Below are positions 1-47,003 of a DNA stretch of 47,003 nt, piece after piece. The notes below the pieces were generated by a model that was not told the DNA's origin, ran no database searches, and saw only the letters and a list, made by a program, of their open reading frames with translations. The stretch is taken from assembly GCA_018970425.1 (NCBI GenBank), contig JAGWWK010000001.1, forward strand, positions 1 through 47,003, given 5' to 3'. How positions within the stretch are numbered: the first letter of the stretch is position 1; every line of letters starts with the position of its first letter. Source of the stretch: Patescibacteria group bacterium (lineage in GTDB: Bacteria; Patescibacteriota; Minisyncoccia; Phycocordibacterales; Phycocordibacteraceae). Position numbers and translations under genes: made by a program.

Positions 1-106
1 TGCCTATCGGCAGGGGAGGGTTAGTCCGTCCCGAAGTGATTGATACGTAGGCGACTATACCACATGCATGAAGTGGCGCCAACTACTGCCGACACCCGAT
101 ACCCCC

Positions 107-157
107 TGTGCAATACCTAGGTATTGCACAAGTAAGGTATTGCACAAGTATTGCACA
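107..157. promoter_or_regulatory. Operator-like array: 22-bp perfect palindrome gtgcaatacctaggtattgcac (108-129) plus two more direct copies of the half-site tattgcaca
   Basis: tgtgcaata (107-115) is inverted against tattgcaca (122-130). The same 9-mer recurs at 138-146 and 149-157. The array lies upstream of the CDS starting at 234. Confidence 0.45.
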
Positions 158-217
158 GGAAGGGGGAGTGAGGGGTGTTTTTAGTTTTGAGGGCTGCCTG
201 ATTTATACAGTGCTATC

Positions 218-226
218 TGGTATACT
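218..226 (+). promoter_or_regulatory. Extended -10-like box tggTATACT, 7 nt upstream of ATG 234 (leaderless geometry)
   Basis: tgg 218-220, tatact 221-226, spacer gggacac, ATG 234. Confidence 0.5.
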
Positions 227-233
227 GGGACAC

Positions 234-860
234 ATGGTTATACAGAAAATTGGCGCACACTGCTTTAAGTTCTCAGCTGGGCCGGTGACTGTGGCGGTAA
301 ATCCCCCCGACGCGAAATCGAAGCTCAAGGTCAATAAGTTTGGCTCGGACCTCGTGTTGGTTTCGATGCGACATCCTGACTGGGACGGTGCTGAAACGGC
401 TAGTCACGGCGAGACGCGCCCATTCGTCATTACGGGTCCTGGTGCGTACGAGGTCGGCGACATTACGGTGAGCGGTTTTTCCACCACAACCTGCTACGCA
501 GGAGAGGAGTGTGATGTGGGAAACACAGTGTATGTGTTTGATATGGATGGCATCCGGGTTTTGGTGCTAGGCGCGCTGTCGTCAACTAAGTTGCCGCAAG
601 ACCTGCGCGCGGAGCTCGACTCGATTGGCATCGTACTTGTTCCGGTAGGCGACGGCACACTTGACCCGAAAGCTGCGCATGAACTGATGGTCACACTTGA
701 GCCAAAGATCATTATTCCGTATGGAGTCGGTGACGATGGTGAAGCGGCGCTCCAAGCGTTCTTGAAAGCAGAAGGTGAGATGCCAAGTCCTGAGGAGAAA
801 CTCACTGTCCGCGCGAAAGAAGTCGCCCAGCGCGATGGGGATGTAGTAGTATTGCGGTAA
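234..860 (+). CDS. MBL-fold-like (UPF0173-type) protein with a degenerate metal motif
   Basis: ORF 108..860 trimmed to the first ATG after the -10 box. The overall pattern (LVLVSMRHPDWDG, VLVPVGDG, IIIPYGVGD) resembles small beta-lactamase-fold hydrolase-like proteins, but HxHxDH is not intact. Confidence 0.55.
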   Translation: MVIQKIGAHCFKFSAGPVTVAVNPPDAKSKLKVNKFGSDLVLVSMRHPDWDGAETASHGETRPFVITGPGAYEVGDITVSGFSTTTCYAGEECDVGNTVYVFDMDGIRVLVLGALSSTKLPQDLRAELDSIGIVLVPVGDGTLDPKAAHELMVTLEPKIIIPYGVGDDGEAALQAFLKAEGEMPSPEEKLTVRAKEVAQRDGDVVVLR

Positions 861-1054
861 TGCTCATCGAGCACATAGAAGCATTACGAAAGCAGCCGAA
901 ACATATCCGCCGCCAGGCGGCGCAGTTTTACACAATTCTTGTTGTCGCGGCCATAGCGGTGTTGTATCTGTTTGTTCAATATTTTGTGCCACTCCTACTT
1001 CCGGATGAGACAGAGCCCGCTATTCAGGCACCGTACGCGGAGGCGCAAGAATAG
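860..1054 (+). CDS. Small hypothetical membrane protein (64 aa, one TM)
   Basis: TAATG stop/start overlap with the upstream CDS; hydrophobic segment [25 protein letters not shown]. Confidence 0.45.
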
Positions 1055-1062
1055 TCCGTTCG

Positions 1063-1071
1063 TGGTACACT
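1063..1071 (+). promoter_or_regulatory. Extended -10-like box tggTACACT, 9 nt upstream of the gyrA ATG
   Basis: tgg 1063-1065, tacact 1066-1071, ATG 1081; no Shine-Dalgarno between them. Confidence 0.5.
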
Positions 1072-1080
1072 GAACTGTCT

Positions 1081-3546
1081 ATGGCACGTACCCCTGAGCC
1101 GCGCCCTCCTGAGGATGCCGATGCGCGCATTTCCGTTATATCTCAAACGATTACTGATGAAATGCGTCGGTCGTATCTCGACTACGCAATGTCAGTTATT
1201 ACCTCACGCGCCCTCCCAGACGTGCGCGACGGCCTGAAGCCCGTACACCGTCGCATCTTGTACGCGATGCACGAGATGGGTTTGACCTCGACTGCTAAGT
1301 TCCGAAAATCCGCAACGGTGGTTGGTGATGTGCTCGGAAAGTACCATCCGCACGGCGACACCGCAGTGTATGACGCGATGGCCAAGCTCGCGCAGGACTT
1401 TACGACGCGTTACCCGCTCGTCCTCGGTCAGGGAAACTTTGGTTCAGTAGACGGCGACTCGCCGGCTGCCATGCGCTATACGGAGGCAAAGATGTCCCAG
1501 ACCGCGGGTGAGATGCTCCGCGACTTAGAGAAAGAAACGGTTTCTTGGCGCCCGAACTATGACGCAACACGCCGCGAGCCCGAAGTGTTACCTGCCGCGG
1601 CACCCAACATCCTCCTCAACGGCACTCTCGGCATTGCGGTGGGTATGGCCACCAATGTTCCTCCGCACAACCTCAATGAGGTCGTGGATGCAACGGTGCA
1701 CCTGATTGAAAACCCAGGAGCTACGACAGACGATCTGCTTGCCTTTGTGAAAGGGCCCGATTTTCCGACCGGAGCGATAGCATTTAATCAGGCGGACATC
1801 AAACACGCGTACACCTCGGGGCGCGGGCCTGTCACCGTTCGTGGTGAGGCAGAAATAACTGAAGATAAAAAAGGGAACACAATCATTGTTATTACCTCCA
1901 TTCCGTACCGCGTTAATAAGTCTGATCTCATTGAGTCTATAGCGGATCATGTGCGCGAGAAGCGCCTTGAAGGCATTCGCGACATTCGCGACGAGTCTAC
2001 TAAAGATGTGCGCGTTGTGATTGAACTTAAGAACAATGCCCAACCGCAGGCCGTTTTGAATTACTTGTACAAGCACACCCAGCTTGAAGAAGCATTCCAC
2101 TACAACATGGTGATGCTTGTAGACGGTGTTCCTGAAACGCTCTCGCTCGCGGGCATCCTACAGAACTTCATTGACCACCGTGCTGTGGTGGTAAAGCGGC
2201 GTACCGAGTTTGACCTCCGCGTAGCAAAAGACCGCGAGCACATCCTCCTCGGGCTCTCAAAGGCGCTTGACCACATAGATGAAATTATCGCGCTCATCAA
2301 GAAGTCGAAAGATGTAGAAGACGCGCGTGCAGCTCTTATGAAGACCTTCAAGTTTTCCGAGCGGCAGGCCAACGCCATTCTTGATATGCGCCTTCAAAAG
2401 CTCTCGGGCCTTGAGCGCAAGAAGATAGAGGACGAGCTTAAGGAGGTGCAGGCGCTCATTGAAGAACTTGAGGACATTCTCTCCTCGCCGAAGAAGATTA
2501 TGGCCGTCGTGAAGAAGGAGCTCGCCGCACTTAAAGACAAATTGGGCGATGAGCGACGCACGCGCATAGTAAAAGGCGGTGTGAAAAATATGAGCGAGGA
2601 AGACCTGGTGGCCGAGGGTCCGGCGATGCTTACGCTTACCTCGAGCGGCTATGTGAAGCGGACAAATCCATCTGAGTATCGCAAGCAGAATCGCGGCGGC
2701 GTGGGTGTGGTAGACCTCAATACTAAGGACGAAGATTTTGTCACCATATTCCTTGAGGGTTCAACTCACGACCACATCCTCTTCTTTACCGACAAGGGTA
2801 AGGTGTACCAGACGCGTATGTATGAAGTACCCGAGGGTAAACGTGCCACGAAAGGTAAGTCCATAATGAATGTCCTCCCGCTCTCAGCCGAGGAAAAAGT
2901 CACATCTATCGTGACCATGCCAAAAGATATGAAGTCTAAGGCCGAGGCAACAGCATTCATGCTCGTCACGGAGGGTGGTGTTGCAAAGAAGGTGAAAGCA
3001 GAGCAGTTTTCTGATGTGCGCCGTTCGGGAATCATCGCAATGTCACTTCAGGCTGACGACAATCTTATTGCCGCGCTTCCCGTTATGAAGGGCTCTACCG
3101 TACTCCTCACCACCTCACGCGGACAGGCAATCCGCTTTAAGGAGTCTGACATTCGCGAGATGGGTCGCACTGCGGGAGGTGTGCGCGCTATGAAGCTTGT
3201 GGCAAAGGACAGCATTGTTGGGGCAGATGTCGCGCATGACGACGCGGGAGAATTTCTGATCGTTACCAACCTCGGGTACGGCAAGCGTACCAAGGTCAAG
3301 GAGTACAAGATTCAAAAGCGCGGCGGCAGTGGCATCAAGACCGCAAATGTCACACCTAAAACCGGACCGGTGATTGCGGGCAGGATTGTTAATCCAGAGA
3401 TGTCTGAGATTTTAGTCGCCTCACAGAAAGGGCAAGTCATCCGGACCGAGCTTGCGCAGGTGCCAAGTCTCTCACGCGTCACGCAAGGCGTTCGCATAAT
3501 GAAGCTCTACGAGGGCGACAAGATAGCTGCGTTTACGGTATTTTAG
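1081..3546 (+). CDS. gyrA: DNA gyrase subunit A
   Basis: 821 aa. Contains [12 protein letters not shown] (QRDR region), the active-site Tyr motif [10 protein letters not shown], and C-terminal beta-pinwheel repeats. Confidence 0.97.
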
Positions 3547-3547
3547 A

Positions 3548-3575
3548 TTGACTTTTCATTAAATTTTTGTACAAT
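3548..3575 (+). promoter_or_regulatory. Near-consensus sigma70-type promoter TTGACT-N16-TACAAT
   Basis: ttgact 3548-3553, tacaat 3570-3575. An ATG at 3583, 7 nt downstream, opens only a 17-codon ORF (3583-3636). Confidence 0.5.
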
Positions 3576-3651
3576 TACGCACATGGTTTCGGCGCGTTTT
3601 TTTCCGTGCGCTGAAGAATTTGGTAATACTTTCTAATAATTTTTCAAATCC

Positions 3652-4140
3652 GTGGCAACTCCGCAACGAGAAATACCGAGCGATGTCACGAAGGTCATGA
3701 CTCCACTGATCTCGTACTTTGTGTACCGCGCCTTGTCGCAATGGGCTGCATCCGCAGACAGTCTGACCGTAGGATTCATGTCTGAATTTATGGAACCGGT
3801 GGTCGCGGGCAGCATTGGACGTGTGGTGGCGGGCATGGCGCAGGGGTCGGGTCCGTTAGGGAAAGTCGCATCGCTCGTTGTAGGCGCTGGGTATCTTGCA
3901 TATCAAGAGTATGCAGATGTTCAACCGGATCACATTTTCGCGAACTACGCGCTCGGGGCAAGCTACATCTCCGGTGACCCTAGCTGGTTTGTTGAAAAGC
4001 CGTACTATGGCGCACTTGGTACGGCGGTCGCGCTCGGGCTCTGCGCCGGTGGATACTATGCTTCAACCGCGGCGCAGGTAGCAAGTAATCGCTTGTTTGC
4101 ACAGATAGAACAAAGACACAGCAATACTCTGCTAAAATGA
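3652..4140 (+). CDS. Hypothetical Gly/Ala-rich membrane-associated protein; start uncertain (GTG 3652 or ATG 3697)
   Basis: Only long ORF in this interval, co-directional with its neighbours; no family recognised. Confidence 0.4.
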   Translation: MATPQREIPSDVTKVMTPLISYFVYRALSQWAASADSLTVGFMSEFMEPVVAGSIGRVVAGMAQGSGPLGKVASLVVGAGYLAYQEYADVQPDHIFANYALGASYISGDPSWFVEKPYYGALGTAVALGLCAGGYYASTAAQVASNRLFAQIEQRHSNTLLK

Positions 4141-4144
4141 GTGC

Positions 4145-4678
4145 ATGACGCTCGCGATGCCGCGCGACATGTTGAAATACGTGCGCATTGATCCAGGAAT
4201 GCGCGCGGCGGACTTCGGTGCGGGGAGTGGAGCGTATACAGACCTTCTTATGGAGCGCGTGGGTACGCTCGGTCGCGTATACGCGCTCGACGCGCTACCG
4301 CAGGCAATAGATGCTCTCTATGAGCGGGCGCGCGCGCGTGGTGCGCGAGTTTTCACGCTCGTAACGCCGTTTGAGGACCCGCTACCTATGGCTGACAACA
4401 CTATTGATCTCAGCGTCATTGCAAACACGCTGCATGGTGTTGACCCTGCGCGCCGCGAGCACTTTGTCTCGGAGGTGGGGCGCGTGCTCGCGCCACGCGG
4501 ACAGGTACTTGTCGTTGACTGGGCAGGATCGTTTCGCAATATGGGCCCGGCACCCGCGCTCCTTGCGGCTCCTCTCGACATGGTCCGCATCTTTCGATCG
4601 CAAGGATTTACTACTTCATCAATGCTGCCCGCCGGCAGCCATCACTACGCGTTTGTAGCAACGCGCGCACCGCTATGA
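4145..4678 (+). CDS. Class I SAM-dependent methyltransferase
   Basis: Motif I DFGAGSGAYT followed by an acidic post-I residue (YALD). A tgcTAAAAT box lies 6 nt upstream of the ATG. Confidence 0.7.
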   Translation: MTLAMPRDMLKYVRIDPGMRAADFGAGSGAYTDLLMERVGTLGRVYALDALPQAIDALYERARARGARVFTLVTPFEDPLPMADNTIDLSVIANTLHGVDPARREHFVSEVGRVLAPRGQVLVVDWAGSFRNMGPAPALLAAPLDMVRIFRSQGFTTSSMLPAGSHHYAFVATRAPL

Positions 4679-5967
4679 AAGGACTCAGCACATTTAGCGC
4701 CGTCGTTCTCGTTATATTTATTGCACTCGCACTCTTCGGAGTGTTTATCTTCGCGACATTTCAACAGTCTGCCCGAGATCGGATAGGTGAGGTGCAAGTT
4801 TGGGGCTCCATACCGCAGGACGCGTTTGACGCGGTTATCGGCTCTGTGCGCGACGCGCGGAGCGACTTTGCCGATGTGAGTTATGAAGAGGTGCCCGCAG
4901 ACACTCTGATGCCGCGCCTTGTTGAAGCAATAGCGGCGGGGCGGGGGCCTGACCTCGTGCTATTTCCCTCATCGAGCGTACTCAAAGATGGCGATAAACT
5001 GAGTCCCATACCGTATGCGCAGTTTCCACGGCGAGACTTTCAAGACACATTTGTTGAAGCAGGCGAGGTGTTTCTCACCGGAGAGGGAATACTCGCAATT
5101 CCAATTTCTATAGATCCGCTTGTTATGTACTGGAACCGTTCACTGTACGCGAGTGCGGGTATCGCATCGCCACCACGCTTTTGGGATGACTTCACACGCA
5201 TCGCACCCCGATTGAGTTCACGAACACAGAGCGGAACGCTCACAGCAAGCGCGGTCGCCTTCGGTACGTGGGAAAACGTCTCGCATGCAAAGGCAGTCTT
5301 TGTCACGATAGTGCGCTCGCTCGGGTCTCCGATAGTGACGCGTCGCGATGATGGGACGATCGACGCATCGCTCCGCTCAAATACAACTGCCGATCCAGCT
5401 GCGAGCGCGCTCAGGTTCGTGGCGGACTTTGCCGATCCTGTAAAGTCGGTATACTCATGGAACAGTGCCCAGAAGCAGAGCCGTGACGCGTTTCTTGCCG
5501 GCACCTTGGCAACCTATATAGCGCCCGCATCTGAACTTGCCTCCCTGCGACAGGGGAATCCGAATCTTAATTTCGATGTGGCAGCACTGCCCACGGCGCG
5601 CGGCGCGTTCGGTTTTGTGGGTGCGGAGGTGTTAGGTATTGGTATTCCGCGCGGCTCAAATAACACAGCTGGCGCGCTTCAGGCCGCGTTCCTTTTGTCA
5701 GCGTCAGCACAGCAAAAACTTCTTGCCGAAGAGTTGACACTGCCTTCGCCACGGCGCGACACTCCAATTACCGATCCCGCGCTCGCGTACACCGCCGTGT
5801 TTGAAGCGGCCGCCCTTCGCGGGTATGCATTCCTCGATCCAGATCCGCGCGCAACGGAAGCGCTCTTTAGCCGTATGGTTGAGAGCGTGGCAAGTGGACG
5901 CGCGACAGTATCGGAAGCCATATCGGCTGCGCATAACGACTTGCAGGCGCTCGTCAGGGTGCGATAA
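4675..5967 (+). CDS. Extracellular solute-binding protein (ABC-type, family 1-like) with N-terminal TM anchor; no adjacent permease or ATPase
   Basis: ATGA overlap with the methyltransferase gene. N-terminal hydrophobic anchor. GPDLVLFPSS and IDPLVMYWNRSLY are typical of sugar-type SBPs. Confidence 0.65.
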   Translation: MKGLSTFSAVVLVIFIALALFGVFIFATFQQSARDRIGEVQVWGSIPQDAFDAVIGSVRDARSDFADVSYEEVPADTLMPRLVEAIAAGRGPDLVLFPSSSVLKDGDKLSPIPYAQFPRRDFQDTFVEAGEVFLTGEGILAIPISIDPLVMYWNRSLYASAGIASPPRFWDDFTRIAPRLSSRTQSGTLTASAVAFGTWENVSHAKAVFVTIVRSLGSPIVTRRDDGTIDASLRSNTTADPAASALRFVADFADPVKSVYSWNSAQKQSRDAFLAGTLATYIAPASELASLRQGNPNLNFDVAALPTARGAFGFVGAEVLGIGIPRGSNNTAGALQAAFLLSASAQQKLLAEELTLPSPRRDTPITDPALAYTAVFEAAALRGYAFLDPDPRATEALFSRMVESVASGRATVSEAISAAHNDLQALVRVR

Positions 5968-6311
5968 TGACAAGCATGGTACACTCATCTCTTCGTACAG
6001 CTACTGCGTTTCTTCTAGCCACGGTTCCAACGCTCGCACTTGCCGCTCCGGCGACACTCACTAACCCGATCGGGACGAACAGTATCTCAGAACTTCTCGC
6101 AAATCTCCTCGGGCTTATTGCTATGATTGCGTTCCCGATCATCGTGCTTTTCATTGTGTACATCGGCTTTCTTTTTGTGACGTCGCGCGGAAATCCGGAA
6201 AAGCTCTCAAAAGCTCGTGAATACCTGTTGTATGCAGTCATTGGCGCGCTCCTCGTCTTAGGTGCTGAGGCACTGTCCCTGGCTATCCAGGCAACCGTCG
6301 AGCAACTCTAA
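5967..6311 (+). CDS. Small secreted two-TM protein, TrbC/VirB2-like (CPR-type T4SS pilin-like), paralog 1
   Basis: Signal peptide ending LALAAPA, then two TM helices separated by GNPEKLSKAREYLLYAVIG. This motif is shared with ORFs 6315, 6650, 7215 and the N-terminus of 19025. Confidence 0.5.
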   Translation: MTSMVHSSLRTATAFLLATVPTLALAAPATLTNPIGTNSISELLANLLGLIAMIAFPIIVLFIVYIGFLFVTSRGNPEKLSKAREYLLYAVIGALLVLGAEALSLAIQATVEQL

Positions 6312-6314
6312 CGC

Positions 6315-6557
6315 ATGGACCTCACCGACCTCATTGTGCTCGTTACTGAACTGATATGGATAACGATTCCGATTGCCTTTGCATTTGCGCTACTCGGATT
6401 TTTTTGGGGGATTGTTCAGCTCATGGGCGCGCTCGATAACGCAGACAAGCGCGCGGACGCGCGCCAGATGCTCCTCTGGTCCGTTATTGCGCTGTTCGTT
6501 ATCGCATCTCTTGCCGGCATAATAGAGCTATTGGTTTCATCCGTTCCGGGCCTGTAA
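6315..6557 (+). CDS. Small two-TM pilin-like protein, paralog 2
   Basis: TM1, then ALDNADKRADARQMLLWSVIALFVIASL (TM2); same architecture as 5967. Confidence 0.5.
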   Translation: MDLTDLIVLVTELIWITIPIAFAFALLGFFWGIVQLMGALDNADKRADARQMLLWSVIALFVIASLAGIIELLVSSVPGL

Positions 6558-6649
6558 CCACTATCCACATACGGCGTGCCCGAAAGGATACGCGCGTGTG
6601 TGGGTGGTACTATGACGGTATAGCAATTAGCAATAAACATATTTTGTTC

Positions 6650-7003
6650 ATGTCCACGTTTGCAAAGATTTCACTGGCAGGCACGCTCCTCGTAGCGCCG
6701 GCGCTCGCGTTCGCAGCAACACTGACCGATATCGTTAACACAGTTGGTAACCTTATCTCGCTCGCGACACCGATCGTCCTTGCCCTCGCGCTCGTGTATT
6801 TCTTCTGGGGCCTCGCAAACTTCATTCTCTCATCAGGAGAGGCAGATAAGCGCAACGAGGCAATCGCAATCATGATCTATGGCGTTATCGCCCTCTTCGT
6901 CATGGTATCGGTTTGGGGAATCGTCAACGTGCTTCAGTCAACGTTCCAGGTACAGTCGAGTGGCGATATTCGCGCACCGAGCGTACAGGGAGTAGGTAGG
7001 TAA
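6650..7003 (+). CDS. Small secreted two-TM pilin-like protein, paralog 3
   Basis: ORF 6596..7003 trimmed to ATG 6650 (MSTFAKISLAGTLLVAPALAFA signal peptide); SSGEADKRNEAIAIMIYGVIALFVMVSVWG. Confidence 0.5.
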   Translation: MSTFAKISLAGTLLVAPALAFAATLTDIVNTVGNLISLATPIVLALALVYFFWGLANFILSSGEADKRNEAIAIMIYGVIALFVMVSVWGIVNVLQSTFQVQSSGDIRAPSVQGVGR

Positions 7004-7004
7004 T

Positions 7005-7208
7005 GTGGAGAAAAGGTCTTCAATTTTAGAGACCACATCACGAGCGAACGCGCTCGCCGAGCTCGGCGAGCGCGGTCGTCGTTCTAAGACCTTCGTTATA
7101 GTGGCACTTGTTACTGGCCTCTTTGCTATCCTCGCACTTGTCGCGGTGTTCGCGTTTGGCTCGCGAGGGCCCGCATCATCCGTTCCGATACCGACCGTAA
7201 CTCGCTAA
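7005..7208 (+). CDS. Hypothetical single-TM protein (67 aa, GTG start)
   Basis: Fills the gap between pilin-like paralogs on the same strand; TM FVIVALVTGLFAILALVAVFAF. Confidence 0.4.
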   Translation: MEKRSSILETTSRANALAELGERGRRSKTFVIVALVTGLFAILALVAVFAFGSRGPASSVPIPTVTR

Positions 7209-7214
7209 ATACAT

Positions 7215-7472
7215 ATGGATAGACTTTCGCAATTCATAGGTAATGTTGTCGATCTGATTATTCAACCGCTCATCGTACTTCTGGTAGTCGCGGGAGTAGC
7301 GTTCTTTATCTGGAGCATTGCGCTCTACCTCTGGAACGCGAACGACGCGGAAAAGCGAAAGGAGGGCACGCAGGCCCTCCTCTGGGGTGTTGTTGGAATA
7401 CTGATCATGGTTGCCGTGATCGGCATACTCCAGATAGTTACCGCCACATTTGGTGTCTCGCTACCGCGCTAA
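7215..7472 (+). CDS. Small two-TM pilin-like protein, paralog 4
   Basis: TM1, then NANDAEKRKEGTQALLWGVVGILIMVAV (TM2). Confidence 0.5.
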   Translation: MDRLSQFIGNVVDLIIQPLIVLLVVAGVAFFIWSIALYLWNANDAEKRKEGTQALLWGVVGILIMVAVIGILQIVTATFGVSLPR

Positions 7473-7479
7473 CTCCGAG

Positions 7480-7560
7480 TGGGCAGGGGGAGACTTGAAC
7501 TCCCACCCCTTGCGGGACCAGGTCCTAAGCCTGGCGCGTCTGCCATTTCGCCACCTGCCC
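7480..7560 (-). tRNA. tRNA-Leu (anticodon UAG), long variable arm, CCA not encoded
   Basis: Reverse complement gggcaggtggcgaaatggcagacgcgccaggcttaggacctgg...gggagttcaagtctccccctgccca; anticodon loop cttagga. Confidence 0.9.
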
Positions 7561-7626
7561 TACAGATACACTGTCCCATGGTAGCTACCATTCGGCAAGG
7601 TTGCGCCAAATGAGTTTAAAAAGATA

Positions 7627-7654
7627 TTGACTCATACATATAAACTGATATAAT
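7627..7654 (+). promoter_or_regulatory. Near-consensus promoter TTGACT-N16-TATAAT
   Basis: ttgact 7627-7632, tataat 7649-7654, ATG 7661 six nt downstream. Confidence 0.6.
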
Positions 7655-7660
7655 ATTCTT

Positions 7661-7819
7661 ATGTCTGAGCGTCATCCAGAAGGAGGCGGGTTTACTATGG
7701 TCTTGAGAGCAGCATTTTTCGTTTCAATATTTATAGCCGTCATTACTTACTCCTGCGTACCGGCAGACACGGTTTTGAACCGCGAATCGAATCCTACGTT
7801 TGATGCCAAGGTTCGATAG
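7661..7819 (+). CDS. Small hypothetical membrane/secreted protein (52 aa; alternative internal start ATG 7696 preceded by aggagg)
   Basis: Translated by hand: MSERHPEGGGFTMVLRAAFFVSIFIAVITYSCVPADTVLNRESNPTFDAKVR. It is below the ORF-track cutoff and sits in an AT-rich islet behind a strong promoter. Confidence 0.4.
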   Translation: MSERHPEGGGFTMVLRAAFFVSIFIAVITYSCVPADTVLNRESNPTFDAKVR

Positions 7820-7826
7820 ATATTTT

Positions 7827-8267
7827 TTATATACTACGTACCCCGGTGAGGCCGGATGTTTGCGACGGAGCTCGCGTTGTCTCGCGCTCCTTAGTGCGTA
7901 GGGGAGTCTGCGGCCGCTCTGGTGCCTTTTTCATCAGTTGCTGGCGTCCACCAGGGCGAGGTGCGTTTGCCAAACTCGCTTCTTGGAGCTTTTTTTTGCG
8001 CAGCTCGCGCTCTTCTTTTTGTGACAGGTATTTGCCGACCACTGCAGATATAGTCCACATGGGGAGCACATTCACAAGCGGTATCACTTCGCCAAATGTG
8101 GTGATGAGTATTCGGGCTGTATGCTTGCTCCGTGACATGCAGAGCCCGGCCACAAATGAGATGATCGGATTTAAAACTATGCCCACTATCAAAAGTGTAA
8201 GAATGCCTTGAACAATGTCGATGGTGAGTCCGATCGCTATCGAGTCGCTCGCTTGCGCCATACGCAA
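7827..8267 (-). CDS. Hypothetical membrane protein with a basic, Pro/Arg/Lys-rich C-terminal tail
   Basis: 146-aa ORF with several N-terminal hydrophobic helices and a charged tail; no family recognised. Confidence 0.5.
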   Translation of the reverse strand: MRMAQASDSIAIGLTIDIVQGILTLLIVGIVLNPIISFVAGLCMSRSKHTARILITTFGEVIPLVNVLPMWTISAVVGKYLSQKEERELRKKKLQEASLANAPRPGGRQQLMKKAPERPQTPLRTKERETTRAPSQTSGLTGVRSI

Positions 8268-8312
8268 AGTATATCAGGATCGCGCTCCGCAGTTTCATAA
8301 CATGGCTCAGTC

Positions 8313-8321
8313 TGGTATACT
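8313..8321 (+). promoter_or_regulatory. Extended -10-like box tggTATACT, 9 nt upstream of tRNA-Lys position +1
   Basis: tatact 8316-8321, tRNA starts at 8331. Confidence 0.5.
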
Positions 8322-8330
8322 CGGGTCGTA

Positions 8331-8403
8331 CCGCCCATAGCTCAGCTGGTAGAGCACTCGCCTCTTAAGCGATTGGTCCTTGGTTCGAATCCAAGTGGGC
8401 GGA
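8331..8403 (+). tRNA. tRNA-Lys (anticodon CUU)
   Basis: ccgccca/tgggcgg acceptor, D arm gctcagctggtagagc, anticodon loop ctcttaa, T arm cttggttcgaatccaag. Confidence 0.9.
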
Positions 8404-8410
8404 CTTGATC

Positions 8411-8436
8411 AAAAACCCCATCTGCTTGGGGTTTTT
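8411..8436 (+). terminator. Rho-independent terminator-like hairpin after tRNA-Lys
   Basis: aaaaacccca-tctgc-ttggggttttt. Confidence 0.6.
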
Positions 8437-8444
8437 GTATACAA

Positions 8445-8550
8445 GTCCGAGGCGGAGCGCTGTTTTGCGTCTCGCAAAACCGCGAGCCGGGGTCGCGAAA
8501 CCGACGAACGCAGGTGAGGAGGTATTTGTGACGACGCGTCCGAGGCGGAG
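8445..8550 (+). repeat. tRNA 3'-flank module (E-family, Lys/Leu subtype) bounded by 13-nt direct repeats gtccgaggcggag
   Basis: Direct repeats at 8445-8457 and 8538-8550 (aagtccgaggcgga loosely resembles the tRNA-Lys 3' end aagtgggcgga). Inside are hairpin gttttgcg-tct-cgcaaaac, ggggtcgcgaaacc, and a loop gacgaacgcaggtga related to GAACGAAGGTGA of the other modules. Confidence 0.5.
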
Positions 8551-8585
8551 GCAGGCCGAAGCAGAGTGTGGTAAAACTAACGTAC

Positions 8586-8670
8586 GCCGGGATGATGGAA
8601 TGGTAGACATAGGGGACTTAAAATCCCCAGGCTCTAATCGGCCGTGTGGGTTCGAGTCCCACTCCCGGCA
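8586..8670 (+). tRNA. tRNA-Leu (anticodon UAA), long variable arm, uninterrupted
   Basis: gccggga...gggga-cttaaaa-tcccc...gtgggttcgagtcccac-tcccggc-a. Confidence 0.9.
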
Positions 8671-8722
8671 CTATGAACATTGAGGCCCGACCATGCGTCG
8701 GGTTGGTCATGTGCGCTGTCAC

Positions 8723-9385
8723 TTACTGCCCACCTTTGACGCCGATTGACAGGCGAGTCGCGCCGTAAATCGCTAAGAGCGACATTCCGATGCCGAGCGG
8801 GAGCGTAAGCCACCACGCGCCACTCACAATAACTTCTCCAAACAAAACATAGAGCGCTGCAATCGGTGCGTGTACCGCACTATGGACTGCAATAAAGTAC
8901 AGGTACGGAATACGCGTCAGCCCCGCCGCGTACGCGAAAAGGTCCATGAATCCTGCAAAGTATACACGGGCTCGAGCAAAGCGTCGTTTGTCCGATAGCT
9001 CGATGAGTACGGCATCAATTGTCGGCGCCTGCGATGCGGAGGTGAAAAAACGAAGAATGGAACGACCAAAGCGTCGGCTCAAGAAAAAGGCAATCGTCGA
9101 GCCAAGCGCGTCGCCGAGGAGTGTGAGCCCGAGGCCGGGGAAGAAGCCATACGCCGCGCCTGCGATAGGGTAGATGATGGTTCCGCCCAAGGGAGCAACT
9201 ACGATGGTTGTGGCTTTCAAGATGACGACAAGGACTACGGCGTACCATCCAGCGCTCGCGACTGCCGCGCGTAACGCATCGATTCCAATGTACGTACTAA
9301 CCGCGTAGGCAAGACCAAGCGCGGCACCCAGTAGAGCAAGACTTGTGAGAGCCTCTCGGAGCGAGGGTTTTTGTGATGTTTGCAT
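8723..9385 (-). CDS. TVP38/TMEM64 (DedA-related, SNARE-associated) family membrane protein
   Basis: VAPLGGTIIYPIAGAAYGFFPGLGLTLLGDALGSTIAFFLSRRFGR is the signature region of this family. Confidence 0.7.
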   Translation of the reverse strand: MQTSQKPSLREALTSLALLGAALGLAYAVSTYIGIDALRAAVASAGWYAVVLVVILKATTIVVAPLGGTIIYPIAGAAYGFFPGLGLTLLGDALGSTIAFFLSRRFGRSILRFFTSASQAPTIDAVLIELSDKRRFARARVYFAGFMDLFAYAAGLTRIPYLYFIAVHSAVHAPIAALYVLFGEVIVSGAWWLTLPLGIGMSLLAIYGATRLSIGVKGGQ

Positions 9386-9388
9386 TTG

Positions 9389-9460
9389 AGGCCTGAGAGG
9401 GACTCGAACCCTCGCATAGCGGTTTTGCAGACCGCCGTGTTACCTCTTCACCATCAGGCC
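9389..9460 (-). tRNA. tRNA-Cys (anticodon GCA)
   Basis: Reverse complement ggcctgatggtgaagaggtaacacggcggtctgcaaaaccgc...gagggttcgagtccctctcaggcct. Confidence 0.9.
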
Positions 9461-9471
9461 GTCATTCAATA

Positions 9472-9798
9472 CTACGCTATCTCTGAGTCTTTACCAACTT
9501 CGAGGCCGGCAATGTTTGGGTCTTGCATGAAGCGGTAGCGAGGAATGCCGTGCATCTTGAGGCGTGAGCGCACGAAGCGCTTGAAGTCATCGATGTTGCG
9601 ATTTAAAAAGTCGAGCGCACCGTGCGCCTGCGACTCGGGAAAGATTGATATAAATATAGTTGCTTCAGAACCGCTGTCATCGAGTGCGGCTCGCGTGACC
9701 GTGATGAGGGATTGGCGGTTCGACTCGCGGTTTATGAACTCCGCGGCAGTGTGCTCGAGCGCGGAAAGTACTTTTGCTCTATCCATGGCGTTTGCCAC
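9472..9798 (-). CDS. rbfA: Ribosome-binding factor A
   Basis: Immediately downstream of infB (classical infB-rbfA linkage); LITVTRAALDDSGSEATIFISIF ... FLNRNIDDFKRFV pattern. Confidence 0.8.
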   Translation of the reverse strand: MANAMDRAKVLSALEHTAAEFINRESNRQSLITVTRAALDDSGSEATIFISIFPESQAHGALDFLNRNIDDFKRFVRSRLKMHGIPRYRFMQDPNIAGLEVGKDSEIA

Positions 9799-11272
9799 CT
9801 GCCTCTAGTGAGTCGCCCGACACAATATCCGCGCGTGACTCTACCTGCATACCGCACTCCATGCCTTCAGATACTTGTGCTGCGTCCGATTTCTGCTGTT
9901 GGAGGTTAGTGACCTTACCAATTCCTACCTCTATGCCGCGGCGGTAGATAGTGACGGTATCACCGCGCTTTAAGACGCCGCTTTCAATGCGTCCGCCGAC
10001 CACATGCTTTGTGCCAGCGACTGAAAAAGTTTTCAAAATCTTTGCGACTCCCGTTACGGCAAGGCCGGTTTCGTCCGGCACGTATTTTTTGGTCTCTTCC
10101 GCGAGCCATTCAGAGAGTTCATAAATAATGGGTTTTTGCGCAATACCAATGTGCTGGCGTTCCGCGAGGTCTTTTGCGGTAGCGTCAACCTTTGCATTGA
10201 AAGACACGATTGCGGCCGGCAGGAATCCGATAAGGAGTTTTACATCTGCTTCCGTAACGGGACCGGTTGAGCGCGCGACGATAAAGTGGTCTACCTTGTC
10301 ATGAGCGACTTTAGAGAGTTCGTATTCAAGCGCTTCTAGAGAGCCTGCCGTATCGGCTTTAATGAGGAGACGCAGTACCGGCTTTTCGCCCGATACCGAT
10401 CCCGCTTCAGAGCCGGTACGCTCGGTTTTTGATGCCGCGAGCGCTTCTGCTTCTTTTTTTGTTGCGACTGCCGTCACCACGGCACCGACATTCGGCTCGT
10501 CGGTAAATCCGGCAACGCGGGCTGGTTTGCCTGCGGTGAGTTCTGGTACGCGCTTTCCCTCAAAGTTTTCTATCGCACGTACGGTCGCAAACGCACTACC
10601 GGCGACCAAGAATGTTCCGGTTGTAAGTGTTCCTGACTTAATAATGAGCGTGCCTGAAATGCCGGCACGCGGGTCGCGGGACGACTCAATCACAATTGCG
10701 GAAAACGGCGCCTGTGTGTCAACGGTGATTCCCTGCACATCAGCAACGAGGGCTATCAGGTCGAGTAGCTCTCGAACTCCTGCGCCTGTCTTAGATGAGA
10801 CAGCCGCCCAAGGTACATCGCCGCCTAATCCTTCGAGGTACACGCCCTCGCGTAGCACTGACTCTTTAGCGCGGTCGAGGTTAGCGGTGTCTTTATCAAT
10901 TTTGGTGAAGCAGACAATGAACGGGATTTCAGCGTCCTGAATAGCTTTGAGCGCTTCCTTGGTTTGCGGCTTTACGCCATCGTCGGCTGCCACAATCAGT
11001 ATGGCGATATCAGCTGCGTTCGCTGAGCGCCGGCGCATTGCGCTGAACGCCTCGTGGCCCGGCGTGTCTATGAAGGTGATGGGTGTTGTTCCCTCAGCGT
11101 TCGTGTGTACTAGTTCGTAGGCGGAGACGCGTTGGGTGATGCCGCCTGCCTCGCGCGCAGCAACGGACGACTGTCTGATGTAGTCGAGGAGTGAGGTCTT
11201 TCCGTGGTCAATGTGTCCGACAACCGCGACGACGGGGTGCTTAAGCGCTGTCATACCTACAGGAAACCACAA
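9779..11272 (-). CDS. infB: Translation initiation factor IF-2, short form lacking the long N-terminal region (start possibly ATG 11254)
   Basis: G domain [29 protein letters not shown]; C-terminal IF-2 domains. Confidence 0.93.
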
Positions 11273-11312
11273 AAAATGGCTTTCTGCAAAGCTACATTAT
11301 GCGAGACGCCGG

Positions 11313-11807
11313 TTAGGAAAGTCGTTTTCGCGCGTCTTCTAGCGCGACGCGCTCGTCATCGGAAAGCTCTCGCTCTGACGCAAAGTTTTTAACATCTTTG
11401 GCATACACGCGGGCGGAGTCCCGCGTGTGAATGCCGGAAAGTACGATTCCGTCGCCTGACTCACTGACGAGAGCCGCAGCAAAGCTTTGCTGACCGCCTG
11501 CGTTTTCAAAGGGATCAAAGCGCCGCACTGTCACTGCGCGAAGGGCCGAGGTAAGGCGGGCGTCAAGGTTGTTGAGCGCGACCTCTGTTGTTGTGGCGTG
11601 CGCTTCAAGTTTTTCAGCGGCTGCGGTGAGTGACGCGATGGTTCCCTCAAGTGAGGCGCCTGAGACGCCGCGCGTGAGCCGTGTCACTCTGCGTGAGAGT
11701 GAAAAGATCTGGATGAGCGCTATTCCGAGAACTACGAGCATCACCACAAGGACGGGCGAGGACACAAGCTCCGCGTAGGCAAGCGCCCCGAGCGTTTGCA
11801 AATTCAT
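11313..11807 (-). CDS. DUF4446-family protein
   Basis: N-terminal TM, coiled-coil middle, and C-terminal RRFDPFENAGGQQSFAAALVSESGDGIVLSGIHTRDSARVYAK typical of DUF4446. Confidence 0.65.
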   Translation of the reverse strand: MNLQTLGALAYAELVSSPVLVVMLVVLGIALIQIFSLSRRVTRLTRGVSGASLEGTIASLTAAAEKLEAHATTTEVALNNLDARLTSALRAVTVRRFDPFENAGGQQSFAAALVSESGDGIVLSGIHTRDSARVYAKDVKNFASERELSDDERVALEDARKRLS

Positions 11808-11829
11808 ACCGAGCGTATAGTATCACGGT

Positions 11830-12981
11830 GTGAAGACGCGAACGCGCAAGAGAGTGTACCTTGATGCCGCCGCTGCGGTGCCCATGAGCGCAAAGGCTGA
11901 GCGAGCGTTTGTAAAAGCACTCCGACTGTTTGGCAACCCGTCCGCGCCACACGCTGAGGGGAGAGAGGCGCGCGCGGCCGTAGAAGACGCGCGTGCGGCG
12001 ATCGCGCTCGCGTTTCGGGTTAAGGCGGATGACCTTATTTTTACCTCCGGCGGAACAGAGTCGAACACTATAGCTGTCCTCGGCACACCTAAAGGCCATG
12101 CAATCACTACTTCCATAGAGCATGCAACCATTCGTGAGGCATTTCGGCTCCGCGCCACGCACGGTTCTAAGACTACGTTTATTCGTCCGGATGCTACCGG
12201 ACGCGTGAATGCTGACGATATTGTGCAGGCCTTGCGACCGAACACAGTACTTGTCTCCGTTCATCATGTGCATGGGGAGTGCGGAGTAGTACAGCGCATT
12301 GCGGACATAGCAGACGCGGTACGTCGCACGCACCCGTCAGTCATCATTCACACGGACGCGTCACAGAGTCCCCTGTGGCTAGATGCCGGCCCGCATACCT
12401 TGCGCGCAGATCTGGTCACCTACGATGCGCAAAAGGTTGGCGGGCCAAAAGGCGCAGGTATTTTATACGCGCCGCGCGGCACACCGCTCTCGCCCGTCTT
12501 TGGAGGCGGTTCACAGGAGCGCGGAATTCGACCGGGCACTGAAAACACTGCGGCGATCGTGGCAGCGGGAGTTGCGTTTACCGAGGCAGTCGCGGGGCGC
12601 GTTGATCGGGCACGAACAACAATTATTCTGCGCGACTACCTTGCTGATCGACTACGCGCGGCAGTGCCGAATGCCCGGATTATAGGTTCTATGAAGCATC
12701 GTGTTGCGAATAATGTGTTAGTAGCGATTCCTGGAGTTGACGCCGACTACCTTACGGTACTACTTGATACGCATGGTATTGCGGTAACCCCGCGCTCGGC
12801 ATGCCTCGGGTCCGTGAGTGCCGCGTCTCATGTCGCTGAAGAGCTTACTGGCGATGACGACTTGGCGCGCTCCACTATACGATTTTCCTTGCACCAGGGT
12901 AGTACGAAGGCAGAGCTCGATAGGGCAGTGCGCGCCCTCATTACCGTACTGCCACTTGCGACGAGAGTGCGCGTTCCGTAG
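11830..12981 (+). CDS. Cysteine desulfurase (class V aminotransferase, NifS/IscS-like), GTG start
   Basis: PLP-lysine context YDAQKVGGPKGAGILY; FTSGGTESN; C-terminal active-site region PRSACLG. Confidence 0.8.
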   Translation: MKTRTRKRVYLDAAAAVPMSAKAERAFVKALRLFGNPSAPHAEGREARAAVEDARAAIALAFRVKADDLIFTSGGTESNTIAVLGTPKGHAITTSIEHATIREAFRLRATHGSKTTFIRPDATGRVNADDIVQALRPNTVLVSVHHVHGECGVVQRIADIADAVRRTHPSVIIHTDASQSPLWLDAGPHTLRADLVTYDAQKVGGPKGAGILYAPRGTPLSPVFGGGSQERGIRPGTENTAAIVAAGVAFTEAVAGRVDRARTTIILRDYLADRLRAAVPNARIIGSMKHRVANNVLVAIPGVDADYLTVLLDTHGIAVTPRSACLGSVSAASHVAEELTGDDDLARSTIRFSLHQGSTKAELDRAVRALITVLPLATRVRVP

Positions 12982-13036
12982 TGCAGACTTGCTTTTTTAA
13001 ACATGTGTAGTATAAGTATTTTAATTAAGGGGTGGT

Positions 13037-14033
13037 CTCCGATACCATCAACTAGGACACTCGGTTAGCTAATAATACCTCCTCTGCCGTTTGAAACCCC
13101 AGACACTGTCTGGGTGTTTTATTAAGAAGTCGGTCGATTTCTATAAGTTGTGCAGTGGTCACCAATCTCAGATCTGATCGTTTCGGTACGATGGTACGTA
13201 TCCAGCGATTCGTGTTCTCGACCAACCCCTTCTCCCACGAACAATACGGAGAGGCGAAATAGAATGGTACTGACAGAGACAGCTCAAGAAGCTGCCACTT
13301 CTGGAATACGATGTCGTTGTCTGTGGTGATGGTCAGAAGCTGATGCTTCTGTTTGATACGACCAAGCTCACGGAGTACGGCATGGTGGGTCTTCCGATAC
13401 AGCTTCCGTACCAGTGCATACCTGGTCCACCGATCCACAAGCACCAACAAGACCACCGGTGACTGTCTCGACACAATGAAATCAAGTTCCCAGTGTCCTG
13501 AGGTACGGACATGAGGTCGAGAAGCAATGAGCTTCTTGGCCGTATCTGAGGGAAGTCGTGTCCCTCGCTTTCGTCCTCTCTTCTGGTGGTGTCTCTCCCA
13601 GAAGAGGTACTGCTCTAATGCACGACTTCGTACATACCGGTATATCGCTTTCTGCGTGATGGGCATGGCGGTTCGTCTCGCATATCCTGCAATACGCTCA
13701 GGTGACCATCCCAAGACCAACTTCTCTCGGACCAATTGCGTCAGCTCGGGACTCAGTGCCACCTTCATGCAGTTCTGCTTGGACCTCCAGCGCCTCACAT
13801 AGGTCTTGTGGTGTGCTTTCCGTGAGCGATACACCCCACAGACCATCTTTTCCCGCACCTCCTTGGAGACCGTATTCACACTACGACCCAGTGACAGAGC
13901 GATAGACCTGAGACTCAATCCACGCCTCCTCAGCGTCTCAATCGAGACGCGTTCCTCATAGGTTAACTGCTGATAGGTGGTTCCTTTTCTCATCACTCCA
14001 GTGTACGGAGTGTCCTAGTGCAAAGTATCGGGG
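13037..14033 (-). mobile_element. IS30-family insertion sequence (~1.0 kb) with imperfect 26-bp terminal inverted repeats
   Basis: Left end ctccgataccatcaactaggacactc (13037-13062) matches the reverse complement of gagtgtcctagtgcaaagtatcgggg (14008-14033) at 21/26 positions. It encloses a single transposase ORF and looks lower in GC than the flanks. Confidence 0.8.
13052..13996 (-). CDS. IS30-family DDE transposase
   Basis: N-terminal HTH (LTYEERVSIETLRRRGLSLRSIALSLGRSVNTVSKEV), then the catalytic core (WELDFI ... TTDND ... SWEKGLVENTNRWIR). Confidence 0.9.
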   Translation of the reverse strand: MMRKGTTYQQLTYEERVSIETLRRRGLSLRSIALSLGRSVNTVSKEVREKMVCGVYRSRKAHHKTYVRRWRSKQNCMKVALSPELTQLVREKLVLGWSPERIAGYARRTAMPITQKAIYRYVRSRALEQYLFWERHHQKRGRKRGTRLPSDTAKKLIASRPHVRTSGHWELDFIVSRQSPVVLLVLVDRWTRYALVRKLYRKTHHAVLRELGRIKQKHQLLTITTDNDIVFQKWQLLELSLSVPFYFASPYCSWEKGLVENTNRWIRTIVPKRSDLRLVTTAQLIEIDRLLNKTPRQCLGFQTAEEVLLANRVS

Positions 14034-14053
14034 AGGGGTAATAGTTACTTTGT

Positions 14054-14407
14054 ATGTCAGACAATCGCTTTGAGAGAGCACGAGGACAGCGCATCGGTAG
14101 AGGTATAAAGATTGGCTTAGCAGCAGCAGTAGCAGTAGATAAAAGTATCTCAGTAGTCACTCAGAAGGAGTCAATTCTCGGCACGGTCATTAATGATATC
14201 TCGCATCGGTTTCACCGTAGCGATGATGATGATAATGACCCCACGGACGCTTCTGTAGGCAGTGGTGGTGGTGCCTCAGCAAGTGGTGCTGCCGAAAATA
14301 TTTCAGAATTTGTTGAAAGCGCTCTCGTCGTGATTGCGGTTCTAGTTCTTGTACATGTACTTTCTTCGCAGCTAGGTCGAAGACACAGCGACCCTCTTCC
14401 TGCATAG
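14054..14407 (+). CDS. Hypothetical protein: acidic low-complexity centre, C-terminal TM
   Basis: 117-aa ORF directly next to the IS right end; no family recognised; composition differs from neighbours. Confidence 0.35.
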   Translation: MSDNRFERARGQRIGRGIKIGLAAAVAVDKSISVVTQKESILGTVINDISHRFHRSDDDDNDPTDASVGSGGGASASGAAENISEFVESALVVIAVLVLVHVLSSQLGRRHSDPLPA

Positions 14408-14440
14408 CGCTAGCGCATTAGTAAGTGGTACACTGTCCTC

Positions 14441-15253
14441 ATGGACATCGAGCATCTGTCTAAGACGCAGATAGTGCTCTTGTGCTTGCTGTGCACCTTT
14501 GTCGCGTCCATAGCGACTGGTATTGTCACCGTGGCGCTCCTTGCGCAGACACCTCCCGCGGTAACACAGACGGTAAACCACATCATTCAGCGCACCGTTG
14601 AAACGGTTACCCCGTCCGCCACAGCACCAACCATCAAAGAGACTACCGTAGTGGTGAAAGAAGATGAGCTTCTCTCGAACGCTATTGCCCAGACATTTTC
14701 AAGAATTGGCGTTATTCATGAGACCCGAGCAACGTCGAGTCCCGCAATCGCACTTGGCGTCCCACTTGGCGGCGTATTGATTACCGATGCGGCGCTCGTA
14801 ACCGGTACGCATGCCGTTGAGGTGGGAGACATCGTCTACGTATACGCTGTTGATCGAACTATTGACGAGCTTGGACTCGCGGTTCTAGTCCCAACTGACG
14901 GCAAGGGACCACCGGCGCTCCGCGTGGGAAGCACGGCCGATCTTCGACTTGGGCAGTCAGTGGTGGCGCTTCCGAGCGCGAGCGGGGCACGCGTCGGGAT
15001 CGGGGCGATGACGGCGCGGTACACGTTTGCGCGCATTGGGACCGATGCAGTTGCTGTGCGCGCGATTGACACAAACATCGGCGGCCGGATTCTTGGCGGC
15101 GCACCGCTCATTACCGCATTTGGCGATGTGGTCGGAATTTCTACATCACTTGCGCAAGGACCGCAGGGAGGAGTCGGGACATTTATTTCACTTTCAGATG
15201 CAAGTCCGTTGATTCTTGGCGTGCGCGGAACATCGACCCCGGCTCTGCCGTAA
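14441..15253 (+). CDS. Membrane-anchored trypsin-like (S1C/HtrA-fold) domain protein, probably catalytically inactive
   Basis: N-terminal TM. His-like (GTHAV) and Asp-like (DELGLAVLV) positions are present, but the GNSGGP nucleophile motif reads GGRILGGAPL, with no Ser. Confidence 0.55.
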   Translation: MDIEHLSKTQIVLLCLLCTFVASIATGIVTVALLAQTPPAVTQTVNHIIQRTVETVTPSATAPTIKETTVVVKEDELLSNAIAQTFSRIGVIHETRATSSPAIALGVPLGGVLITDAALVTGTHAVEVGDIVYVYAVDRTIDELGLAVLVPTDGKGPPALRVGSTADLRLGQSVVALPSASGARVGIGAMTARYTFARIGTDAVAVRAIDTNIGGRILGGAPLITAFGDVVGISTSLAQGPQGGVGTFISLSDASPLILGVRGTSTPALP

Positions 15254-15275
15254 CGGTGCGTTCATCGTCGATTTT

Positions 15276-15284
15276 TGGTATACT
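15276..15284 (+). promoter_or_regulatory. Extended -10-like box tggTATACT, 7 nt upstream of the clpB ATG
   Basis: tatact 15279-15284, ATG 15292. Confidence 0.5.
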
Positions 15285-15291
15285 GTAGGCC

Positions 15292-17985
15292 ATGCAACCT
15301 CTTCCCTCATTCAACAATTTTACGACTAAAGCCAAGGAGGCAGTACGCAAGGCGCATGAGCTTGCTATTGAGCGCGGGCAGAACCAGGTGTCGTCGCTTC
15401 ACATGGCTGTTGCGCTCATGGTGCAGGAGGAGTCTATCGTTGTTTCCATCCTTGAGCGGCTTGATGTAGATATTGTGCTCTTTACCGATTCACTCATTGA
15501 ACTTTTTGAATCACCGCAGAGCAACCAAACCGTTGCTCCTTCGTACCAGCTCTACCTCACGCCGGACCTTGTACAGGCGCTTGAAACATCAGTAAAAGTG
15601 GCAACACAGATTGGAGAGGCATTTGTGTCTGTAGAACACTTGTTCCTTGGTGTCTTGCAACATCCGGGCCCCGCTACAGACGTTTTTAATCGATTCCGTA
15701 TCGATCGAAATGCGGTGATGAACGTTATGCAGGAGCTGAAGTCGTCGCGCGAGGTTCAAGCGGAGCCGCAAAAAAAGTTCCGCGCGCTTCCTAAATACAC
15801 GCGTAACTTGACTAAGCTCGCCTCTGACAATAAGCTCGACCCGGTCATCGGGCGCGATGTGGAGATAAACCGCGTGATCCAAATACTTTCGCGCCGCACG
15901 AAGAATAACCCGATTCTGATTGGTGAAGCTGGGGTTGGAAAGACAGCGATTGCGGAAGGGCTCGCGCAGCGAATGGCTGTGGGCGATGTACCAGAGTCAC
16001 TACGCAACAAAGAGCTTCTGACGCTTGACCTCGGACTCCTCATAGCGGGGACAAAGTATCGTGGAGAGTTTGAAGAGCGCCTCAAAAACATTATGAAAGA
16101 GGTCGAGCGCGCAGAGGGCAAGGTAATTTTGTTCGTCGACGAGATACACACCATTGTAGGGGCCGGCGCGGCGGAAGGGTCAATGGATGCGTCAAATATG
16201 CTTAAGCCCGCGCTTGCTCGAGGCGATATGCGGATCATCGGTGCGACAACCTTGAAAGAATACCAAATGCACATTGAGCGCGATCCGGCCCTTACGCGCC
16301 GCTTCCAACCGGTCTACGTGCAGGAGCCCGACCGAGAGGATGCAATAGCAATTCTTCGCGGGTTGCGCGAGAAGTATGAGTTGTACCACGGCGTACGGAT
16401 TACTGACGCGGCGATTGTTGCGGCAGTTGACCTGTCCTCGCGCTACATATCTGACCGATTCCTCCCGGACAAGGCGGTGGACCTCATTGATGAGGCGGCA
16501 TCAGCTCTTCGTATATCGCTTGAAAACAAACCACCTCAGCTTGAAGAAACTGACCGCAAGATCCGACGGCTCGAAATTGAGCTCGAGGCCTTGAAAAAAG
16601 ACGAGGCCGCGCATGAGGGGAAGGGTGAGCGTACGCGCATGAAAGAAATTGAGCGTGAGGTAGCGGAGCTCCGAGCCGAAACTGCTGACCTTGAAGTGAA
16701 GTGGAAGAATGAGAAAGAGGCATTGTCTGCTATTGGCACGCTTAAGAAAGAGATGGAGGAGTTGCGCGCCGAGGCGGAGTCTGCCGAGGCGCGGGCTGAT
16801 CTCGGACGTGCAGCTGAAATTCGCTACGGCAGATTGCCCACGCTCTCCGAGCAGCTCGCAAAAGAAAACGCCAAGCTATCTAAGCTGCAAAAGAATCGCC
16901 GCGTTCTCAAGGAGGAAGTTACCGAGTCGGAGATCGCGAGTGTGGTGAGCCGATGGACCGGCGTACCTGTATCGCGCATGCTCGAGGCCGAGGCGCACAA
17001 GCTTGCGCGCATGGAAGAAGAGCTTAAGAAGCAGGTTGTCGGACAGGATGAGGCAGTGCAGCTTATTTCAGATGCGGTTAAGCGATCGCGCGTGGGAATT
17101 GCCGACCCCAATCGCCCCATTGGATCATTCCTGTTTCTCGGACCAACGGGTGTCGGTAAGACGGAGCTCTCAAAGTCAGTCGCTCGGTTCATGTTTGATG
17201 ACGAAAACGCCATCATTCGTGTCGACATGTCCGAGTTTATGGAGAAGCACAGTGTGTCAAAGATGATTGGCTCGCCGCCCGGCTATGTGGGACACGAGGA
17301 AGGTGGGGCGCTTACGGAAAAAATAAGGCACCGGCCGTATGCGGTCGTTTTGTTTGACGAGATAGAAAAGGCGCACCCTGAAGTGTTTAACATCTTGCTT
17401 CAGGTGCTTGATTCAGGCCACCTTACTGACGCTAAGGGTCGAAAGGTCAACTTCAAGAACTCGATCATCATACTCACCTCTAACATAGGGAGCGAGTTCA
17501 TCGACAAGATGTCGTCGTTCGGTTTTACGCACGCCACAGGTGAGGCGGCTGAGTACGCGCACACAAAAGATAAAGTAATGAACGCGCTCAAGGACTACTT
17601 CCGCCCAGAGTTCCTCAACCGTCTTGACGAAATCATTCTCTTCAATATTCTCTCCCAAGAAGCCATCAAATCTATTGTCTCGATGCAGGTGAAGATTGTA
17701 CAGGATCGTCTAAAGTCAAAAGACATAACGCTCGAAATAAAGCCAGAAGTGTATGAGTACCTTGTGAAGGAGGGATACAACCCACACTACGGCGCGCGCC
17801 CCCTCAAGCGCCTCATTCAATCAAAGATCCTCACCCCCGTAGCCTCATTTATGGTAGGGCAGGGCGTGATGGAAGGAGGCACCATAATCGTGGGCCTTAA
17901 GAATAACGAATTCACCTTTGACGTGAAAAAGACCGCACGCGCAACAAAGAATCATCGTGCGAAAGCGCACGCAGAGGTTGCGTAG
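15292..17985 (+). CDS. clpB: ATP-dependent chaperone ClpB
   Basis: 897 aa. Clp N domain, two AAA+ modules ([13 protein letters not shown]; [12 protein letters not shown]), and a long coiled-coil middle domain between them. Confidence 0.95.
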
Positions 17986-18002
17986 CGCGCGAGAAACGCT
18001 AG

Positions 18003-18011
18003 TGGTATAGT
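18003..18011 (+). promoter_or_regulatory. Extended -10-like box tggTATAGT upstream of tRNA-Tyr (about 45-nt spacing)
   Basis: tatagt 18006-18011, tRNA +1 at 18056. Confidence 0.45.
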
Positions 18012-18055
18012 AGACCGGTACGCAACGGGAGAGCGATGCTCAACTGGTGCGGCAT

Positions 18056-18138
18056 GCGTCGGTGGCGGAGTGGTCAATCGCACTTGACTGTAAATCAAGC
18101 GCCTTCGGGCTTCGTTGGTTCGAATCCAACCCGGCGCA
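18056..18138 (+). tRNA. tRNA-Tyr (anticodon GUA), bacterial-type long variable arm
   Basis: gcgtcgg/ccggcgc acceptor, anticodon loop ctgtaaa, T arm gttggttcgaatccaac. Confidence 0.9.
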
Positions 18139-18215
18139 CCGAGAGAGGGTCGTAGACAACTCGCTTGTATACGACCGAACGAGACGCGCGGGCAAGGCTT
18201 CCTTACCCGGCGCAC
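18129..18215 (+). repeat. Short tRNA 3'-flank module (E-family) bounded by 11-nt direct repeats of the tRNA-Tyr 3' end
   Basis: acccggcgcac at 18129-18139 (inside the tRNA) and 18205-18215. Between them are hairpin ggtcgta-N13-tacgacc and gaacgagacgcgcgggcaag, which resembles the cgcgggcgag end of the Trp/Val modules. Confidence 0.5.
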
Positions 18216-18229
18216 AGGACGAGAGATTT

Positions 18230-18255
18230 GGTCTCCTACGGAGGCCTTTTCTTTT
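18230..18255 (+). terminator. Rho-independent terminator
   Basis: ggtctcc-tac-ggaggcc followed by ttttctttt. Confidence 0.65.
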
Positions 18256-18286
18256 ACCCTGATCGGTTTGTGAATAGAAAAATGTC

Positions 18287-18295
18287 TGGTATAGT
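18287..18295 (+). promoter_or_regulatory. Extended -10-like box tggTATAGT, 6 nt upstream of the rpmG ATG
   Basis: tatagt 18290-18295, ATG 18302. Confidence 0.5.
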
Positions 18296-18301
18296 ACTCT
18301 C

Positions 18302-18457
18302 ATGTCGCAAGATAATCTTCTGAGACTCAAGTCGCCGTCGGGAACGATGGTTTATACTCGCAAGAACAAGAAAAAGCTTGCGAACGTCAAGCTCTCTCTC
18401 AAAAAGTTTGATAAAAAGTTGAGAAAACGTGCTGTCTTTAAAGAGGTCAAAAAGTAA
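18302..18457 (+). CDS. rpmG: 50S ribosomal protein L33 (51 aa; below the ORF-track cutoff)
   Basis: Hand translation: MSQDNLLRLKSPSGTMVYTRKNKKKLANVKLSLKKFDKKLRKRAVFKEVKK. It matches the L33 pattern (YxTxKNKR...L.LKKFDP..R.H..FKE.K). Confidence 0.8.
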   Translation: MSQDNLLRLKSPSGTMVYTRKNKKKLANVKLSLKKFDKKLRKRAVFKEVKK

Positions 18458-18463
18458 GGCATA

Positions 18464-18485
18464 ATGACCCCATCGGGGTCATTTT
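18464..18485 (+). terminator. Rho-independent terminator after rpmG
   Basis: atgacccc-atc-ggggtcat followed by tttt. Confidence 0.7.
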
Positions 18486-18495
18486 GATTACCGAA

Positions 18496-18641
18496 GGGCC
18501 TATAAGCAAAGCTTCTAGGCCCGGCACTCGGACGCCATAAGTGCAAGCACTCGCGGCGCTCCTCGTTAGGGCCTATAAGCAAAGCTTCTAGGCCCGTCAC
18601 TCGGACACCATGAGTGCAAGCACTCGCGGCGCTCCTCGTTA
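18496..18641 (+). repeat. Two tandem 73-nt tRNA 5'-flank modules (U-family): tRNA-Trp acceptor-stem minihelix mimic plus conserved 45-nt hairpin
   Basis: Units 18496-18568 and 18569-18641 are 70/73 identical. Each begins gggcctata (the first 9 nt of tRNA-Trp) and folds gggccta-t-aagc-aaa-gctt-c-taggccc-g. Then follows ctcggacgcc..gagtgcaagcactc..ggcgctcc. Confidence 0.85.
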
Positions 18642-18712
18642 GGGCCTATAGTTCAATGGTAGAACGACGGTCTCCAAAACCGTTAATCCAGGTTCGAGTC
18701 CTGGTGGGCCCG
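18642..18712 (+). tRNA. tRNA-Trp (anticodon CCA)
   Basis: gggccta/tgggccc acceptor, anticodon loop ctccaaa, T arm ccaggttcgagtcctgg, discriminator G. Confidence 0.9.
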
Positions 18713-18973
18713 CAGATGCGAAGCATCGAGAGGACTCGAACGCTGAGCGGTGCGAGTCGCTGCGACGAGCCGCGAAGCGGTGCCCAGCAGGTACCCGAAC
18801 GAAGGTGAGGGAACCTGCGCGGGCGAGGACTACGTGGGCTCCGAGATGCGAAGCATCGAGAGGACTCGAACGCTGAGCGGTGCGAGTCGCTGCGACGAGC
18901 CGCGAAGCGGTGCCCAGCAGGTACCCGAACGAAGGTGAGGGAACCTGCGCGGGCGAGTCCTGGTGGGCCCGCA
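18699..18973 (+). repeat. Two identical 113-nt tRNA 3'-flank modules (E-family) in tandem (130-nt period), interleaved with copies of the tRNA-Trp 3' end
   Basis: E copies at 18715-18827 and 18845-18957 are identical. tcctggtgggcccgca occurs at 18699-18714 (in the tRNA) and 18958-18973; a degenerate copy gactacgtgggctccga lies at 18828-18844. Confidence 0.85.
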
Positions 18974-19024
18974 GTACGTTGAGAAACTCGGACGGCTCTT
19001 TTTTCTGGTGTACACTTTTTATAT

Positions 19025-20134
19025 ATGCGTCGCTTATTTATTGCGGGGGCCGTTGCTCTGCTTACAGCGCCAACACTCGCGTTTGCGCAAACGGGTTTCT
19101 TTGGACCTATTGTACCCGAGTGCCTAGAGTTTACCGGCACTATTCGCGTCTGTCAGTTGTGTAACCTCGTCCAGCTTGCCGACAATCTGCTTAAGCTCTT
19201 TGTGTCGCTCTCTGTTGTCGCTGCAACGCTCATGTTCGCGTATGCAGGTTTCCTGTATGTTACAGCAGCAGCCAATCAGGGCAACATAGACTCCGCGAAA
19301 AGTATTTTTTCAAATACACTTATTGGGCTCATTATCATTCTAGTAGCCTTTCTCGGAATCAGTACTCTGATCCGAGTCCTAACTGGGAATGACTTACGAT
19401 TCTATACTGCCATTCAGTGCGTACAGCGCTATACGTTGGATTCCGATTTGCCAATGTTTACAGGAGTGCCTCCCATGCCATCTGTCGGCGCTACGGCCGG
19501 TGGAGCTCGAAGTGCAAGTTCTACCGCTGCTAGTGCAACTGGAAAAGGATTATCAAATGTAGACTCAAATACAAACTATAACCCGGTCGCGTGCAAAAAA
19601 ATTATAAATTACATGAGCTCTGGCCCTGGAGCGAGCTGTACGTCTGAGGCACGAAAAGCTGACCCACGCGTCGAGACTGAGTGCATGCAGGGCTGCATGG
19701 GCTCTGCGTCTGGGAAGCGCATAATAACGGCGCAAGAATACCTTTTTTGTCAGAGAAACCCTAGCAGTAGCCTAGCAGCAATTACTCAAATTGCGCCTTG
19801 GAGGTCTTACGGTTCAATGAAGTGTTCAGATGCAACCAAACAAGGTGTCACGGTCGCAATTCCTCAGGGTAGCGATATACCGCTCGGTCAGCGCTTCACA
19901 TGGCCGGAACTAGCCGATCGGTATGGTTTACCCAAGGATACTGTGTTTTCAGCTGAGGACAGGTATGCCCGTACATGCCCAGGGGGGAGACTCTGCGGTG
20001 TTATTCCCGAAAGAAACGCGCTTTCAGTCGATGTGGCACGCTGTATTTACGGAGCACCCAACTGCACCTTAAAACAGTTTTCTAGCGAGACTCCGATGAA
20101 GACGAAGCCGACGCCAGTACCTCCTGGGGGGTAA
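19025..20134 (+). CDS. Secreted fusion protein: N-terminal pilin-like two-TM domain plus ~230-aa Cys-rich C-terminal domain
   Basis: Signal peptide ending TLAFAQ; TM1, then AAANQGNIDSAKSIFSNTLIGLIIILVAFLG (same motif as the 5967-7472 paralogs); the C-terminal region has about 12 Cys. Confidence 0.6.
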   Translation: MRRLFIAGAVALLTAPTLAFAQTGFFGPIVPECLEFTGTIRVCQLCNLVQLADNLLKLFVSLSVVAATLMFAYAGFLYVTAAANQGNIDSAKSIFSNTLIGLIIILVAFLGISTLIRVLTGNDLRFYTAIQCVQRYTLDSDLPMFTGVPPMPSVGATAGGARSASSTAASATGKGLSNVDSNTNYNPVACKKIINYMSSGPGASCTSEARKADPRVETECMQGCMGSASGKRIITAQEYLFCQRNPSSSLAAITQIAPWRSYGSMKCSDATKQGVTVAIPQGSDIPLGQRFTWPELADRYGLPKDTVFSAEDRYARTCPGGRLCGVIPERNALSVDVARCIYGAPNCTLKQFSSETPMKTKPTPVPPGG

Positions 20135-20972
20135 CCGTTTGTGCATCGAACCAGCTGATTTCTTTATTTCGCTTAAACCATGTCATTTGGCGGCGCGCGA
20201 ACTTGCCGATTTCTCGCATGAGTTCGTGAGACATCGCATCGTACGAGAGAGCACCTGAGAGGTAGCGTGCTAAAAAACGGTACTCTAGCCCGAGTGATTC
20301 CATGCGCTCATACGACAACCCTTTTTCATGAAGTGTGCGTGCCTCTTCCAGCATGCCGTGTGCGAGCCGTTCCTGTAGGCGCACTCGTATGCGATCCAGA
20401 AGTACCTCGCGAGGCAGTGTAAGGCCGATCCATGTAACTTCATAGGGTGGTGGCTCTGTAGGTGTGTGCATGCCTACTCGCTCTAGTGCGCGCATAACTC
20501 GTCGCGGGTTTTTGTGGTCTACTGCCTGAAAAGCTCGCGGGTCCCGTTCTTCAAGTTCTGCAAGAAGCTCTGGAAGTGACAGTAGTGCAAGGCGAGCACG
20601 AAGTTCTGGATCGGGAGCTCCATGGTCGAGATGCACCCGTCCAAGGAGTGCGTCGATGTAGAGTCCTGAGCCACCAACAACAATCGGTACGCGTCCACGA
20701 GATTCTATATCAAGGATAGCAGCTCGGCCGTCACGTACGCAGTCGTAGGCGGTATAGATGTCCGTAGGATCTGCAATGTCTAAGAGGTGATGGGGAACTC
20801 CGCGCATCTCATCAGCTGTGATTTTCCCGGATCCTATATCGAGTCCGCGATACACTTGGCGGCTATCGGCAGACACTATTTCACCGTTCTGTGCGAGTGC
20901 GAGGCGGACGCCGAACGCGGACTTACCGACCGCGGTTGGCCCCACAATGGCGATTACGCGTTGCGGTCTCAT
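20082..20972 (-). CDS. miaA: tRNA dimethylallyltransferase
   Basis: P-loop IVGPTAVGKS; DSRQVYRGLDIGSGK. Confidence 0.9.
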   Translation of the reverse strand: MRPQRVIAIVGPTAVGKSAFGVRLALAQNGEIVSADSRQVYRGLDIGSGKITADEMRGVPHHLLDIADPTDIYTAYDCVRDGRAAILDIESRGRVPIVVGGSGLYIDALLGRVHLDHGAPDPELRARLALLSLPELLAELEERDPRAFQAVDHKNPRRVMRALERVGMHTPTEPPPYEVTWIGLTLPREVLLDRIRVRLQERLAHGMLEEARTLHEKGLSYERMESLGLEYRFLARYLSGALSYDAMSHELMREIGKFARRQMTWFKRNKEISWFDAQTVTPQEVLASASSSSESR

Positions 20973-21007
20973 GGTACACTGCCTGTGTTACCACAAATTG
21001 AAGCACT

Positions 21008-21634
21008 ATGCTACAGAACGATACGCAAGGAGGATTCGTGTGCCACACAAAAGTAGGACATCCGGTCCCAGACTACGAGTTTGAAATCTACCAGAAGGAC
21101 GAGGTCCGCAAGGCACGCCTTTCCGAATACAAAGGATCTTGGCTTGTACTGTTTTTTTACCCCGCAGACTTTACCTTTGTGTGCCCAACGGAGCTCGAGG
21201 AGCTCGCCAAACTCTACCCAGAGTTCACGAAAATCGGAGCTGAAATTCTCTCAATGAGTTCCGACACCGTTTTCACGCACAAGGCATGGCATGACACCTC
21301 GCCATCCATTAAGCAGATTACATTCCCGATGGGAGCTGATCCTGCGGGGCGTCTAGCACGAGCCTTCGGCACACTGGTCGAAAATGGCGCACTTTCTCAT
21401 GTAGATGATGAGGGCCTTTCCCTTCGCGGTACCTTTATCATCGATCCTGACGGCGTATTGAAGACTGCTGAGATTCACGACAACGGCATCGGTCGCTCTG
21501 CGAAGGAGCTCTTGCGCAAGCTGCAAGCTGCTCAGTTTGTCAGGAAAAATGGCGGGCAAGTATGTCCTGCCGAGTGGAACCCGGGCGACGACACGCTCAA
21601 GGGCGGCGACCTCTCGCTTGTAGGGAAAATATAG
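21008..21634 (+). CDS. Peroxiredoxin (typical 2-Cys, AhpC/Prx1-like)
   Basis: FFYPADFTFVCPTEL peroxidatic Cys motif; C-terminal resolving Cys context GQVCPAEW. Confidence 0.9.
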   Translation: MLQNDTQGGFVCHTKVGHPVPDYEFEIYQKDEVRKARLSEYKGSWLVLFFYPADFTFVCPTELEELAKLYPEFTKIGAEILSMSSDTVFTHKAWHDTSPSIKQITFPMGADPAGRLARAFGTLVENGALSHVDDEGLSLRGTFIIDPDGVLKTAEIHDNGIGRSAKELLRKLQAAQFVRKNGGQVCPAEWNPGDDTLKGGDLSLVGKI

Positions 21635-21654
21635 ATCCACGTTTCCGGAACAGA

Positions 21655-21683
21655 ACAAGGCCGCTACCGCGGCCTTGTTTTTT
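21655..21683 (+). terminator. Rho-independent terminator after the peroxiredoxin gene
   Basis: acaaggccgc-tacc-gcggccttgt followed by a T run. Confidence 0.75.
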
Positions 21684-21875
21684 GTGCCGGGAGAGAGACT
21701 CGGTCACAACTCGAATACTCACCTTCGTTCGTATTCGGTCGCGACCCCAGCTCGGGCACGCTCGAGACGAGCGGCATAGCGCCCTCCGCTTTTCTCGTCT
21801 CATTCCGGCAATGACAAAGCAAAACCGAAGCAGTGCTTCGGTATTTGATAGTCATAGTGCCGGGAGAGAGACTCG
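21684..21875 (-). repeat. tRNA 3'-flank module (E-family, Lys/Leu subtype, 154 nt) bounded by 19-nt direct repeats of the tRNA-Leu(CAA) 3' end
   Basis: gtgccgggagagagactcg at 21684-21702 and 21857-21875. On the tRNA strand the insert contains gcgtgcccgag, ggggtcgcgacc and hairpin gaatac-GAACGAAGGTGA-gtattc (plus-strand 21713-21736). Confidence 0.75.
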
Positions 21876-21938
21876 AACTCTCACCCCTTGCGAGACACGA
21901 TTTTGAGTCGTGCGCGTCTACCATTCCGCCATCCCGGC
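21858..21938 (-). tRNA. tRNA-Leu (anticodon CAA), long variable arm
   Basis: Reverse complement gccgggatggcggaatggtagacgcgcacgactcaaaatcgtg...gagagttcgagtctctctcccggca. Confidence 0.9.
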
Positions 21939-21969
21939 TTATTTTGCAGAATAGCGCAAAAAACGTTCG

Positions 21970-21978
21970 TGGTACAAT
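21970..21978 (+). promoter_or_regulatory. Extended -10-like box tggTACAAT, 6 nt upstream of the parB ATG
   Basis: tacaat 21973-21978, ATG 21985. Confidence 0.5.
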
Positions 21979-21984
21979 CGCTCT

Positions 21985-22929
21985 ATGCCAATGGCCTCAT
22001 CGTTTGAAAGCGACGCAATCTTTTGGGTAGATGTAGACAAAATCCGGCCAAATCCCTTTCAGCCGCGCACCGAGTTTGATGAAGGCGCGCTTAAGGCGCT
22101 GTCGGACTCAATCCGTCAGTACGGGGTGTTGCAGCCGCTTACGGTGACGCGACTGGAAGAAGAAAAACCTGACGGCGGTATCACAACATTTTATGAACTT
22201 ATTGCCGGCGAGCGGCGACTGCGTGCCTCTAAACTTGCTGGCCTGACGCGTGTTCCGGTCACAATCCGATCGGGCGAGGATACGCGTCTCATGAAGCTTG
22301 AGCTTGCGATTATAGAAAACGTGCAGCGCGAGGATTTAAATGCAATCGACCGCGCACGCGCGTTTGAACGCTTACAGAAAGAATTTTCTCTCACCAATAC
22401 GGAAATCGCGAAGAAGGTAGGAAAGTCTCGCGAATATGTCGCAAACTCGCTACGGCTCCTGATGCTACCGAGCAAGATCCAGCAAGGTGTGATGGGAGGG
22501 GCGATTACCGAGGGGCATGCCCGAGCACTTCTCATGCTTATCGATAGACCCGAGGAGCAAGATGCGCTCTTCAGAGACATTCAGATACGCAAGCTCTCGG
22601 TGCGTGACGTCGAGCGCATGAGTAGGGAGATTGCGGTAGAGAAAGCGCGCCGTCGCGACATACCGCCGGAAATTGAGCATGTAGAGCTAAAGATGGCTGA
22701 GTCACTCGGCACGAAGGTTGAAATTCGCCCGCAAGAGCAGGGCGGGAAAGTTATCATAAGCTATTTTTCGCCAGAGGACCTACAGGCTCTTCTTGCTCAC
22801 ATTGAGCGCGAGCGAAAAGCGGTAACGCAAGCTGAAAACGCCGTTGCGCCCGAGGAGCCGCATGTCATGCAGGACGACGTGCCTAAAAAAGACGAAGACG
22901 AGTTTTCACTCTCCACTTTTTCTCTCTAG
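21985..22929 (+). CDS. parB: ParB/Spo0J chromosome partitioning protein
   Basis: ParB box LIAGERRLRASKLAG; IENVQREDLN; HTH region. Confidence 0.9.
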   Translation: MPMASSFESDAIFWVDVDKIRPNPFQPRTEFDEGALKALSDSIRQYGVLQPLTVTRLEEEKPDGGITTFYELIAGERRLRASKLAGLTRVPVTIRSGEDTRLMKLELAIIENVQREDLNAIDRARAFERLQKEFSLTNTEIAKKVGKSREYVANSLRLLMLPSKIQQGVMGGAITEGHARALLMLIDRPEEQDALFRDIQIRKLSVRDVERMSREIAVEKARRRDIPPEIEHVELKMAESLGTKVEIRPQEQGGKVIISYFSPEDLQALLAHIERERKAVTQAENAVAPEEPHVMQDDVPKKDEDEFSLSTFSL

Positions 22930-22940
22930 TGCGTTGTACA

Positions 22941-24350
22941 CTACGCGCGTGCACGGTTTGCCGCAAGGGAACTCCGGATATGCTTGCGAGCAGAGGCGGT
23001 ACGCACTGAGTCAAGCCATTTACGATTTGGTTTCCCATCCTTGCGGACTTTTATTTCAACGCGATCGCCGTTTTTAAGCGGAGTATCGAGCGGCACCAGT
23101 TTGCCATTCACGAGCGCGTGCGTCGCGCGGTCGCCAAGCTCCGAGTGAAGGGCGTACGCGAAGTCGATCGGCGTCGCACCGCTCGGGAGGTCTATCGCAT
23201 CGTCCTTCGGTGTAAAGGCAAAGATGCGCTCAGCAAGATAATCTTCTTTCAGTATTTGCGGGATGAGCTCAGGGTCAAGGTCTGCTAGGGTCTCACCGAG
23301 TTCACGGAGCCAACGCACAGAGCCATGTTTGTACGCAAGGTGTGACACCGCGCCAAGCGATGCGGCTTCATGCATTTCCCGCGTGCGGATTTGTAGCTCG
23401 ACGGGAAGCGCGTTTGATGCCGTGACCGTTGTGTGGATAGACCGATACCCGTTCGGCTTTGGATATGCGATATAGTCTTTTATTCGGCCCTCAATAGGTC
23501 GCCAGAGCGCATGTATGACGCCAAGTGCGCGGTAGCAGTCATCAATCGACTCAACAATGATGCGAATAGCAAAGACATCGTATATCGCGTCAGCGCGGCC
23601 TCGCTTTCGCTTGAGCTTTTGCGCAAAACTTGCGAGCCCCTTAACGCGCATCTCAGTTTCCGCGCGAATGCCGTGGTGCAAGAGTTCCTCCTCTAGCTCA
23701 AGACGTGCACGATTCAGGTTAGCCTCCATTTCACTGCGTCGGGTCTCAAGATATGCCGCCGCATCCGCATATCCTGTGGGGTCAACTATACGAAATGAGA
23801 GGTCTTGGAGCTGTGTTTTAAAAAAGCCCATATTGAGGCGTTCCGCGATCGGAACATAAATTTCAAGGGTCTCGCGGGCAATCCGCAGTTGCTTCCGCTC
23901 CTCAACAAACTCAAGTGTCTCCATATTGTGAAGACGGTCTGCGAGTTTAATTACAATGACCCTGATATCCGCAGCAGTCGCGATGAGGAGTCGGCGTAGT
24001 GACTCCACATGCCGTTCAAGTCCCTGGTAGCGCAGTTTAGAAAGCTTGGTCACAGACTCAACCAGAAAGCGAACAGTAGAGCCAAAGTCACGCTCAATTT
24101 CCTCTGCCGTGTATGGCGTATCTTCTATCGTGTCATGCAGAATACCAGCAACGATCGTGTCTGTGTCAGCGCCGATAGTCGCGAGTGTCTTTGCAATTGC
24201 AGCCGGGTGCACGATGTACGGCTCACCACTTTTCCGGCGCTCCCCTCCGTGCATGCGCTCAGCAACATCATATGCCTGCCGGATGCGAGCGCAATCTGCG
24301 TCAGTCGGCTGACGCATTGCCTGCACGATCTCGTCTGATGGGTGTGTCAT
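22941..24350 (-). CDS. relA: RelA/SpoT-family (p)ppGpp synthetase/hydrolase, short form (HD + synthetase + TGS, no ACT region)
   Basis: HD domain (HPAAIA ... HDTIEDT), synthetase motif YPKPNGYRSIHT, and a TGS domain at the C-terminus. Confidence 0.9.
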   Translation of the reverse strand: MTHPSDEIVQAMRQPTDADCARIRQAYDVAERMHGGERRKSGEPYIVHPAAIAKTLATIGADTDTIVAGILHDTIEDTPYTAEEIERDFGSTVRFLVESVTKLSKLRYQGLERHVESLRRLLIATAADIRVIVIKLADRLHNMETLEFVEERKQLRIARETLEIYVPIAERLNMGFFKTQLQDLSFRIVDPTGYADAAAYLETRRSEMEANLNRARLELEEELLHHGIRAETEMRVKGLASFAQKLKRKRGRADAIYDVFAIRIIVESIDDCYRALGVIHALWRPIEGRIKDYIAYPKPNGYRSIHTTVTASNALPVELQIRTREMHEAASLGAVSHLAYKHGSVRWLRELGETLADLDPELIPQILKEDYLAERIFAFTPKDDAIDLPSGATPIDFAYALHSELGDRATHALVNGKLVPLDTPLKNGDRVEIKVRKDGKPNRKWLDSVRTASARKHIRSSLAANRARA

Positions 24351-24353
24351 GAA

Positions 24354-26696
24354 TTATGACCTCAGAAGCGTCGCCGCTCCCTCCGGGGTCAGGGTTCCGG
24401 CTTCACTTTCGGGAACTGGAATTCGCTTGAAGCCTTTCTTTAGGAAAAATCCTGCTTTTGATTTGTACAGATAGAGTTTACGCTTGGTTTTTGGGTGAAG
24501 TCCGATTTCACGGACCAGTGTGACTCCGGCACGTGTTTTCTTCGGCTCCTTAAAGAGTTCCATCGCGCGGTCGAGCGTTACCGTGTACGGATCATCAGCT
24601 CCTTTGAGCGATCTAAAGTCCCCATCGTGCACCACAAACGGTCCGAACTTACCAATGCCTGCGGTGATCGGTAGTCCCGTAGTCGGATGCGCTCCCAGAT
24701 CGCGCGGTAGGGAGAGGAGCTTGACGGCATCTGCGAGTGTGAGTGTGTCAGGTGTGAGCGGTGCGGTGATAGACGCGCGGCGGAGTGCGGGCTTTTTAAC
24801 CCCACCTCGCTTCGTCGGAGCTCCTTGGTCTTCGAGCGCCATCTCAACGTAGGGTCCAAAGCGTCCGTCTCGTACATAGATGGGGCGGCCGGTATCGGGG
24901 TGCGTGCCGAGCGCCTCTGCTTCGCGGATCTCATCACCGTTCTCGCGGCGAGCGCCCGTGCATTCAGGAAAACGGGCGCAGGACATAAACACGCCATTTT
25001 TACCGAGCTTCATCACCATAGTCGAGCCACACAGGGGGCAGGGAAAGCCGGCAGGAGCGTTGCCCAAGGTAGTCAGTTTCTCAATATTCGCCTTAGACTC
25101 AACCTCAGCGTGGAATGGGCGATAGAACTCGCGCAGTGTTCCCGCATAGTCGCGTTCACCATTTGCAATTTGGTCGAGCTCGTTTTCCATTTCAGCGGTA
25201 AATGAGTCGGAAATGTACGACGCAAAATGCTCTTCTAAAAACGACGACACGACGTCCCCTGTTGGGGTTGGAGTGAGTGAGCGGCCGTCCTTGAGCACGT
25301 ATTCTCGATCAATGAGTGTCTTGATAATTGAAGCATAGGTGGATGGTCGGCCAATACCGCGCTTCTCAAGCTCTTTCACGAGACCTGCTTCAGTGTAGCG
25401 TGCCGGTGGTTGCGTAAATTTTTGCTCATGGGCAAGAGATTCTAATGTGAGCGCGTCTCCTACGGTAATCTCGGGCAGAACCACGTCCTCGCCGCGCGCG
25501 CGCGGGTCAGCCGCGAGCCAGCCATCAAATTTAATAACAGATCCGGTGGTAGTAAATGGAACGACGTCTGGTGTTTCAATAACGAGTTTCGTGCGCAGGA
25601 GTTCCGCATCGGTCATTTGCGATGCGACCGTACGCGCGTGGATGAGTGCGTAGAGGCGCTCCTCCTCTTCAGTACTGCCTGCAGCAGTTCGAAACACATC
25701 GGTGGGTCGGACCGCCTCATGGGCCTCCTGCGCATTCTTGCTCTTTGTGGTGTATGTGCGGGCTCGGTGATACTCCGCGCCATACGTCTTCGTTACAAAG
25801 CTTGCGAGTGCCGCAACAGCAACAGATGCCAAGTTGGTTGAATCTGTGCGCATATAGGTAATAAGTCCCTGCTCATACAGTTTCTGCGCGACGCGCATGG
25901 TGCGGCTAGGAGAAAAACCAAGCCTCGATGACGCCGCTTGCTGGAGCGTCGATGTGGTGAAGGGTGGTCGAGGTGCGCGAGAAACCGGCGTCCGCTCATG
26001 AGCGGAGAGCGTCCATGCGCCGCGCGTGCCGAGCGTAACTATAGAATCCGCCTCCGCGCGCGTTTTCGGCTCTACACTTGCGGTTGCGCTGATTTCAACT
26101 CCGTCCGGGGTGCGAAATAGGCCGGTAATCGTATAAAACTCCTCTGGCACAAATGCACGAATTTCACGCTCACGCTCGCAAAGGATCCGGAGCGCCGGAC
26201 TTTGCACACGGCCCGCGGACAGTCCATAGCGAACCTTTTTCCAGATGAGCCCGGACAGGTCGTAGCCCACCAGGCGATCAAGCACGCGCCGCGCTTCTTG
26301 TGCGCGTCGCAGGTTTTGGTCAATTGGGCGAGGATTTTCTACAGCCGAGGTAACTGCGTCTTTGGTGATCTCATTGAAGACGATTCGCTTCGCTTTTTTG
26401 AGTTTTGCGACCTCAGCCACATGCCAGGCGATAGCCTCGCCCTCGCGGTCGGGGTCGGTTGCGAGCAGTACATCATCAGCTTCAAGTGCCGCCTTCTTGA
26501 TGCGGTCAATAACATCAGACTTGCCCGGAGTTACCACGTATTTAGGTCTAAAGTCGTGCGCTATATCAATAGCGTCTTTTGAAGACTTGGGCAGGTCGCG
26601 CACATGGCCAACCGAGGCGAGCACCTTGTAGCCACGACCGAGGTACTTCTCAATAGTCTTGGCCTTTGCCGGAGACTCTACAATAACGAGTTTCAT
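24354..26696 (-). CDS. topA: DNA topoisomerase I
   Basis: TOPRIM start MKLVIVESPAKAKTIEKYLG, active-site region ITYMRTDS, Zn ribbon CPLCGS...CARFPEC. Confidence 0.95.
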   Translation of the reverse strand: MKLVIVESPAKAKTIEKYLGRGYKVLASVGHVRDLPKSSKDAIDIAHDFRPKYVVTPGKSDVIDRIKKAALEADDVLLATDPDREGEAIAWHVAEVAKLKKAKRIVFNEITKDAVTSAVENPRPIDQNLRRAQEARRVLDRLVGYDLSGLIWKKVRYGLSAGRVQSPALRILCEREREIRAFVPEEFYTITGLFRTPDGVEISATASVEPKTRAEADSIVTLGTRGAWTLSAHERTPVSRAPRPPFTTSTLQQAASSRLGFSPSRTMRVAQKLYEQGLITYMRTDSTNLASVAVAALASFVTKTYGAEYHRARTYTTKSKNAQEAHEAVRPTDVFRTAAGSTEEEERLYALIHARTVASQMTDAELLRTKLVIETPDVVPFTTTGSVIKFDGWLAADPRARGEDVVLPEITVGDALTLESLAHEQKFTQPPARYTEAGLVKELEKRGIGRPSTYASIIKTLIDREYVLKDGRSLTPTPTGDVVSSFLEEHFASYISDSFTAEMENELDQIANGERDYAGTLREFYRPFHAEVESKANIEKLTTLGNAPAGFPCPLCGSTMVMKLGKNGVFMSCARFPECTGARRENGDEIREAEALGTHPDTGRPIYVRDGRFGPYVEMALEDQGAPTKRGGVKKPALRRASITAPLTPDTLTLADAVKLLSLPRDLGAHPTTGLPITAGIGKFGPFVVHDGDFRSLKGADDPYTVTLDRAMELFKEPKKTRAGVTLVREIGLHPKTKRKLYLYKSKAGFFLKKGFKRIPVPESEAGTLTPEGAATLLRS

Positions 26697-26766
26697 TCTA
26701 TTAATTAGTACGCTAGTAGAGCATTTGCGTCAAACCGCGTGTGGGGGCAGGTCGATGCAGCGGACG

Positions 26767-27609
26767 CTATCGCAGCGCTCGAATGGTGCCCAGAGACTCC
26801 GCGATGAGACCTTTTAATTCCATATGCGTAAGAAGAACGAGCGCGTCACCGACCGGTATACCGAGTGCGCGTATAAGCTCATCTCGGGTGAGTGGCTCGA
26901 AAAGTAACTCAAGCACTGTGGATTCTTCAGTCGAGAGGTGTACTGGCGCTAGAGAGGATTGGGTATCGAGTCCGACAGCGTCCAGGATGTCTTCTGCGCC
27001 TCTACAGGGAGCGGCGCCAAGTTTCATAAACAAGTGTCCACCCGCCCCACCATCTGAAAATATTGAGTGCGGTACACACAACAGCTCGCGGTTATAGTCG
27101 GCCGCCAGGCGCGCAGTAATGAGAGTGCCGGAGCGGAGGCCTGCCTCAATGACGACAACTGCATGTGATACACCCACCATGAGGCGGTTACGTTTTGGGA
27201 AGAAGTGCACTTTGCCTTTTTCACTCGGGGGAAACTCTGATACCAGAGCTCCGCCCGCTGCAAGGATGTCGCGCGCGAGTGGTGCGTGCGTCGCAGGGTA
27301 GAGTGCGTTGTCGTTAAGGCCCGATCCGGGAAACGCGATGGTCGGGATTCCGTGCTTGAGTGCGGCACGATGCACTGCGCCGTCTACGCCAAGCGCCATA
27401 CCGGACACTATGACGACTGGCTGGTCCGCAAGTCCTGCTACGAGTTGCTGAACCACCTCGGCTCCGTACTGACTCATGCGGCGTGAGCCGACCATAGTGA
27501 TAACCTTGCGCTCGAAAGAGGGTAGGGTGCCGCGCAGGTACAGAGACTCTGGTGGCTCAGGTATTTCAGCGAGTTGAGGCCAATAGTCACTGCGGGTGAG
27601 TGTTTCCAT
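26767..27609 (-). CDS. dprA: DNA-processing protein DprA (Smf)
   Basis: Rossmann-like DprA core GSRRMSQYG ... IVSGMALGVDGAVHRAAL. Confidence 0.85.
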   Translation of the reverse strand: METLTRSDYWPQLAEIPEPPESLYLRGTLPSFERKVITMVGSRRMSQYGAEVVQQLVAGLADQPVVIVSGMALGVDGAVHRAALKHGIPTIAFPGSGLNDNALYPATHAPLARDILAAGGALVSEFPPSEKGKVHFFPKRNRLMVGVSHAVVVIEAGLRSGTLITARLAADYNRELLCVPHSIFSDGGAGGHLFMKLGAAPCRGAEDILDAVGLDTQSSLAPVHLSTEESTVLELLFEPLTRDELIRALGIPVGDALVLLTHMELKGLIAESLGTIRALR

Positions 27610-27640
27610 ACAGGAGGAGTGGTAGTATTATTGTACCGCT

Positions 27641-28921
27641 ATGTTAGACATCCAATTCATTCGAGACAATCCTGACATTGTCAAAGCCGCCATACAGAAT
27701 AAAAAGACTGAACCCGTTGACGTTGCCGAGCTGATCGCACTCGCGGACTCGCGCAAAGCACTGGGTCAAGAGCTCGATGCCCTGAATCGCGCGCGGAACG
27801 ACGCGCAGAAGAATCGCGACATCGAAACCGGGAAGCGCCTCAAGGACGAGGCAGCCGCGCTCGAAGCAAAGTATGCCGCGGTTGAAAAGTCCTATGTCGC
27901 GCTCATGCTTAAATTGCCAAACATTCCATCACCTGACACGCCAGTAGGAATGAGCGACGACGCCAACAAGGTACTCCGAGAGGTGGGCGAGAAGCCACAC
28001 TTCGGTTTTTCACCTAAGCCGCACTGGGAACTTGGCGAAGCGCTTGGACTCATTGATCAAGAGACTGCTGGCGAGGTCTCAGGTGCTCGTTTCACATACA
28101 TTAAGGGTGATTTAGCGCTCATGCAGTTCGCGCTCCTTTCACTCTCCATGTCCATTCTCACGAATGAAGAAACACTGGCGGACATTGCACGTAGAGCTGG
28201 GCTCACTGTTTCAACAAAACCTTTTGTACCGGTCATTCCTCCCTACATGATGAAGTCTGCGGTGATGAACCGCATGGCGCGCTTACAGCCCCTCGATGAA
28301 CGGTATTTCTTTGAGAAAGACGACATTGTGCTCGTGGGATCCGCAGAGCATACGCTTGGTCCCATGCACATGGATGAAAGTATTCCTGAAGCAGAGTTAC
28401 CAATCCGGTATGTAGGATACTCGCCGGCATTCCGCCGTGAAGCGGGTACGTACGGCAAGGATACCCGCGGCCTCATTCGCCTTCACCACTTCGACAAGAT
28501 TGAAATGGAGACGTTTGTGCGACCGCAAGACGGGTACACGGAGCAAGATTTTATCGTTGCCATACAGGAACACTTCCTTCAGCTCCTTGGACTGCCGTAC
28601 CAGGTAGTGCTCAAATGTACGGGCGATCAAGGGACACCAGATCATCGTGCACTCGACATGGAGACGTGGATGCCTGGGCAGAACGCGTACCGCGAAACAC
28701 ATACCTCCGACTATATGGGCGGCTACCAGTCACGCCGCTTGAACACGCGAGTCAAACACGCGTCTGGAGAGTCTGAAGTTCTGCATATGAACGATGCAAC
28801 GCTTGTCGCGATGGGCCGCATGCTCGCTGCGATTCTTGAAAATTACCAGCAAGCAGATGGCACTGTCCGCGTCCCGCGCGCACTTCGTCCGTTTCTTGGG
28901 AAGGACGTAATTGGTGCTTGA
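27641..28921 (+). CDS. serS: Serine--tRNA ligase
   Basis: N-terminal coiled-coil arm; class II motifs (FRREAG, TLVAMGRMLAAILENYQ). Confidence 0.95.
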   Translation: MLDIQFIRDNPDIVKAAIQNKKTEPVDVAELIALADSRKALGQELDALNRARNDAQKNRDIETGKRLKDEAAALEAKYAAVEKSYVALMLKLPNIPSPDTPVGMSDDANKVLREVGEKPHFGFSPKPHWELGEALGLIDQETAGEVSGARFTYIKGDLALMQFALLSLSMSILTNEETLADIARRAGLTVSTKPFVPVIPPYMMKSAVMNRMARLQPLDERYFFEKDDIVLVGSAEHTLGPMHMDESIPEAELPIRYVGYSPAFRREAGTYGKDTRGLIRLHHFDKIEMETFVRPQDGYTEQDFIVAIQEHFLQLLGLPYQVVLKCTGDQGTPDHRALDMETWMPGQNAYRETHTSDYMGGYQSRRLNTRVKHASGESEVLHMNDATLVAMGRMLAAILENYQQADGTVRVPRALRPFLGKDVIGA

Positions 28922-28924
28922 CGC

Positions 28925-29692
28925 ATGCCGGAACCACGGCCTAAAAAGAGGAAACCGCTCACGGACCGCCGCACGCACACGCTCTACCTGCGCTCTGGCG
29001 CAGTTCTCGCTCTTATTGTTATTGGTATTGGCGGCATCGCATACATCACGCGTCTTCCGGCTGTCACGGTATCGCGCGTCGACGTGCGCGGCGCACCGGA
29101 ACTTACCGAGTCAGTCCGTGGCGCGGTCACTACTGCACTTGAGGGGTCGTATGCGTTTATTATTCCGAAGCGCTTTGCCTATACGCTGCCAGAGGGCGAT
29201 GTGCGCGCCGCAGTCCTGACAGCAGTGCCGGGAGTTGCTGACGTTGCGGTTTCGCGCTCGAGTGGCTCGGAGGTTGTGGTCCAGGTGGTCGAGCGAGAAC
29301 CGCGCGCGCGCTGGTGCGAGGCGCAGTGCGTCCTCATAGATGCGCACGGGTACGCCTTTCGTCCTGACGATGGTGTCACGCGTCGCACGTACTCGGGCCG
29401 AGAGCCCGTGCTCGGTGAGCGATTTATTGAGAATTTTTTGGATCTTGAGCGCCTCGTAACGACGATAGAGGGCGCTGCGAGCACAACGGTGCAGGCGGTG
29501 CGCGTGGATGGTACTGATGTATACGCAACAGTCACTCCGAACGGAGAAGTGCGCTTTTTACTCACCGCAGACGCGGCAACGCTTCATGCTGCCGTGTCCG
29601 CGGTACGGATGTCTCGTGCGTACGCACACGCGCCACTCGAGTATATAGAGCTTAGGTTTGCGAATAAGGTGCTTGCAAAGTTTCGAGAGTAG
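28925..29692 (+). CDS. ftsQ: FtsQ/DivIB-like cell division protein (TM + POTRA domain)
   Basis: N-terminal TM, then POTRA-like VSRVDVRGAPELTESVRGAV ... VVQVVEREPRARW ... VLIDAHGYAF. Confidence 0.6.
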   Translation: MPEPRPKKRKPLTDRRTHTLYLRSGAVLALIVIGIGGIAYITRLPAVTVSRVDVRGAPELTESVRGAVTTALEGSYAFIIPKRFAYTLPEGDVRAAVLTAVPGVADVAVSRSSGSEVVVQVVEREPRARWCEAQCVLIDAHGYAFRPDDGVTRRTYSGREPVLGERFIENFLDLERLVTTIEGAASTTVQAVRVDGTDVYATVTPNGEVRFLLTADAATLHAAVSAVRMSRAYAHAPLEYIELRFANKVLAKFRE

Positions 29693-29894
29693 CGAGTTTA
29701 CTAGGAACTCAAAACTACAACCCCAGACAAAATCCCGCATGCCACTATAGCTGCGGCACACCAGCCGCGAGGGGTAAGCCCTACTATCCTTCCGATATAC
29801 AAATTATTCGGGTCAGAAAAGTGTGGCACATCAAAGGGAGAGCCGTCTTCAGGTGTACTAGGGCGCATGAGAAGTGTAGTGTATACTACGTCAC

Positions 29895-31106
29895 ATGGAT
29901 AGGCAAGATGTCAATTTTTCCGACATTCCTGACGCTCCCGGCGTGTACTTTTTTAAGCGCGGGTCCGAGGTTGTCTATGTCGGTAAGGCAACGTCTCTAC
30001 GGAGTCGCGTCCGAAGCTACTTTGATGGAGAGCTCCTCGCAAAACGCGGTGCTCTGGTCGATCGCGCGGTGCGCGATGCTACATCGATCTCGGTTGAGCA
30101 GACTGACTCAGTACTTGAAGCGTTAATACTCGAGGCGTCCTACATCAAAAAGTACTCTCCCAGTGGCAATAGTCAGCAGAAGGACGATAAAAGCTTCAAC
30201 TACGTCGTCATAACTCGCGAGGAGTACCCGCGCGTTCTAGTCCTACGCGGGCGAGAGCTGGATGCAAAGGCGCCGCGCGAGACGCGCGCCCACGTGTTTG
30301 GCCCCTTTACGCAGGGAGCCGCTCTTCGGGATGCGCTTAAAATAATCAGGAAAATCTTTCCGTTCTATGATGCGGCGAGTCGGAGCGAGCACACACGGCG
30401 GTTTTATCGCGAGCTCGGTCTCTATCCGGGAGAGGATCGAGATGCGTATCGTCGCACAATACGGAGCATTGTGCTCTTATTTTCTGGAAAAAAGCGACAG
30501 CTCATACACACCCTCGAGCGCGAGATGCACTCCGCTGCCCGCGCAGAGCGGTTTGAGACCGCAGCTCTCCTACGAAAGCAAGTGTTTGCGCTCACGCACA
30601 TTCAAGACATAGCGCTCATTAAGGATGAGTATCGTGCACCTCCGAGTCCGGGTTTCCGCATAGAGGCTTTTGACACGGCACACCTTCGCGGCGAGGCGCC
30701 GCGTGCCGTGATGACTGTGGTTGAGAATAGTGAGCCAGACAAAGCGCAGTATCGAGTATTCACTATCCGCACCGCGAAGGGGGCAGATGACTTTCAGGCG
30801 TTGCGCGAGGTGCTTACGCGCCGTTTCGCGCACCCAGAGTGGCCGTATCCGCAACTAATAGTGATCGACGGCGGGGCGACTCACCTAAAGGTAGCACGCA
30901 CTGTCCTCAAGGGCGTGACTGATGCCGAAGTATGTGCAGTAGTTAAAGACGAAAAGCATCGTCCGCGCCAGATTCTAGGGAAGAGCTCCGTCACTCGCGT
31001 CCATGAGAAAGCTATTCTTCTCGCTAATGCTGAGGCACACCGCTTTTCAATTGGGCGGCACCGGCGCGCGCTCCGCGCTACGCGACGCGGATCATCCTTG
31101 ATATAG
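29895..31106 (+). CDS. uvrC: Excinuclease ABC subunit C, short form (GIY-YIG + UVR + RNase H-like domain, no C-terminal HhH2)
   Basis: GIY-YIG PGVYFFKRGSEVVYVGKATSLRSRVRSYF; UVR helix hairpin EREMHSAARAERFETAALLRKQVFAL; RIEAFDTAH. Confidence 0.8.
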   Translation: MDRQDVNFSDIPDAPGVYFFKRGSEVVYVGKATSLRSRVRSYFDGELLAKRGALVDRAVRDATSISVEQTDSVLEALILEASYIKKYSPSGNSQQKDDKSFNYVVITREEYPRVLVLRGRELDAKAPRETRAHVFGPFTQGAALRDALKIIRKIFPFYDAASRSEHTRRFYRELGLYPGEDRDAYRRTIRSIVLLFSGKKRQLIHTLEREMHSAARAERFETAALLRKQVFALTHIQDIALIKDEYRAPPSPGFRIEAFDTAHLRGEAPRAVMTVVENSEPDKAQYRVFTIRTAKGADDFQALREVLTRRFAHPEWPYPQLIVIDGGATHLKVARTVLKGVTDAEVCAVVKDEKHRPRQILGKSSVTRVHEKAILLANAEAHRFSIGRHRRALRATRRGSSLI

Positions 31107-31113
31107 TGCGCGT

Positions 31114-31815
31114 ATGGAGCGCGAGAAGCATGAACAGCTTGTAGCCGAGCTGAGAGACCCGACGGCTCTTGCAGCGTTTTGCGCTGCGTGTGACTCCTAT
31201 AGGCCTCATCGTATATCGCGTATTCTTGCAGGGTTCCTTATCAATGCTGGGAATGTCATATATGGAGCGCGTCCGTCGTATGGCAAGTTTAAAGCACTTG
31301 AGGTGATCGCTCGCATCCCGTATCAGTCATGGGAGGCGGTCGCGTACACGCTCCTCACCGTATTTTACTCCGACGAGCACCGCGCCATTCGCCTCTCGCG
31401 CATTATTCCGTTCGCGCGACATGCTCAGGACAACGAGACCATGCATGTTGTAGTACTCTCAGCGCTTGCTCGCAGGCACGGGGCACGTGGGTTCATTCGC
31501 TTCACGGCAGTACCGCTTGTTTTTTCGTTTGCGTACTACTGGGCTATCTGGGTGCTCTCGATCTTCGACAAGCATATCGCGTTTGAAATCAATTTCTTGT
31601 TTGAGTCACACGCGTACGAGCAGTATCGTGCGTTTATTGACGAGCACGCACTCGCGCTACGTGGTCGTCCGGTTGAGAGTGCGTACCTCAGGTTCTATGG
31701 TCGTACCGTACAAGATGAGCTCGAGCTGTTTGAGTCGATTGCGCTTGATGAAGTCATACACCGAAATGCCTCCGTTGATATGCTCCGCGCAATGAGCCAC
31801 GGGCACGCTGCATAA
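31114..31815 (+). CDS. Alternative-oxidase-like (AOX/PTOX family) di-iron carboxylate protein
   Basis: Four motifs spaced as in AOX: LEVIARIPY, DNETMHVV (ExxH), LFESHAYE, LDEVIHRN (ExxH). Confidence 0.55.
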   Translation: MEREKHEQLVAELRDPTALAAFCAACDSYRPHRISRILAGFLINAGNVIYGARPSYGKFKALEVIARIPYQSWEAVAYTLLTVFYSDEHRAIRLSRIIPFARHAQDNETMHVVVLSALARRHGARGFIRFTAVPLVFSFAYYWAIWVLSIFDKHIAFEINFLFESHAYEQYRAFIDEHALALRGRPVESAYLRFYGRTVQDELELFESIALDEVIHRNASVDMLRAMSHGHAA

Positions 31816-31829
31816 GCTACAATACATGT

Positions 31830-32789
31830 ATGTCTCGCATTGGCGTTCTGCGCGGCGGCGTGGGTGAAGAGCACGATGTGTCCCTTAAAACGGGTCTCGC
31901 AGTTCTACGAAAGCTTGAAAACACCCACGCAGCGGTAGACGTGTTTATAGATCGGCGCGGCGTCTGGCATGTCCGTGGCGTGCCTATGCCGCCACAGCGC
32001 GCGCTCGCAGGCATTGACCTTGCGTTTAATGCGCTCCATGGAGCGTATGGTGAGGACGGCGGCGTTCAGCGCGAGCTTGAACGCATCGGGGTGCGCTATA
32101 CCGGGCCTGAGCCGATGCCGGCGTCGCTCGCAATGAACAAAGTTGTCTCAAAACAACTGATGGCGGCACAGGGAGTACTCGTTCCGCGGCATGTACTTGT
32201 CGGAGTCACGCCGAATTTAGAACGGAGAGCGCTCGAGATTTGGCGCTCGTTCCCGCAGCCCTCCGTAGTGAAACCGCTCGCATCAGGCTCGTCAGTAGGT
32301 GTGACGCTTGTGAAGACGTTTGAACAGTTTCTGGACGCGTTAAAAAATGCGTTTCAATACGCTAAGGATGTTGTTGTTGAAGAATATGTGCGCGGTAGGG
32401 AAGCGACCGTAGGCGTCATTGATCGCTTTCGTGGGCAGCAGGTATACGTACTGCCGCCGGTTGAGATTATCCTCCCCGTCACATCTGAGATTTTTGATTG
32501 GCAGGCAAAGTATGGTGGGAATGCCGTTATTCGCGTACCTAGCGGATTTACGCGTCAGGAAGTACTAGCGCTCGAGTCCGCCGCGCGCGCGGTACACGCA
32601 ACGCTCGGACTCCGCCACTATTCGCGAAGTGACTTTATTATGACACCGCGCGGTCCTTACTTTCTTGAAGTTAACGCGCTTCCGGGGCTCACGGAGACCT
32701 CTCTCGTACCAAGGTCGCTCGAAGCCGTCGGATCGTCAATGGATGAGCTTGTGGCACATGTTATTTCGCTTGCGCTTGAGAAAAAATGA
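31830..32789 (+). CDS. ddl: D-alanine--D-alanine ligase
   Basis: ATP-grasp fold; FNALHGAYGEDGGVQ, VVKPLASGSSVGV, EVNALPGLT. Confidence 0.93.
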   Translation: MSRIGVLRGGVGEEHDVSLKTGLAVLRKLENTHAAVDVFIDRRGVWHVRGVPMPPQRALAGIDLAFNALHGAYGEDGGVQRELERIGVRYTGPEPMPASLAMNKVVSKQLMAAQGVLVPRHVLVGVTPNLERRALEIWRSFPQPSVVKPLASGSSVGVTLVKTFEQFLDALKNAFQYAKDVVVEEYVRGREATVGVIDRFRGQQVYVLPPVEIILPVTSEIFDWQAKYGGNAVIRVPSGFTRQEVLALESAARAVHATLGLRHYSRSDFIMTPRGPYFLEVNALPGLTETSLVPRSLEAVGSSMDELVAHVISLALEKK

Positions 32790-33124
32790 AGGACTTACCA
32801 CAAAAGCATTGCGTTCCCTGCGAGGGTGGTGTGACGCCGCTTGCTGGCCCCGAGCTCGACCAGTATTTAATAGCTCAGCCAAGCTGGCGCGCGAACGCTG
32901 ATCGCACTGCGATTTCAAAAGATTTTTTATTTACTGACTTTGTGAGCGGTGTCGTGTTTATTACTGACGTGGCTCATATCGCAGAAGAAGAAGGGCACCA
33001 CCCGGACCTAAACCTGCACAACTACAACAGGGTAACGGTTACGCTATCAACACACGCAATCAAAGGGCTCTCAGAGAACGACTTTATCCTAGCCGCAAAA
33101 ATAGACGCACTTTCGTCGCACTAG
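32786..33124 (+). CDS. 4a-hydroxytetrahydrobiopterin (pterin-4a-carbinolamine) dehydratase
   Basis: EGHHPDLNLHNYNRVTVTLSTH signature; ATGA overlap with ddl. Confidence 0.8.
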   Translation: MKDLPQKHCVPCEGGVTPLAGPELDQYLIAQPSWRANADRTAISKDFLFTDFVSGVVFITDVAHIAEEEGHHPDLNLHNYNRVTVTLSTHAIKGLSENDFILAAKIDALSSH

Positions 33125-33369
33125 TCTTTTTCGCGCTCGAGCGGTACCCAATACTCACGTTTTTCGCGTGTGGCTGAGTTTTTAAGCATCAGTATTACAC
33201 CTGTTACCGAGCCAGTGACTGTTTCAGCAAAAAATGCTCCTTGAATACCACCAACATACCAGCCTCCCAGAGGAGCAATCACATTTAATACTGCAAGAAG
33301 CCAGCCATCGCCATAGAGCATTCGCAGTGTTCGAATGTCATCGGTGCTCGATTCTTTAGTCTTGCTCAC
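33121..33369 (-). CDS. Small hypothetical membrane protein (start moved to GTG 33369)
   Basis: ORF 33121..33456 runs into a terminator hairpin. On the minus strand a tatact box sits 6 nt upstream of GTG 33369. Two predicted TM helices. Confidence 0.4.
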   Translation of the reverse strand: MSKTKESSTDDIRTLRMLYGDGWLLAVLNVIAPLGGWYVGGIQGAFFAETVTGSVTGVILMLKNSATREKREYWVPLEREKD

Positions 33370-33454
33370 AGGGTGAGTATATCGCCCATAACCATTCCGG
33401 CTAGACGTGGCACTAGTAGCGCACGGGGCAGTAGCTGCCGCAAGCCAAAAAAAC

Positions 33455-33472
33455 ATCCCGGTGGTGCGGGAT
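33455..33472. terminator. Bidirectional terminator hairpin flanked by an A run and a T run
   Basis: aaaaaaac-atcccg-gtggtg-cgggat-tatttttttt; serves the minus-strand gene ending at 33572. Confidence 0.65.
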
Positions 33473-33571
33473 TATTTTTTTTATTGTGGACTGGGCTGGT
33501 TTCAGTTGGAACTCTCTTGTAGCAGAACTCAAGCTGTGGGCTGAACTGCAAGCGGAAATGACTTCTTTTAC

Positions 33572-34198
33572 CTAAACAAATGCTTTTGCATCTTCACCAA
33601 CAAGTTTCGCTGCCGACTTACCTGTTTTTTGTAAATACTCTTTTACTATCTGGAAACCCAAGGAATAAGCGGCCCAGCGAGGAATATCGTCAGAGCCAAA
33701 AAACCAGGCCCAGTGATTGTAATTCTGATTATGATAATCTGCTCTCGCTCTTTCCTTCAGTTTCGCCAATACTTCCCCTTGCACAGCTATGCTCCAAGGC
33801 TTTGGTTGTCCTCCGTTTATCTCCAGGTCAAAATGGTCAGCCAAACCTTCCGACACGATTGCCTCAAGAAGTGTCTTCCCGTAGCCAACGGCCTGCCATC
33901 GTGCACAATGATGTAGCTCGTGAGCTACAGTACTTTTTGTCTCGGTCGCAATGTTATTTTTTAGGTCAGAATGGTTGGGGTCAACACTCATATAGATCAA
34001 ATGCGCAGTGGGAGCAAATCCGCCTACTCCCGTTTCAGGAATTGCCGCATCGGGATTATCTACAACAATTACATCCACAGAGGGAAGTTTTAGTCTTTCC
34101 TCAATTTGAGCCAGCGCGAATTCAAAAGCACCCCTTATTTCTTGTTCAAAGGGATTTAGGCGATCACTGGCTTTTAAGATATGCAAATTCACACTCAT
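33572..34198 (-). CDS. DUF2268-like putative Zn-dependent peptidase
   Basis: HELHH (HExxH) motif in VAHELHHCARW; visibly lower GC than surrounding genes. Confidence 0.6.
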   Translation of the reverse strand: MSVNLHILKASDRLNPFEQEIRGAFEFALAQIEERLKLPSVDVIVVDNPDAAIPETGVGGFAPTAHLIYMSVDPNHSDLKNNIATETKSTVAHELHHCARWQAVGYGKTLLEAIVSEGLADHFDLEINGGQPKPWSIAVQGEVLAKLKERARADYHNQNYNHWAWFFGSDDIPRWAAYSLGFQIVKEYLQKTGKSAAKLVGEDAKAFV

Positions 34199-34262
34199 AA
34201 AGTTCCAATATCAACTATGGTAGCAAAAAATAACCCTTATAAACACTGGACAAAATGTGTTG

Positions 34263-34335
34263 TGGACCCTGCCGGATTCGAACCGGCGACCTCCTCATTG
34301 CAAATGAGGCGCTCTACCAACTAAGCTAAGGGCCC
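34263..34335 (-). tRNA. tRNA-Ala (anticodon UGC), G3:U70 present
   Basis: Reverse complement gggcccttagcttagttggtagagcgcctcatttgcaatgaggaggtcgccggttcgaatccggcagggtcca. Confidence 0.9.
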
Positions 34336-34408
34336 GAGTGAGGAGCGCCGCGAGTGCTTGCACTCATGGCGTCCGAGCGATGGACCCGCACTGTTTCAGT
34401 TTGGGCCT
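34336..34408 (-). repeat. Single 73-nt tRNA 5'-flank module (U-family, Ala type) abutting tRNA-Ala(UGC)
   Basis: The reverse complement is 72/73 identical to the units at 36741-36886 (aggcccaaactgaaacagtgcgggtcca + tcgctcggacgccatgagtgcaagcactcgcggcgctcctcactc). Confidence 0.85.
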
Positions 34409-34416
34409 TCGCTCGC

Positions 34417-34887
34417 TTATGCTAGCACAAATACGAGTGCTGGGACAAGAATACCAATAAGCGCCCCAATAAGGACCTGCATTCGCGTATGACAGCGTAT
34501 ATGGACTCGCGCAGCGCCTACAAGGACTGCGAGTACGGCGGCACCTCCTGCTACGGGAAGTGCATACTCACTGGGGACGGTATACAGGGCGAGTGGAGCC
34601 AAAAACCATGCAAAGGCGCTGTGTCCTGATGGAAACGCTCCCAGTGAGAGGCCGTGAGCTCTTTCACCGTTCGGTCGTGTGCGCCGTGTGAGTACTTTGA
34701 GGAACGCAATTGCGACACCCAGGGCCGCGAGCGAGATGAGTATTCGAAACCCCGCTTCGGGATCGCCGTTCAGTGCGATGTACGTCGCGTACGCTGCAAC
34801 AATAGGCGCAAAACGAATCGGTGTGAAAAGTGAAGTTGCATGCGCCAGGCGCGTTACAAAAGGTAGTGCCATGGGCACATGATACAC
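34417..34887 (-). CDS. PAP2-family phosphatase (membrane)
   Basis: KVLTRRTRP, PSGHS, and RVHIRCHTRMQ, corresponding to the three PAP2 motifs. Confidence 0.7.
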   Translation of the reverse strand: MYHVPMALPFVTRLAHATSLFTPIRFAPIVAAYATYIALNGDPEAGFRILISLAALGVAIAFLKVLTRRTRPNGERAHGLSLGAFPSGHSAFAWFLAPLALYTVPSEYALPVAGGAAVLAVLVGAARVHIRCHTRMQVLIGALIGILVPALVFVLA

Positions 34888-34895
34888 TTCAAAAC

Positions 34896-35288
34896 ATGTT
34901 CGCTCTGAGCGCTTTTCTGACGAGTGTCATGATTATAGTATTGGTTGATTATGCATGGTATTCACTTACGCGGAAGCATTTTTACGGCGTGATCAGCGGG
35001 CTTAAAGATCGCGTCGGACTACCAGGCCTCGTGAGTGCGTACGCCGCGCTAATAGCCGGACTCTTATTTTATGCGACGCTTCCTGCGCTCGCGGGAGGGA
35101 GCGTTTGGTACGCGCTTGTCCTGGGCGCCTTATATGGAGTTGTTGTATACGGTATCCATGCCGGGGCAGGGTATGCGCTCATGCGAGGTGTACCATTGCG
35201 GGTTGCAGTCGCCGAGTTTGCGCACGGAGTAATCCTCATGAGTTTGGCGTGTATGTTCGCGTATCTCGTTGGAAGCGCGCTAGTTTAA
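34896..35288 (+). CDS. DUF2177-like integral membrane protein
   Basis: ORF 34830 trimmed to ATG 34896, which lies 7 nt downstream of a tgaTACACT box. Four hydrophobic helices. Confidence 0.5.
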   Translation: MFALSAFLTSVMIIVLVDYAWYSLTRKHFYGVISGLKDRVGLPGLVSAYAALIAGLLFYATLPALAGGSVWYALVLGALYGVVVYGIHAGAGYALMRGVPLRVAVAEFAHGVILMSLACMFAYLVGSALV

Positions 35289-35306
35289 AATACAGCGCTC
35301 ATGCGC

Positions 35307-35312
35307 TAGAAT
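35307..35312 (+). promoter_or_regulatory. -10-like hexamer TAGAAT, 8 nt upstream of tRNA-Val +1
   Basis: tagaat 35307-35312, tRNA starts at 35321. Confidence 0.4.
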
Positions 35313-35320
35313 AGCCACAC

Positions 35321-35397
35321 GGGCGGCTAGCTCAGCTGGTTAGAGCGCACGCTTCACACGCGTGAGGTCACAGGTTCGATTCCTGTGCTGCCCACCA
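35321..35397 (+). tRNA. tRNA-Val (anticodon CAC), CCA encoded
   Basis: gggcggc/gctgccc acceptor, anticodon loop ttcacac, T arm acaggttcgattcctgt. Confidence 0.9.
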
Positions 35398-35601
35398 AGT
35401 ATCGCCTGATACTTGGGGCAGCAGCACGCACTGCGTGCGGCAGGAATCGAACGCCGGAGCGATGTGTGATGTTTCATCACACCGCGAGGCGGTGCCCAGG
35501 CCAAGTCCGACCGAAGGGGAGGACGAGAGCCGCGGGCGACTTCCTGTGCTGCCCACCAAGTATCGCCTGATACTTGGGGCAGCAGCACGCACTGCGTGCG
35601 G
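35380..35601 (+). repeat. tRNA 3'-flank module (E-family, 100 nt) bounded by 61-nt direct repeats (last 18 nt of tRNA-Val plus a 43-nt two-hairpin trailer)
   Basis: Direct repeats at 35380-35440 and 35541-35601 are identical. The insert 35441-35540 shares cgaacgc-gagcg, ccgcgaggcggtgcccag, hairpin gtcc-GACCGAAGGGGA-ggac and cgcgggcgac with the Trp module. Confidence 0.85.
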
Positions 35602-35752
35602 TTTGGGGAGAATTTCTTGGTCGGGCCGTAAGCACTTCGTGCTTTCTTCCAGCGCTCGCTCGGAAATATAAAAAAATTTCTATTTCCCTCGCTCGCTCGG
35701 AAGTAGTACAGTAGTACGTGCGGTTTGGGGAGAATTTCTTGGTCGGGCCGTA
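35596..35752 (+). repeat. 35-nt direct repeat (26-nt leader plus the first 9 nt of tRNA-Pro) with a 122-nt period
   Basis: gtgcggtttggggagaatttcttggtcgggccgta at 35596-35630 and 35718-35752. The first copy continues into hairpin agcac-ttc-gtgct and an AT-rich inverted repeat ggaaata..tatttcc. Confidence 0.8.
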
Positions 35753-35817
35753 GTATACCGGTAGTACGTGCGCTTCGGGTGCGTAAAGACTGGGTTCGAT
35801 TCCCAGCGGCCCGACCA
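35744..35817 (+). tRNA. tRNA-Pro (anticodon CGG), CCA encoded
   Basis: cgggccg/cggcccg acceptor, anticodon loop ttcgggt, T arm ctgggttcgattcccag. Confidence 0.9.
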
Positions 35818-35977
35818 AGAAATGCTCCGAGTGTCTGGTAGACACTCGTGGTCGCAGTGCGAGTAAAGACTGGGTTCGATTCCCAGCGGCCCGACCAAGA
35901 AATGCTCCGAGTGTCTGGTAGACACTCGTGGTCGCAGTGCGAGTAAAGACTGGGTTCGATTCCCAGCGGCCCCACCA
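35818..35977 (+). repeat. Two tandem 80-nt units: a 46-nt hairpin spacer plus a copy of the 3' 34 nt of tRNA-Pro(CGG), from the variable region to CCA
   Basis: Units at 35818-35897 and 35898-35977. The spacer agaaatgctccgagtgtctggtagacactcgtggtcgcagtgcgag contains an 8-bp hairpin cgagtgtc/gacactcg. The last copy has cggccccacca instead of cggcccgacca. Confidence 0.85.
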
Positions 35978-36010
35978 AAATGCTATTTTCTAGCTAGAAG
36001 ACAAGCGTCC

Positions 36011-36146
36011 GTCCCATCGTTTCGGGAAGGATTCACGCCAGCGTGGTATCCTCTCCCTACACTCGGGCCGTAAGCCTGGCTTCCGTCCCATCGTTCCGGG
36101 AAGGATTCACGCCAGCGTGGTATCCTCTCCCTACACTCGGGCCGTA
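36011..36146 (+). repeat. 62-nt direct repeat (74-nt period) containing a -10-like box, a leader, and the first 9 nt of tRNA-Pro(GGG)
   Basis: gtcccatcgtt(t/c)cgggaaggattcacgccagcgtggtatcctctccctacactcgggccgta at 36011-36072 and 36085-36146 (61/62 identical). tggtatcct boxes at 36044-36052 and 36118-36126. Confidence 0.85.
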
Positions 36147-36208
36147 GTATACCGGTAGTACGCATGCATGGGGTGCATGTAGACCGGGTTCGATTCCCGG
36201 CGGCCCGA
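36138..36208 (+). tRNA. tRNA-Pro (anticodon GGG)
   Basis: cgggccg/cggcccg acceptor, anticodon loop atggggt, T arm ccgggttcgattcccgg. Confidence 0.9.
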
Positions 36209-36233
36209 CAAATATGCTACAAATGAGTGTACT

Positions 36234-36307
36234 GGGCCTATAGTCTAGTGGTACGATGCAGCATTCGCATTGCTGAGGCGCGAGTTCGATTCTCGCTAGG
36301 TCCACCA
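36234..36307 (+). tRNA. tRNA-Ala (anticodon CGC), G3:U70, CCA encoded
   Basis: gggccta/taggtcc acceptor, anticodon loop ttcgcat, T arm gcgagttcgattctcgc. Confidence 0.88.
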
Positions 36308-36332
36308 GTTGTACTGCGGTGCTACACTCTTC

Positions 36333-36404
36333 GCTCTTGTCGTTCAACGGATAGGACACCTCCCTCCGAAGGAGGAGATGACGGTTCGATTCCGTCCGAG
36401 AGCA
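36333..36404 (+). tRNA. tRNA-Arg (anticodon CCG)
   Basis: gctcttg/cgagagc acceptor, D arm gttcaacggataggac, anticodon loop ctccgaa, T arm gacggttcgattccgtc. Confidence 0.88.
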
Positions 36405-36435
36405 CTCTTTTAACTTCGCTACTCGAGTAGTAAGC

Positions 36436-36606
36436 TCAGTTTGCAATCTGCCCGGTAGCAAAAAGTATTGCTGCAACGATTAAAGCAACTCCTAATGCCA
36501 TTTTTTTAACGGTTAGAGGCGTGTTCCAATTTTCGCGCTTGGGTCCGTCTTCCCAGTCGTCGTCACTTGGGCGCCTGTCTTGAAATGTGATTGTTTCAAA
36601 TTTCAT
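36436..36606 (-). CDS. Small hypothetical tail-anchored membrane protein (56 aa; below the ORF-track cutoff)
   Basis: Hand translation: MKFETITFQDRRPSDDDWEDGPKRENWNTPLTVKKMALGVALIVAAILFATGQIAN. Confidence 0.35.
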   Translation of the reverse strand: MKFETITFQDRRPSDDDWEDGPKRENWNTPLTVKKMALGVALIVAAILFATGQIAN

Positions 36607-36702
36607 GATGCTTCTGTTATACGCCTGTTTTTTCTGCGCGCAAGTGCAGTAGGAGGATTATGCTTGTTGCCACCTCGCACTGCACTCGTAGTACTTCTCT
36701 AG

Positions 36703-36711
36703 TGGTATCCT
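36703..36711 (+). promoter_or_regulatory. Extended -10-like box tggTATCCT upstream of the U-module array and tRNA-Ala(GGC)
   Basis: tatcct 36706-36711; the same box occurs inside the tRNA-Pro(GGG) upstream repeats. Confidence 0.45.
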
Positions 36712-36740
36712 AGTGACGGGCGATAGCGACATCCTCACTC

Positions 36741-36886
36741 GGGCCCAAACTGAAACAGTGCGGGTCCATCGCTCGGACGCCATGAGTGCAAGCACTCGCG
36801 GCGCTCCTCACTCGGGCCCAAACTGAAACAGTGCGGGTCCATCGCTCGGACGCCATGAGTGCAAGCACTCGCGGCGCTCCTCACTC
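36741..36886 (+). repeat. Two identical tandem 73-nt tRNA 5'-flank modules (U-family, Ala type): tRNA-Ala acceptor minihelix mimic (G3:U70 kept) plus conserved 45-nt hairpin
   Basis: Units at 36741-36813 and 36814-36886: gggccc-aaa-ctg-aaa-cag-tgc-gggtcc-a, then tcgctcggacgccatgagtgcaagcactcgcggcgctcctcactc. They abut tRNA-Ala(GGC). Confidence 0.88.
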
Positions 36887-36962
36887 GGGCCCTTAGCTTA
36901 GCTGGTAGAGCGCTTCCATGGCATGGAAGAGGTCAGGAGTTCGAGTCTCCTAGGGTCCACCA
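36887..36962 (+). tRNA. tRNA-Ala (anticodon GGC), G3:U70, CCA encoded
   Basis: gggccct/agggtcc acceptor, anticodon loop atggcat, T arm aggagttcgagtctcct. Confidence 0.9.
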
Positions 36963-37005
36963 AAGTTTATTTACAGAGGAATTAGCCTCGCTCGGTATTG
37001 AAGAC

Positions 37006-37482
37006 GTGCTTATTGCGTTTGCAATAGGTGGCATAACCGCTGCTATGTACAGCGTAGTGTCTCCGGTGCGCGAGCGCCTCGAGCGCAGCGGCATAGGGGT
37101 GCTTCTTGCTTGTGCATATGGTATTGGTATCGTGATTCTATACGGCGGTTTTTATCTGCTTAACTTGTCATCAGTATTAGTCGCATTTGTGACACTCGCC
37201 GTTTTTGCTTTTGTGCCGCTCATAATTAAGCCCTGGGATCTTAAGGGAGCACTGCTGACCGGACTCATGTTTGGTGGGTTTTTATTCTTTTTTGAAATGG
37301 TGTTTTTCCTAGCATACCCGGGGATCGTTGACGCATGGTGGTTTGGTGCCACATGGGGGCGGGTACTAGGGGTACCTTATGAGGAAATCATATGGGGATT
37401 CTTGTGGGGGGTCGCGGGCGCATCAGGAACCGAGCTTGTGCTGCGATTGAGATTGCGCCGTCTACCGAGGGCTACTACTTAG
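37006..37482 (+). CDS. Hypothetical polytopic membrane protein (start uncertain: GTG 37006 or ATG 37045)
   Basis: ORF 36859 trimmed because its 5' part overlaps the U modules and tRNA-Ala. Five or six hydrophobic helices. The GVPYEEIIWGFLWG motif is faintly lycopene-cyclase-domain-like. Confidence 0.45.
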   Translation: MLIAFAIGGITAAMYSVVSPVRERLERSGIGVLLACAYGIGIVILYGGFYLLNLSSVLVAFVTLAVFAFVPLIIKPWDLKGALLTGLMFGGFLFFFEMVFFLAYPGIVDAWWFGATWGRVLGVPYEEIIWGFLWGVAGASGTELVLRLRLRRLPRATT

Positions 37483-37762
37483 GAGCATCAAGCTTTTCGA
37501 GCCCGAGCTGCTTGAATACGACGTATATAACGCCGGCAATAATAAGAAAATCGACGAGTGTGGCAATAAAGGCACCATAGTTTATGCCCAGATAGGCGAG
37601 ACCCTTGAGTCCCTCGGTGGAGCCAAGGATGAGGGCTAGAGCGGGCATGATGATGTCGTTTACTAACGAGGCAACGACCTTACCGACTGCACCTCCTAAA
37701 ATAAAGCCGATCGCGAGTCCAACCACCCCTTGCTGGCGAACAAATTGAATGAAATTTTGCAT
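37475..37762 (-). CDS. mscL: Large-conductance mechanosensitive channel
   Basis: ORF trimmed to MQNFIQFVRQQGVVGLAIGFILGGAVGKVVASLVNDIIMP (typical MscL N-terminus). A tgcTAAACT box lies 8 nt upstream. Confidence 0.88.
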   Translation of the reverse strand: MQNFIQFVRQQGVVGLAIGFILGGAVGKVVASLVNDIIMPALALILGSTEGLKGLAYLGINYGAFIATLVDFLIIAGVIYVVFKQLGLEKLDAPK

Positions 37763-37784
37763 ATAGGCACAGTTTAGCAGTGCG

Positions 37785-37793
37785 TGATAGAGT
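37785..37793 (+). promoter_or_regulatory. Extended -10-like box tgaTAGAGT, 6 nt upstream of the atpB ATG
   Basis: tagagt 37788-37793, ATG 37800. Confidence 0.45.
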
Positions 37794-37799
37794 AGGGGA

Positions 37800-38537
37800 A
37801 TGGCAGCTGAAGCTGGCGGCATTCATATTGCATTTGCGCCGTACGTACTCGGCAATGTCGGCTCTTTTCCGATAACCGCAACGCTCGTTACCTCCTGGGT
37901 CGTTGTCGGCCTCCTTGTGGTGTGGGCATTTTTCTTTGCCCGATCCCTTAAAATGACACCCGGCCGAGGACAGGTTTTGGTTGAAACGACTATCGGGTTT
38001 GCCTATGACTACGTAAAAGAAGTGCTTGAGGACGAGAAGCTCGCTCGGCGCTACTTCCCGTTCATCATGACCATTTTTGTATTTATTGCGGCGGCCAACC
38101 TGTTCGGTCTTTTACCGTTTACGGGTCACGCGCTCACATTCCACGATACGCCGCTTTTCTACCCCGTAAATACCGACCTCAACATGACGCTGGCGATGGC
38201 GGTAGTTGCTGTGCTCGTGATCGAATTTGCGGGCATCGCGGCACTCGGTGTGTTGAAGTACGGCTCAAAATTTGTTAATTTTCACTCGGTCGTCGGATTT
38301 TGCATCGGCATCATTGAATTGATTTCCGAGCTTGCCCGTTTGATCACGTTTTCGTTCCGCCTCTTTGGCAATATCTTTGCCGGAAAGGTGCTCATACTTG
38401 TCGCCCTCTACTTCCTTCCGTACTTCTTACCGGTACCGTTACTGGTATATGAAGTGGCGGTAGGAATTATCCAGGGCGCAGTGTTCGCATTATTGACACT
38501 GTTCTTTATTAAAATTGCGGTCACAGAGCCGCACTAA
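37800..38537 (+). CDS. atpB: F0F1 ATP synthase subunit a
   Basis: Conserved Arg helix ITFSFRLFGNIFAG; first gene of the atp operon. Confidence 0.9.
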   Translation: MAAEAGGIHIAFAPYVLGNVGSFPITATLVTSWVVVGLLVVWAFFFARSLKMTPGRGQVLVETTIGFAYDYVKEVLEDEKLARRYFPFIMTIFVFIAAANLFGLLPFTGHALTFHDTPLFYPVNTDLNMTLAMAVVAVLVIEFAGIAALGVLKYGSKFVNFHSVVGFCIGIIELISELARLITFSFRLFGNIFAGKVLILVALYFLPYFLPVPLLVYEVAVGIIQGAVFALLTLFFIKIAVTEPH

Positions 38538-38548
38538 TCAATCGTTAA

Positions 38549-38782
<234 letters not shown>

Positions 38783-38786
38783 CAGT

Positions 38787-39230
38787 ATGGGGGACCTCGT
38801 GCAGGTGTTCGGCATCGACTGGAGACTAATGGTCGCGCAAGCGGTCAACTTTGCGGTGCTGGTCGCGGTACTGGGGTACTTTGTCTATGGCCCGGTTATG
38901 CGGCTCCTCGCAGAGCGCGCAAAAAAGATAGCTGAGGGCATCGCGGACGCGGCTGCGGCAAAAGAGGAGCGCGAAGCTGCCGCCTCAGAGCGATCAGGTA
39001 TTGTTTCTGAAGCGCGTCACCAGGCTGAAACAATCATTGCCCGCGCGCAAGACGAGGGAAAGAATGAGCGCATGACTATTGTGAAGCAGGCGCAGGATCG
39101 CGCCGCGCAAATTGTGCGCGATGCCGACCTCGCCGCAGCAGAAGGTAAGCGCAAGGCGCTCAAAGACTCTGAAGCAGAGGTGGCACGCGCCGCAGTGCTT
39201 GCCGCAGAAAAAATACTTAGGAATTCATGA
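38787..39230 (+). CDS. atpF: F0F1 ATP synthase subunit b
   Basis: ORF 38664 trimmed to ATG 38787, just after the atpE stop. N-terminal TM and a long Ala/Glu/Arg-rich helix. Confidence 0.85.
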   Translation: MGDLVQVFGIDWRLMVAQAVNFAVLVAVLGYFVYGPVMRLLAERAKKIAEGIADAAAAKEEREAAASERSGIVSEARHQAETIIARAQDEGKNERMTIVKQAQDRAAQIVRDADLAAAEGKRKALKDSEAEVARAAVLAAEKILRNS

Positions 39231-39544
39231 CACTTGTAGAGCGATACGCACAGGTAGCAGCACTTGTTGACACGACACAGCTCGTGGCGTACCTGACGCA
39301 TCGCCGGCACCTCTCCCTCCTTCCAAAGATTGTGCGCTACATGGAGCGGAGATCGTCGCCACACGAAGTAGTTGTTGTTGCGCGAGAGCACGACCGCGCA
39401 AAAATGCATCACAAGTTCCCAGCAGCCGCAATCGAGGTAGACCCGAAGATTGTTGGAGGCTACATCGCCCGCGCCGGTACCGAAGTTACAGACGCCTCGT
39501 ACCGTCGAGCATTAGTACAGCTTTATCACAACACCACGAAGTAG
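39227..39544 (+). CDS. atpH: F0F1 ATP synthase subunit delta, unusually short (105 aa)
   Basis: Position between atpF and atpA; the C-terminal OSCP-like stretch DPKIVGGYIARAGTEVTDASYRRALVQL is retained. Confidence 0.7.
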   Translation: MTLVERYAQVAALVDTTQLVAYLTHRRHLSLLPKIVRYMERRSSPHEVVVVAREHDRAKMHHKFPAAAIEVDPKIVGGYIARAGTEVTDASYRRALVQLYHNTTK

Positions 39545-39545
39545 T

Positions 39546-41096
39546 ATGCATAGCCCAATTATAGAAAAGCTCAAGAAAGAGATTGAGTCACTCGGCGCAG
39601 ATACGAAGACGGAACACATTGGGATAGTCCGCGCGGTCGGAGACGGCATTGTTGAGATCGATGGGCTCGTGGGTGCGTCAATGGCTGAAATGGTGGTGTT
39701 TGATGAGGCATCGCAGCTATCGGTTGGGGACGCGGTCCGACGCGAGGGCGCGCTCTATGGCGTCATTTTGAACCTTGAAGAGGACACCGTAAAAGCAATC
39801 ATTCTCGGTGAGGCGTCTCGCGTGCAAGAGGGCATGCATGTGCGCGGCACAGGTAAGTTGCTCTCCGTGCCCGTTGGAGACGCGGTGATCGGCCGCATTG
39901 TAAATACGCTCGGCGAGCCGGTTGACGGCAAGGGTCCTATCGCTGCGGATACTTCCTATCCGGTTGAGCGAGAAGCGTATGGCGTTATTGATCGTCAGTC
40001 CGTCAATGAGCCGCTCCACACCGGCATTAAAGCAATCGACGTCCTTATTCCGATCGGTCGCGGTCAGCGTGAGCTCATTATCGGTGACCGCGGAACAGGA
40101 AAGACCGCCGTCGCGATTGACGCAATTTTGAATCAAATGAACGAACCGGTCGACAAGCGGCCGCTGTGCATCTATGTCGCAATCGGTCAGAAAGAAAGTA
40201 AGACCGCGCGCGTTGCCGGCCTCCTCGCGGAGCGTGGGGCGATGGAGTACACCACTATCGTGACAGCGCCTGCGTCAGCGCCCGCGGCGTATCAGTTCCT
40301 TGCGCCGTACGCGGGTGTCGCGATGGCGGAATACTTTATGGATAAGGGGCGCGATGTGCTCATTATTTACGACGACCTCTCAAAGCAGGCTGTCGCGTAC
40401 CGCCAACTCTCACTCCTCCTCCGCCGACCGCCAGGACGCGAAGCGTATCCGGGAGACATCTTTTATCTCCACTCACGACTTCTCGAGCGCGCCGCGAAGC
40501 TCTCAAAGGAAAAGGGCGGCGGCTCAATAACCGCGCTTCCTATCATTGAAACGCAAGACGGCGATATCTCCGCATACATTCCGACAAATGTGATTTCAAT
40601 CACGGATGGGCAGATGTTCCTGGAGGCAGACCTCTTTAACAAAGGCACGCGCCCCGCCATTAATGTTGGTATTTCAGTTTCGCGCGTAGGAGGCGCGGCT
40701 CAAACCAAGGCGATGAAAAAGGTTGCCGGCCGCATAAAGCTCGACCTAGCGCAGTTCCGCGAGCTTGAAGCGTTTATGCAGTTCTCACAGGACCTAGACG
40801 CAGACACTAAGAAGCGCATCGACACCGGCAGACGCCTAGTAGCGACCTTGAACCAGAACAAGTACGCGCCTATCCCGTTTGAGGTGCAAGTCTCGGTGAT
40901 GTACGCTGCGACCAGAGGACACTTCGATAGTTACCCGCCTGAGCGCATTCAAGATATTGAATCGCGCTTCACCGCCTTCATGCTCCTTGAGGGGAAGGAT
41001 GTCTTAGCTGCGATTAAGAAAGATCGCGATATCAAAGAAGAGGTTGAAGCTAAGCTAAAGTCAGCAATTGAGGCATTCGTGAGCGCCAACAAATAG
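39546..41096 (+). CDS. atpA: F0F1 ATP synthase subunit alpha
   Basis: Walker A GDRGTGKTAVAID; ITDGQMFL. Confidence 0.96.
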   Translation: MHSPIIEKLKKEIESLGADTKTEHIGIVRAVGDGIVEIDGLVGASMAEMVVFDEASQLSVGDAVRREGALYGVILNLEEDTVKAIILGEASRVQEGMHVRGTGKLLSVPVGDAVIGRIVNTLGEPVDGKGPIAADTSYPVEREAYGVIDRQSVNEPLHTGIKAIDVLIPIGRGQRELIIGDRGTGKTAVAIDAILNQMNEPVDKRPLCIYVAIGQKESKTARVAGLLAERGAMEYTTIVTAPASAPAAYQFLAPYAGVAMAEYFMDKGRDVLIIYDDLSKQAVAYRQLSLLLRRPPGREAYPGDIFYLHSRLLERAAKLSKEKGGGSITALPIIETQDGDISAYIPTNVISITDGQMFLEADLFNKGTRPAINVGISVSRVGGAAQTKAMKKVAGRIKLDLAQFRELEAFMQFSQDLDADTKKRIDTGRRLVATLNQNKYAPIPFEVQVSVMYAATRGHFDSYPPERIQDIESRFTAFMLLEGKDVLAAIKKDRDIKEEVEAKLKSAIEAFVSANK

Positions 41097-41099
41097 TAC

Positions 41100-42017
41100 A
41101 TGTCACTCAGAGACATTAAAACTAAAATTCGCTCCGTCGATCGTACCCGCAAGGTGACGAAGGCGATGGAGACTGTCTCTGCGGTTAAGATGCGCAAGGC
41201 GCAGCAGCGCGCGCTCTCTGGACGCCCCTACGCGCGCGCAGCGCTCTCAATACTCGAGCGTCTCTCGCCGTCTCTCGTGACGCTCGCGCACCCACTGACG
41301 ACTGCGCGCCCGGTGCGCCGCGCCGGGCTCATTGTGGTAACTAGTGACAAGGGGCTCTGCGGTGTGTTAAACGCCGCGGTCCTTAAAGAGTCGGAACGCG
41401 TCATTGCGACGCTCGGGCTCGAGCTCAAAAACATTGACTTGTATGTGTTCGGGCGAAAAGCGGCTGAGTACTTTGGCCGCCGCGGCTACACGCTCAAGTC
41501 CAAGTTTGAGAATATTTCTGACGATGTATCACCGAGCGATCTTGAGCGCATCTCTCGCGACGTGGTCCGTTCCTTTGAGGCGGGGGAGATAGATGCAGTG
41601 CGCGTGGTATACACAAACTTTAAGTCGACCTTCGAGCAGGAGGCGCTCTCCCACACCGTGCTCCCGTTCTCGCTAGAGCAGTTTAGAGACATCGTAGCCG
41701 GCATCGTTCCGCAGAAAGGTGCCTATGCTGAAGCTCGCCCCAATCCGGCGCCTCGCTTCTACACAGTTGAGCCGAGCGAGAGCGAAGTGCTCGGCACATT
41801 ACTCCCACGCTTAACCACTGTGTTCCTTTACCACATGCTCCTCGAGAGCAAAGCGTCCGAGCACTCGGCACGCATGGTGGCAATGAAAAATGCGTCTGAC
41901 AAGTCCCGTGATCTCTCGAAGGCGCTCACGCGTGTCTTTAACAAGACGCGCCAGGCGGTTATTACGCGAGAGGTGTCGGAGATAGTCGGCGGTATTGAGG
42001 CAATGGCAGGTAATTAA
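41100..42017 (+). CDS. atpG: F0F1 ATP synthase subunit gamma
   Basis: MSLRDIKTKIRSVDRTRKVTKAMETVSAVKMRKAQ N-terminus; C-terminal ITREVSEIVGG. Confidence 0.93.
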   Translation: MSLRDIKTKIRSVDRTRKVTKAMETVSAVKMRKAQQRALSGRPYARAALSILERLSPSLVTLAHPLTTARPVRRAGLIVVTSDKGLCGVLNAAVLKESERVIATLGLELKNIDLYVFGRKAAEYFGRRGYTLKSKFENISDDVSPSDLERISRDVVRSFEAGEIDAVRVVYTNFKSTFEQEALSHTVLPFSLEQFRDIVAGIVPQKGAYAEARPNPAPRFYTVEPSESEVLGTLLPRLTTVFLYHMLLESKASEHSARMVAMKNASDKSRDLSKALTRVFNKTRQAVITREVSEIVGGIEAMAGN

Positions 42018-42033
42018 TAACGATATACACTAA

Positions 42034-43410
<1,377 letters not shown>

Positions 43411-43428
43411 TTAACATTAGCTACGATT

Positions 43429-43713
43429 ATGCGAGAAGGTGAACCCAAAAATGATTTAGATTTAGAAAAAAAAATTGATGAAGAGTCAACCCAAAAGAGC
43501 GCTGGCAGCGCCGATAGTCATGAACATGACAAGACCGAAGAGTCACTGAAGGAGAATGCAGTTGTAAATGTGAGCAATGCTACTGATCGAATTGACACAA
43601 TAAATGTTGCTGAAAATTCTGAGAGAGAGATGTGTGTTTGCACTCCTTGTCGACACCCGGCCGAGCCTCACCGGTCAAGATGTTCAAGGCACCGACAGGG
43701 GTGTCCGATGTAA
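43429..43713 (+). CDS. Doubtful ORF (94 aa, acidic low-complexity) in an AT-rich spacer between atpD and atpC
   Basis: Only an ORF-track hit; no family recognised; composition unlike the flanking genes. It could be non-coding. Confidence 0.2.
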   Translation: MREGEPKNDLDLEKKIDEESTQKSAGSADSHEHDKTEESLKENAVVNVSNATDRIDTINVAENSEREMCVCTPCRHPAEPHRSRCSRHRQGCPM

Positions 43714-43723
43714 CTAACATAGT

Positions 43724-43954
43724 ATGTACATTACAATCGCGCGCGTACATGAGAACCTCTTTAGTGGGCAGGCGGTATCTATAACTGCTCCTGGCGCTGA
43801 TGGGGAACTTACCATTCTTTCTACCCATGAGCCGCTCGTGGTGCCTCTCACGAAGGGCATCATAACCGTCCGCACTGCGGAACATGGCGAAGTGTATGAG
43901 TGCGAAGGAGGCGTTCTTGAGGTTTCTAACAACCAGGTCACTGTTTTGCTCTAA
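43724..43954 (+). CDS. atpC: F0F1 ATP synthase subunit epsilon, beta-sandwich domain only (76 aa)
   Basis: The LFSGQAVSITAPGADGELTILSTHEPLVVPLTKGII pattern is typical of the epsilon N-domain; there is no C-terminal helical hairpin. Confidence 0.8.
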   Translation: MYITIARVHENLFSGQAVSITAPGADGELTILSTHEPLVVPLTKGIITVRTAEHGEVYECEGGVLEVSNNQVTVLL

Positions 43955-43993
43955 CCGCTAGCGGCTCTGCGCTCAGCAAGGTATACTTACACC

Positions 43994-44224
43994 ATGTTTG
44001 GTGATTTTTTAATGAAGCAGATGCTCAAGCGTCAGCTCCGCAGTCTGCCAAAGGCGGTGCAAGAGCGAGTTCTTGCCGCGTTCGAGAAGAATCCGCAATT
44101 CTTTAAAGACTTAATGGGTGAAATAGCAAAGAAGGTGAAGTCAGGCGTTCCTCAAGCAACTGCCATTCAGCAGGTACTGATGAGCAAGCGCGCAGATCTT
44201 CAGAAAATGCTTCTCGACCAGTAA
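43994..44224 (+). CDS. Hypothetical small helical protein (76 aa)
   Basis: A tatact box lies 6 nt upstream of the ATG; no family recognised. Confidence 0.45.
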   Translation: MFGDFLMKQMLKRQLRSLPKAVQERVLAAFEKNPQFFKDLMGEIAKKVKSGVPQATAIQQVLMSKRADLQKMLLDQ

Positions 44225-44230
44225 CCGAGG

Positions 44231-44812
44231 ATGCACAAAAAGATTTTTATTCTCCTCGGCCACCCGACTACTGCCTCGCTCTCGGGGTCAGTCGCGAGCG
44301 CGTATGAAGAAGGGGCGCTAGAAGCGGGGCACGAGGTGCGCCGTATGAACGTGGGTGACATGCGCTTTGACCCAGTGCTCCGCTCCGGGTACCAGAAGAT
44401 CCAAGAGCTCGAGCCCGACCTAAAGACATTTCAAGCGAACGTCTCTTGGTGCGACCACTTCGTCATTGTGTACCCCAACTGGTGGTCCGCAATGCCTGCT
44501 GTGCTTAAGGGTATTTTTGACCGGGCTTGGCTTCCTGGTTTTGCGTACAACTTTTATAAAGACGGCCGGCTTGGCTGGCACAAGCGATTGCGGGGCAAAA
44601 GCGCGCGCATACTGGTGCTCTCAAACGCGCACCCGCTGCTTACCTGGCTTTTTTTTGGGGAGTTTACGAACGAGCTAGCTCGCGCAACGCTTGGATTTGC
44701 CGGCATTGCCCCTGTTCGGGTCAAAGTCTTTTCACCATCTGAAAAGGCGTCACCGGAGCGTATTGGCTGGTGGTTGAGAACAGTGAAGAATTGGGGAAAA
44801 CGCGTTCTCTAG
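44231..44812 (+). CDS. Flavodoxin-like fold NAD(P)H-dependent (quinone) oxidoreductase, KefF/NQO-like
   Basis: IFILLGHP ... CDHFVIVYPNWWSAMPAVLKGIFDR is typical of the Flavodoxin_2 family. Confidence 0.75.
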   Translation: MHKKIFILLGHPTTASLSGSVASAYEEGALEAGHEVRRMNVGDMRFDPVLRSGYQKIQELEPDLKTFQANVSWCDHFVIVYPNWWSAMPAVLKGIFDRAWLPGFAYNFYKDGRLGWHKRLRGKSARILVLSNAHPLLTWLFFGEFTNELARATLGFAGIAPVRVKVFSPSEKASPERIGWWLRTVKNWGKRVL

Positions 44813-44828
44813 TGTATCCTAAGCCCGC

Positions 44829-45899
44829 ATGAAGCTCTCAATCGGCATTGTAGGTCTTCCAAATGTAGGCAAGTCTACCTTGTTTAAGGCGCTTACGCGC
44901 AAGGACATACTGATCGCGAACTACCCGTTCGCCACTATCGACCCGTCTGTGGGCGTTGTTGCCGTGCCCGACCCGCGCCTCGCGGTGCTCACTGATATCT
45001 CAAAGTCCGCAAAAACCGTGCCGGCCGTTGTAGAGTTTGTTGACATTGCGGGTCTCGTCAAAGGGGCATCAGAGGGCGAGGGTCTCGGGAACCAGTTTCT
45101 CCAAAATATTCGCGAGTGCGACGCGATCGCAGAGGTGGTACGCATTTTTGAGGACGGCGATATTACGCACGTCCACGGAGACATTGATCCTATAAAAGAT
45201 ATTGAGGTCATAAACCTCGAGCTCATACTTGCCGACCTGCAGAGCGTCTCAAAGCGCCTGCAAAGCGTCGAGCGCGATGTTAAGCGAGGAGATAAGACTG
45301 CGCGTCTAGAGCATGAGGCGCTGACCATAGTGCAGCAGGACCTCGAAAGTGGACGCTTTGCGTCTCGCGATATTGCGTCGCTCCAGCTTCTCACGCGCAA
45401 GCCCATTATGTACGTCTTCAACAAGAAGGCCGGCGGTCACAATTTGGATGAGATGAATGACGATCGCTACACGCGCCTAACGGAGTTTGTGAGAGGCCTC
45501 GGCGCACCCTATGTAGTTGTCGATGCGGCAATAGAGAATGAACTTAATGAAGTTTCATCCGACGAAAAGCATACCTTTCGTCAGGAGTACGGTGTTCTTT
45601 CAGACGGTATTGACGACATGATACGCACTGCCTACAAGCTCCTCGGACTGCAGAGCTACTTTACGACAGGAGCGGATGAAACTCGCGCGTGGACGACAAA
45701 GGTAGGAGCAACAGCACCAGAAGCAGGGCAGGCCATACACACAGACTTTAAAGAAAAGTTTATTCGAGCCGAGGTTGTAGCGTATGACGATCTCGTCTCT
45801 CTCGGTGGCTTCGTCAAAGCTCGTGAGGCCGGTAAGGTCCGTACGGAAGGCAAGGAGTACATCGTGCAGGATGGTGACGTCATCGAGTTCAAGGTGTAG
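44829..45899 (+). CDS. ychF: Redox-regulated ATPase YchF
   Basis: GIVGLPNVGKSTLFKALT, DIAGLVKGAS, C-terminal TGS-like GKEYIVQDGDVIEFKV. Confidence 0.93.
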   Translation: MKLSIGIVGLPNVGKSTLFKALTRKDILIANYPFATIDPSVGVVAVPDPRLAVLTDISKSAKTVPAVVEFVDIAGLVKGASEGEGLGNQFLQNIRECDAIAEVVRIFEDGDITHVHGDIDPIKDIEVINLELILADLQSVSKRLQSVERDVKRGDKTARLEHEALTIVQQDLESGRFASRDIASLQLLTRKPIMYVFNKKAGGHNLDEMNDDRYTRLTEFVRGLGAPYVVVDAAIENELNEVSSDEKHTFRQEYGVLSDGIDDMIRTAYKLLGLQSYFTTGADETRAWTTKVGATAPEAGQAIHTDFKEKFIRAEVVAYDDLVSLGGFVKAREAGKVRTEGKEYIVQDGDVIEFKV

Positions 45900-45952
45900 T
45901 CCAACTTAATTCGCCCCCCCCGACTCCTCACATCCAGATTACAATCAATAAA

Positions 45953-45972
45953 CTGTATGATATATCATACAG
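45953..45972. promoter_or_regulatory. 20-bp perfect palindrome ctgtatgatatatcatacag (copy 1), downstream of the TrpR-like gene
   Basis: Identical to the copy at 46398-46417. Confidence 0.5.
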
Positions 45973-45984
45973 ATAAACTGATTG

Positions 45985-46392
45985 TTACTTAGAGGGCCAG
46001 AGGAGGAAGTGAAGCGGATACTTCTTTTTGAGATACGCAAAGGTACCCCACTCGGGGTGTTTTGGTTTCCGTCTTGCCTCATGAGCTTTGTTCATTTCTT
46101 CGACTACATCTTCGTATCCTGGCATGGTGTCATCGAGCCACTGCTGCACTCGATACACTGTGTCTGGACCAACTCTCATACGGGCCATGATCTCGTTGCG
46201 TGACACACCAGCCAATAGATCGCGAGCGATGAGGATGCGCCGACCGAGCATGACACGCTCACTTGTGGTAAGTAAGTCTTTTAAAAAGCGTTTGGTAGCG
46301 TCGCGGCCTTTGAGTGTACTTGCTGCGGTGTAGAGCGCGTCGAGCGTTTCTATCCGCTCGGTGTCAGTTAGATCACTAATTTTTCTCTTCAT
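45985..46392 (-). CDS. TrpR-like (YerC/YecD family) DNA-binding protein
   Basis: ORF trimmed to MKRKISDLTD. The stretch LKDLLTTSERVMLGRRILIARDLLAGVSRNEIMARMRVGPDTVYRV is typical of Trp-repressor-fold YerC/YecD proteins. Confidence 0.7.
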   Translation of the reverse strand: MKRKISDLTDTERIETLDALYTAASTLKGRDATKRFLKDLLTTSERVMLGRRILIARDLLAGVSRNEIMARMRVGPDTVYRVQQWLDDTMPGYEDVVEEMNKAHEARRKPKHPEWGTFAYLKKKYPLHFLLWPSK

Positions 46393-46397
46393 ACTAC

Positions 46398-46417
46398 CTG
46401 TATGATATATCATACAG
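46398..46417. promoter_or_regulatory. 20-bp perfect palindrome ctgtatgatatatcatacag (copy 2), 5 nt upstream of the TrpR-like start, in the divergent promoter region
   Basis: Identical to 45953-45972; overlaps the expected -10 position of the minus-strand gene. Confidence 0.55.
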
Positions 46418-46444
46418 GACAAGTGGTGAGTGTGAGTGGGGAAG

Positions 46445-46453
46445 TGGTATACT
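46445..46453 (+). promoter_or_regulatory. Extended -10-like box tggTATACT, 8 nt upstream of ATG 46462
   Basis: tatact 46448-46453. Confidence 0.5.
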
Positions 46454-46461
46454 TTACGCAT

Positions 46462-47003
46462 ATGGATACATCACTCAAACCTAAGGTAGGGCCGAAGGAC
46501 TTCTTCCTTTGGCTTGGTGCTATCGTCGCTCTGTACACCTCTGTCTTTGCGTTTCTCACGCTCGCGTTTGAGTACGTCAATACTGCATTTCCGGACGCAC
46601 TGTCATACTCATACGACCCATACTCCGGTGCAATCAAATTCGCGATAGCAACGCTCATTGTTGCGTTCCCACTCTTCCTCGTCCTTATGAGACTCATTCG
46701 GATGGATATTGCACGTACGCCGGAAAAGTCTGACCTTTGGGTACGTCGGTGGGCGCTCTATCTGACCATCTTCATCGCAGGTGCGACTATTGCTATTGAC
46801 CTGGTGACGCTCGTGTACTACTTCCTCGATGGCGAAATCACCACCCGCTTTGTTCTGAAGGTGCTCGTTGTGCTCTTGGTAGCTAGTGCTGGCCTTATGC
46901 ACTTCCTTTCGGATATCTGGGGCTACTGGGTAGAATATCCAGCGCGAGCGATGTACGTGGGATGGGCGGTCGCAGTACTTATTGTTGGAACCGTCGTTTC
47001 AGG
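46462..47003 (+). CDS. DUF5671-like membrane protein, 3'-truncated by the window end (not in the ORF track)
   Basis: Hand translation: MDTSLKPKVGPKDFFLWLGAIVALYTSVFAFLTLAFEYVNTAFPDALSYSYDPYSGAIKFAIATLIVAFPLFLVLMRLIRMDIARTPEKSDLWVRRWALYLTIFIAGATIAIDLVTLVYYFLDGEITTRFVLKVLVV... The frame stays open to position 47003. Confidence 0.65.
   Translation, partial: MDTSLKPKVGPKDFFLWLGAIVALYTSVFAFLTLAFEYVNTAFPDALSYSYDPYSGAIKFAIATLIVAFPLFLVLMRLIRMDIARTPEKSDLWVRRWALYLTIFIAGATIAIDLVTLVYYFLDGEITTRFVLKVLVVLLVASAGLMHFLSDIWGYWVEYPARAMYVGWAVAVLIVGTVVS

Follow-up and report, generated by a model that had tools for sequence, protein, structure and literature searches.

The 47,003-nt stretch of DNA analysed here (the window) carries, directly before its tRNA-Trp(cca) gene, a tandem array that Tandem Repeats Finder described as 2.1 copies of a 73-nt period with 96 % matches (18495-18650). 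As an earlier reading of the sequence alone had proposed, two 73-nt units, identical at 70 of 73 positions, run directly into the tRNA gene, and each begins with GGGCCTATA, i.e. nt 1-9 of the tRNA itself. The three differences between unit 1 and unit 2 are at 18524 (G/T), 18534 (G/A) and 18539 (A/G). Rfam placed the tRNA at 18642-18712 (72.5 bits); its acceptor arms are GGGCCTA and TGGGCCC, and CCA is not encoded. The upstream neighbour of the array is rpmG, for whose L33 protein an exact sequence look-up returned no record; the only promoter-like extended -10 upstream of the array, TGGTATAGT (~18286-18297), belongs to this gene. The features of this locus, together with the other modules that we identified in the window, are listed in Table 1.

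Table 1. Modules and neighbouring features in the window
Feature	Position	Strand	Evidence
rpmG (L33), upstream neighbour of the Trp array	18302-18457 within 18302-18488	+	Synteny in L010-L012, L019
rpmG terminator-like hairpin and T run	18464-18482	+	
Trp module unit 1 (type-A hairpin)	18496-18568	+	R1 covariance model, 85.5 bits
Unit 1, direct copy of tRNA-Trp nt 1-9	18496-18504	+	
Unit 1, inner hairpin AAGC-AAA-GCTT	18504-18514	+	
Unit 1, inverted copy TAGGCCC	18516-18522	+	
Unit 1, pyrimidine-rich linker	18523-18529	+	
Unit 1, 33-nt bulged hairpin	18530-18562	+	
Unit 1, 6-nt linker TCGTTA	18563-18568	+	
Trp module unit 2	18569-18641	+	R1, 89.3 bits
Unit 2, minihelix	18569-18595	+	
Unit 2, hairpin	18603-18635	+	
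Unit 2, linker TCGTTA, abutting tRNA +1	18636-18641	+	
tRNA-Trp(cca), 5′ edge occupied by both modules	18642-18713	+	ARAGORN
Mirror-image module, 3′ edge of tRNA-Tyr	18141-18215	-	R1, 29.9 bits, E 4e-5
Single type-A module before tRNA-Ala(tgc) (34262-34335, minus)	34336-34408	-	R1
Type-B modules before tRNA-Pro(ggg) (36138-36209)	36005-36137	+	R1
Two identical 73-nt type-A modules before tRNA-Ala(ggc) (36887-36962)	36741-36886	+	R1, Tandem Repeats Finder

Both as RNA and as DNA, each Trp unit folds as GGGCCTA-T-AAGC-AAA-GCTT-C-TAGGCCC, a 27-nt minihelix built from the acceptor arms of the tRNA, followed by the 33-nt hairpin. The minihelix had been taken to reproduce both strands of the acceptor stem, which is true of the 5′ arm; the 3′ arm, in contrast, is the perfect complement of the 5′ arm (TAGGCCC) and not the tRNA's own TGGGCCC, which has a U6-G67 wobble.

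The Trp repeats are real and comprise at least two units, which confirms the initial observation. As the units differ at three positions, an assembler is able to separate them. Moreover, a Logan contig (L001, SRR32006835) is identical to the window up to ...CTAGGCCCG and ends exactly at the first variant position, as is expected for a branch between two non-identical copies.

The hairpin GGACRCCATRAGTGCAAGCACTCGCGGCGCTCC has exactly five copies in the window, with none expected by chance, and each precedes tRNA-Trp or tRNA-Ala. The minihelix of the two tRNA-Ala(ggc) units reads GGGCCC-AA-ACTG-AAA-CAGT-GC-GGGTCC; with the following A (GGGCCC..GGGTCC-A) it keeps G3:U70 and A73. The tRNA-Ala(tgc) module is identical to these units at 72 of 73 positions, and its direct copy lacks the first G. 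Over their last 45 nt, Trp and Ala units share 39 and 40 positions, in good agreement with the figure of about 39 given by the sequence-only reading. In the tRNA-Pro(ggg) array the proximal unit (36064-36137) is complete, whilst the distal one (36005-36063) is truncated and has no direct copy. The mirror-image module at tRNA-Tyr, read on the minus strand, consists of GTGCGCCGGG-T-AAGG-AAG-CCTT-G-CCCGCGC, a linker, the hairpin GGTCGTA..TACGACC and a further linker, and then runs into tRNA-Tyr in reverse complement; at its start, 11 nt are a repeat of the gene end. Copies in element sense are found on both strands of the window, no more than 2.5 kb apart. Partial tRNA duplications also abound in the region, including three copies of tRNA-Pro 3′ thirds with a period of 80 and a fragment of a tRNA-Pro 5′ half.

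Architecture and fold of the module family

The modules form a hitherto undescribed family in Kaiserbacteria-like candidate-phyla bacteria, in which small DNA units of two hairpins lie at the outer edges of tRNA genes; our literature searches found no description of such modules. The same architecture is present at at least 10 different tRNA genes in related genomes, with six hairpin sequence types. Read in the direction of the tRNA, a module begins with 6-11 nt copied directly from the gene terminus; next come an AAG..CTT mini-hairpin, the inverted copy of this terminus, a pyrimidine-rich linker, a hairpin of ~33 nt and, abutting the gene, a 6-nt linker. The direct and inverted copies of the gene terminus fold into an acceptor-like minihelix of conserved dimensions (7 bp, a mismatch and 4 bp; ~12 layers), whilst the ~33-nt hairpin is exchangeable; its base reads G-R-A/T-Y-C, its loop C-R-A-G, and a single C is bulged. 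Its foot is always 6 nt from tRNA +1. Types A to D all retain the bulged C and the unpaired linkers of 6-7 nt; in the mirror copies the bulge is absent. Unit length had been equated with tRNA length; across the family, however, it spans 71-76 nt, and the likeness is therefore probably coincidental.

Searching public genomes and metagenomes with the hairpin pattern gave five true matches, all of them 6 nt upstream of a tRNA and with a minihelix that fits it. In genomes other than that of the window, the hairpin lies at this distance before tRNA-Leu(taa), tRNA-Leu(caa), tRNA-Pro(tgg), one further tRNA and a different tRNA-Trp allele, and each time the minihelix is made from the acceptor arms of the adjoining tRNA. 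The earlier proposal, in which the hairpin does not vary and the minihelix corresponds to the tRNA downstream, holds in these genomes too. Scripts and the covariance model R1, run on ~250 kb of related sequence, added types A′, A″, A‴, B, B′, C and D at tRNA-Trp, Cys, Leu(tag), Pro and Lys. All R1 matches in 199 kb lay at, or within 170 nt of, tRNA genes, and there were none in 45.5 kb of related DNA without tRNA genes; the latter comprised AtpB-anchored loci, which serve only as a negative control because synteny to the tRNA cluster is not conserved there. A module away from a tRNA edge and with a non-matching minihelix was found in one degenerate case only (L004 2752-2824), 170 nt upstream of tRNA-Cys, where an inverted pair flanks the hairpin without any tRNA. 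Distal units are degenerate in the B′ array of L009 and in the Pro(ggg) array of the window. Larger elements on the 3′ sides of tRNAs, which we term X elements, follow the same logic as the modules.

The structure of the hairpin is kept through compensatory changes. Covariation in the alignment is strong: 93 % of cells were paired, as against 69 % in shuffles, and the observed values were reached by none of 500 shuffles; slid controls gave 36-53 %. Changes on both sides were seen in 21 of 23 pairs, RNAalifold independently gave the same structure, and hairpins identical at only 13-29 of 33 positions still keep all 12 pairs.

With regard to the target, the first 7 nt of a module agree with its own tRNA at 5-7 positions (mean 6.5, for 12 sense modules, the three mirror rows being out of register), compared with a mean of 3.1 for other tRNAs. 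A gene-end repeat of 6-11 nt lies at the far side of every complete module, and the tRNA is intact. For the 3′ arm of the minihelix two forms occur, one copied from the tRNA arm and one complementary to the 5′ arm, with 0-2 changes. Nevertheless, acceptor mimicry is incomplete. The Trp units had been credited with a discriminator G followed by CA, but what comes after the arm is in fact G-GCA (unit 1) or G-TCA (unit 2), and across the family the next base is usually T whatever the tRNA discriminator, with TCR thereafter and not CCA. This T follows the arm at the Leu, Pro and L010 Trp modules, although the tRNAs there have A or G. In addition, the arms gather mismatches, and older or distal copies decay. 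In element sense, G.T wobbles and A.C mismatches number six and two to three, respectively, which does not separate an RNA from a DNA function.

Modules occupy the 5′ side of tRNAs in sense orientation and the 3′ side as mirror images. The latter, found at three loci, lie on the opposite strand. Read in the sense of the element they retain GUAAG..CUU, the CAAG/CGAG loop and the pyrimidine linkers, so that these motifs are antisense to the tRNA transcript; the logic of the module accordingly follows the tRNA gene end and not the transcript. Modules should be transcribed, since they lie downstream of promoter-like extended -10 boxes and ahead of the tRNA, or else follow the tRNA and precede its terminator. 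We also considered the hairpin as a promoter or terminator and rejected both, as it is without -35/-10 boxes and without a U tract.

Distribution among relatives and search for enzymes

In our genome comparisons near-identical hairpins were shown at different tRNAs in distant genomes, and hairpin identity is decoupled from genome distance. The type-A hairpin and its tails are identical at 45 of 46 positions between the window and either L004 or L006, whereas elsewhere these loci have coding DNA that is 69-70 % and tRNAs that are 78-84 % identical to the window. L009 has no similarity to the window apart from the module. Conversely, the hairpin is more diverged in L010, the closest module-bearing relative (ClpB 89 % identical). 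The tRNA-Trp of L011 is identical and its site is empty, as are those of L012 and L019. At the site between rbfA and tRNA-Cys the window has no insert, L010 has a full module and L014 only the hairpin, whilst a homing endonuclease gene is found there in L011 and L018. The boundaries of the latter two inserts have no module-like ends, and the modules are thus not simply endonuclease scars. Orthologous scaffolds carry unrelated hairpins at tRNA-Tyr (window versus L019) and at tRNA-Cys (L010 versus L014), and two tRNA-Trp alleles of only 75 % identity are found at one locus in genomes whose ClpB is 84-90 % identical.

Pfam searches with 20 window ORFs (28.9-46.5 kb) and 10 ORFs of L009 gave no match to a transposase, to a reverse transcriptase or to a dedicated integrase. 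Those window ORFs that were assessed, through Pfam or through synteny, are housekeeping genes, and the related loci hold only homing endonucleases and one ordinary Xer-like recombinase (L009). At the gathering threshold, Rfam matched only tRNAs in the window; with E up to 10, the Trp, Ala and Pro modules stayed uncovered apart from noise matches on tRNAs. In viral contigs there were no matches to the hairpin pattern, five chance matches to the inner-hairpin pattern (in coding DNA) and 29 to the X-core pattern (none near a tRNA), and blastn of the array against phages and plasmids gave no match. An autonomous parent element was likewise not found in phages, plasmids or viral contigs.

Competing explanations

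The explanation that we favour, and for which we consider the chances to be about even, is an insertion module, non-autonomous and defined by its structure, that settles at the edges of tRNA genes and is tolerated there since processing of the tRNA removes it. Insertion would act on DNA, steered by the tRNA gene end and probably via a folded single strand, in which the direct and inverted copies would present a duplex mimicking the target. Cutting would fall to a trans-acting nuclease or recombinase encoded elsewhere, candidates being the free-standing homing endonucleases of the same tRNA-flank niches, or an HUH or tyrosine recombinase. With a copy of the gene end brought by the module, the tRNA would stay intact, and the module would be harmless since RNase P (on the 5′ side) and 3′ trimming would remove it from the precursor, with the minihelix stopping the redundant acceptor strand from competing with the tRNA's own stem. 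Direct repeats of 9 nt, 73 nt apart, would allow slipped-strand duplication, as in the tandem pairs at tRNA-Trp and tRNA-Ala, and also precise loss, as at the empty sites. Slippage had been played down by the sequence-only reading; for tandem copy number it remains the simplest explanation. The exact insertion junctions are those that we infer from sequence. Of the roles previously listed, a small tRNA-targeting mobile module fits best, given the patchy presence in close relatives and the decoupling of hairpin identity from genome distance. Another, relics of internally deleted tandem tRNA copies, can be rejected, as the AAG..CTT hairpin is common to modules at unrelated tRNAs.

Against an insertion module stands the failure to find a mobilising enzyme among the window ORFs or in the related loci; furthermore, no tested model explains how a jump to a new tRNA species could furnish the direct copy as well as the inverted copy of the new target, and the minihelix dimensions and the 6-nt spacing, which does not vary, would be equally compatible with RNase P or RNase Z as the recognising enzyme. 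Three routes were considered and rejected. Snap-back copying was dismissed as the origin of the inverted arm, since the base facing T8 is never A. A simple target-site duplication through a DDE transposase fails because the modules lack terminal inverted repeats and their internal inverted copy would have no explanation. Plain site-specific recombination as a route to new tRNAs predicts donor-type arms or a broken tRNA.

The alternative that survives best, although we judge it unlikely, is a function in RNA: the modules would be pre-tRNA leaders or trailers that serve as punctuation for RNase P or RNase Z, insulate or switch the folding of the acceptor stem, or release small RNAs or decoys. 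Their position within the predicted tRNA transcription unit agrees with this, as do the ~12 stacked layers of the minihelix, like those of the acceptor/T-arm stack, and the hairpin foot 6 nt from +1. Compensatory changes that maintain the hairpin over long divergence would also be explained; its identity, however, does not follow genome relatedness, and no Rfam family matches. The Ala minihelix retains G3:U70 and A73, and several G.U pairs occur in the transcribed sense, but the discriminator is not conserved, there is no CCA, the arms contain mismatches and decay is seen in older copies. Close relatives have orthologous tRNAs that lack a module, among them the identical tRNA-Trp of L011, and in the mirror modules it is antisense to the tRNA transcript that the loop and linker motifs are conserved. 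The suggested roles as a substrate for RNase P, CCA addition or aminoacylation, or as a toxin decoy, are weakened by the same observations on discriminator, CCA, mismatches and mirror modules.

We regard as improbable that the modules are recombination sites, folded as single strands like attC or the attP(+) of CTX phage, at which a tyrosine recombinase swaps hairpin cassettes or tRNA alleles. The imperfect hairpin of ~60 nt would here be made of the inverted copy, linker, bulged hairpin, linker and tRNA 5′ arm, and its geometry would fit, with a 7-bp outer box, unpaired spacers of 6-7 nt and an inner box with one extrahelical base, and with structure conserved more than sequence. It has no RYYYAAC/GTTRRRY core sites, however, and neither an integron integrase nor cassette ORFs were found, the only recombinase being the ordinary Xer-like gene of L009. 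Exchange of this kind could account for the unrelated hairpins on orthologous scaffolds (tRNA-Tyr and tRNA-Cys), the 75 %-identical tRNA-Trp alleles sharing one locus and the inverted pair around a hairpin without a tRNA at L004 2752-2824, but a double-stranded circle of 73 bp is implausible, and neither the upstream direct copy nor the conserved AAG..CTT hairpin is given a role.

It is also quite doubtful that the units are by-products, neither mobile nor functional, left round a hairpin-rich spacer by partial tandem duplication of tRNAs, slippage or break repair. The same AAG..CTT hairpin, linkers, bulged-C base and 6-nt spacing recur at at least 10 tRNAs in different genomes, hairpins are identical at 45 of 46 positions where genomes are ~70 % identical elsewhere, and the evolution of the hairpin is compensatory, all of which argue against leftovers, even if the region is rich in partial tRNA duplications (tRNA-Pro), every unit is flanked by direct repeats, slippage accounts for tandem copy number and homing endonuclease genes beside tRNAs suggest frequent breaks. 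Lastly, a collapsed or expanded repeat or a chimeric join in the metagenome-assembled contig is most improbable: these repeats do interrupt short-read assemblies, with Logan contigs of the same strain ending within the Trp array and within tRNA-Ala(ggc), and the two identical Ala units are counted as assembled, but the Trp units differ at three positions, the junction and first unit were reproduced by a second assembly (L001) and the architecture recurs in at least 10 independent assemblies (JGI, NCBI, ENA and Logan).

Known systems and significance

Insertion modules of the kind that we favour have several likenesses among known elements. In common with REP, REPIN and BIME sequences (mobilised by RAYT, an IS200/IS605-like Y1 HUH transposase), they are short, non-coding, non-autonomous imperfect palindromes with conserved short flank motifs, in which structure is conserved more than sequence and hairpin types alternate in clusters with fixed linkers. 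In IS608, a short guide beside a hairpin base-pairs with the flanking target, which the inverted copy of the module resembles in pairing with the adjacent gene end; the guide-like segment of the module, however, is 7 nt long and accompanied by a direct copy of the target. Unlike REP and REPIN, the modules have no GTAG tetranucleotide (the hairpin flank being TCRCTC or TCRYTN), lie only at tRNA gene ends and not genome-wide, and take their orientation from the tRNA and not from the replication strand. No RAYT or TnpA gene was found among the ORFs of the window, which is 47 kb of a 213-kb contig, or the called genes of related loci.

The modules may also share with attC and CTX attP(+) an imperfect ~60-nt hairpin in which unpaired spacers separate an outer box from an inner box with one extrahelical base (absent from the mirror copies), and they have in common a fold that is conserved where sequence is not, occurrence in arrays and a folded strand that would imitate a duplex target. 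In the modules, by contrast, the outer box is the local tRNA acceptor sequence, differing at every tRNA and unrelated to RYYYAAC/GTTRRRY, and units are only 73 nt; no integron integrase was found in the window or in loci L010-L019, and no cassette genes. Integrative elements that target tRNAs likewise leave an insert flanked by a direct repeat of the gene end, with the gene rebuilt from the element's copy; they use the tRNA 3′ end, however, whereas the modules are mostly at the 5′ end, have an inverted target copy inside the insert and consist of ~64 nt of non-coding hairpins without integrase or cargo. The ends of the module (AAGC.. / ..TCGTTA) are not inverted repeats, which distinguishes it from MITEs.

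Acceptor minihelices and tRNA-like signals (substrates of RNase P, RNase Z and the CCA enzyme, the AlaRS G3:U70 microhelix and mascRNA) resemble the modules in their 7-bp stem, their ~12 layers and their place inside a tRNA precursor, and the Ala module shares G3:U70 and A73; the modules differ in having no T-loop and no CCA, an unconserved discriminator, arm mismatches and antisense mirror copies. The mobile hairpin elements of mitochondria (yeast GC clusters, double-hairpin elements and repetitive hairpin-forming elements) are tiny and protein-less. They have putative target duplications, are patchily distributed, merge and shuffle their units rapidly and are exchanged between species, and endonucleases encoded elsewhere have been proposed as their mobilisers (PMC4478555, PMC2800124). 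The likeness lies in tiny, protein-less elements of one or two hairpins with a patchy distribution; the mitochondrial elements, however, are organellar, not tied to tRNA ends and without a target copy folded as a tRNA-like minihelix.

If our reading is true, very small candidate-phyla genomes harbour miniature elements that use tRNA gene edges as safe harbours. Such a folded target copy is not known from other prokaryotic repeats (REP, MITEs and attC). A bolder proposal, which we put forward as speculation and think unlikely, is that the modules and the larger X elements form a new class of protein-less, structure-guided insertion elements, whose fold-back target copy would be a programmable guide or mimic for a host or parasite enzyme, would retarget to any tRNA and would always rebuild the gene. 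Should the RNA reading instead be true, bacteria would make acceptor-stem minihelices from tRNA leaders, which would be relevant to tRNA processing and aminoacylation. The modules explain odd repeats in tRNA flanks, spurious tRNA calls and contig breaks in Patescibacteria assemblies, and suggest that allele replacement, and competition with homing endonucleases, are concentrated at tRNA loci. The puzzle they pose is how a 64-nt insert acquires both acceptor strands of a new target, and the answer could reveal a new form of structure- or guide-directed DNA insertion.

Architecture and covariation of the units

Directly upstream of tRNA-Trp(cca), one of 14 real tRNA genes in the window, lie two 73-nt units (see table). 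The sequence-only reading had given 70/73 identity between them and 39/45 for the longer hairpin segment against its tRNA-Ala counterparts, and both figures were exact on recount. Each unit consists of a 27-nt minihelix (GGGCCTA-T-AAGC-AAA-GCTT-C-TAGGCCC), whose first 9 nt equal tRNA nt 1–9, a 7-nt linker, a 33-nt hairpin (GGACGCC-AT-GAGTG-CAAG-CACTC-GC-GGCG-(C)-TCC) and a 6-nt linker (TCGTTA); the same fold is predicted for RNA and for DNA. Two details of the earlier reading had to be corrected: the 3′ arm, described as copying that of the tRNA (TGGGCCC), is instead a perfect complement of the 5′ arm, and the discriminator plus CA said to follow it was found to be G-GCA or G-TCA, depending on the unit. 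Five copies of the 33-nt hairpin are present in the window, every one within a module (chance expectation 0): two at tRNA-Trp, two at tRNA-Ala(ggc), where the 73-nt units are identical, and one, on the opposite strand, ahead of tRNA-Ala(tgc). The Ala modules of these two genes are 72/73 identical to each other, and their minihelix (GGGCCC..GGGTCC-A) retains G3:U70.

The order of parts is constant across all module types: a direct copy of the gene end (6–9 nt); T followed by AAG-N(3–9)-CTT; a single unpaired base opposite the T, never A; the gene end as an inverted copy; a pyrimidine-rich stretch of about 6–8 nt (TCRCTC); a hairpin with base G-R-A/T-Y-C, one bulged C and a C-R-A-G loop; and a 6-nt linker (TCRYTN) leading to tRNA +1. 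In an alignment of 12 modules, pairing cells reached 93 % vs 69 % in column shuffles, 21/23 pairs showed changes on both sides, none of 500 shuffles equalled any observed measure, and pairing dropped to 36–53 % when partners were slid out of register. RNAalifold independently yielded the same structure, and all 12 pairs are retained in hairpins that are only 13–29/33 identical over the same 33-nt register. Over its first 7 nt, a module agrees with its own tRNA at 5–7 positions, vs a mean of 3.1 for other tRNAs. Because the tRNA discriminator is not copied (T follows the arm in the Leu, Pro and L010 Trp modules) and no CCA follows the minihelix 3′ arm, a faithful mimic of tRNA identity could be ruled out.

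Distribution, evidence for mobility, and orientation

A degenerate hairpin pattern, run once against each of the genome and metagenome collections, returned five true matches, plus three chance matches without tRNAs in the genome collection. The true matches lie upstream of tRNA-Leu(taa) (locus L004), tRNA-Leu(caa) (L006), tRNA-Pro(tgg) (L007 and L009) and a tRNA truncated by the contig end (L008). In each, the hairpin foot is 6 nt upstream of the tRNA and the minihelix is formed by the acceptor arms of that tRNA (GCCCGCG/CCCGGGC, GCCCGGG/CCCGGGC, CGGGGCG/CGCCCCG or GCCCCCG/CGGGGGC) around a common inner hairpin, T-AAGN-AAA-NCTT. Two scripts and a covariance model of the modules (R1) added modules of types C and D at tRNA-Cys (L010) and tRNA-Leu(tag) (L018); types B and B′ at tRNA-Pro of the window and L009; at tRNA-Cys of L014, a hairpin alone, lacking the minihelix; near tRNA-Lys of L018, a displaced module with a tRNA 5′ fragment after it; and an L004 copy whose inverted pair brackets the hairpin with no tRNA involved. 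On 45.5 kb of related DNA without tRNA genes, R1 gave no matches. L004 (CAZVGP010000051.1), titled Candidatus Saccharibacteria, is syntenic with the window at rbfA–IF2 (IF-2 56–78 % identical), and its taxonomic placement may need checking.

By comparison of ClpB homologues, the window falls within Patescibacteria, close to Candidatus Kaiserbacteria, and the orthologous clpB–rpmG–tRNA-Trp loci of relatives were compared with it. Among genomes with ClpB 84–90 % identical, both filled and empty sites were found. L010 (ClpB 89 %) has a single module, placed ahead of a distinct tRNA-Trp allele (GGGCGAT/ATCGCCC), which its minihelix tracks, and its hairpin is two compensatory double changes from that of the window. 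L011 has no module, its tRNA-Trp being 72/72 identical to that of the window; the site is also empty in L019 and L012, the L012 call resting on sequence past an assembly gap (an N run just upstream of tRNA-Trp, with the rpmG start duplicated on both sides; GCA_038106525.1). Two tRNA-Trp alleles ∼75 % identical (55/73) occupy the same rpmG-linked locus in these genomes, one of them exactly common to the window and L011, a pattern that suggests gene replacement by transfer.

Several comparisons speak for movement of the modules, among them the filled and empty sites above and the nearly identical Ala modules on opposite strands. Counting its tails, the type-A hairpin agrees at 45/46 positions between the window and L004 or L006, where protein-coding DNA is 69–70 % and tRNAs are 78–84 % identical; the more diverged hairpin is found in L010, the closest module-bearing relative. 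L009 has no further detectable similarity to the window across 13.7 kb. In two-module arrays the degenerate unit is the distal one (B′ of L009; the truncated distal B unit of the window).

R1 also matched the 3′ flanks of tRNA-Tyr (window and L019) and tRNA-Leu(taa) (L013), on the strand opposite the tRNA. Read on that strand, these mirror copies are complete modules directed into the tRNA gene: they begin with an 11-nt gene-end copy (GTGCGCCGGGT), continue through AAGG-AAG-CCTT, the inverted copy, a pyrimidine linker, a CAAG- or CGAG-loop hairpin lacking the bulged C and a second pyrimidine linker, and finish at the reverse complement of the tRNA. CAAG and the linkers are non-palindromic, so it is informative that they are conserved in the sense of the element itself: what produces or recognizes the module takes its orientation from the tRNA gene end, not the tRNA transcript, which is evidence for a logic at the DNA level. 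Element-sense copies occur on both strands at most 2.5 kb apart, so replication direction does not set module orientation. Modules lie inside transcription units, where they separate the tRNA either from an upstream extended −10 box (TGGTATAnT type) or from its own terminator. Such boxes, 7–44 nt upstream of tRNA and rpmG starts and without clear −35 boxes, occur also in the tRNA-Tyr 5′ flanks of L010, L011 and L013, with the form TGGTATCCT ahead of the Ala array; they are probably the local promoter type.

Other repeats and genes at tRNA flanks

A second family, which we call X elements, occupies tRNA 3′ sides. Its conserved core (GGTGCCCAG ... GAACGAAGGTGAG) has covarying stems, an 11–12-nt segment is antisense to the local tRNA T-arm (AGGACTCGAAC at Trp, AGGAATCGAAC at Val, GGATTYGAAC at Tyr), and the last 17–20 nt of the tRNA are repeated directly at the distal end. 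X elements follow the same direct-plus-inverted-copy logic as the 73-nt modules on a larger scale, and had no match in Rfam or viral collections. A degenerate X-like stretch (..CGAACGCAGGTGAGG..) downstream of tRNA-Lys lies between two copies of GTCCGAGGCGGAG, similar but not equal to a tRNA 3′ end.

At tRNA-Pro(cgg), the 3′ third of the gene (variable loop, T-arm, 3′ acceptor arm and CCA) recurs with a 45-nt hairpin spacer, and ARAGORN miscalled one copy as tRNA-Ala(cgc), with no Rfam call; an analogous period-40 repeat follows tRNA-Pro(tgg) in L007 and L009. Before tRNA-Pro(cgg), a 36-nt direct repeat (CGTGCGGTTTGGGGAGAATTTCTTGGTCGGGCCGTA) stands on both sides of an irregular module (CGGGCCGTA|AGCAC-TTCG-GTGCT, then an A/T-rich hairpin between two CTCGCTC linkers, the matching inverted arm being absent); next comes a tRNA-Pro 5′ half in diverged form.

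In relatives, free-standing homing endonuclease genes (LAGLIDADG, HNH and GIY-YIG) fill exactly the niches of the modules, 5′ of tRNA-Cys, Leu(tag), Lys and Leu(taa); some extend into the first 10–47 nt of the tRNA, and these are the flanks that hold modules in other genomes. Near the module-bearing tRNA-Pro of L009 are genes for a CCA-adding enzyme and a YraN-like nuclease; L009 also has a XerC/D-like tyrosine recombinase gene, split by an intein with a LAGLIDADG domain.

Coordinates of features in the window and in related loci
Locus	Position	Feature
Window	18495–18650	73-nt repeat, 2.1 copies, 96 % matches (Tandem Repeats Finder)
Window	18496–18568; 18569–18641	Trp units; array adjoins tRNA-Trp at 18642
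Window	18642–18713	tRNA-Trp
L010	14706–14778	tRNA-Trp
L011	11937–12008	tRNA-Trp
L012	14343–14414	tRNA-Trp
L019	5834–5905	tRNA-Trp
L012	14038–14136	Assembly gap
Window	18141–18212	R1 match, tRNA-Tyr 3′ flank
Window	18286–18297; 18006–18014; 8305–8313; 36703–36711	TGGTATAnT-like boxes
Window	18715–18974	X, two 130-nt copies after tRNA-Trp
Window	35398–35540	X, after tRNA-Val
Window	21685–21856 (minus)	X, after tRNA-Leu(caa)
L010	14779–14925	X
L011	12009–12170; 10560–10710	X
L012	14415–14540; 12844–13000	X
Window	8405–8560	X-like stretch
Window	35783–35978	tRNA-Pro(cgg) repeat, 2.5 repeats, period 80
Window	35823–35897	Miscalled tRNA-Ala(cgc)
Window	35595–35752	36-nt repeats and irregular module
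L011	1818–2555	Homing endonuclease gene directly 5′ of tRNA
L013	78–725	Homing endonuclease gene directly 5′ of tRNA
L018	3168–3704; 3867–4595	Homing endonuclease genes directly 5′ of tRNAs
L012	5001–5369	Homing endonuclease gene directly 5′ of tRNA
L009	1593–3866	Recombinase gene with intein

Probable mode of action

The module is a protein-less pair of hairpins with conserved structure; it nests at tRNA gene ends, which set its orientation, is polymorphic among relatives and is common to distant genomes. With moderate confidence, we interpret it as a non-autonomous insertion element acting on DNA and mobilized in trans. A functional leader or trailer RNA would agree with the minihelix of 12 layers, with a spacing constant at 6 nt and with a hairpin maintained over the long term, but the mirror copies, patchy distribution and unconserved discriminator make it unlikely. 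Less probable still is a folded recombination site of the attC/CTX kind that swaps hairpins or tRNA alleles: its geometry would fit, orthologous scaffolds carry unrelated hairpins and there are two tRNA-Trp alleles, but core sites and an integrase are absent. That the modules are passive duplication relics seems slightly more doubtful again. An assembly artefact is hardly credible; a Logan contig from the same strain (L001) reproduces the Trp junction and ends exactly at the units' first differing position, as expected where an assembly branches at two copies that differ.

The common AAG..CTT core cannot have come from tRNA copies that each underwent an internal deletion independently, and neither simple site-specific recombination nor target-site duplication predicts a direct plus inverted copy of the new tRNA target after a move. 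No Rfam family spans the modules, phage, plasmid and viral collections held no match to them, and window ORFs, where checked, encode housekeeping proteins only. As small mobile hairpin repeats, the modules come nearest to REP/BIME–RAYT elements and IS608 guide logic, to attC and CTX attP(+) sites, to tRNA att sites, and to the GC clusters and double-hairpin elements of mitochondria (PMC4478555, PMC2800124). They do not show what defines any of these, and identification as REP elements, attC sites, MITEs or integrase att sites was rejected for want of those families' defining features. In the literature searched, we found nothing described that compares with a fold-back minihelix derived from the target, with strict confinement to tRNA gene ends or with use of both ends in mirror image. 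That the modules form a categorically new, guide-like insertion system is an improbable reading.

For a non-autonomous insertion element, the folded DNA strand would probably be the acting form, the direct and inverted gene-end copies forming a target-imitating duplex, with mobilization supplied in trans; homing endonuclease genes share the modules' niches in relatives, and endonucleases have been proposed to mobilize the mitochondrial hairpin elements (PMC4478555). Slippage between the 9-nt direct repeats 73 nt apart could give rise to tandem pairs and to precise loss. The module's own copy of nt 1–9 would keep the tRNA intact, the redundant acceptor strand would be tied up in the minihelix, and RNase P and 3′ trimming would discard the module from the precursor.

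Follow-up and report, generated by a model that had tools for sequence, protein, structure and literature searches.

What are the two identical, structured modules that follow the tRNA-Trp gene of a tiny-genome CPR/Kaiserbacteria bacterium, each trailed by a copy of the tRNA 3' end and each holding an antisense of the tRNA's own T arm? A preliminary description of this DNA had proposed a small nonautonomous element that homes into tRNA genes, or else a functional trailer RNA. The module, here called E, is a member of an undescribed family of ~100-nt noncoding elements that reside inside the tRNA transcription units of Paceibacteria (CPR), and the family is also present in relatives of the host. 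The DNA covered comprises 47 kb of the source genome (the window, meaning the whole stretch that was analyzed) and flanks of at most 8-22 kb from other genomes.

Organization of the tRNA-Trp locus

The layout that had been described for this locus, including its coordinates, the identity of E1 and E2, and the degenerate and exact copies of the tRNA 3' end, holds to the base (Table 1). The T-arm antisense proved to be an exact reverse complement, and the placement of the junction in the T loop was also correct. All of the hairpins named earlier appear in the predicted fold of E, which has a folding energy of -55.7 kcal/mol (z = -5.3 versus dinucleotide shuffles). The 16-nt 5' hairpin x1 is the apex of a fold-back that links the T arm of tRNA-Trp to the antisense. 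Tandem repeat analysis of the E1/E2 array with TRF returned a period of 130 and 2.1 copies, and a repeat search (direct repeat D3) was concordant. The middle copy of the tRNA 3' end has diverged although the 129 nt on each side of it are identical.

Judging from sequence motifs, cotranscription of tRNA-Trp with E is plausible, because a promoter-like sequence precedes the genes and a scan of 18466-18975 gave no terminator-like site. The locus had been described as having no recombinase or reverse transcriptase (RT) nearby. There is indeed no RT and no linked mobility gene, but an IS30-family transposase gene is located upstream, and thus the statement about recombinases is not strictly true.

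Table 1. Features of the tRNA-Trp locus and other E copies in the window
Feature	Position	Strand	Description
Sub-family 2 copy of E after tRNA-Lys(CTT, 8331-8404) and its terminator	8439..8543	+	36.0 bits
IS30-family transposase gene	13052-13996		4.7 kb upstream of E; nothing ties the transposase to E
Internally deleted E remnant after tRNA-Tyr (..GAACGAGACGCGCGGGCAAGG..)	18141..18215	+	Then 11-nt copy ACCCGGCGCAC
Promoter-like site TTTAAA-17-CATAAT	18437..18465	+	Consensus match only; could drive leader modules, tRNA-Trp and E1/E2 as a single transcript
Two 73-nt 5'-leader units (M5)	18496..18641	+	Family related to E, separate from E; each unit comprises copied tRNA nt 1-9 (GGGCCTATA), a loop, a segment (TAGGCCC) antisense to nt 1-7, and conserved hairpin GGACGCC..GGCGCTCC
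tRNA-Trp(CCA), intact	18642..18714	+	ARAGORN; tRNA body ends 18712/13; Rfam tRNA 72.5 bits; T arm 18688-18704; discriminator G 18712, then CA; CCA not encoded
E1 and E2	18715-18827 and 18845-18957	+	113/113 nt identical
x1	18715..18730	+	Small hairpin GATGC-GAA-GCATC plus GAG
a'1	18731..18741	+	AGGACTCGAAC; exact reverse complement of 18692-18702; antisense of tRNA-Trp nt 53-63; 5' strand of predicted closing helix H1
Core 1	18742..18823	+	Covariance model 88.1 bits (E1); hairpin HA = CGCT-GA-GCGGT..GCCGC-GA-AGCG; linker GGTG; hairpin HB = CCC..CAGGTACCC-GAACGAAGGTGA-GGGAACCTG..GGG
Degenerate tRNA 3'-end copy	18824..18844	+	CGAG GACTACGTGGGCTCCGA, with GACTACGTGGGCTCCGA = 18828-18844
x2	18845..18860	+	Same sequence as x1
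a'2	18861..18871	+	Same sequence as a'1
Core 2	18872..18953	+	Same sequence as core 1; covariance model 98.5 bits (E2)
Exact copy of tRNA-Trp nt 56-73 plus CA	18954..18973	+	CGAGTCCTGGTGGGCCCGCA; 3' strand of H1
Last piece of exact copy	18958-18973	+	TCCTGGTGGGCCCGCA = tRNA 18699-18714
Rearranged E after tRNA-Leu(CAA, 21857-21938, minus strand)	21684..21803	-	48.8 bits; lower HB stem of sub-family 2 type, GGTCGCGAC/GTTGTGACC; then tRNA copy AGTCTCTCTCCCGGCAC (21684-21700), then terminator
E after tRNA-Val(CAC, 35321-35397)	35441..35540	+	111.9 bits, covariance model; a' CAGGAATCGAAC (35441-35452), core 35453-35536, then CGAC; flanked by exact 61-nt direct repeat, 35380-35440 and 35541-35601, T loop to end of trailer hairpins

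A family of elements behind tRNA genes

E1 and E2 carry the traits that define covariance model R1: a three-way junction, a helix H1 formed by the anti-T segment and the tRNA 3' copy, and a same-strand tRNA directly upstream. The model matches 36 sites, distributed over the window and another 20 Paceibacteria (CPR) contigs. A same-strand tRNA lies upstream of 34 of these matches, at a distance of 15-69 nt in 30 cases and 156 nt in one, while the other three are later units of tandem arrays; the remaining two of the 36 matches are cut by locus ends. The host tRNAs span 13 amino-acid types, and when the tRNAs called by ARAGORN are compared with the R1 matches, E is present behind roughly one-third of the tRNAs in the window. 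The general order is tRNA, x hairpin, a' (antisense of tRNA nt 53-64), a two-hairpin core, a (copy of nt 56/57-73/74), and then the downstream flank. Each unit is 130-200 nt long and noncoding; a check of coding potential found that open reading frames over E are frame-independent runs across the repeat and belong to no protein family.

The copies reported earlier after tRNA-Val, tRNA-Leu(CAA), and tRNA-Lys are real. E-Val is located inside a tRNA cluster, and E-Leu(CAA) has orthologs in the relatives L001 and L018. E-Lys uses as its 5' strand an antisense of the acceptor 3' end (GTCC), and L045 has a similar copy behind its tRNA-Lys. The remnant after tRNA-Tyr is recognizable only by comparison with L043 and L002.

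Tandem arrays of E disrupt assemblies, leaving runs of N in L002 and L018, which might raise the suspicion of an assembly artifact or chance similarity. This explanation has a negligible probability, as it is refuted by the recurrence of the same architecture, with covariation, in independent NCBI, JGI, ENA, and Logan assemblies. Full-text literature searches for tRNA-matched trailers in CPR bacteria found nothing, and surfaced only work on archaeal tRNA introns and CPR rRNA introns.

A conserved fold on the tRNA-sense strand

A conserved RNA structure had been suspected, and it is borne out by strong covariation, a strand-specific excess of G-U pairs, and copies in many other genomes. The core forms a three-way junction in which a' pairs with a as H1 on the tRNA-sense strand, and 24 of the 31 pairs covary according to RNAalifold. 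Among 37 distinct sequences, 93.5% of the cells are paired, versus 34-46% when the partners are slid; compensatory change on both sides is seen in 28 of the 31 pairs, and none of 500 shuffles reached the observed values. The core helices contain 34 G-U pairs versus only four A-C pairs, indicating that the selected strand is the tRNA-sense strand. Copies outside the contig, covariation, the lack of an Rfam match, and agreement among independent assemblies could each have come out against the preliminary description, and none did.

Several further characteristics bear on function. The GA-rich internal loops and apex are conserved among copies, and H1 still pairs in L001 Trp and L030 Gln, where its two strands have each diverged from the tRNA. 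In nearly all copies, the region from the T loop of the tRNA through the trailer to a' is predicted to form one long hairpin. About one-third of copies hold a terminator-like hairpin in x, ahead of a'. In L044, the HB apex and HA are replaced by plain hairpins.

Each element is fitted to its own tRNA

The proposal that the antisense matches its host tRNA is upheld beyond chance: among 21 members, the seven variable nucleotides match their own tRNA at 5.76 of 7 positions and other tRNAs at 3.69 of 7 (permutation p <= 5e-5). When the orthologous E-Trp elements of the window and L002 are compared, each a' fits its own T arm. Many a' segments are nonetheless imperfect, with 8-13 of 14 nt matching. 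The 3' copy is exact from nt 56/57 to 73/74 in most elements and tracks lineage-specific acceptor changes in tRNA-Leu(CAA), and the copies lack post-transcriptional CCA. The duplicated tRNA segment measures 11-61 nt, with the junction at nt 56/57 fixed and the other junction variable. The borders of the core adjoin universally conserved T-loop sequence (..TCGAAC on the left and CGA.. on the right).

An origin of a' as a sense copy of the T-stem 5' strand, through the palindromic TTCGAA, is rejected because a' includes the complement of nt 59-60. The Trp element of L002 also excludes this origin, given that its a' follows the G-U-paired 3' strand (A opposite T64) and not the 5' strand. A route in which fold-back and template-switch repair yield the order a - x - a' - core - a can likewise be set aside, since it needs x to equal the start of the downstream flank, which is the case only in the youngest copies (Val, L002 Leu-TAG, and L018 Leu-CAA).

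Gain, loss, and turnover among relatives

Comparisons of close relatives show E to be dispensable and dynamic: sites have acquired it, shed it, or exchanged it for another version, and copies have multiplied in tandem via their direct repeats or decayed. Empty sites, which the preliminary description had suggested seeking in sister genomes, do exist. The tRNA-Trp gene of L043 has neither E nor the leader module, and E is absent at Leu(CAA) in L002, at Leu(TAG) in the window, and at Tyr in L001. At the tRNA-Tyr site, L043 has a deletion identical to that in the window, whereas L002 and L044 carry intact elements. The tRNA-Trp of L044 is followed by the same tRNA 3' end with a different x and a different core, and this core variant is shared with the E-Tyr of L044. 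Copy number ranges from one to at least three, and in a noisy tree of ~100 nt, core similarity tracks neither tRNA type nor genome.

No recurrent mobility gene was found near E when the open reading frames within 2.5 kb of all copies were clustered; the recurring neighbors are syntenic housekeeping genes only, such as those for the CCA-adding enzyme, ParB, AhpC, and MiaA. The 47-kb window contains no RT, integrase, or endonuclease, and its genes are housekeeping apart from the IS30 transposase. Pattern scans of IMG/VR produced 34 matches, all due to chance and rejected by the covariance model, and BLAST searches of phages and plasmids produced no match to E. Thus, of the earlier proposal of a small nonautonomous homing element, what stands is presence and absence, same-site replacement, arrays, remnants, and the lack of an adjacent mobility gene, whereas a homing "guide" and a classical target-site duplication were not established.

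Other insertions at tRNA genes in these bacteria offer useful parallels. The 5'-leader family that flanks the same tRNA-Trp as E has the order S - loop - S' - hairpin - tRNA, with S' fitted to each tRNA. At tRNA-Lys in L002, the intact gene is preceded by a GIY-YIG open reading frame, which itself follows a 26-nt copy of the 5' end of this tRNA. By the arrangement of their parts, the leader family and this gene insert show a common "copy - insert - tRNA" design. Homing-endonuclease genes of the HNH, GIY-YIG, and LAGLIDADG types adjoin tRNA genes in the sister genomes L002, L003, L044, L045, and L046.

Comparison with known RNAs and mobile elements

Only tRNAs reach threshold when the window is searched with Rfam 15, and at E-values up to 5-10 nothing overlaps E or the 5'-leader modules. 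Known self-cleaving ribozymes (hammerhead, HDV-like, twister, twister-sister, pistol, and hatchet) are unlikely candidates on sequence grounds, with no Rfam match at lenient thresholds, and the modeled fold is consistent with this outcome: its junction strands (AA / GUG / C) mismatch the hammerhead core, and its helix order mismatches HDV. A T-box riboswitch is rejected because E lies 3' of tRNA genes and not in a 5' UTR, and no Rfam T-box match was obtained. Trailer RNAs such as 3'ETS-leuZ resemble E in deriving from the trailer of a tRNA transcript, but these 3'ETS RNAs are short, unstructured sponges from single operons that lack a tRNA antisense, a tRNA-end copy, or a family spread over many tRNAs.

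Introns present closer similarities. Archaeal mobile tRNA introns and split-tRNA leaders (Fujishima et al. 2009, 2010), as outlined in the summary given in PMC10714607, are short structured inserts found in many tRNAs, movable between tRNA genes, and flanked by complementary segments fitted to the tRNA. E differs in its bacterial host and in leaving the tRNA uninterrupted: the upstream tRNA-Trp is complete, and no bulge-helix-bulge motif was seen at the junctions, so an archaeal-type tRNA intron is rejected. To our knowledge, bacteria have no archaeal splicing endonuclease. Similarly, a' crosses the junction in the P10-then-P1 order of a group I intron guide (P1/P10), with 8 nt pairing to the "3' exon" (nt 57-64) and GAAC pairing to the end of the "5' exon" (nt 53-56). 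However, the junction has C56-G or U55-A and not U-G, the ~85 nt with two hairpins hold no P3-P9 core, and no Rfam match was found; moreover, the "intron" would start with a copy of its own 3' exon behind a tRNA that is already complete.

Among mobile elements, those using tyrosine integrases at T-loop att sites also occupy the 3' part of a tRNA gene and leave the tRNA intact, because its T-loop-to-3'-end portion is present on both sides of the insert. E likewise is flanked by direct repeats of the tRNA 3' segment, but no integrase gene was found inside it, in the window, or near its copies. It further differs in its 130-200-nt noncoding unit, its conserved RNA-type fold, and its internal T-arm antisense, and its right-hand copy lacks a core-type inverted repeat. 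REPIN/RAYT elements and bacterial MITEs are, like E, nonautonomous, structured, geneless sequences of ~100 nt that are intergenic, often beside terminators, and variable in copy number. E is found behind tRNA genes only, its "inverted repeat" is tRNA-derived and differs per site, its G-U and GA motifs indicate RNA, and no parent IS or RAYT was identified in the DNA covered. A MITE is therefore rejected, given that a' and a differ at each tRNA and that the duplication spans 11-61 nt rather than a short fixed length.

Free-standing homing-endonuclease cassettes (intronless homing) share with E the arrangement seen in L002 of a tRNA-end copy, an insert, and an intact tRNA. E encodes no protein, and the enzymes of sister genomes are candidate cutters of tRNA genes. 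A group I-like guide, an IS91 GTTC target, and a restriction-type cut at TTCGAA each suit one junction and fail other features. Retroelements (retron, group II intron, DGR, or non-LTR) are rejected because no RT was found among the window genes or recurrent neighbors.

Explanations for the origin and role of E

The explanation that we favor, with slightly less than even confidence, is that E is a nonautonomous selfish insert into tRNA transcription units whose antisense masks a redundant tRNA fragment. The insert would enter a tRNA gene at its T-loop position by break repair or recombination, and the only survivors would be versions that duplicate the tRNA 3' end, since a single-copy tRNA must stay whole. 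In the cotranscript, the extra 3' fragment could pair wrongly with the real tRNA, at the 5' strands of its T stem and acceptor stem. Formation of H1 by a' would mask this fragment, and a' would become "personalized" and coevolve with the tRNA as a consequence, while the folded core might hold the insert together as a compact unit, complete in itself, that is removed by trimming. Homing-type repair triggered in trans could carry E to empty alleles, and for this the HNH, GIY-YIG, and LAGLIDADG genes at tRNA genes of sister genomes are candidate triggers. That the antisense masks the duplicated fragment is more likely than that it guides homing. Certain details count against this explanation. No recurrent mobility gene accompanies the copies. 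The complementarity of a' to the real tRNA equals or exceeds that to the copy, which suits a guide or a switch equally. The GAAC of a', the antisense of nt 53-56, is always retained but is dispensable for H1, and the 3' copy is identical through nt 74, beyond what masking or H1 needs. Also, the copies with a terminator-like hairpin in x should be poorly transcribed and yet conserve an RNA-type structure, no insertion event was caught between near-identical genomes, and strong structural conservation in genomes of ~0.75 Mb could equally reflect a host function. On the unlikely side is a reading in which the antisense is a working part and not a passive mask, making E either a geneless 100-nt mobile element directed to tRNA genes by pairing with the T arm or a cis-acting switch of tRNA folding. 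In that case, E and the matched 5'-leader family would be two halves of one system.

The functional trailer RNA of the preliminary description is a live rival even though we judge it unlikely. E would be a cis-acting pre-tRNA trailer in which a' has two alternative partners: the T arm, giving a long a-x-a' hairpin and an unfolded tRNA, or the decoy copy, giving H1. The three-way junction, perhaps bound by a protein or ligand, would set the balance between these pairings and thereby gate tRNA folding, processing, or decay, or else provide a tRNA-like punctuation site for RNase P/Z. The covariation, the sense-strand G-U bias, the conserved GA-rich loops and apex, the long hairpin predicted in nearly all copies, and the retention of H1 through drift all argue for such a role, as do the coevolution of a', tRNA, and copy in lineages that include old ones, and persistence in very small genomes beside a parallel conserved 5'-leader family. 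Harder to reconcile with it are the clean empty sites of close relatives (L043 Trp, L002 Leu-CAA, and L001 Tyr), the tolerance of deleted remnants, the restriction of E to about one-third of the window's tRNAs, its variable copy number, the plain hairpins of L044, and the terminator-like hairpins that often precede a'.

The tRNA-specific a', whose complementarity to the real tRNA often exceeds that to the copy, might instead be a programmable guide. As RNA or folded single-stranded DNA, E would pair with the exposed sense strand of the T arm, and a host or trans-acting enzyme would insert it and duplicate the 3' end. The fixed junction at nt 56/57 opposite a variable one, the strand-specific structure, and the sharing of core variants by different tRNA sites within one genome are consistent with guiding. 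The nearest analogies might be the guide-target pairing of IS200/IS605 and the bridge RNAs of IS110, in which a short internal segment is complementary to the insertion site. Those systems need TnpA or the IS110 recombinase, and pair over 4 nt or two defined loops. We know of no IS200/IS605 or IS110 chemistry that yields direct repeats of 18 nt or more, and a palindrome-associated element of the IS200/IS605 type is rejected because E has flanking repeats of at least 18 nt and an antisense of ~12 nt, versus a 4-nt guide and no duplication. Likewise, no mechanism known to us rewrites a guide at each new tRNA, many a' segments are imperfect, and neither the window nor the surroundings of the copies hold a candidate effector; a guide is thus distinctly unlikely. 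Very unlikely is that the 3' segments are attL/attR-type repeats of a T-loop site-specific recombinase, or that E integrates as a folded single strand with H1 mimicking the target duplex, by possible analogy with integron attC sites or with CTX phage exploiting Xer. Williams reportedly described in 2002 a T-loop class of integrase sites in which, as here, the repeat extends from the T loop to the 3' end of the tRNA; tandem arrays occur, and the order tRNA - a - x - a' - core - a is what might be expected from single-strand exchange at nt 56/57 with a circle of a, x, a', and core. Nevertheless, no copy has an integrase in or beside it, the unit is only 130-200 nt and lacks an inverted core-type site at the right-hand repeat, E is absent from the viral contigs, phages, and plasmids searched, and each of the 13 tRNA types would call for an element supplied with the matching 3' end and antisense. 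Lower still in probability, and highly doubtful, is a SINE-like retroelement arising from read-through tRNA transcripts, with an RT supplied in trans and priming at a DNA nick in the T loop. The pattern of junctions, fixed on the 3' side and variable on the 5' side, is reminiscent of target-primed reverse transcription. The fold is of RNA type and lies on the sense strand, and the repeats stop at borders that an RNA would define, tRNA +1 in the 5' family and nt 73/74 in E. Against this stand the missing RT in the window and near copies, the absence of post-transcriptional CCA, and the unexplained a'.

Implications

Large mobile elements classically settle at tRNA genes. In these bacteria, with genomes of ~0.75 Mb, their device of duplicating a tRNA end so that the tRNA stays whole recurs in a 100-nt insert with RNA structure, in a second family on the 5' side of the tRNA, and in small endonuclease genes. 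E accounts for breaks in CPR assemblies at tRNA loci and for changes in tRNA-gene orientation between close relatives. Model R1 and the 5'-leader alignment can be used now to annotate Patescibacteria and to mark false open reading frame calls at such regions.

If E is a selfish insert, tRNA transcription units would have a minimal parasite of a new class, and its antisense would evolve to protect the folding of the host tRNA. If a' is instead a guide, E would be a new minimal nucleic-acid-guided mobile element with a natural and easily reprogrammed 12-nt tRNA-gene address. If E is a switch, the trailer would decide the folding of a new tRNA with the downstream copy acting as the release, and a new layer of tRNA control would exist in CPR bacteria.

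Structure of the element and its match to the tRNA

The element that stands in two copies (E1 and E2) behind tRNA-Trp, here called E, represents a new family of structured elements that is bound to tRNA 3' flanks and has no gene of its own. As in the preliminary description, the two 113-nt modules are identical without a mismatch, an exact copy of the final 16 nt of the tRNA-Trp region follows E2, and E carries an exact reverse complement (AGGACTCGAAC) of part of the T arm. The tandem period is 130 nt (TRF), and the piece separating the modules, GACTACGTGGGCTCCGA, is a degenerate copy although it is flanked by two identical 129-nt stretches.

E is predicted to be highly structured (-55.7 kcal/mol, z = -5.3). 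The consensus fold is a three-way junction with compensatory changes in 24 of 31 pairs (RNAalifold), closed by a helix, H1, in which the antisense segment (a') pairs with the 3' copy over its first 8-9 nt. Within the core, hairpin HA contains GA/GA internal loops, and an A is bulged in hairpin HB, whose apex reads GA-NC-GNAG-GN-GA. Across 37 distinct sequences, in an alignment fitted to the model, 93.5% of cells are paired compared with 34-46% when the partners are slid; both sides change in 28 of the 31 pairs, and no shuffle reached the observed values. The core helices hold 34 G-U against 4 A-C pairs, an excess that reveals selection of the fold on the tRNA-sense strand and, together with the tandem G-A motifs, points to an RNA structure. 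The conserved RNA structure originally proposed is thus borne out by covariation and by the sense-strand G-U excess. An Rfam search returned no family match for E, even at E-values up to 5-10.

Antisense and copy are both matched to the tRNA. The former complements nt 53-64 of the adjoining tRNA and includes a conserved GAAC, and its variable 7 nt fit their own tRNA at 5.76 of 7 positions versus 3.69 of 7 for other tRNAs (p <= 5e-5). The 3' copy starts at nt 56 or 57, is exact to nt 73/74 in most members, and extends through the trailer hairpin in three young or tandem cases; even in old lineages it is still identical through nt 74. Lineage-specific changes are tracked as well. The copies at tRNA-Leu(CAA) in L001 and in the window and L018 (L numbers denote loci from other contigs or sister genomes) each equal their own tRNA, and orthologous E-Trp elements in the window and L002 each track a different T arm.

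Distribution

The core was also said to recur after tRNA-Val with its antisense changed to suit, and a 100-nt homologue there indeed opens with CAGGAATCGAAC, antisense of the tRNA-Val T arm. This copy lies within a tRNA cluster, flanked by a pair of exact 61-nt repeats, each starting at the T loop and reaching as far as the trailer hairpins end. The more divergent relatives after tRNA-Leu(CAA) and tRNA-Lys were confirmed, and behind tRNA-Tyr a remnant of E precedes 11 nt copied from the end of the tRNA. Because the tRNA-Trp array has a promoter-like site ahead of it, no terminator-like site was found from the tRNA to 18975, and E-Val sits within its cluster, E is probably co-transcribed with the tRNA in the window.

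Two degenerate pattern scans, the first covering a single genome for each GTDB species and the second JGI/ENA metagenome contigs, both yielded true copies mixed with chance matches. A covariance model (R1) constructed from 14 sequences located copies beyond this contig: counting the window together with 20 other contigs, it gave 36 good matches, to which closer relatives added 3. A same-strand tRNA lies just upstream in 34 of the 36, the other two being truncated by locus ends; the distance is 15-69 nt for 30 and 156 nt for one, and three are later units of tandem arrays. The tRNAs bearing E are those for Leu, Asp, Ile, Trp, Tyr, Gly, Val, Thr, Lys, Gln, Pro, Ser and Arg. Homologues of the window ClpB that are 80-90% identical carry the names Kaiserbacteria, Paceibacterota or Patescibacteria. 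The contig to which the window belongs is 213 kb long.

Other modules at tRNA genes

A second family occupies the 5' leaders of tRNA-Trp, tRNA-Ala(GGC) and tRNA-Ala(TGC) in the window and lies directly upstream of tRNAs in five other loci. Each module opens with a copied tRNA segment (nt 1-9), which a loop separates from the antisense of nt 1-7; a conserved hairpin (GGACGCC-AU-GAGUG-CAAG-CACUC-GC-GGCGCUCC) comes next, and the tRNA stands behind it. The antisense suits each acceptor stem, compensatory changes are seen in the hairpin when genomes are compared, and Rfam gave no match, even at E-values up to 5-10.

Other 5' modules share the design but differ in sequence. Two 74-nt units, each terminating in TCGGGCCGT, precede tRNA-Pro(GGG), and an AT-rich insert is bounded by a 36-nt direct repeat containing the tRNA-Pro(CGG) 5' end. 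Tandem 80-nt chimeric pseudo-tRNAs join a diverged, tRNA-like 5' part (41 nt, 66% identical to tRNA-Pro) to a 100% identical tRNA-Pro(CGG) 3' copy plus AGAAA; one copy is called as tRNA-Ala(cgc) by ARAGORN but not by Rfam. Sub-threshold tmRNA matches lie over the 3' part of the last pseudo-tRNA and over the next leader module; the likely explanation is the tRNA-like 3' end, and ARAGORN found no tmRNA.

Small GIY-YIG, HNH and LAGLIDADG genes directly adjoin or overlap tRNA 5' ends in sister genomes. The order in L002 is a 26-nt copy of the tRNA-Lys 5' end, a GIY-YIG ORF and lastly intact tRNA-Lys; HNH and LAGLIDADG genes adjoin tRNA genes in L003, L044, L045 and L046. A trailer hairpin module, ..TGAG-(A/G)CCCGAC-CATGC-GTCGGG(T/C).., recurs behind different tRNAs; it accompanies E in L001, L002 and L034, and behind window tRNA-Leu(TAA) it occurs in the absence of E. 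Several small T4SS-pilin-like genes (PF18895) and a 369-aa pilin-like protein also adjoin tRNA loci; such genes are typical of CPR genomes.

Coordinates of features in the window and in related loci
Feature	Locus	Position (strand)	Remarks
tRNA-Trp(CCA)	window	18642-18712	ARAGORN; Rfam 72.5 bits; CCA not encoded
E1; E2	window	18715-18827; 18845-18957	
Degenerate middle copy	window	18828-18844	
Exact 3'-end copy	window	18958-18973	
T-arm antisense; its complement	window	18731-18741; 18692-18702	
5' leader modules	window	18496-18641; 36741-36886; 34336-34408 (-)	
5' leader module	L001	14632-14705	
5' leader module	L003	1494-1560 (-)	
5' leader module	L007	711-774 (-)	
5' leader modules	L042	74-156; 2045-2114	
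5' leader module	L036	2347-2419	
Other 5' modules	window	35998-36145; 35595-35752	
Pseudo-tRNAs	window	35823-35978	
tmRNA-like matches	window	35872-36073	tmRNA 18.4 bits; permuted tmRNA 24.3 bits (gathering score 47)
tRNA-adjoining endonuclease gene	L002	4937-5369 (-)	
tRNA-adjoining endonuclease gene	L003	3128-4595	
tRNA-adjoining endonuclease gene	L044	1764-2555	
tRNA-adjoining endonuclease gene	L045	78-815	
tRNA-adjoining endonuclease gene	L046	1413-1962	
Trailer hairpin module	window	8671-8720	
Trailer hairpin module	L001	19231-19275	
Trailer hairpin module	L002	12844-12895	
Trailer hairpin module	L034		
Pilin-like genes	window	19025-20134; 5967-7472	equivalents in L001/L002
ClpB	window	15292-17985	
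IS30-family transposase gene	window	13052-13996 (-)	NCBIfam 3e-51

Gain, loss and turnover

Comparison of relatives, seven syntenic loci among them, reveals that E is dispensable and subject to turnover. Empty sites, which had been suggested as a check, exist in sister genomes at tRNA-Trp (L043), tRNA-Tyr (L001) and tRNA-Leu(CAA) (L002). At tRNA-Trp, the window carries two leader modules and E twice. L043 (ClpB 90% identical) lacks both kinds; in L001 (89%) a single leader module is accompanied by a drifted E that has no tRNA copy; L044 (88%) shares the window's tRNA 3' end and differs in core and in x, the segment ahead of a'; and L002 (84%) carries E once. Intact E-Tyr occurs in L002 and L044, the window and L043 share the same deletion in it, and L001 lacks it. 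The window, L001 and L018 have E-Leu(CAA), and L002 does not. A genome-specific HA variant is common to E-Trp and E-Tyr of L044; overall, core similarity tracks neither tRNA type nor genome cleanly. Arrays of at least three units break the L002 and L018 assemblies.

Also, tRNA genes flip orientation with their modules among relatives. Among genomes with ClpB 84-90% identical, tRNA-Tyr, -Trp, -Leu(CAA), -Lys, -Leu(TAA) and -Cys are oppositely oriented relative to the same neighbour genes in the window versus L001, L043, L044 and L045.

Interpretation

The main rival to the reading we prefer, and in our estimate rather unlikely, is a functional switch in the trailer, with a' alternating between the tRNA and a decoy. 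In nearly all copies the tRNA from G53, the trailer and a' form one long hairpin, whose apex x is frequently an A-run/hairpin/U-run and at tRNA-Trp is the GATGC-GAA-GCATC hairpin noted earlier; the same a' enters H1, and some relatives do without the element at a given tRNA. A guide-programmed element, its antisense suited to each tRNA, is improbable. Integration by an integrase or of a folded single strand would be very improbable, and a retroelement is scarcely credible. The observation of no recombinase or RT gene nearby holds for the window's housekeeping genes (ClpB, L33, MiaA, AhpC, ParB, the ATP synthase operon and others) but not for an IS30-family transposase gene, which has no counterpart at the syntenic position in L001 or L002. 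No recurrent mobility gene was found within 2.5 kb of E copies, and E was not found in IMG/VR viral contigs, GenBank phages or PLSDB plasmids.

We infer, tentatively, that E is a selfish insert in tRNA transcription units. Such an insert would persist only where the tRNA end is duplicated, and the antisense would hide the redundant fragment, through H1 in E and through a hairpin between the tRNA 5'-end copy and its antisense in the 5' family, so that it could not compete with the real tRNA strands. Spread may proceed via break repair or homing, with the conserved T-loop sequence found at both borders of the core as its anchor.

E fails the defining tests of every known family considered, and no description of it was found in the full-text literature. 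It somewhat resembles a tRNA-targeting integrative element, but one shrunk to a MITE-sized, RNA-structured unit; in the published literature it comes closest to mobile archaeal tRNA introns, to split-tRNA leaders and to CPR rRNA introns with homing endonucleases. It is doubtful that the antisense makes E something categorically new, and the known kind to which we assign it is that of small non-autonomous inserts at tRNA genes.

Follow-up and report, generated by a model that had tools for sequence, protein, structure and literature searches.

Two-hairpin modules with tRNA-matched arms at the 5′ ends of tRNA genes in a Patescibacteria chromosome

Two-hairpin units abut two tRNA-Ala genes

The window analysed here, a stretch of 47,003 nucleotides from a Patescibacteria group bacterium, is a piece of bacterial chromosome that encodes GyrA, ClpB, TopA, RelA, a short IF-2 and ATP synthase. 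Its best named relatives by AtpA and ClpB are Candidatus Kaiserbacteria / Paceibacteria (Patescibacteria). Two of its tRNA genes, tRNA-Ala(UGC) (34262/3-34335, minus strand; ARAGORN and Rfam tRNA, 74.3 bits) and tRNA-Ala(GGC) (36887-36962, plus strand; ARAGORN and Rfam), are directly preceded by 73-nt units of the same type. Base +1 of tRNA-Ala(UGC) adjoins a single unit (34336-34408, minus strand), and tRNA-Ala(GGC) directly follows two identical units arranged in tandem (36741-36813 and 36814-36886, plus strand).

A scan of the window with the 73-mer GGGCCCAAACTGAAACAGTGCGGGTCCATCGCTCGGACGCCATGAGTGCAAGCACTCGCGGCGCTCCTCACTC identified these three occurrences at up to 3 mismatches, where 100 dinucleotide-preserving shuffles give an expectation of 0. 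Both plus-strand units match without mismatch, and the minus-strand unit is identical to them at 72/73 positions, the sole change being A instead of G at the first base, as the preliminary description of this DNA had reported. Each of the three units stops at the last base before a tRNA-Ala gene or before the following unit. Perfect inverted identity between the two loci extends over 78 nt (34330-34407 versus 36742-36819), and the blocks of module plus tRNA form a 162-nt inverted repeat of 85% identity.

Alignment of the gene starts agrees with the earlier claim that the UGC and GGC isoacceptors have a common acceptor 5′ strand: both genes begin with GGGCCCT, share their first 15 nt and are identical at 26 of the first 27. 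A third gene, tRNA-Ala(CGC) at 36234, lies 24 nt after tRNA-Pro(GGG), starts with GGGCCTA and, as had also been noted, lacks the module. The preliminary description had inferred that the module tracks tRNA-Ala genes. This holds to the extent that every Ala-type copy abuts a tRNA-Ala, but the module is not Ala-specific, with further units present at Trp, Leu, Pro and Cys genes. What the statement really means is that the Ala-type module tracks the acceptor 5′ strand GGGCCC, and tRNA-Ala(CGC) is without it because that gene starts with GGGCCTA.

The same description had proposed counting the 73-mer beyond this stretch of DNA. In the metagenome of the source sample we find three Ala-type copies, each abutting tRNA-Ala genes. 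In that sample the 73-mer is seen only next to the flanks of Ala(UGC) and Ala(GGC), at a single tandem junction and in two Trp-type units. Depth over the shared core is ~3.6x that of single-copy sequence, which fits three Ala-type copies, and a 45-nt contig spanning the tandem junction is present at single-copy depth, so there is exactly one Ala tandem junction. The source sample thus holds five copies of the module, all at tRNA 5′ ends.

The 73-nt Ala unit folds into two hairpins, hp1 and LH, with a folding energy of -35.1 kcal/mol (z = -4.4; the copy at 34336-34408 gives -31.1 kcal/mol, z = -3.9). From its 5′ end, the module opens with the initial 6-9 nt of its cognate tRNA. A cap follows, in which a stem of 4 bp carries an AAR triloop, and after it come the bases complementary to that tRNA segment with one more base added, a pyrimidine link of 5-6 nt, the 33-nt hairpin LH with its bulged C and CNAG tetraloop, and a 6-nt tail that separates LH from tRNA +1. 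The tRNA gene downstream remains intact, and the ~64-67-nt insert holds no ORF. In the Ala units hp1 covers nt 1-28 (36741-36768 in the first plus-strand unit, 34408-34381 in the minus-strand unit), the link has 6 nt (36769-36774; 34380-34375), LH covers nt 35-67 (36775-36807; 34374-34342) and the tail follows (36808-36813; 34341-34336). LH of the Ala unit is built from 3 bp, the bulged C, 4 bp, a 1x1 loop, 6 bp and a CAAG loop.

Ala hp1 has GGGCCC and GGGUCC arms, topped by a 4-bp stem with an AAA loop and followed by A. Read on tRNA-Ala, these elements correspond to G1-C72, G2-C71, G3-U70, C4-G69, C5-G68, C6-G67 and the discriminator A73. The G3:U70 pair is the established identity pair for alanine. 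In its predicted fold, Ala hp1 is thus a copy of the acceptor stem that carries the alanine identity pair. The hp1 helix, at ~12 bp, has the length of the acceptor/T-arm stack of a tRNA.

Evidence for the second hairpin comes from nine LH sequences of four sequence types. In this set 96.6% of cells are paired and 8 of the 13 pairs have changes on both sides, a level of covariation reached by none of 500 shuffles, and sliding the register lowers pairing to 33-58%. In the orthologous Trp module of locus L017 alone, two pairs are cleanly compensated (C-G to U-A and U-A to C-G). What stays constant is the CNAG loop and the G-C pair that closes it, together with the bulged C and a 6-nt tail, TCNNYN, before +1. 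LH is a maintained structure. Whether it acts as RNA or as single-stranded DNA is not distinguished by comparing sense and antisense folding energies, whereas for hp1 the tRNA strand gives the slightly more stable fold in 7/8 cases.

The sequence upstream suggests that the Ala modules are transcribed. An extended -10-like motif, TGGTAYNNT, occurs 26 times in the window against 5.7 expected (4.6-fold), mostly 7-12 nt before gene starts. One such promoter-like motif, TGGTATTCT (34448-34456, minus strand), lies 40 nt upstream of the Ala(UGC) module and another, TGGTATCCT (36703-36711, plus strand), precedes the first Ala(GGC) module by 30 nt; a scan with the standard sigma-70 consensus detected only the tRNA-Val promoter. 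Because promoter-like motifs lie upstream, the module is expected within the pre-tRNA leader, and we infer that the Ala modules would be transcribed there and cut off by RNase P. There are no RNA data on the module: no Ala module was found in RNA runs, and in the two runs that have words in common with the window, coverage is confined to tRNA bodies or to the region that begins at the tRNA-Pro(CGG) repeats and reaches the first bases of tRNA-Pro(GGG).

A family of modules whose arms follow the local tRNA

Related modules precede other tRNA genes in the window. Two Trp-type units (18496-18568 and 18569-18641, plus strand), which differ from each other at 3 positions, form a tandem repeat of 73 nt and 2.1 copies (18496-18641) directly before tRNA-Trp (18642-18713, plus strand; ARAGORN and Rfam). 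Their hp1 reads GGGCCTA-TAAGCAAAGCTTC-TAGGCCC-G, the Trp acceptor stem with its discriminator, and their LH is that of the Ala units. Before tRNA-Pro(GGG) are two 74-nt units of another kind, termed leader2 (35990-36137, plus strand), in which the tRNA 5′ strand CGGGCCG is followed by TA, a cap hairpin, a decayed 3′ arm and a bulged hairpin. This last hairpin differs in sequence from LH and contains TGGTATCCT. The leader2 architecture is related to the module layout, though the LH model scores this type only weakly (14 bits for the homologue in locus L005).

We scanned public collections with an LH 20-mer, which returned 2 matches in genome contigs and 6 in metagenome contigs. Five of these eight are true modules; three match by chance and share no similarity in their flanks. 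The true modules are 72-73 nt long, stop at tRNA +1 and precede tRNA-Leu(UAA) (L002), tRNA-Leu(CAA) (L003), tRNA-Pro(UGG) (L005 and L007, one sequence in two contigs) and a tRNA that is cut by the contig end and cannot be identified (L006). Loci for Tyr, Trp, Cys and Leu tRNAs were additionally retrieved with ClpB as anchor. Among these, L017 has a Trp module and a Cys module, L019 has a leader consisting of LH only at tRNA-Cys, and L023 has a Leu(UAG) module. The composite insert in L023, which lies between a CCGCCC repeat and tRNA-Lys, consists of hp1, LH and a truncated tRNA-like fragment. The cap is common to the modules of Trp, Pro and Leu genes and the L006 module.

Searches elsewhere gave no further members. 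Anchoring on DUF2268 and AtpA revealed no orthologous tRNA-Ala(UGC), synteny being lost beyond a strain of 99% identity, and phage records, plasmids and viral contigs contained no module match. Across the whole window, tRNA is the only Rfam covariance model to reach its gathering score, with no family for the module or the neighbouring 3′ modules, and permissive Rfam scans of 34200-37100 and 18380-19020 returned nothing credible for the module. Literature searches found no description of it.

The position of the module is strict. When the LH covariance model was searched against the window and 20 loci (297 kb), each of the 15 matches of at least 55 bits stopped at position -1 relative to a tRNA, the next hp1 or a tRNA-like 5′ fragment (the truncated one in L023); the match in the minus-strand Ala unit covers 34336-34379 and scores 67.9 bits. 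The specificity for tRNA ends proposed in the preliminary description would have been refuted by copies unrelated to tRNA genes, and there are none among the genuine copies in public collections and ~300 kb of related loci.

The arms of hp1 are observed to match the tRNA that follows. In 7/7 parsed modules the cognate tRNA ranks first among 46 tRNAs in its match to hp1, with 12-14 of 14 arm positions matching the cognate tRNA and a median of 5-8 for other tRNAs; the Cys module of L017 reaches 12/14 only after its 3′ arm is shifted by one base by hand. The match is imperfect in places, with arm mismatches in 4/9 modules and a discriminator base that agrees with the cognate tRNA in only 3/7. When modules of different tRNAs are compared, the arms differ at 8-10 of 14 positions, whereas 0-2 of 34 positions change in the LH core and 1-4 of 13 in the cap. 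The Leu module of L002 and the Pro module of L005, for example, differ at 9/14 arm positions versus 3/59 elsewhere (Fisher p = 4e-6), and the contrast between arms and LH reaches p values down to 1e-6.

Such a contrast is not what gradual co-evolution would be expected to give. The arms instead appear to have been replaced as blocks that match the local tRNA: because the cassette precedes different tRNAs and its arms are always local, they would have been re-templated from the target and not evolved base by base. For the 3′ arm, the two candidate templates, the 5′ arm of the module and the tRNA 3′ strand, find support in different modules. In Trp hp1 the 3′ arm is a perfect complement of the 5′ arm, with U6-A67 where tRNA-Trp has a U6-G67 wobble, whereas in Ala hp1 the 3′ arm retains the G3-U70 of the tRNA 3′ strand.

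Distribution among relatives and possible origin

Modules are sporadic among related genomes and vary in copy number. Relative to the window, IF-2 is 78% identical in L024, 70% in L017, 67% in L019, 63% in L018, 61% in L002 and 60% in L023. At tRNA-Trp, the window has two units and the freshwater strain X4 has one, its contig skipping exactly 73 nt (18539 to 18613); L024 and L018 have none and L017 has a single diverged unit. L024, the closest relative, has a tRNA-Trp that is 100% identical and no module. The tRNA-Ala(GGC) of L014 likewise has no module, and the Cys and Leu(UAA) genes that lie 20 nt apart in L018 have a module between them in L002. Copies at Cys, Leu and Pro genes were each found in single genomes only. 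Because the module is absent at the identical tRNA-Trp of L024 and at tRNA-Ala(GGC) and tRNA-Trp of the L014/L018 genome, we regard it as dispensable.

Sequence similarity between modules follows a different pattern. The Trp module of L017 differs from that of the window at 8/45 positions in link, LH and tail and has another cap, and its hp1, GGGCGAA...ATCGCCC, fits its own tRNA-Trp (GGGCGAT/ATCGCCC). The LH of L002, in contrast, is identical to the Ala LH of the window at 44/44 positions between genomes with 61% IF-2 identity and shared tRNAs that are 67-84% identical. Module similarity thus follows neither locus orthology nor genome distance, and the type-1 cassette is younger than the genomes.

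These observations lead us to a reading to which we assign a probability of roughly 50%: a small, non-coding, non-autonomous and dispensable module that is spreading at tRNA 5′ ends in Kaiserbacteria-like Patescibacteria. The preliminary description had left two options, a dispersing element or a selected leader module. The analysis supports this pair of options and narrows it towards dispersal, which is now favoured because the module is patchy in close relatives, its LH is identical at 61% IF-2 identity and its similarity departs from orthology. From this distribution we infer that new copies would arise at tRNA 5′ ends and that arrays would lengthen and shorten by whole units. The cap and LH would move as a cassette that recurs before different tRNAs in distant genomes, with arms that match the local tRNA each time. 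A mechanism dedicated to mobility, rather than general recombination, is likewise an inference. Single-strand recombination that recognises structure would be the most likely route, since the tail followed by the 5′ arm mimics a leader followed by a tRNA 5′ end; this is conjecture, and no enzyme has been identified.

The evidence for such a mechanism has gaps. No transposase, integrase, reverse transcriptase or HUH gene adjoins any copy examined, and no HUH/Y1 gene was found in the loci examined. Within the window, an IS30-family gene (13052-13996) is the sole transposase, and its inverted repeats are unrelated. The number of copies in the source genome, five, is low, and the module has neither terminal inverted repeats nor direct repeats of one fixed length. 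We found neither an excised form nor a clean pair of empty and filled sites, the flanks of empty sites in relatives being too diverged to define boundaries. The identity of LH between genomes could also be explained if naturally competent cells took up DNA and recombined it, with no dedicated mobility.

For the locus under study, the Ala(UGC) copy is a recent sister of the two Ala(GGC) units. Its placement may have been possible through the common gene start GGGCCC(TTAGCTTAG), and the AGGCCC upstream of tRNA-Ala(UGC) would then be the gene's old GGGCCC with one later change. Either an insertion made by the element itself or recombination between the inverted, 85%-identical blocks may have produced the copy, and the sequence cannot tell these apart. 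A low-coverage contig of run X9 leads from the GGC-side flank through a unit into tRNA-Ala(UGC). Such a join is what an inversion by recombination between the blocks would produce, but an assembler passing through the 78-nt repeat could have made it as well.

Selection by the host is the alternative that survives best, and we consider it possible though doubtful. The module would be a pre-tRNA leader cassette in which LH and hp1 act in cis on processing or folding, or in which a tRNA-sized hp1+LH RNA or minihelix acts in trans; it would be inherited vertically and homogenised by gene conversion, with the Ala(UGC) copy as a conversion product. The LH covariation, the conserved CNAG loop and bulged C, the fixed 6-nt tail that sets the distance to the RNase P site, and the G3:U70 and A73 retained in an hp1 of acceptor/T-stack length would fit a host function equally well, and the position downstream of promoter-like motifs and the LH-only leader at the tRNA-Cys of L019 add to this. 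RNase P RNAs of the Candidate Phyla Radiation are atypical, two thirds being without the CCA-binding UGG motif (PMC8172020), and a processing role of the module therefore stays possible. A selected leader is nevertheless hard to reconcile with its absence from an identical tRNA-Trp in L024 and from the tRNA-Ala(GGC) and tRNA-Trp of the L014/L018 genome, and with its restriction to ~3-4 of the 14 tRNAs of the window. Nor does vertical descent predict an LH that shows 100% identity between genomes with tRNAs of 67-85% identity and that has nonetheless diverged at the orthologous Trp locus, and the mismatches in hp1 look as if the modules were decaying.

A fuller version of the dispersal reading would treat the module as a selfish element, an idea that we regard as speculative and rather unlikely. 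The target-recognition hairpin would be written from the invaded tRNA or tRNA gene. The element, a unit of ~73 nt that may travel in the form of a folded single strand and whose junction would imitate a leader joined to a tRNA 5′ end, would insert harmlessly at +1 and be re-templated for each tRNA. Its transcript would yield cognate minihelices (with G3:U70 and A73 for Ala), cut by RNase P and maybe bound or charged by the synthetase.

It is more improbable that the modules are neutral scars of recombination at tRNA genes, left by partial tandem duplication, ectopic repair or breaks made, for example, by homing endonucleases, with hairpins that are incidental or that neutralise the duplicated 5′ strand. 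Several observations fit this reading: the cluster at 35380-36146 is full of partial tRNA duplications of both ends, copy number shifts by whole units, L023 has its composite insert before tRNA-Lys, genes of the LAGLIDADG, HNH and GIY-YIG types neighbour tRNA genes in L018, L023 and L024, and the contig of run X9 links the two inverted Ala blocks. Scars would, however, not be expected to place one cap and one LH architecture before ten different tRNAs, nor to produce 13 pairs with compensation, a constant length of 72-74 nt and a junction exactly at +1, and the hp1 interior is unlike tRNA interiors, with no match to the Rfam tRNA model. An assembly artefact, in the form of a repeat-induced chimera or a duplicated graph path of the metagenome assembly, can be dismissed for practical purposes: the region is indeed full of repeats exceeding common k-mer sizes and Logan contigs break at module borders, but both flank-module junctions recur in Logan contigs from independent soil, freshwater and aquaculture metagenomes, contig L009 of a 99%-identical strain reaches into the module beside tRNA-Ala(UGC) before it stops, the shared-core depth agrees with three copies, and homologous modules are present in unrelated public contigs (NCBI, JGI, ENA).

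Comparison with known repeat elements

Among bacterial repeats, REP/BIME and MITE families resemble the module in being short, structured and dispersed between genes and in that they can be transcribed with neighbouring genes. The module differs in its strict placement at tRNA 5′ ends and in having a part that is rewritten for each target. By the features that define the class, the module is not a MITE: terminal inverted repeats are lacking, and no target-site duplication of one length is seen. The module ends are not inverted copies of each other (left TAAGCAAAGC... or AAACTG..., right ...GCTCCTCGTTC). The direct repeats have no fixed length, measuring 6 nt at tRNA-Ala(UGC), 9 nt at tRNA-Trp, 10-11 nt in L003 and L006, 14 nt in L005 and 15 nt at tRNA-Ala(GGC), and consist of tRNA nt 1-9 plus variable leader matches. 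LH is an imperfect palindrome as in REP/BIME, families that are defined also by a conserved head tetranucleotide, tens to hundreds of extragenic copies and a RAYT gene, but there are only five copies in the source and no GTAG-type head, and by these features the module is not a REP.

Repeated pieces of tRNA genes offer a second comparison. E. coli tyrT has 178-bp repeats that contain the tRNA 3′ end downstream. Integrating elements also create tRNA gene fragments (PMC9897764), and in both cases, as here, a short tRNA piece is repeated beside an intact, functional gene. Those systems involve 3′ parts and kilobase-sized elements with an integrase, whereas the module is geneless and carries the complement of the repeat. 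The module is thus not a tRNA fragment left by an integrative element, since the repeat is the 6-9 nt of the tRNA 5′ end instead of a 3′ part and no integrase is present. We also rejected a tRNA pseudogene or decayed tandem copy, as the units have no Rfam tRNA match even at E up to 5. A group I intron P1 or guide sequence, or an archaeal-type intron after nt 6-9, is excluded by the lack of an intron core and by the duplicated 5′ strand that excision would leave. For LH as an integron attC-like site, the bulge and structural conservation are suggestive, but there is no integrase and a GTTRRRY-like match occurs in the Trp units only.

Minihelices and microhelices are substrates of AlaRS, RNase P and the CCA-adding enzyme. 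Ala hp1 resembles the tRNA-Ala minihelix and microhelix that Francklyn and Schimmel are said to have described in 1989, as it is an acceptor helix with G3:U70 and A73 of about the length of the acceptor/T stack. It differs in that the module has no T loop and no encoded CCA, A73 being followed by TCGCTC and LH, and there is no evidence for release or charging.

Two mobile systems also pair with their targets. IS200/IS605 elements use guide-target pairing at their ends and make no target repeat. The retroviral primer-binding site is recopied from the tRNA primer and matches the tRNA 3′ end over 18 nt. The likeness, which is one of resemblance only, is that an internal segment is complementary to the sequence next to the insertion and changes with the target; for the module, it is the acceptor 5′ strand that is matched, and no transposase or reverse transcriptase was found.

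The nearest analogues, in structure and distribution, are the hairpin elements of mitochondrial genomes. The GC clusters of yeast mitochondria are mobile hairpin repeats, of which GC42 has the target AG (PMC4478555). To the extent that they are described in the work citing them (PMC4478555), the double-hairpin elements of Allomyces (Paquin et al. 2000) and the GC-rich palindromes flanking Neurospora mitochondrial tRNA genes (Yin, Heckman and RajBhandary 1981) belong to the same comparison. Like the module, such elements are non-coding and tens of nt long, have one or two hairpins whose structure is kept, are sporadic in close relatives, form tandem arrays, lie near tRNA genes and have no associated transposase and no resolved mechanism. 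Compensated pairs, sporadic presence and tandem arrays, the criteria for hairpin elements, are met by the module; the likeness is structural and we claim no sequence homology. The mitochondrial elements belong to organelle genomes and have short fixed targets and no tRNA-matched segment, whereas the module has a hairpin of the cognate acceptor stem, a junction that is always tRNA +1 and a place in a bacterial chromosome.

The modules also have consequences for genomes of this group. They are an unexpected component of pre-tRNA leaders in the Candidate Phyla Radiation and, together with the neighbouring 3′-side modules, they break assemblies at tRNA genes. Such modules also give rise to false tRNA calls, one example being the 'tRNA-Ala(cgc)' placed by ARAGORN at 35823-35897.

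It is forty years since small hairpin repeats beside mitochondrial tRNA genes became known, and they still have no mechanism. The bacterial family has a readable clue in its cognate hairpin, and a hairpin matched to the target makes both target choice and copying testable. The module is apparently an undescribed variant of small hairpin repeat elements, and what sets it apart from them is an acceptor-stem mimic matched to its target.

A module family on the 3' side of tRNA genes

The window contains a second module family, positioned 3' of tRNA genes and built of units of roughly 100-130 nt. We identified modules after tRNA-Val (35441-35540), after tRNA-Lys (approximately 8445-8537), after tRNA-Leu(CAA) on the minus strand (approximately 21690-21856) and at tRNA-Tyr (approximately 18141-18214), as well as two units after tRNA-Trp (18716-18956). 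Modules of this kind also follow Trp, Tyr, Leu and Lys genes in four loci of related genomes (L017, L018, L019 and L024). Each module opens with the cognate T-arm copied in antisense (AGGAATCGAAC in the case of Val, for example, and AGGACTCGAAC in that of Trp), continues through GGAGCG, a hairpin, CGCGAGGCGGTGCCCAG and a second hairpin containing CGAAGG.GAG, and terminates in 11-61 nt of the tRNA 3' end, present as a direct repeat. The 3'-side modules had no match in Rfam. In metagenome run X8, the 161-nt insert at tRNA-Val is missing together with its repeat, and the 3'-side module is thus polymorphic, too.

Repeats and junctions near tRNA-Pro and tRNA-Ala genes

On the 5' side of tRNA-Pro(CGG), a 36-nt direct repeat containing CGGGCCGTA occupies 35595-35752, its copies separated by an 86-nt insert. 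Within this insert are a hairpin (AAGCACTTCGTGCTT) resembling the cap, the 4-bp stem with triloop that closes the acceptor-stem mimic of the 5' modules (73-nt two-hairpin blocks directly before tRNA genes), an AT-rich hairpin between CTCGCTCGG repeats, and nt 7-36 of tRNA-Pro in degenerate form. In metagenome run X6, a more abundant relative has just 11 nt between the two tRNA-Pro genes. An 80-nt tandem of 2.5 copies (35783-35978) encompasses the tRNA-Ala(CGC) called by ARAGORN at 35823-35897, which we reject as a chimera that combines trailer sequence with the tRNA-Pro(CGG) 3' half repeated here. The Rfam tRNA model reported no tRNA at 35823-35897.

A 339-nt contig from metagenome run X9 (34407/36741 in window numbering; depth 4.6x) runs from the flank upstream of the tRNA-Ala(GGC) units through one unit into tRNA-Ala(UGC), which lies on the opposite strand. 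This contig has two possible origins: the 2.4-kb tRNA cluster enclosed by the two inverted blocks is itself inverted, or the assembler followed a path through the 78-nt repeat.

A promoter-like motif

TGGTAYNNT occurs 26 times in the whole window against 5.7 expected, a 4.6-fold enrichment (examples at 1063, 14426, 15276, 18003, 18287, 20972, 21970 and 36703), and is usually situated 7-12 nt ahead of start codons or the tRNA +1 position. This enrichment and placement suggest that the motif marks extended -10 promoters and that many transcripts are leaderless or nearly so.

tRNA-end duplications and selfish elements

A composite insert upstream of tRNA-Lys in locus L023 (1460-1620, minus strand), bounded by a CCGCCC repeat on one side and tRNA-Lys on the other, contains a hairpin with arms matching GCTGGAG, a leader hairpin (60 bits) similar to the type of the window's Ala and Trp units, a truncated tRNA-like fragment, GCTGGAGTAGAGCAG, and a T-run. 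The arrangement gives the impression that a module, along with the beginning of a different tRNA gene, was inserted into the tRNA-Lys 5' end. Locus L014 (GCA_038106525.1) carries at 1-100, upstream of tRNA-Ala(GGC), a 47-nt tandem repeat that includes a tRNA 3' end (CCTGCCGAGAGCAC); tRNA-end duplication thus also occurs in a genome without the 5' modules examined.

One compared record, L002, is titled uncultured Candidatus Saccharibacteria. It shares the order IF-2, RbfA, tRNA-Cys with the Kaiserbacteria-like window, and the two IF-2 sequences are 61% identical. The Saccharibacteria label may stem from an error in binning or taxonomy.

The window itself contains an IS30-family insertion sequence (13036-14034), in which 30-nt inverted repeats bound a minus-strand transposase gene with HTH_38 and rve domains (13052-13996). 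This element is unrelated to the tRNA modules. In relatives, free-standing homing-endonuclease-type genes (GIY-YIG, HNH and LAGLIDADG) directly adjoin tRNA-Lys, tRNA-Leu and tRNA-Cys, at a site syntenic to window positions 8300-9460 (L018, 5001-5369; L023, 3168-3704 and 3867-4595; L024, 1818-2555). In this lineage, selfish elements, and possibly double-strand breaks as well, seem to have hot spots at tRNA genes.

Follow-up and report, generated by a model that had tools for sequence, protein, structure and literature searches.

Small structured non-coding elements 3′ of tRNA and tmRNA genes in CPR bacteria form a large, uncatalogued family, possibly mobile through the T loop

What is the short module that follows the tRNA-Val(CAC) gene of a Patescibacteria chromosome, and does the antisense tRNA segment inside it carry information about its host gene? 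The stretch of DNA in which it lies (47,003 nt of contig JAGWWK010000001.1; hereafter the window) is ordinary chromosome, encoding gyrA, clpB, topA, infB, relA/spoT, serS and ATP synthase, and contains 13 genuine tRNA genes (15 calls by ARAGORN, 14 by Rfam). ARAGORN reports a false tRNA-Ala here. Among the 25 of 45 window protein families listed, none is a recombinase, transposase or reverse transcriptase (RT), and a search for protein-database relatives of the DUF2177 neighbour of the locus found none.

The initial annotation described the module as a 100-nt insert between exact direct repeats of 61 nt. The two repeat copies are indeed 100% identical, each comprising the last 18 nt of tRNA-Val(CAC) and a 43-nt trailer (Table 1), and the insert (35441-35540) does open with CAGGAATCGAAC, the exact reverse complement of GTTCGATTCCTG (35374-35385). 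Its exact limits, by contrast, are ambiguous inside the repeat, because every circular permutation of the 161-nt unit yields an identical sequence. Searching the window for T-arm antisense with at most one mismatch returned 4 matches against 0.21 expected, and 4 or more were reached in none of 100 shuffles. The T arm is not the full extent of the antisense: the trailer adds GGGGCAGCAG, antisense to the acceptor 3′ strand, so that the antisense spans most of the tRNA tail. A hairpin (hp2) stands between GGGGCAGCAG and CAGGAA; its counterpart in relatives is a positionally conserved hairpin with an AGCGAG...CTCGCG-type foot, present also at the orthologous-type tRNA-Val of locus L218. Folded as RNA, the insert and the first nucleotides of repeat copy 2 form a three-way junction closed by CAGGAA/UUCCUG, in which the latter pair with 35441-35446. 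A scan of the window found no terminator between tRNA-Val and the module, nor before the next tRNAs, and the module is, judged from its sequence, probably co-transcribed with tRNA-Val.

Table 1. Coordinates of the Val module and of the further family copies in the window
Feature	Position	Strand	Evidence
Promoter-like TTTAAA-17-TAGAAT before tRNA-Val	35284-35312		sequence
tRNA-Val(CAC), intact, host gene of the module	35321..35397	+	ARAGORN; Rfam tRNA 67.5 bits
Repeat copy 1: tRNA nt 59-76 (TTCCTGTGCTGCCCACCA) and 43-nt trailer	35380..35440	+	100% identical to 35541-35601
Trailer hairpin hp1, CCAAGTATC-GCCT-GATACTTGG; encoded CCA within the 5′ arm	35395..35416	+	sequence, fold
Distal antisense arm GGGGCAGCAG, complementing tRNA-Val acceptor 3′ strand TGCTGCCC	35415..35424	+	sequence; pairs with tRNA 3′ end in fold
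Hairpin hp2, GCACGC-ACT-GCGTGC, between antisense arms at acceptor/T-stem boundary	35424..35438	+	sequence, fold
Proximal antisense arm and TCGAAC, exact reverse complement of tRNA-Val nt 53-64	35441..35452	+	antisense search
Conserved core, three-way junction	35447..35539	+	covariance-model match 35437-35550, 94.8 bits, E=3.5e-23; covariation; fold
Core helix P2	35452-35492; apical hairpin 35464-35482	+	
Core helix P3	35494-35537; apical hairpin 35505-35524	+	
Core end GGGCGA, then additional C	C at 35540	+	
Repeat copy 2: orphan tRNA nt 59-76 and trailer, then tRNA-Pro leader	35541..35601	+	repeat analysis
Degenerate family member between tRNA-Lys and tRNA-Leu(TAA)	8436..8544	+	25.2 bits, E=7.8e-5
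Two tandem family copies 3′ of tRNA-Trp	18726..18966 (18726-18836, 18856-18966)	+	72.1 and 78.2 bits; repeat analysis
Degenerate family member 3′ of tRNA-Leu(CAA), then 19-nt tRNA 3′-end copy	21690..21806	-	22.4 bits, E=4.4e-4; sequence

Relatives were gathered by two exact-pattern scans with the conserved blocks, one of species-representative genomes and one of metagenomes. The genomes contained 13 true homologues amid many chance matches, all 13 in CPR MAGs (Parcubacteria/Paceibacterota, Saccharibacteria, Uhrbacteria and Nomurabacteria), while the metagenomes returned at least 120 loci, nearly all of them true members. A covariance model made from 117 cores of unrelated metagenomic copies found at least 153 copies in CPR and metagenome loci, against a single weak match in a non-CPR control of 760 kb of loci matching the seed pattern by chance. 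Its matches in the window number five: the Val module, two at tRNA-Trp and two degenerate ones. The block-by-block similarity that had been noted between the Val and Trp modules is thus real, one model scoring all three copies highly (Table 1); in the Trp tandem, the middle repeat is degenerate and the last intact. Further kinds of partial tRNA duplication are also present in the window. Among the loci searched, the family is found only in CPR/Patescibacteria DNA, and no copies were found on viral contigs, for which reason a phage-borne attP was discarded as an identity for the module.

A same-strand tRNA gene lies less than 450 nt upstream in 91 of 133 unique copies among the matches listed, representing 35 isoacceptor types, and tmRNA is the upstream gene in 3 copies (L146, L217 and L227); copies without an upstream tRNA are mostly at contig edges. 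The 150 ORFs flanking copies include no recurrent recombinase, integrase, transposase or reverse transcriptase, the neighbours being ordinary genes, and we accordingly dropped the idea of an adjacent enzyme gene. Scanning the whole window at Rfam gathering thresholds returned tRNAs only (14), and a permissive scan of 35300-35650 (E≤10) returned tRNA-Val and noise, with no match to riboswitches, small self-cleaving ribozymes, RNAs of omega/HEARO type, Y RNA or tmRNA. As both scans were empty for them, hammerhead, twister, HDV, hatchet and pistol ribozymes and omega-RNA were rejected as candidates. Full-text literature searches and Rfam 15 contained no prior description of the element. Small, structured and non-coding, these elements 3′ of tRNA and tmRNA genes form a large family that is uncatalogued.

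From 5′ to 3′, the unit consists of the tRNA, a trailer, the antisense arm, TCGAAC, P2, GAGGCGGUGCCCAG, P3, CG(C/A)GGG(C/A)GA and a direct tRNA copy from nt 59; it is about 160-250 nt long and contains no genes. The trailer measures 25-170 nt and usually holds a long hairpin, which is terminator-like under a strict rule (hairpin plus T-run) in 27% of copies, compared with 4% in the background; about 70% have no strict terminator. The core of about 92 nt is a three-way junction with double changes at 19 of 26 predicted pairs and a covariation score of 0.432 (0.157 after shuffling of columns, about 0.09 with slid partners). Its conserved nucleotides concentrate at the junction. More than 150 loci from several CPR classes share this core, with junction nucleotides that do not vary and with compensatory changes, which indicates that the unit is under purifying selection. 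In the inner helices, G-U pairs outnumber A-C pairs by 69 to 22, and the tRNA-sense (+) strand folds better in 94 of 97 cores, with a mean gain of 6.1 kcal/mol. This strand specificity suggests that the active form is a single strand of tRNA polarity; RNA and ssDNA fit the data alike, and we cannot say which it is. A gene on the minus strand, encoding a tRNA-3′-half-like RNA ending at a bidirectional terminator, was rejected on the same two measures (94/97 and a G-U:A-C ratio of 3:1). Compensatory changes and strand-specific stability, the generic marks of a structured RNA, are present in the core and absent from the arm helix. The loops of hp2 (CUGC) and P2 (GCAG) could form a kissing pair, and the DNA mini-hairpin GCGAAGC may be enriched.

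The antisense arm had been read as a sign that the module holds sequence specific to its host tRNA. Using 85 independent copies from CPR genomes and metagenomes with a called upstream tRNA, we compared the 7 nt beside TCGAAC with tRNA nt 59-65 and found a mean of 1.25 mismatches to the adjacent tRNA, compared with 3.29 ± 0.11 to shuffled tRNAs, a value that none of 2,000 permutations reached. Because the signal is present both in loop positions 59-60 (0.08 versus 0.81 mismatches, adjacent versus shuffled) and in the stem, generic T-arm conservation does not explain it, and the proposal is supported across the family. The window alone, on the other hand, hardly discriminates, the Val arm matching tRNA-Val at 12 of 12 positions and tRNA-Trp and tRNA-Pro(GGG) at 11 of 12.

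The antisense arm complements tRNA nt 53-65 and often extends further, to nt 66-8x, split by a conserved hairpin. In about 30 of the 85 copies it is bipartite, with a distal block against nt 65/66 to 76...82 that includes the gene-specific trailer, then the hairpin (foot AGCGAG...CTCGCG, often with a CUGC loop) and finally the block against nt 59-65. The hairpin falls exactly at the acceptor/T-stem boundary. Arm pairs show no wobble excess (44 versus 38 and 29 versus 28). Of the antisense positions that face a difference between tRNA and downstream copy, 33 follow the tRNA and 6 the copy. The antisense also reproduces gene-encoded trailers, not CCA. The arms behave like plain Watson-Crick (DNA-type) copies, not like a selected RNA helix.

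The downstream copy matches the tail of the adjacent tRNA at all 16 of 16 positions in 34 of 85 cases and at 13 or more in 57. Among these 57 well-matching copies, 41 start exactly at nt 59, and the end is usually at nt 73-77. Repeat length ranges from 15 to 61 nt, the longer repeats measuring 21-61 nt, with the side between nt 58 and 59 fixed and the other end variable. The 61-nt repeat at Val is unusually long for a family in which the repeat normally ends at the tRNA 3′ end: it overruns the tRNA by 43 nt, and the repeats of L193, L190, L198 and L196 do so by 6-28 nt. In 12 of 15 cases a better tRNA is formed with the upstream copy than with the downstream one, which decays, and 30-45% of downstream copies are decayed or displaced. 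Comparing CCA between copies revealed gain in 3 of 29 cases and loss in 4 of 8, with no directional signal; since the antisense also copies gene trailers, an origin of the copies from mature tRNA was rejected. Tandem arrays are found at the Trp locus of the window and in L183, L184 and L234.

Similarity between cores does not follow tRNA type. For 50 of 53 cores, the nearest neighbour belongs to a different tRNA type, and close cores occur at unlike tRNAs (Glu-CTC and Ala-CGC, 95%; Leu-TAA and Ser-GCT, 94%). Core identity of same-genome pairs ranges from 52% to 87%, so that concerted evolution as the sole cause of similar cores is only partly supported, and we set it aside. When distant relatives with the element at one tRNA type are compared, trailer and core are conserved jointly (identity 0.73-0.96), while the leader and right flank are unrelated. 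L218, whose array matches that of the window in gene order (Ala-Val(CAC)-Pro-Pro), carries at its tRNA-Val the same adaptor (distal antisense, hairpin and GGCAGGAA-TCGAA) but a core of another family, and L047 is a hybrid of both core families. The elements are therefore mosaic.

Presence and absence could be compared at the syntenic lepA-ftsB-tRNA-Gly(CCC)-tRNA-Thr locus of L184. Two tandem units occupy the tRNA-Gly(CCC) locus in L184, L252 and L253, which represent one Hainich groundwater population, whereas the covariance model (E≤1, filters off) detected no element in 11 loci from relatives with FtsB 82-87% identical. Because these close relatives include two (L257 and L258) in which the tRNA-Gly is 100% identical to that of L184 and the element is absent, we conclude that the element is an insertion. 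In L250, L251 and L254-L256, the tRNA abuts directly the same small gene (ATGAAAAATTC...) that follows the last repeat in L184, which indicates that the trailer hairpin belongs to the insertion. L184 has 22 extra nt between the last repeat and the native flank.

The reading that we favour, with a probability of roughly 0.45, is that the Val module represents a small, non-coding, non-autonomous mobile element that targets the 3′ part of CPR tRNA and tmRNA genes and integrates at the T loop by way of a folded single strand. For a short time the unit would be single-stranded, folded and of tRNA polarity, most probably as a small circle of ssDNA, and its sense and antisense arms would pair and so rebuild the T-stem/acceptor duplex of the target. 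This duplex would offer a hairpin recombination site beside a protein-binding core, and the core would bind a trans-acting recombinase, conceivably a tyrosine recombinase or an enzyme of HUH/Y1 type. Campbell-style integration at the T loop, with a putative crossover at or just before the junction of A58 and N59, would leave the upstream tRNA intact and duplicate its tail downstream. Tandem arrays could then arise by repeated integration or by unequal crossing-over between repeats, and old copies would decay. The element would consist of two modules, an arm module (tRNA tail, trailer hairpin and antisense) and a core module (the three-way junction), and the shuffling of cores between arm modules through the conserved blocks may create new tRNA specificities. 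As no recombinase, transposase or RT recurs beside the copies, the enzyme is purely hypothetical.

Such a mechanism accounts for repeats that start at a fixed point and mostly stop at the tRNA 3′ end, for tmRNA as a target, and for the hairpin carried by the element, the decay of orphan copies, the mosaicism and the strand bias. The repeat from nt 59 to the 3′ end corresponds to the identity block expected of a T-loop att site. Several observations speak against it. Conservative integration at the T loop needs an incoming unit that already carries the right tRNA tail, and near-identical cores with different arms are explained only by the assumed module exchange, which the 7-nt specific arm between the conserved hp2 and the core makes awkward. 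Repeats that run past the tRNA, such as the 61 nt at Val, look like local duplication and not like two independently derived tails, and the extra nucleotides in L184 are poorly accounted for. A bolder form of the idea, less probable than not but with a substantial chance of being true and then categorically new, is a self-retargeting element in which the core, as RNA or ssDNA, carries inverted and direct arms (nt 59 to the 3′ end) that are re-templated from each tRNA or tmRNA gene beside which it lands and that would serve as a rewritable guide for T-loop insertion by a trans-acting enzyme.

Since the module is probably co-transcribed with tRNA-Val, the strand asymmetry fits an RNA function equally well, and an RNA role is a serious rival to the mobile element, although we rate it as unlikely. 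The module would then be a functional RNA domain of the tRNA transcript, its mobility real but secondary. It might act as a switch controlling tRNA maturation under a ligand or protein, the antisense pairing either with the tRNA tail or with the downstream copy, where it would close P1 and free the tRNA. It might instead form a tRNA-like minihelix, with acceptor stem, central hairpin, T stem and a giant ‘T loop’, that matures into a stable small RNA through the action of RNase P, RNase Z and the CCA enzyme. Strong conservation of the core, with covariation and a bias to the tRNA-sense strand, is typical of RNAs, the gathering of conserved nucleotides at the junction is aptamer-like, and hp2 stands exactly where the tRNA body leaves the acceptor/T-stem stack. 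The promoter-like site before tRNA-Val, with no intervening terminator in the window, the roughly 70% of trailers that have no strict terminator and the few downstream copies that bear a CCA absent from the gene point the same way. Yet the closing helix is not kept by compensation, the antisense following the tRNA over the copy by 33 to 6 and showing no G-U excess, and the partner of the distal antisense is the real tRNA's trailer rather than the copy. Decay or displacement of 30-45% of downstream copies, the 27% of trailers with a hairpin and T-run that should end transcription before the module, and the failure of any Rfam riboswitch or ribozyme to match even at E≤10 also weigh against an RNA role.

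Less likely than an RNA role are a retro-type and a passive-scar origin, both of which we consider improbable. In the former, the RNA of a SINE-like element would be reverse-transcribed from a nick in the T loop, its antisense acting as a primer-binding site rewritten from the local tRNA in each cycle; priming at the nick would give target duplications of variable length starting at nt 59. One repeat boundary is in fact fixed (between nt 58 and 59) and the other variable (15 to 61 nt), retroviral primer-binding sites are complementary to exactly this 18-nt tail (nt 59-76), and strand asymmetry suits an RNA intermediate. Although 7 downstream copies have CCA where the gene has none, the antisense and most downstream copies show gene-encoded trailers (CA, CAG, CAATTAAAA...) in place of CCA, and gain (3/29) is balanced by loss (4/8). 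Ordinary target-primed reverse transcription makes no inverted copy of the target, and the ORFs flanking the copies include no RT gene. Alternatively, the modules could be by-products with no mobility or function of their own, either scars of larger integrative elements or phages that use the T loop or products of template-switching at quasi-palindromes around tRNA terminators. Long perfect palindromes centred on terminator-like hairpins do extend into the tRNA, the window holds several other partial tRNA duplications, and tRNA-fragment repeats are classic integration scars (PMC9897764). Scars would hardly share an architecture this uniform, without remnants of element genes, nor a core with invariant junction nucleotides and compensatory changes in so many loci and CPR classes, and L184, compared with its relatives, has gained a whole unit. 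A last rival, that the similarity is due to chance or that a metagenomic contig rich in repeats was misassembled, is effectively refuted. Logan contigs do break at these repeats, those encoding identical AtpB or DUF2177 proteins among them, but the two copies of the 61-nt repeat are identical, unrelated assemblies hold more than 150 homologous copies, and Logan contig L247, assembled independently from another sample and a separate sequencing run, is identical to the window through tRNA-Val, trailer and module start, which argues against an artefact at the tRNA-module junction.

How does the favoured mobile element compare with known systems? Elements that integrate into tRNA genes were reportedly divided by Williams in 2002 into classes according to sublocation within the gene. 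In mycobacteriophage Ms6, the attP core lies in tRNA-Ala T loops (PMC1762012). Like T-loop elements with a tyrosine integrase, the module keeps the tRNA intact, has a direct repeat from the T loop to the tRNA 3′ end, also targets tmRNA and holds its specificity in a short segment identical to the tRNA tail. Unlike them, it measures only 160-250 nt, with no integrase inside or adjacent, it contains the tRNA tail in inverted form as well, beside a strand-specific conserved three-way junction, and one core family serves at least 35 tRNA types. Integron attC sites and the attP(+) of CTX phage show how paired inverted segments within one strand can rebuild a duplex recombination site for an enzyme encoded elsewhere. 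The module resembles both in its pairing inverted segments, variable structured centre, strand asymmetry and non-coding nature, with a trans enzyme that in its case is hypothetical. It has no RYYYAAC/GTTRRRY boxes of the attC type, ending instead in N′N′TCGAAC and G(C/A)GA-NN, its paired arms are copies of tRNA genes, and it lies beside tRNA or tmRNA and housekeeping genes, not in cassette arrays or at dif or attI.

IS200/IS605 elements and their miniature derivatives have hairpin ends that act as single strands, insert 3′ of a fixed tetra- or pentanucleotide and contain an internal segment that pairs with the target, so that target choice is written in the element; non-autonomous copies exist. 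The module likewise has a fixed site, after TTCGA of the T loop, several hairpins and a target-pairing segment. However, insertion of these IS elements duplicates no target sequence and would interrupt the tRNA, whereas the module always has a direct repeat of 15-61 nt; their guide-target pairing covers 4-5 nt, compared with 11-30 nt in the module, no TnpA or TnpB lies near the module copies and no Rfam match of omega-RNA type was found. A classical MITE has terminal inverted repeats of its own, alike in all copies, and a short target duplication of constant length; in the module, the inverted arms vary from copy to copy and match the local tRNA, and repeat length is variable. The primer-binding site of retroviruses and LTR elements pairs with the final ~18 nt of one particular tRNA, has its boundary between A58 and N59 and can be re-templated by that tRNA. 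Complementarity to a specific tRNA tail and the same boundary recur in the module, whose antisense differs in copying the gene trailer and not CCA, in running through the T loop to G53 and in being split by a hairpin; no LTRs are present and no RT is nearby. With three-way-junction riboswitch aptamers the module has in common a conserved junction, variable covarying hairpins and a closing-helix strand with an alternative partner, but this partner is the tRNA body, P1 is not kept by compensation and no aptamer family matches. The module shares features with each of these systems and departs from every one in at least one defining feature, less clearly so from the IS200/IS605 miniatures. We place it among tRNA-targeting insertion elements, as one not previously described in the literature searched or in Rfam 15.

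If the favoured reading is true, CPR bacteria host an abundant mobile element that has no genes, targets the most conserved loop in biology and keeps the host tRNA intact, with target identity stored in two short arms beside a conserved structured core. It would be a miniature, possibly single-stranded, addition to the integrative elements that target tRNA genes, and would explain many of the ‘tRNA fragments’, assembly breaks and tRNA mis-annotations in CPR genomes. It would also point to an undiscovered recombinase or RNA-binding partner. Were the arms re-templated at each insertion, the element would represent a natural programmable insertion system of minimal size.

The elements of the E family, small non-coding modules directly 3' of tRNA and tmRNA genes in CPR bacteria, varied in both host gene and core. 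Three copies from CPR genomes and metagenomes lay behind tmRNA genes, and the arms of these elements were copies of the tmRNA 3' end. A second core family, opening with TCGAAG(Y)CCNATTGAGC or TCGAAGACCTTGCGAGC, carried the same antisense/hairpin adaptor and tRNA-tail copy as the E family, and in its L047 member a left block of the second family was joined to the middle and right blocks of the E family. Coordinates of these and the other features described here are collected in the table.

Features associated with the tRNA- and tmRNA-linked modules (L-numbers, loci from CPR genomes and metagenomes; D-numbers, repeat families within the window).
Feature	Location	Basis or position
Element 3' of tmRNA genes	L146 387-953; L217 889-1519; L227 1391-1935	
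Second core family	L218 12031-12200; L134 2991-3100; L159 ~880-960; L047 4465-4583	
5'-side module family	Window 18445-18651; 36763-36896; 34336-34400 (- strand)	Repeat family D1 and sequence
Short hairpin module behind tRNA-Tyr	Window 18141-18225	Sequence
Three repeats of the tRNA-Pro(CGG) 3' half	Window 35783-35978	Repeat families D2/D4
36-nt repeats flanking an insert	Window 35595-35752	Repeat families D10, D11
74-nt tandem	Window 35998-36145, 5' of tRNA-Pro(GGG)	Repeat family D5
Extra 22 nt (CCGGTTCAATAAGCTCACCACT)	L184 5301-5322	Between last tRNA-tail copy and native flank

The right end of the core also came in a variant form, in which an extra mini-hairpin (for example, UAAGCGUAAUCGCGG or CAAGCGAAGCGG) lies between GGGAGA and the 3' strand of the T-stem, with nt 59-60 replaced. 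This variant was seen at L130, L135, L145, L162, L167, L173, L186, L211, L218, L222, L225, L236 and L238. Several hairpins of the element family contain GCGAAGC, a DNA mini-hairpin of unusual stability.

Within the window, a second family of modules sits on the 5' side of tRNA-Trp, tRNA-Ala-GGC and tRNA-Ala-TGC. Here the duplicated part comprises the leader and ~9 nt from the start of the tRNA; the repeat is followed by the antisense of this leader/tRNA-start stretch (for example, gggcctata…ctaggccc) and then by a conserved block, CACTCGGACGCCATGAGTGCAAGCACTCGCGGCGCTCCTC, a mirror-image version of the 3' module's arrangement. The module behind tRNA-Tyr finishes in GCGCGGGCAAGG, after which 10 nt of the tRNA end (CCCGGCGCAC) are repeated, and it probably represents a truncated E-family relative; 3' of it lies a canonical terminator (18230-18246).

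Repeat analysis of the window revealed that partial tRNA duplications make a patchwork of the whole tRNA array at 35.3-37.0 kb. The repeated tRNA-Pro(CGG) segment runs from the anticodon stem/variable region to the CCA, with a 45-nt hairpin as spacer. The tRNA-Ala(CGC) reported by ARAGORN at 35823-35897, for which the Rfam scan of the window gave no call, is a miscall composed of one hairpin spacer and a tRNA-Pro(CGG) half. Each 36-nt repeat is made up of the final 7 nt of the hairpin in the Val trailer, then the leader and nt 1-9 of tRNA-Pro, and the 3' part of the insert between them is a degenerate tRNA-Pro 5' half.

Five copies (L122, L133, L153, L074 and L150) had no detectable tRNA. They share a conserved region of ~200 nt with a GGTTCG motif, ~250 nt upstream of the core, which matched no family in an Rfam search.

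At the Hainich groundwater locus L184, the extra 22 nt have no counterpart at the empty sites in relatives; in sequence, they look like the 3' end of a tRNA, shortened and with a terminal ACCA. Comparison of L058 with L220 revealed near-identity across the leader, tRNA-Gly(GCC), trailer, core and downstream copy, which stops directly 3' of that copy, the sequences beyond being unrelated. This break suggests that the orphan tRNA end was the exact site of a rearrangement or of a further insertion. Finally, L244, a contig from a strain encoding an identical AtpB protein, has one gene more than window 36990-37800, a bestrophin-like gene that separates the 207-aa membrane-protein ORF from mscL; this is strain-level variation in gene content adjoining the tRNA array.

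Follow-up and report, generated by a model that had tools for sequence, protein, structure and literature searches.

A two-hairpin cassette at the ends of tRNA genes in Patescibacteria and the alanine-type acceptor helix within it

It is established biochemistry that alanyl-tRNA synthetase (AlaRS) charges mini- and microhelices carrying the G3:U70 pair in vitro. Repeats that hold a piece of a neighbouring tRNA gene are also familiar: the tyrT locus of E. coli has 178-bp tandem repeats, each with the last 19 nt of tRNA-Tyr. In the ends of IS200/IS605 elements a short guide beside a bulged hairpin pairs with the cleavage or target site, and these guides are 4–5 nt long and constant within a family. 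TIGR-Tas guide arrays are recognised by 36-nt units with two non-covarying spacers, beside a Tas (Nop-domain) gene. Integration leaves tRNA gene fragments, with 9–23 kb or more of mobile DNA between the fragment and the gene (van der Gulik et al., bioRxiv 10.1101/2022.07.05.498093).

The DNA considered here, referred to as the window, is a 47,003-nt stretch of contig JAGWWK010000001.1 from a Patescibacteria group bacterium. Like the E. coli tyrT locus it has tandem repeats beside a tRNA gene that hold a terminal piece of that tRNA. However, the tyrT repeats are on the 3′ side and at a single locus, have no acceptor hairpin and do not belong to a family extending over many tRNAs and genomes. 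The array is not of the TIGR-Tas type, as its units are 73 nt rather than 36, its variable segments are mutually complementary and there is no Tas gene in the ORFs scanned. A CRISPR-like array is rejected because the would-be spacers are identical and self-complementary.

The units before tRNA-Ala(GGC) and their fold

Two identical 73-nt units occupy 36741-36813 and 36814-36886 on the plus strand, the second directly abutting tRNA-Ala(GGC) at 36887-36962 (+); this arrangement, the starting point of the original prediction, is borne out by the sequence, by Tandem Repeats Finder and by the tRNA calls. The repeat program places the array at 36732-36892 (period 73, 2.2 copies, 100% matches), its start being a partial module tail, tcctcactc, at 36732-36740 (+). 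With gggccc this tail makes up a 15-nt direct repeat, tcctcactcgggccc, which recurs three times. Unit 1 was delimited by its fold and the consensus structure and scores 93.3 bits (E = 3e-20) with covariance model R1, and unit 2 is its copy by sequence, Tandem Repeats Finder and the same model. The tRNA gene itself, called by ARAGORN and scoring 62.9 bits with the Rfam tRNA model, has the acceptor GGGCCCT/AGGGTCC, A73 and an encoded CCA. Three short-read contigs from the same strain begin at window 36906-36908, so that the copy number of a perfect repeat may depend on assembly. Judged by their 100% identity and by the breaking of other assemblies here, the copies are recent or unstable; the 15-nt direct repeats probably gave rise to them recently, through slippage or unequal exchange.

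Upstream of the array is an extended −10-like box, TGGTATCCT (tggtatcct), at 36703-36711 (+), noted from the sequence and from motif enrichment. Where 2.55 occurrences of TGGTATNNT would be expected in the window there are 17, most of them closely preceding genes and tRNAs, and the motif sits 23–33 nt upstream of the window's Ala modules. This enrichment makes 36703-36711, originally described as a −10-like box, credible as an extended −10 box. The accompanying claim, that the array is part of the pre-tRNA transcript, is probable, since the array is positioned between a credible promoter and the tRNA, and it is probably leader. (A weak −10-like hexamer is present 9–11 nt before several modules; no weight is given to it.)

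The first 28 nt of the Ala unit are predicted to fold as ((((((..((((...))))..)))))). at −15.3 kcal/mol (z = −3.8), and in the whole unit, which forms two hairpins, the energy is −35.1 kcal/mol (z = −4.4), a stability matched by 0 of 200 shuffles. Hairpin 1, at 36741-36767 (+) in unit 1, is a 27-nt acceptor-like structure with arms GGGCCC/GGGTCC and an inner ACTG-AAA-CAGT; its helix has 6 pairs and the 7th position (7:66) is A:C. Pair 3:70 is G:T and the base that follows, at 36768, is A (A73), matching the genuine tRNA-Ala genes, so folding upholds the proposal that the first 28 nt contain an acceptor-like helix with G3:U70 and A. The remainder of the unit (+) is a linker at 36769-36774, hairpin 2 at 36775-36807 and a tail at 36808-36813.

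The same plan describes the cassette in general. The outer 6–7 bp of hairpin 1 copy the acceptor stem of the adjacent tRNA and enclose a conserved mini-hairpin, T-AAGS-NNN-SCTT, the outer and inner parts together making 12 stacked layers. A short linker of the form TCNCTC leads to hairpin 2, which is 33 nt with a bulged C in its 3′ strand, and a 6-nt pyrimidine tail ends exactly at tRNA position +1. When nine type-1 copies are aligned, 95.8% of cells are paired, and changes on both sides are found for all 11 hairpin 1 pairs and for 2 hairpin 2 pairs, values reached by 0 of 500 shuffles. The helix-preserving compensatory changes that the original prediction asked for in related modules are thus present. 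RNAalifold independently predicts the same two-hairpin fold, and types 2, 3 and 5 differ in sequence with the plan retained. The linker and tail also pair and covary (G:C in 5 copies, A:U in 4), which would leave about 2 free nt before the RNase P site.

The units do not form the cloverleaf of a tRNA gene or pseudogene: no D, anticodon or T arm is recognisable, and ARAGORN and the Rfam tRNA model skip them. Nor are they the tRNA-like domain of a tmRNA, as the unit is without a T-loop or a reading frame and ARAGORN finds no tmRNA in the window. A wider Rfam search with the module and the Trp 3′ element (gathering score, and E up to 10) gave nothing beyond tRNAs, the best non-tRNA match being 16.9 bits against a cut-off of 70. 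The cassette was not found in the literature searched.

Further copies are present in the window. A single module at 34336-34408 (−), 72/73 identical to units 1 and 2 and identified by the R1 model and its fold, abuts tRNA-Ala(UGC) at 34262-34335 (−) and has its promoter box at 34456-34448; it had been missed originally. Two more are upstream of tRNA-Trp (18642-18713), at 18496-18641 (+), from Tandem Repeats Finder, fold and R1. Their hairpin 1 has arms GGGCCTA and TAGGCCC around T-AAGC-AAA-GCTT-C and is followed by G, with U6:A67 where the tRNA has U6:G67; their hairpin 2 is that of the Ala units. The 45-nt hairpin said to be common to the Ala units and the two Trp modules is indeed shared, with tRNA-Ala(UGC) adding a fifth copy; one of its 26-mers is present 5 times in the window, where 0 would be expected.

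A diverged ‘type 2’ module at 36064-36137 (+), detected by Tandem Repeats Finder (period 74) and fold, abuts tRNA-Pro(GGG) with a partial copy in front of it at 36008-36063. The two-hairpin plan is retained, with TGGTATCCT within the 3′ strand of hairpin 2, and the module gives a weak R1 match (13–15 bits) and has a homologue in contig L046. At the 3′ end of tRNA-Tyr (18056-18140, +) an inverted homologue at 18141-18213 (−) scores 29.8 bits with R1 (E = 2e-5 to 9e-5, minus strand only) and folds at −34.4 kcal/mol; the same arrangement is found in L074. Tandem repeats of partial tRNAs commonly surround the tRNAs of the window, and there are also 3′-end tRNA repeats in which identity begins in the T-loop. 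Separately, an element of about 100 nt follows many tRNAs of the same clade.

Arm matching and the alanine pair

In related Patescibacteria contigs the cassette is upstream of tRNAs for Leu (two genes), Pro, Trp and Cys, the loci outside the window including L002 Leu(UAA), L023 Leu(CAA), L046 Pro(UGG), L045, L073 Trp and L073 Cys. Named protein homologues were from Kaiserbacteria or Paceibacteria. A scan of a genome collection gave one true match (L002) and one chance match, and of 55 loci from a metagenome scan 4 were true (L023, L041, which equals L046, and L045), the rest being chance matches in GC-rich DNA. A homologue search with the DUF2177 protein recovered itself alone, and an exact-protein look-up of L33 (rpmG) returned no record. 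In total about 12 independent modules were available.

Without exception, hairpin 1 agrees in its outer 6–7 bp with the acceptor stem of the neighbouring tRNA, 5–7 of 7 positions for the 5′ arm and 5–7 of 7 for the 3′ arm where chance would give about 1.75. The orthologous tRNA-Trp genes of the window and L073 differ in their acceptor stems, and each module fits its own tRNA. In L071 the module upstream of the orthologous tRNA-Ala(UGC) has the first 16 nt of the tRNA and the D-arm, and then the 3′ acceptor strand; it looks like an internally deleted tandem copy and so like an intermediate form. By contrast with the complete modules, tRNA-Cys of L077 has hairpin 2 without hairpin 1.

The 28-nt hairpin had been taken for an encoded tRNA-Ala minihelix that is released, given CCA and charged by AlaRS via G3:U70. 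In its favour, all three window Ala modules carry G3:T70 (GGGCCC/GGGTCC) and A73, helices with G3:U70 are charged in vitro, and the Ala-linked module of L071 also keeps T70. However, the three window copies, 72–73/73 identical, are one lineage, and among the three independent Ala-linked modules (the window type, L071 and L067) that of L067, next to tRNA-Ala(CGC), has G3:C70 although its tRNA has U70. The same cassette adjoins Trp, Leu(UAA), Leu(CAA), Pro(UGG), Pro(GGG) and Cys genes, each time with its own tRNA's acceptor sequence, which indicates that G3:U70 came along when the whole stem was copied. At the discriminator position the modules of Ala, window Trp and Cys agree with the tRNA, but those of Leu (two genes), Pro (two genes), L073 Trp and L067 Ala do not. 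Module A73 is followed by tcgctc, CCA not being encoded, and the A:C at 7:66 and the 4-bp stem with triloop, lacking a T-arm, are further points against such a substrate, as is the dispensability of the modules in relatives. Of the three outcomes named in advance as telling against the proposal, two were seen: G3:U70 is lost in L067, and close relatives such as L075 are without modules. Inheritance with the copied stem is the best explanation of the alanine pair, nothing in these data indicates alanine charging, and the minihelix proposal is very improbable.

Patchy distribution and proposed origin

The cassette is patchily distributed, and how closely two genomes are related does not predict where it is found. 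The window, L002, L023 and L046 have the same 38-nt core of hairpin 2 (38/38), while the tRNAs of L002 and L023 are 67–85% identical to those of the window and their IF2 and ParB 59–63%; L046 shares no comparable gene with the window. The closer relatives L073 (ClpB 89%) and L077 match the core at only 33/38 and 26/38. At the Trp locus L074 and L075 have no module, and yet the L075 tRNA-Trp is 72/72 identical to that of the window. Before tRNA-Pro(CGG) of L071 there is just the promoter and 9 nt, and the window's tRNA-Leu(CAA) is without a module where the orthologous L023 gene has one. The cassette has been gained, lost and duplicated in tandem, and is near-identical in distant genomes, which is the behaviour of a duplicative, probably horizontally mobile DNA element rather than of a constant component of a tRNA gene.

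Multiple copies, near-identity in unrelated contexts and presence or absence among relatives are traits of MITE- or REP-like repeats. However, terminal inverted repeats, a fixed target duplication and an associated transposase or RAYT were not found at the modules (the 7–9 nt that are repeated are the start of the tRNA), and there is no constant target motif on their left side. The modules have no linked transposase, integrase, reverse transcriptase or HUH enzyme, the sole candidate in the window being an IS30-like gene about 5 kb from the nearest one. Scans of viral contigs with an exact 22-mer, a degenerate hairpin 2 pattern and the core of the 3′ element gave 0 matches each. BLAST of the unit found no match in E. 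coli genomes or plasmids and, among phages, a chance match at E = 0.6. Thus no vector is known, and hairpin 2 is neither a piece of a conserved RNA such as rRNA nor derived from a known plasmid or phage.

Direct repeats of a tRNA segment flanking an insert are the classical signature of site-specific integration (bioRxiv 10.1101/2022.07.05.498093), and the modules could be read as attL/attR remnants of tRNA-targeting integrase elements that have since been mostly deleted. A 15-nt direct repeat is present here, with an insert of 58 nt, and the window's 3′-end repeats with identity from the T-loop speak for this reading. But the inserts are a mere 45–58 nt with a conserved folded architecture, their location is the 5′ end, both acceptor strands are present as an inverted repeat, the window ORFs scanned include no integrase, and no significant match came from viral contigs, phage records or plasmids; the scar explanation is improbable. 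Plain decay, in which independent tRNA duplicates had their interiors deleted with neither mobility nor function, gains from the D-arm kept in L071 and from the abundance of tandem partial tRNA repeats around window tRNAs. It is quite improbable, as it leaves the constant 73-nt geometry unaccounted for and as the inner hairpin T-AAGC-AAA-GCTT and the 38-nt core are identical beside unrelated tRNAs in distant genomes; such homology across loci, which would tell against decay, is already seen for type 1.

Selection for an RNA function could also explain the strong structural conservation among diverged types and their abutting +1 exactly. The leader might act in cis or trans, its acceptor mimic together with hairpin 2 serving as a cognate-specific decoy or regulator for an acceptor-reading factor (aaRS, RNase P or Z, the CCA enzyme or a tRNA-targeting toxin), as a brake on RNase P, or as a stable 73-nt small RNA. 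Consistent with this are the compensatory changes within a retained plan, a hairpin 1 with the 12-layer geometry of an acceptor stem stacked on a T stem, arms that track the tRNA even at the orthologous Trp locus, and the covarying linker–tail pairing close to the RNase P site. Against it are absence from close relatives, one with an identical tRNA, variable copy number, an unconserved discriminator, the lack of an encoded CCA and the L077 tRNA-Cys leader without hairpin 1. Moreover, the tRNA-Tyr transcript would carry the inverted homologue as antisense, and both strands fold about equally well in 16 modules (a strand-asymmetry test that included G:U counts). A selected leader RNA is unlikely.

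The reading preferred, with about an even chance of being correct, is of a lineage-restricted cassette of tRNA-gene ends in Patescibacteria (CPR) that is patchy, duplicative, probably horizontally spreading and co-transcribed as leader. The neighbouring tRNA gene would be the template for hairpin 1, through partial duplication or local template switching, and such templating would give the Ala copies their G3:U70 and A73. Snap-back priming from the inner hairpin is rejected, position 8 and its partner being T·C or T·G rather than T:A, with the Ala modules keeping G:T. Transcription of the array would start from the TGGTATCCT promoter, and RNase P would then remove it. Each unit closes on the leader-plus-G1 context seen at the tRNA, with an acceptor-like helix after it, so RNase P may cut between units too, freeing 73-nt two-hairpin RNAs. 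That both arms follow the local acceptor while the inner hairpin and hairpin 2 stay constant is unexplained. No mechanism has been described for a 73-nt element whose hairpin is rewritten to match its target.

If the cassette reading is right, tRNA genes of a large and poorly studied radiation carry dynamic structured flanking cassettes that reproduce the end helix of the host tRNA and move between distant genomes. For annotation, cassettes lead to spurious or incomplete tRNA calls and to breaks in assemblies. For tRNA maturation, leaders with almost no single strand before the RNase P site are unusual.

Comparison with known systems

The AlaRS minihelix and microhelix substrates share with hairpin 1 a short acceptor-stem helix, G3:U70 and A73. 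However, the present cassette is genome-encoded and embedded in a leader, has a 4-bp stem and triloop in place of a T-arm and does not encode CCA; it is also found at Trp, Leu, Pro and Cys genes, and not all of its Ala-linked copies have the G:U. The pair is striking in isolation, but it appears to have come with the copied stem and gives no evidence of a new alanine-charged RNA. MALAT1/mascRNA and the plant tRNA-snoRNA genes (references 66–67 in PMC12045711) likewise put a tRNA-like helix by a small structured RNA, where cutting by RNase P or Z is possible. Those systems are eukaryotic and cloverleaf-like with demonstrated products, whereas processing of the cassette is deduced from its sequence.

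The fragments left by integration resemble the modules in being a partial tRNA copy forming a direct repeat beside an intact gene (bioRxiv 10.1101/2022.07.05.498093). But each such fragment is one contiguous piece, while here the 5′ and 3′ acceptor strands are joined in a hairpin and what lies between the repeats is a conserved hairpin of 45–58 nt. REP/REPIN and MITE-like repeats (PMC3184786) are also short, hairpin-forming, non-coding and multi-copy, some of them tandem or inverted, with a patchy distribution. The present modules differ in being fixed at tRNA termini, with one hairpin rewritten to match the neighbour, and in having no terminal inverted repeats, GTAG-type motif, RAYT or transposase.

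The likeness to IS200/IS605 ends is in having a bulged hairpin beside a 3′ arm complementary to the tRNA 5′ strand, the target being a few nt 3′ of the hairpin foot; with no TnpA or TnpB found here and an undefined left end, it is resemblance only. A bolder reading, which is unlikely, is that the cassette and the about-100-nt 3′ element constitute a new class of miniature mobile element homing to tRNA gene termini or, in an alternative form, a family of genome-encoded, cognate acceptor-stem decoy RNAs. For homing, a re-writable segment would pair with the target's acceptor (or T-arm) strand, and hairpin 1 would supply the guide as its 3′ arm and the target copy as its 5′ arm; targeting of this kind would be programmable and dependent on structure. 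Such pairing would be loosely comparable to that of guide and target in IS200/IS605 ends or in bridge RNAs, except that here it would be the ends of tRNAs that are read.

Cassettes that copy the acceptor stem of the adjacent tRNA

Immediately 5′ of tRNA-Ala(GGC) (36887–36962), and abutting it without a gap, are two 73-nt units, 36741–36813 and 36814–36886. They are identical, as originally read from the sequence, and Tandem Repeats Finder reports the array as 36732–36892 (period 73, 2.2 copies, 100% matches). A tggtatcct box (36703–36711) is upstream of it. A single unit forms two hairpins, with a folding energy of −35.1 kcal/mol (z = −4.4), a stability equalled by 0/200 shuffles. Its first 28 nts fold as ((((((..((((...))))..)))))). 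at −15.3 kcal/mol, and the GGGCCC/GGGTCC helix has G:U as pair 3:70 with A as the next base, matching the genuine tRNA-Ala genes of the window. A stands opposite C at the seventh position of this acceptor-like helix, hairpin 1. The bulged hairpin 2 is common to the Ala and Trp modules. A 26-mer from it occurs five times in the window, where none is expected; two of the copies are before tRNA-Trp, two are in the present array and the fifth, missed in the original prediction, is before tRNA-Ala(UGC) on the minus strand (34336–34408). Three short-read contigs of the same strain begin at 36906–36908, within tRNA-Ala(GGC), and therefore the exact copy number of the perfect 73-nt repeat may be assembly-dependent.

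The hairpin 2 core was used to scan species-representative genomes once and metagenome contigs once. This gave four further independent copies in related Patescibacteria, the remaining matches being chance: before tRNA-Leu(UAA) (L002), tRNA-Leu(CAA) (L023), tRNA-Pro(UGG) (L046, the same as L041) and a tRNA truncated at its contig end (L045). Orthologous loci retrieved via AtpB and ClpB homologues added a variant module before tRNA-Trp and another type before tRNA-Cys in L073, and a third type before tRNA-Ala(CGC) in L067; in L071 the orthologous tRNA-Ala(UGC) is preceded by a fourth form. At L077 (5446–5492, minus strand), a hairpin 2 variant without hairpin 1 is placed after conserved atagcgtagtattg and before tRNA-Cys, which shows that the two hairpins are separable.

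The modules have a common plan. In hairpin 1, a 7-nt 5′ arm is followed by T, an inner stem of 4 bp closed by a 3-nt loop (mostly AAGS-NNN-SCTT), one base and a 7-nt 3′ arm. Then come one base, a TCNCTC linker, hairpin 2 of ~33 nts, and a 6-nt pyrimidine tail that stops exactly at the tRNA +1. Hairpin 2 has a bulged C on its 3′ side three to four pairs above the base, and frequently a CNAG loop. The arms are in every case those of the adjacent tRNA, with 5–7 of 7 positions matching in the 5′ arm and 5–7 of 7 in the 3′ arm. The outer helix, one mismatch or wobble, and the inner stem make 12 layers, the length of an acceptor stem stacked on a T stem. (Upstream of tRNA-Pro(CGG), at 35595–35752, there is also an 86-nt insert between identical 36-nt direct repeats, cgtgcggtttggggagaatttcttggtcgggccgta; its start is module-like, CGGGCCG-T-AAGC..GCTT, it is without a 3′ arm and it has two TCGCTCGGAA motifs.)

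The 28-nt part of the unit had been taken for a natural tRNA-Ala minihelix whose G3:U70 pair made it a candidate for charging. The plan is not specific to Ala, being found also at Trp, Leu, Pro and Cys genes, each time with the arms of their own tRNA. There are three independent Ala-linked lineages of modules. In type 1, the form of the window Ala and Trp modules, the three copies at Ala(GGC) and Ala(UGC) are 72–73/73 identical and keep G:T at 3:70. The L071 module at Ala(UGC) keeps it too, with a second G:T at 2:71, whereas that of L067 at Ala(CGC) has G:C as against U70 in its tRNA. Nothing points to selection for recognition by AlaRS. Pair U6:G67 of tRNA-Trp is U6:A67 in the window Trp module. 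The nucleotide that follows the 3′ arm is the tRNA discriminator in the Ala, window Trp and Cys modules, but not at the two Leu genes, the two Pro genes, L073 Trp or L067 Ala. No module copy has an encoded CCA. Because one of the three lineages lacks the pair, discriminators vary and CCA is absent, the sequences explain G3:U70 and A73 in 36741–36886 as the result of whole-stem copying. They do not support the Ala-charging interpretation of the units, and a chargeable Ala minihelix is the least supported of the alternatives.

Structural conservation and patchy distribution

In nine type-1 copies standard pairs fill 95.8% of cells, and changes on both sides are found for all 11 hairpin 1 pairs and two hairpin 2 pairs. 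The observed covariation values were reached by 0/500 shuffles, and the signal is lost on sliding the partners. Both hairpin 2 covariations are from L073 (GCC/GGC to GTC/GAC, and GTGC/GCAC to GCGC/GCGC). RNAalifold independently gives the same structure plus two linker-tail pairs (G:C in five copies, A:U in four), so that there are only ~2 unpaired bases ahead of the RNase P site. The sequence-diverged types 2, 3 and 5 (type 2 is, for instance, before tRNA-Pro(GGG)) have unlike sequence but the same fold. Across 16 modules, sense and antisense strands fold about equally.

The 38-nt core of hairpin 2 is identical at 38/38 positions across the window Ala modules, L002, L023 and L046. Of these, L002 and L023 are only distantly related to the window (tRNAs 67–85% identical, IF-2 59%, ParB 63%), while L046 has no comparable gene in common with it and so gives no distance estimate. 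In closer relatives the core matches at 33/38 (L073, ClpB 89%) and 26/38 (L077, ClpB 85%). Before tRNA-Trp the module is absent in L074 (ClpB 90%) and L075 (ClpB 88%), and the tRNA-Trp of L075 is that of the window, 72/72. At the orthologous tRNA-Leu(CAA)/parB locus there is a module in L023 and none in the window, and L071 tRNA-Pro(CGG), with just catggtattct and 9 nts ahead of +1, represents the empty state. This distribution is independent of genome relatedness and points to modules being gained and lost often; for type 1 it also points to recent horizontal spread. Constraint stronger than that on the tRNAs themselves would be the alternative to spread, but the compensatory changes in L073 speak against it. 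Separately, tRNA-Trp of the window (18642–18713) is 100% identical to that of L075, yet 75% to that of L073 (ClpB 89%), which has another acceptor stem, suggesting that the gene itself underwent allele replacement.

Assembly breaks in this strain and relatives fall exactly at tRNA-flanking repeats (the starts of L058–L060, L066 and L067, and a 100-N gap at L069 3614–3713). Draft genomes probably under-report modules of this kind.

Gene setting, promoters and other tRNA-flanking repeats

The window is chromosomal, with gyrA, clpB, topA, a short IF-2, relA/spoT, serS, uvrC and the ATP synthase operon. Its organism is a CPR bacterium; named AtpB and ClpB homologues are from Candidatus Kaiserbacteria, Paceibacteria or ‘Patescibacteria group’. 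All long tandem repeats in the window adjoin a tRNA. Among the ORFs scanned, the sole mobile-element gene is that of an IS30-like transposase with HTH_38 and a weak rve domain (13052–13996, minus strand), ~5 kb from the nearest module; genes for an integrase, a reverse transcriptase or an HUH protein are lacking from this set. No significant match came from searching viral, phage and plasmid sequences.

TGGTATNNT has 17 sites in the window versus 2.55 expected (~7-fold enriched), mostly directly upstream of genes and tRNAs, for example at 8313, 15276, 18003, 18287, 34448 (minus strand), 36044, 36118 and 36703. Its enrichment and placement make it a credible extended −10 element, probably the extended −10 promoter of the organism; if so, several tRNAs would have leaders only a few nts long. 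In types 2 and 3 the promoter −10 box is contained in hairpin 2. At the rpmG locus, taaggcataat is conserved after the stop codon (18459–18490, and orthologues in L073–L076), with a terminator-like hairpin and, beyond it, tRNA-Trp, which may be read through from rpmG or have a promoter of its own.

A second structured family, of ~100 nts, is downstream of many tRNAs in the clade. Two units follow tRNA-Trp (18714–18957), one follows tRNA-Val (35441–35540, between identical 61-nt repeats, 35380–35440 and 35541–35601), and others follow Leu, Tyr, Trp and Cys tRNAs in L073, L075, L076 and L077. The element begins with the neighbouring T-arm in antisense copy, carries a conserved core, ..GAACGCCGGAG..GAGGCGGTGCCCAG..GCGGGCGA, and ends with a repeated tRNA 3′ end (half of the T-loop, the 3′ acceptor strand and the discriminator) that pairs with the antisense copy as closing helix. 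In the three-helix fold from RNAalifold, 22/34 pairs have compensatory changes; no Rfam or viral match was found. In combining a structured core with a copied helix of the adjacent tRNA, the element resembles the 5′ module in its logic. After tRNA-Pro(CGG), an 80-nt unit (35783–35978, 2.5 copies) comprises the last 35 nts of that tRNA and a spacer of 45 nts that contains a GAGTGTCT..AGACACTC hairpin, and L046 has a similar 41-nt threefold repeat of a tRNA-Pro 3′ end. The 80-nt repeats give rise to one of the 15 ARAGORN tRNA calls in the 47 kb, tRNA-Ala(CGC) at 35823–35897. It has unpaired acceptor arms and the Rfam tRNA model is silent on it; it was rejected as a pseudo-tRNA.

Origin, and relation to known systems

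The L071 module (GGGCCCT-TA-GCTT-AGTAACA-GAGC-TACC-AGGGTTC) opens with the first 16 nts of the tRNA that it adjoins, D-arm included, and continues with the 3′ acceptor strand; from its sequence it looks like a tandem tRNA copy minus the interior. Plain pseudogene decay agrees with this form. For type 1, independent decay was rejected, as the same inner hairpin and hairpin 2 are beside unrelated tRNAs and only the arms vary. An inverted homologue (18141–18213, minus strand; covariance model 29.8 bits, E ~2e-5 to 9e-5) abuts the tRNA-Tyr 3′ end in mirrored order, hairpin 2 tRNA-proximal and hairpin 1 distal, with arms matching the tRNA-Tyr terminal helix. The tRNA-Tyr of L074 has the same arrangement (6392–6480, minus strand); in that copy hairpin 2 is a bidirectional terminator-like hairpin.

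The L071 form, the shared type 1 core, the inverted copy and the similar folding of both strands favour a process on DNA to which the two ends of a tRNA gene are alike. The arms would be templated on the neighbouring tRNA gene by partial duplication or local template switching, and the two identical units could have been produced when 15-nt direct repeats, tcctcactcgggccc, slipped or exchanged unequally. The direct repeats also agree with scars left by integrases at tRNA genes, but the 58-nt conserved insert, the 5′ location and the inverted arm do not. An RNA role for leader copies may be compatible with a DNA-level origin. The array would be transcribed from the TGGTATCCT promoter and cut away along with the leader by RNase P, which perhaps also cuts between units, since each junction repeats the leader/G1 context and the acceptor-like helix. 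That the leader RNA is selected, as a cognate decoy, processing brake or released small RNA, accords with the structural conservation and the tracking of the tRNA stem; what weakens this reading is that close relatives can dispense with the module, that an inverted copy exists and that the discriminator varies.

The cassette is a conserved two-hairpin element placed directly at tRNA ends, with arms copied from the local acceptor stem; its copy number varies, its presence among relatives is patchy, and distant genomes carry it in near-identical form. No Rfam family matches it, and literature searches found no description of acceptor-stem-copying modules. TIGR arrays of CPR bacteria were rejected as a counterpart, having 36-nt units, two non-covarying spacers and an adjacent Tas gene. 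Its closest counterparts among known systems are fragments of tRNA genes left by integration, palindromic repeats of the REP/MITE kind, and the repeats on the 3′ side of E. coli tyrT. With each of these the module has one or two features in common, and it lacks defining features of each. It apparently represents an undescribed family of cassettes that sit at the ends of tRNA genes and copy the acceptor stem.
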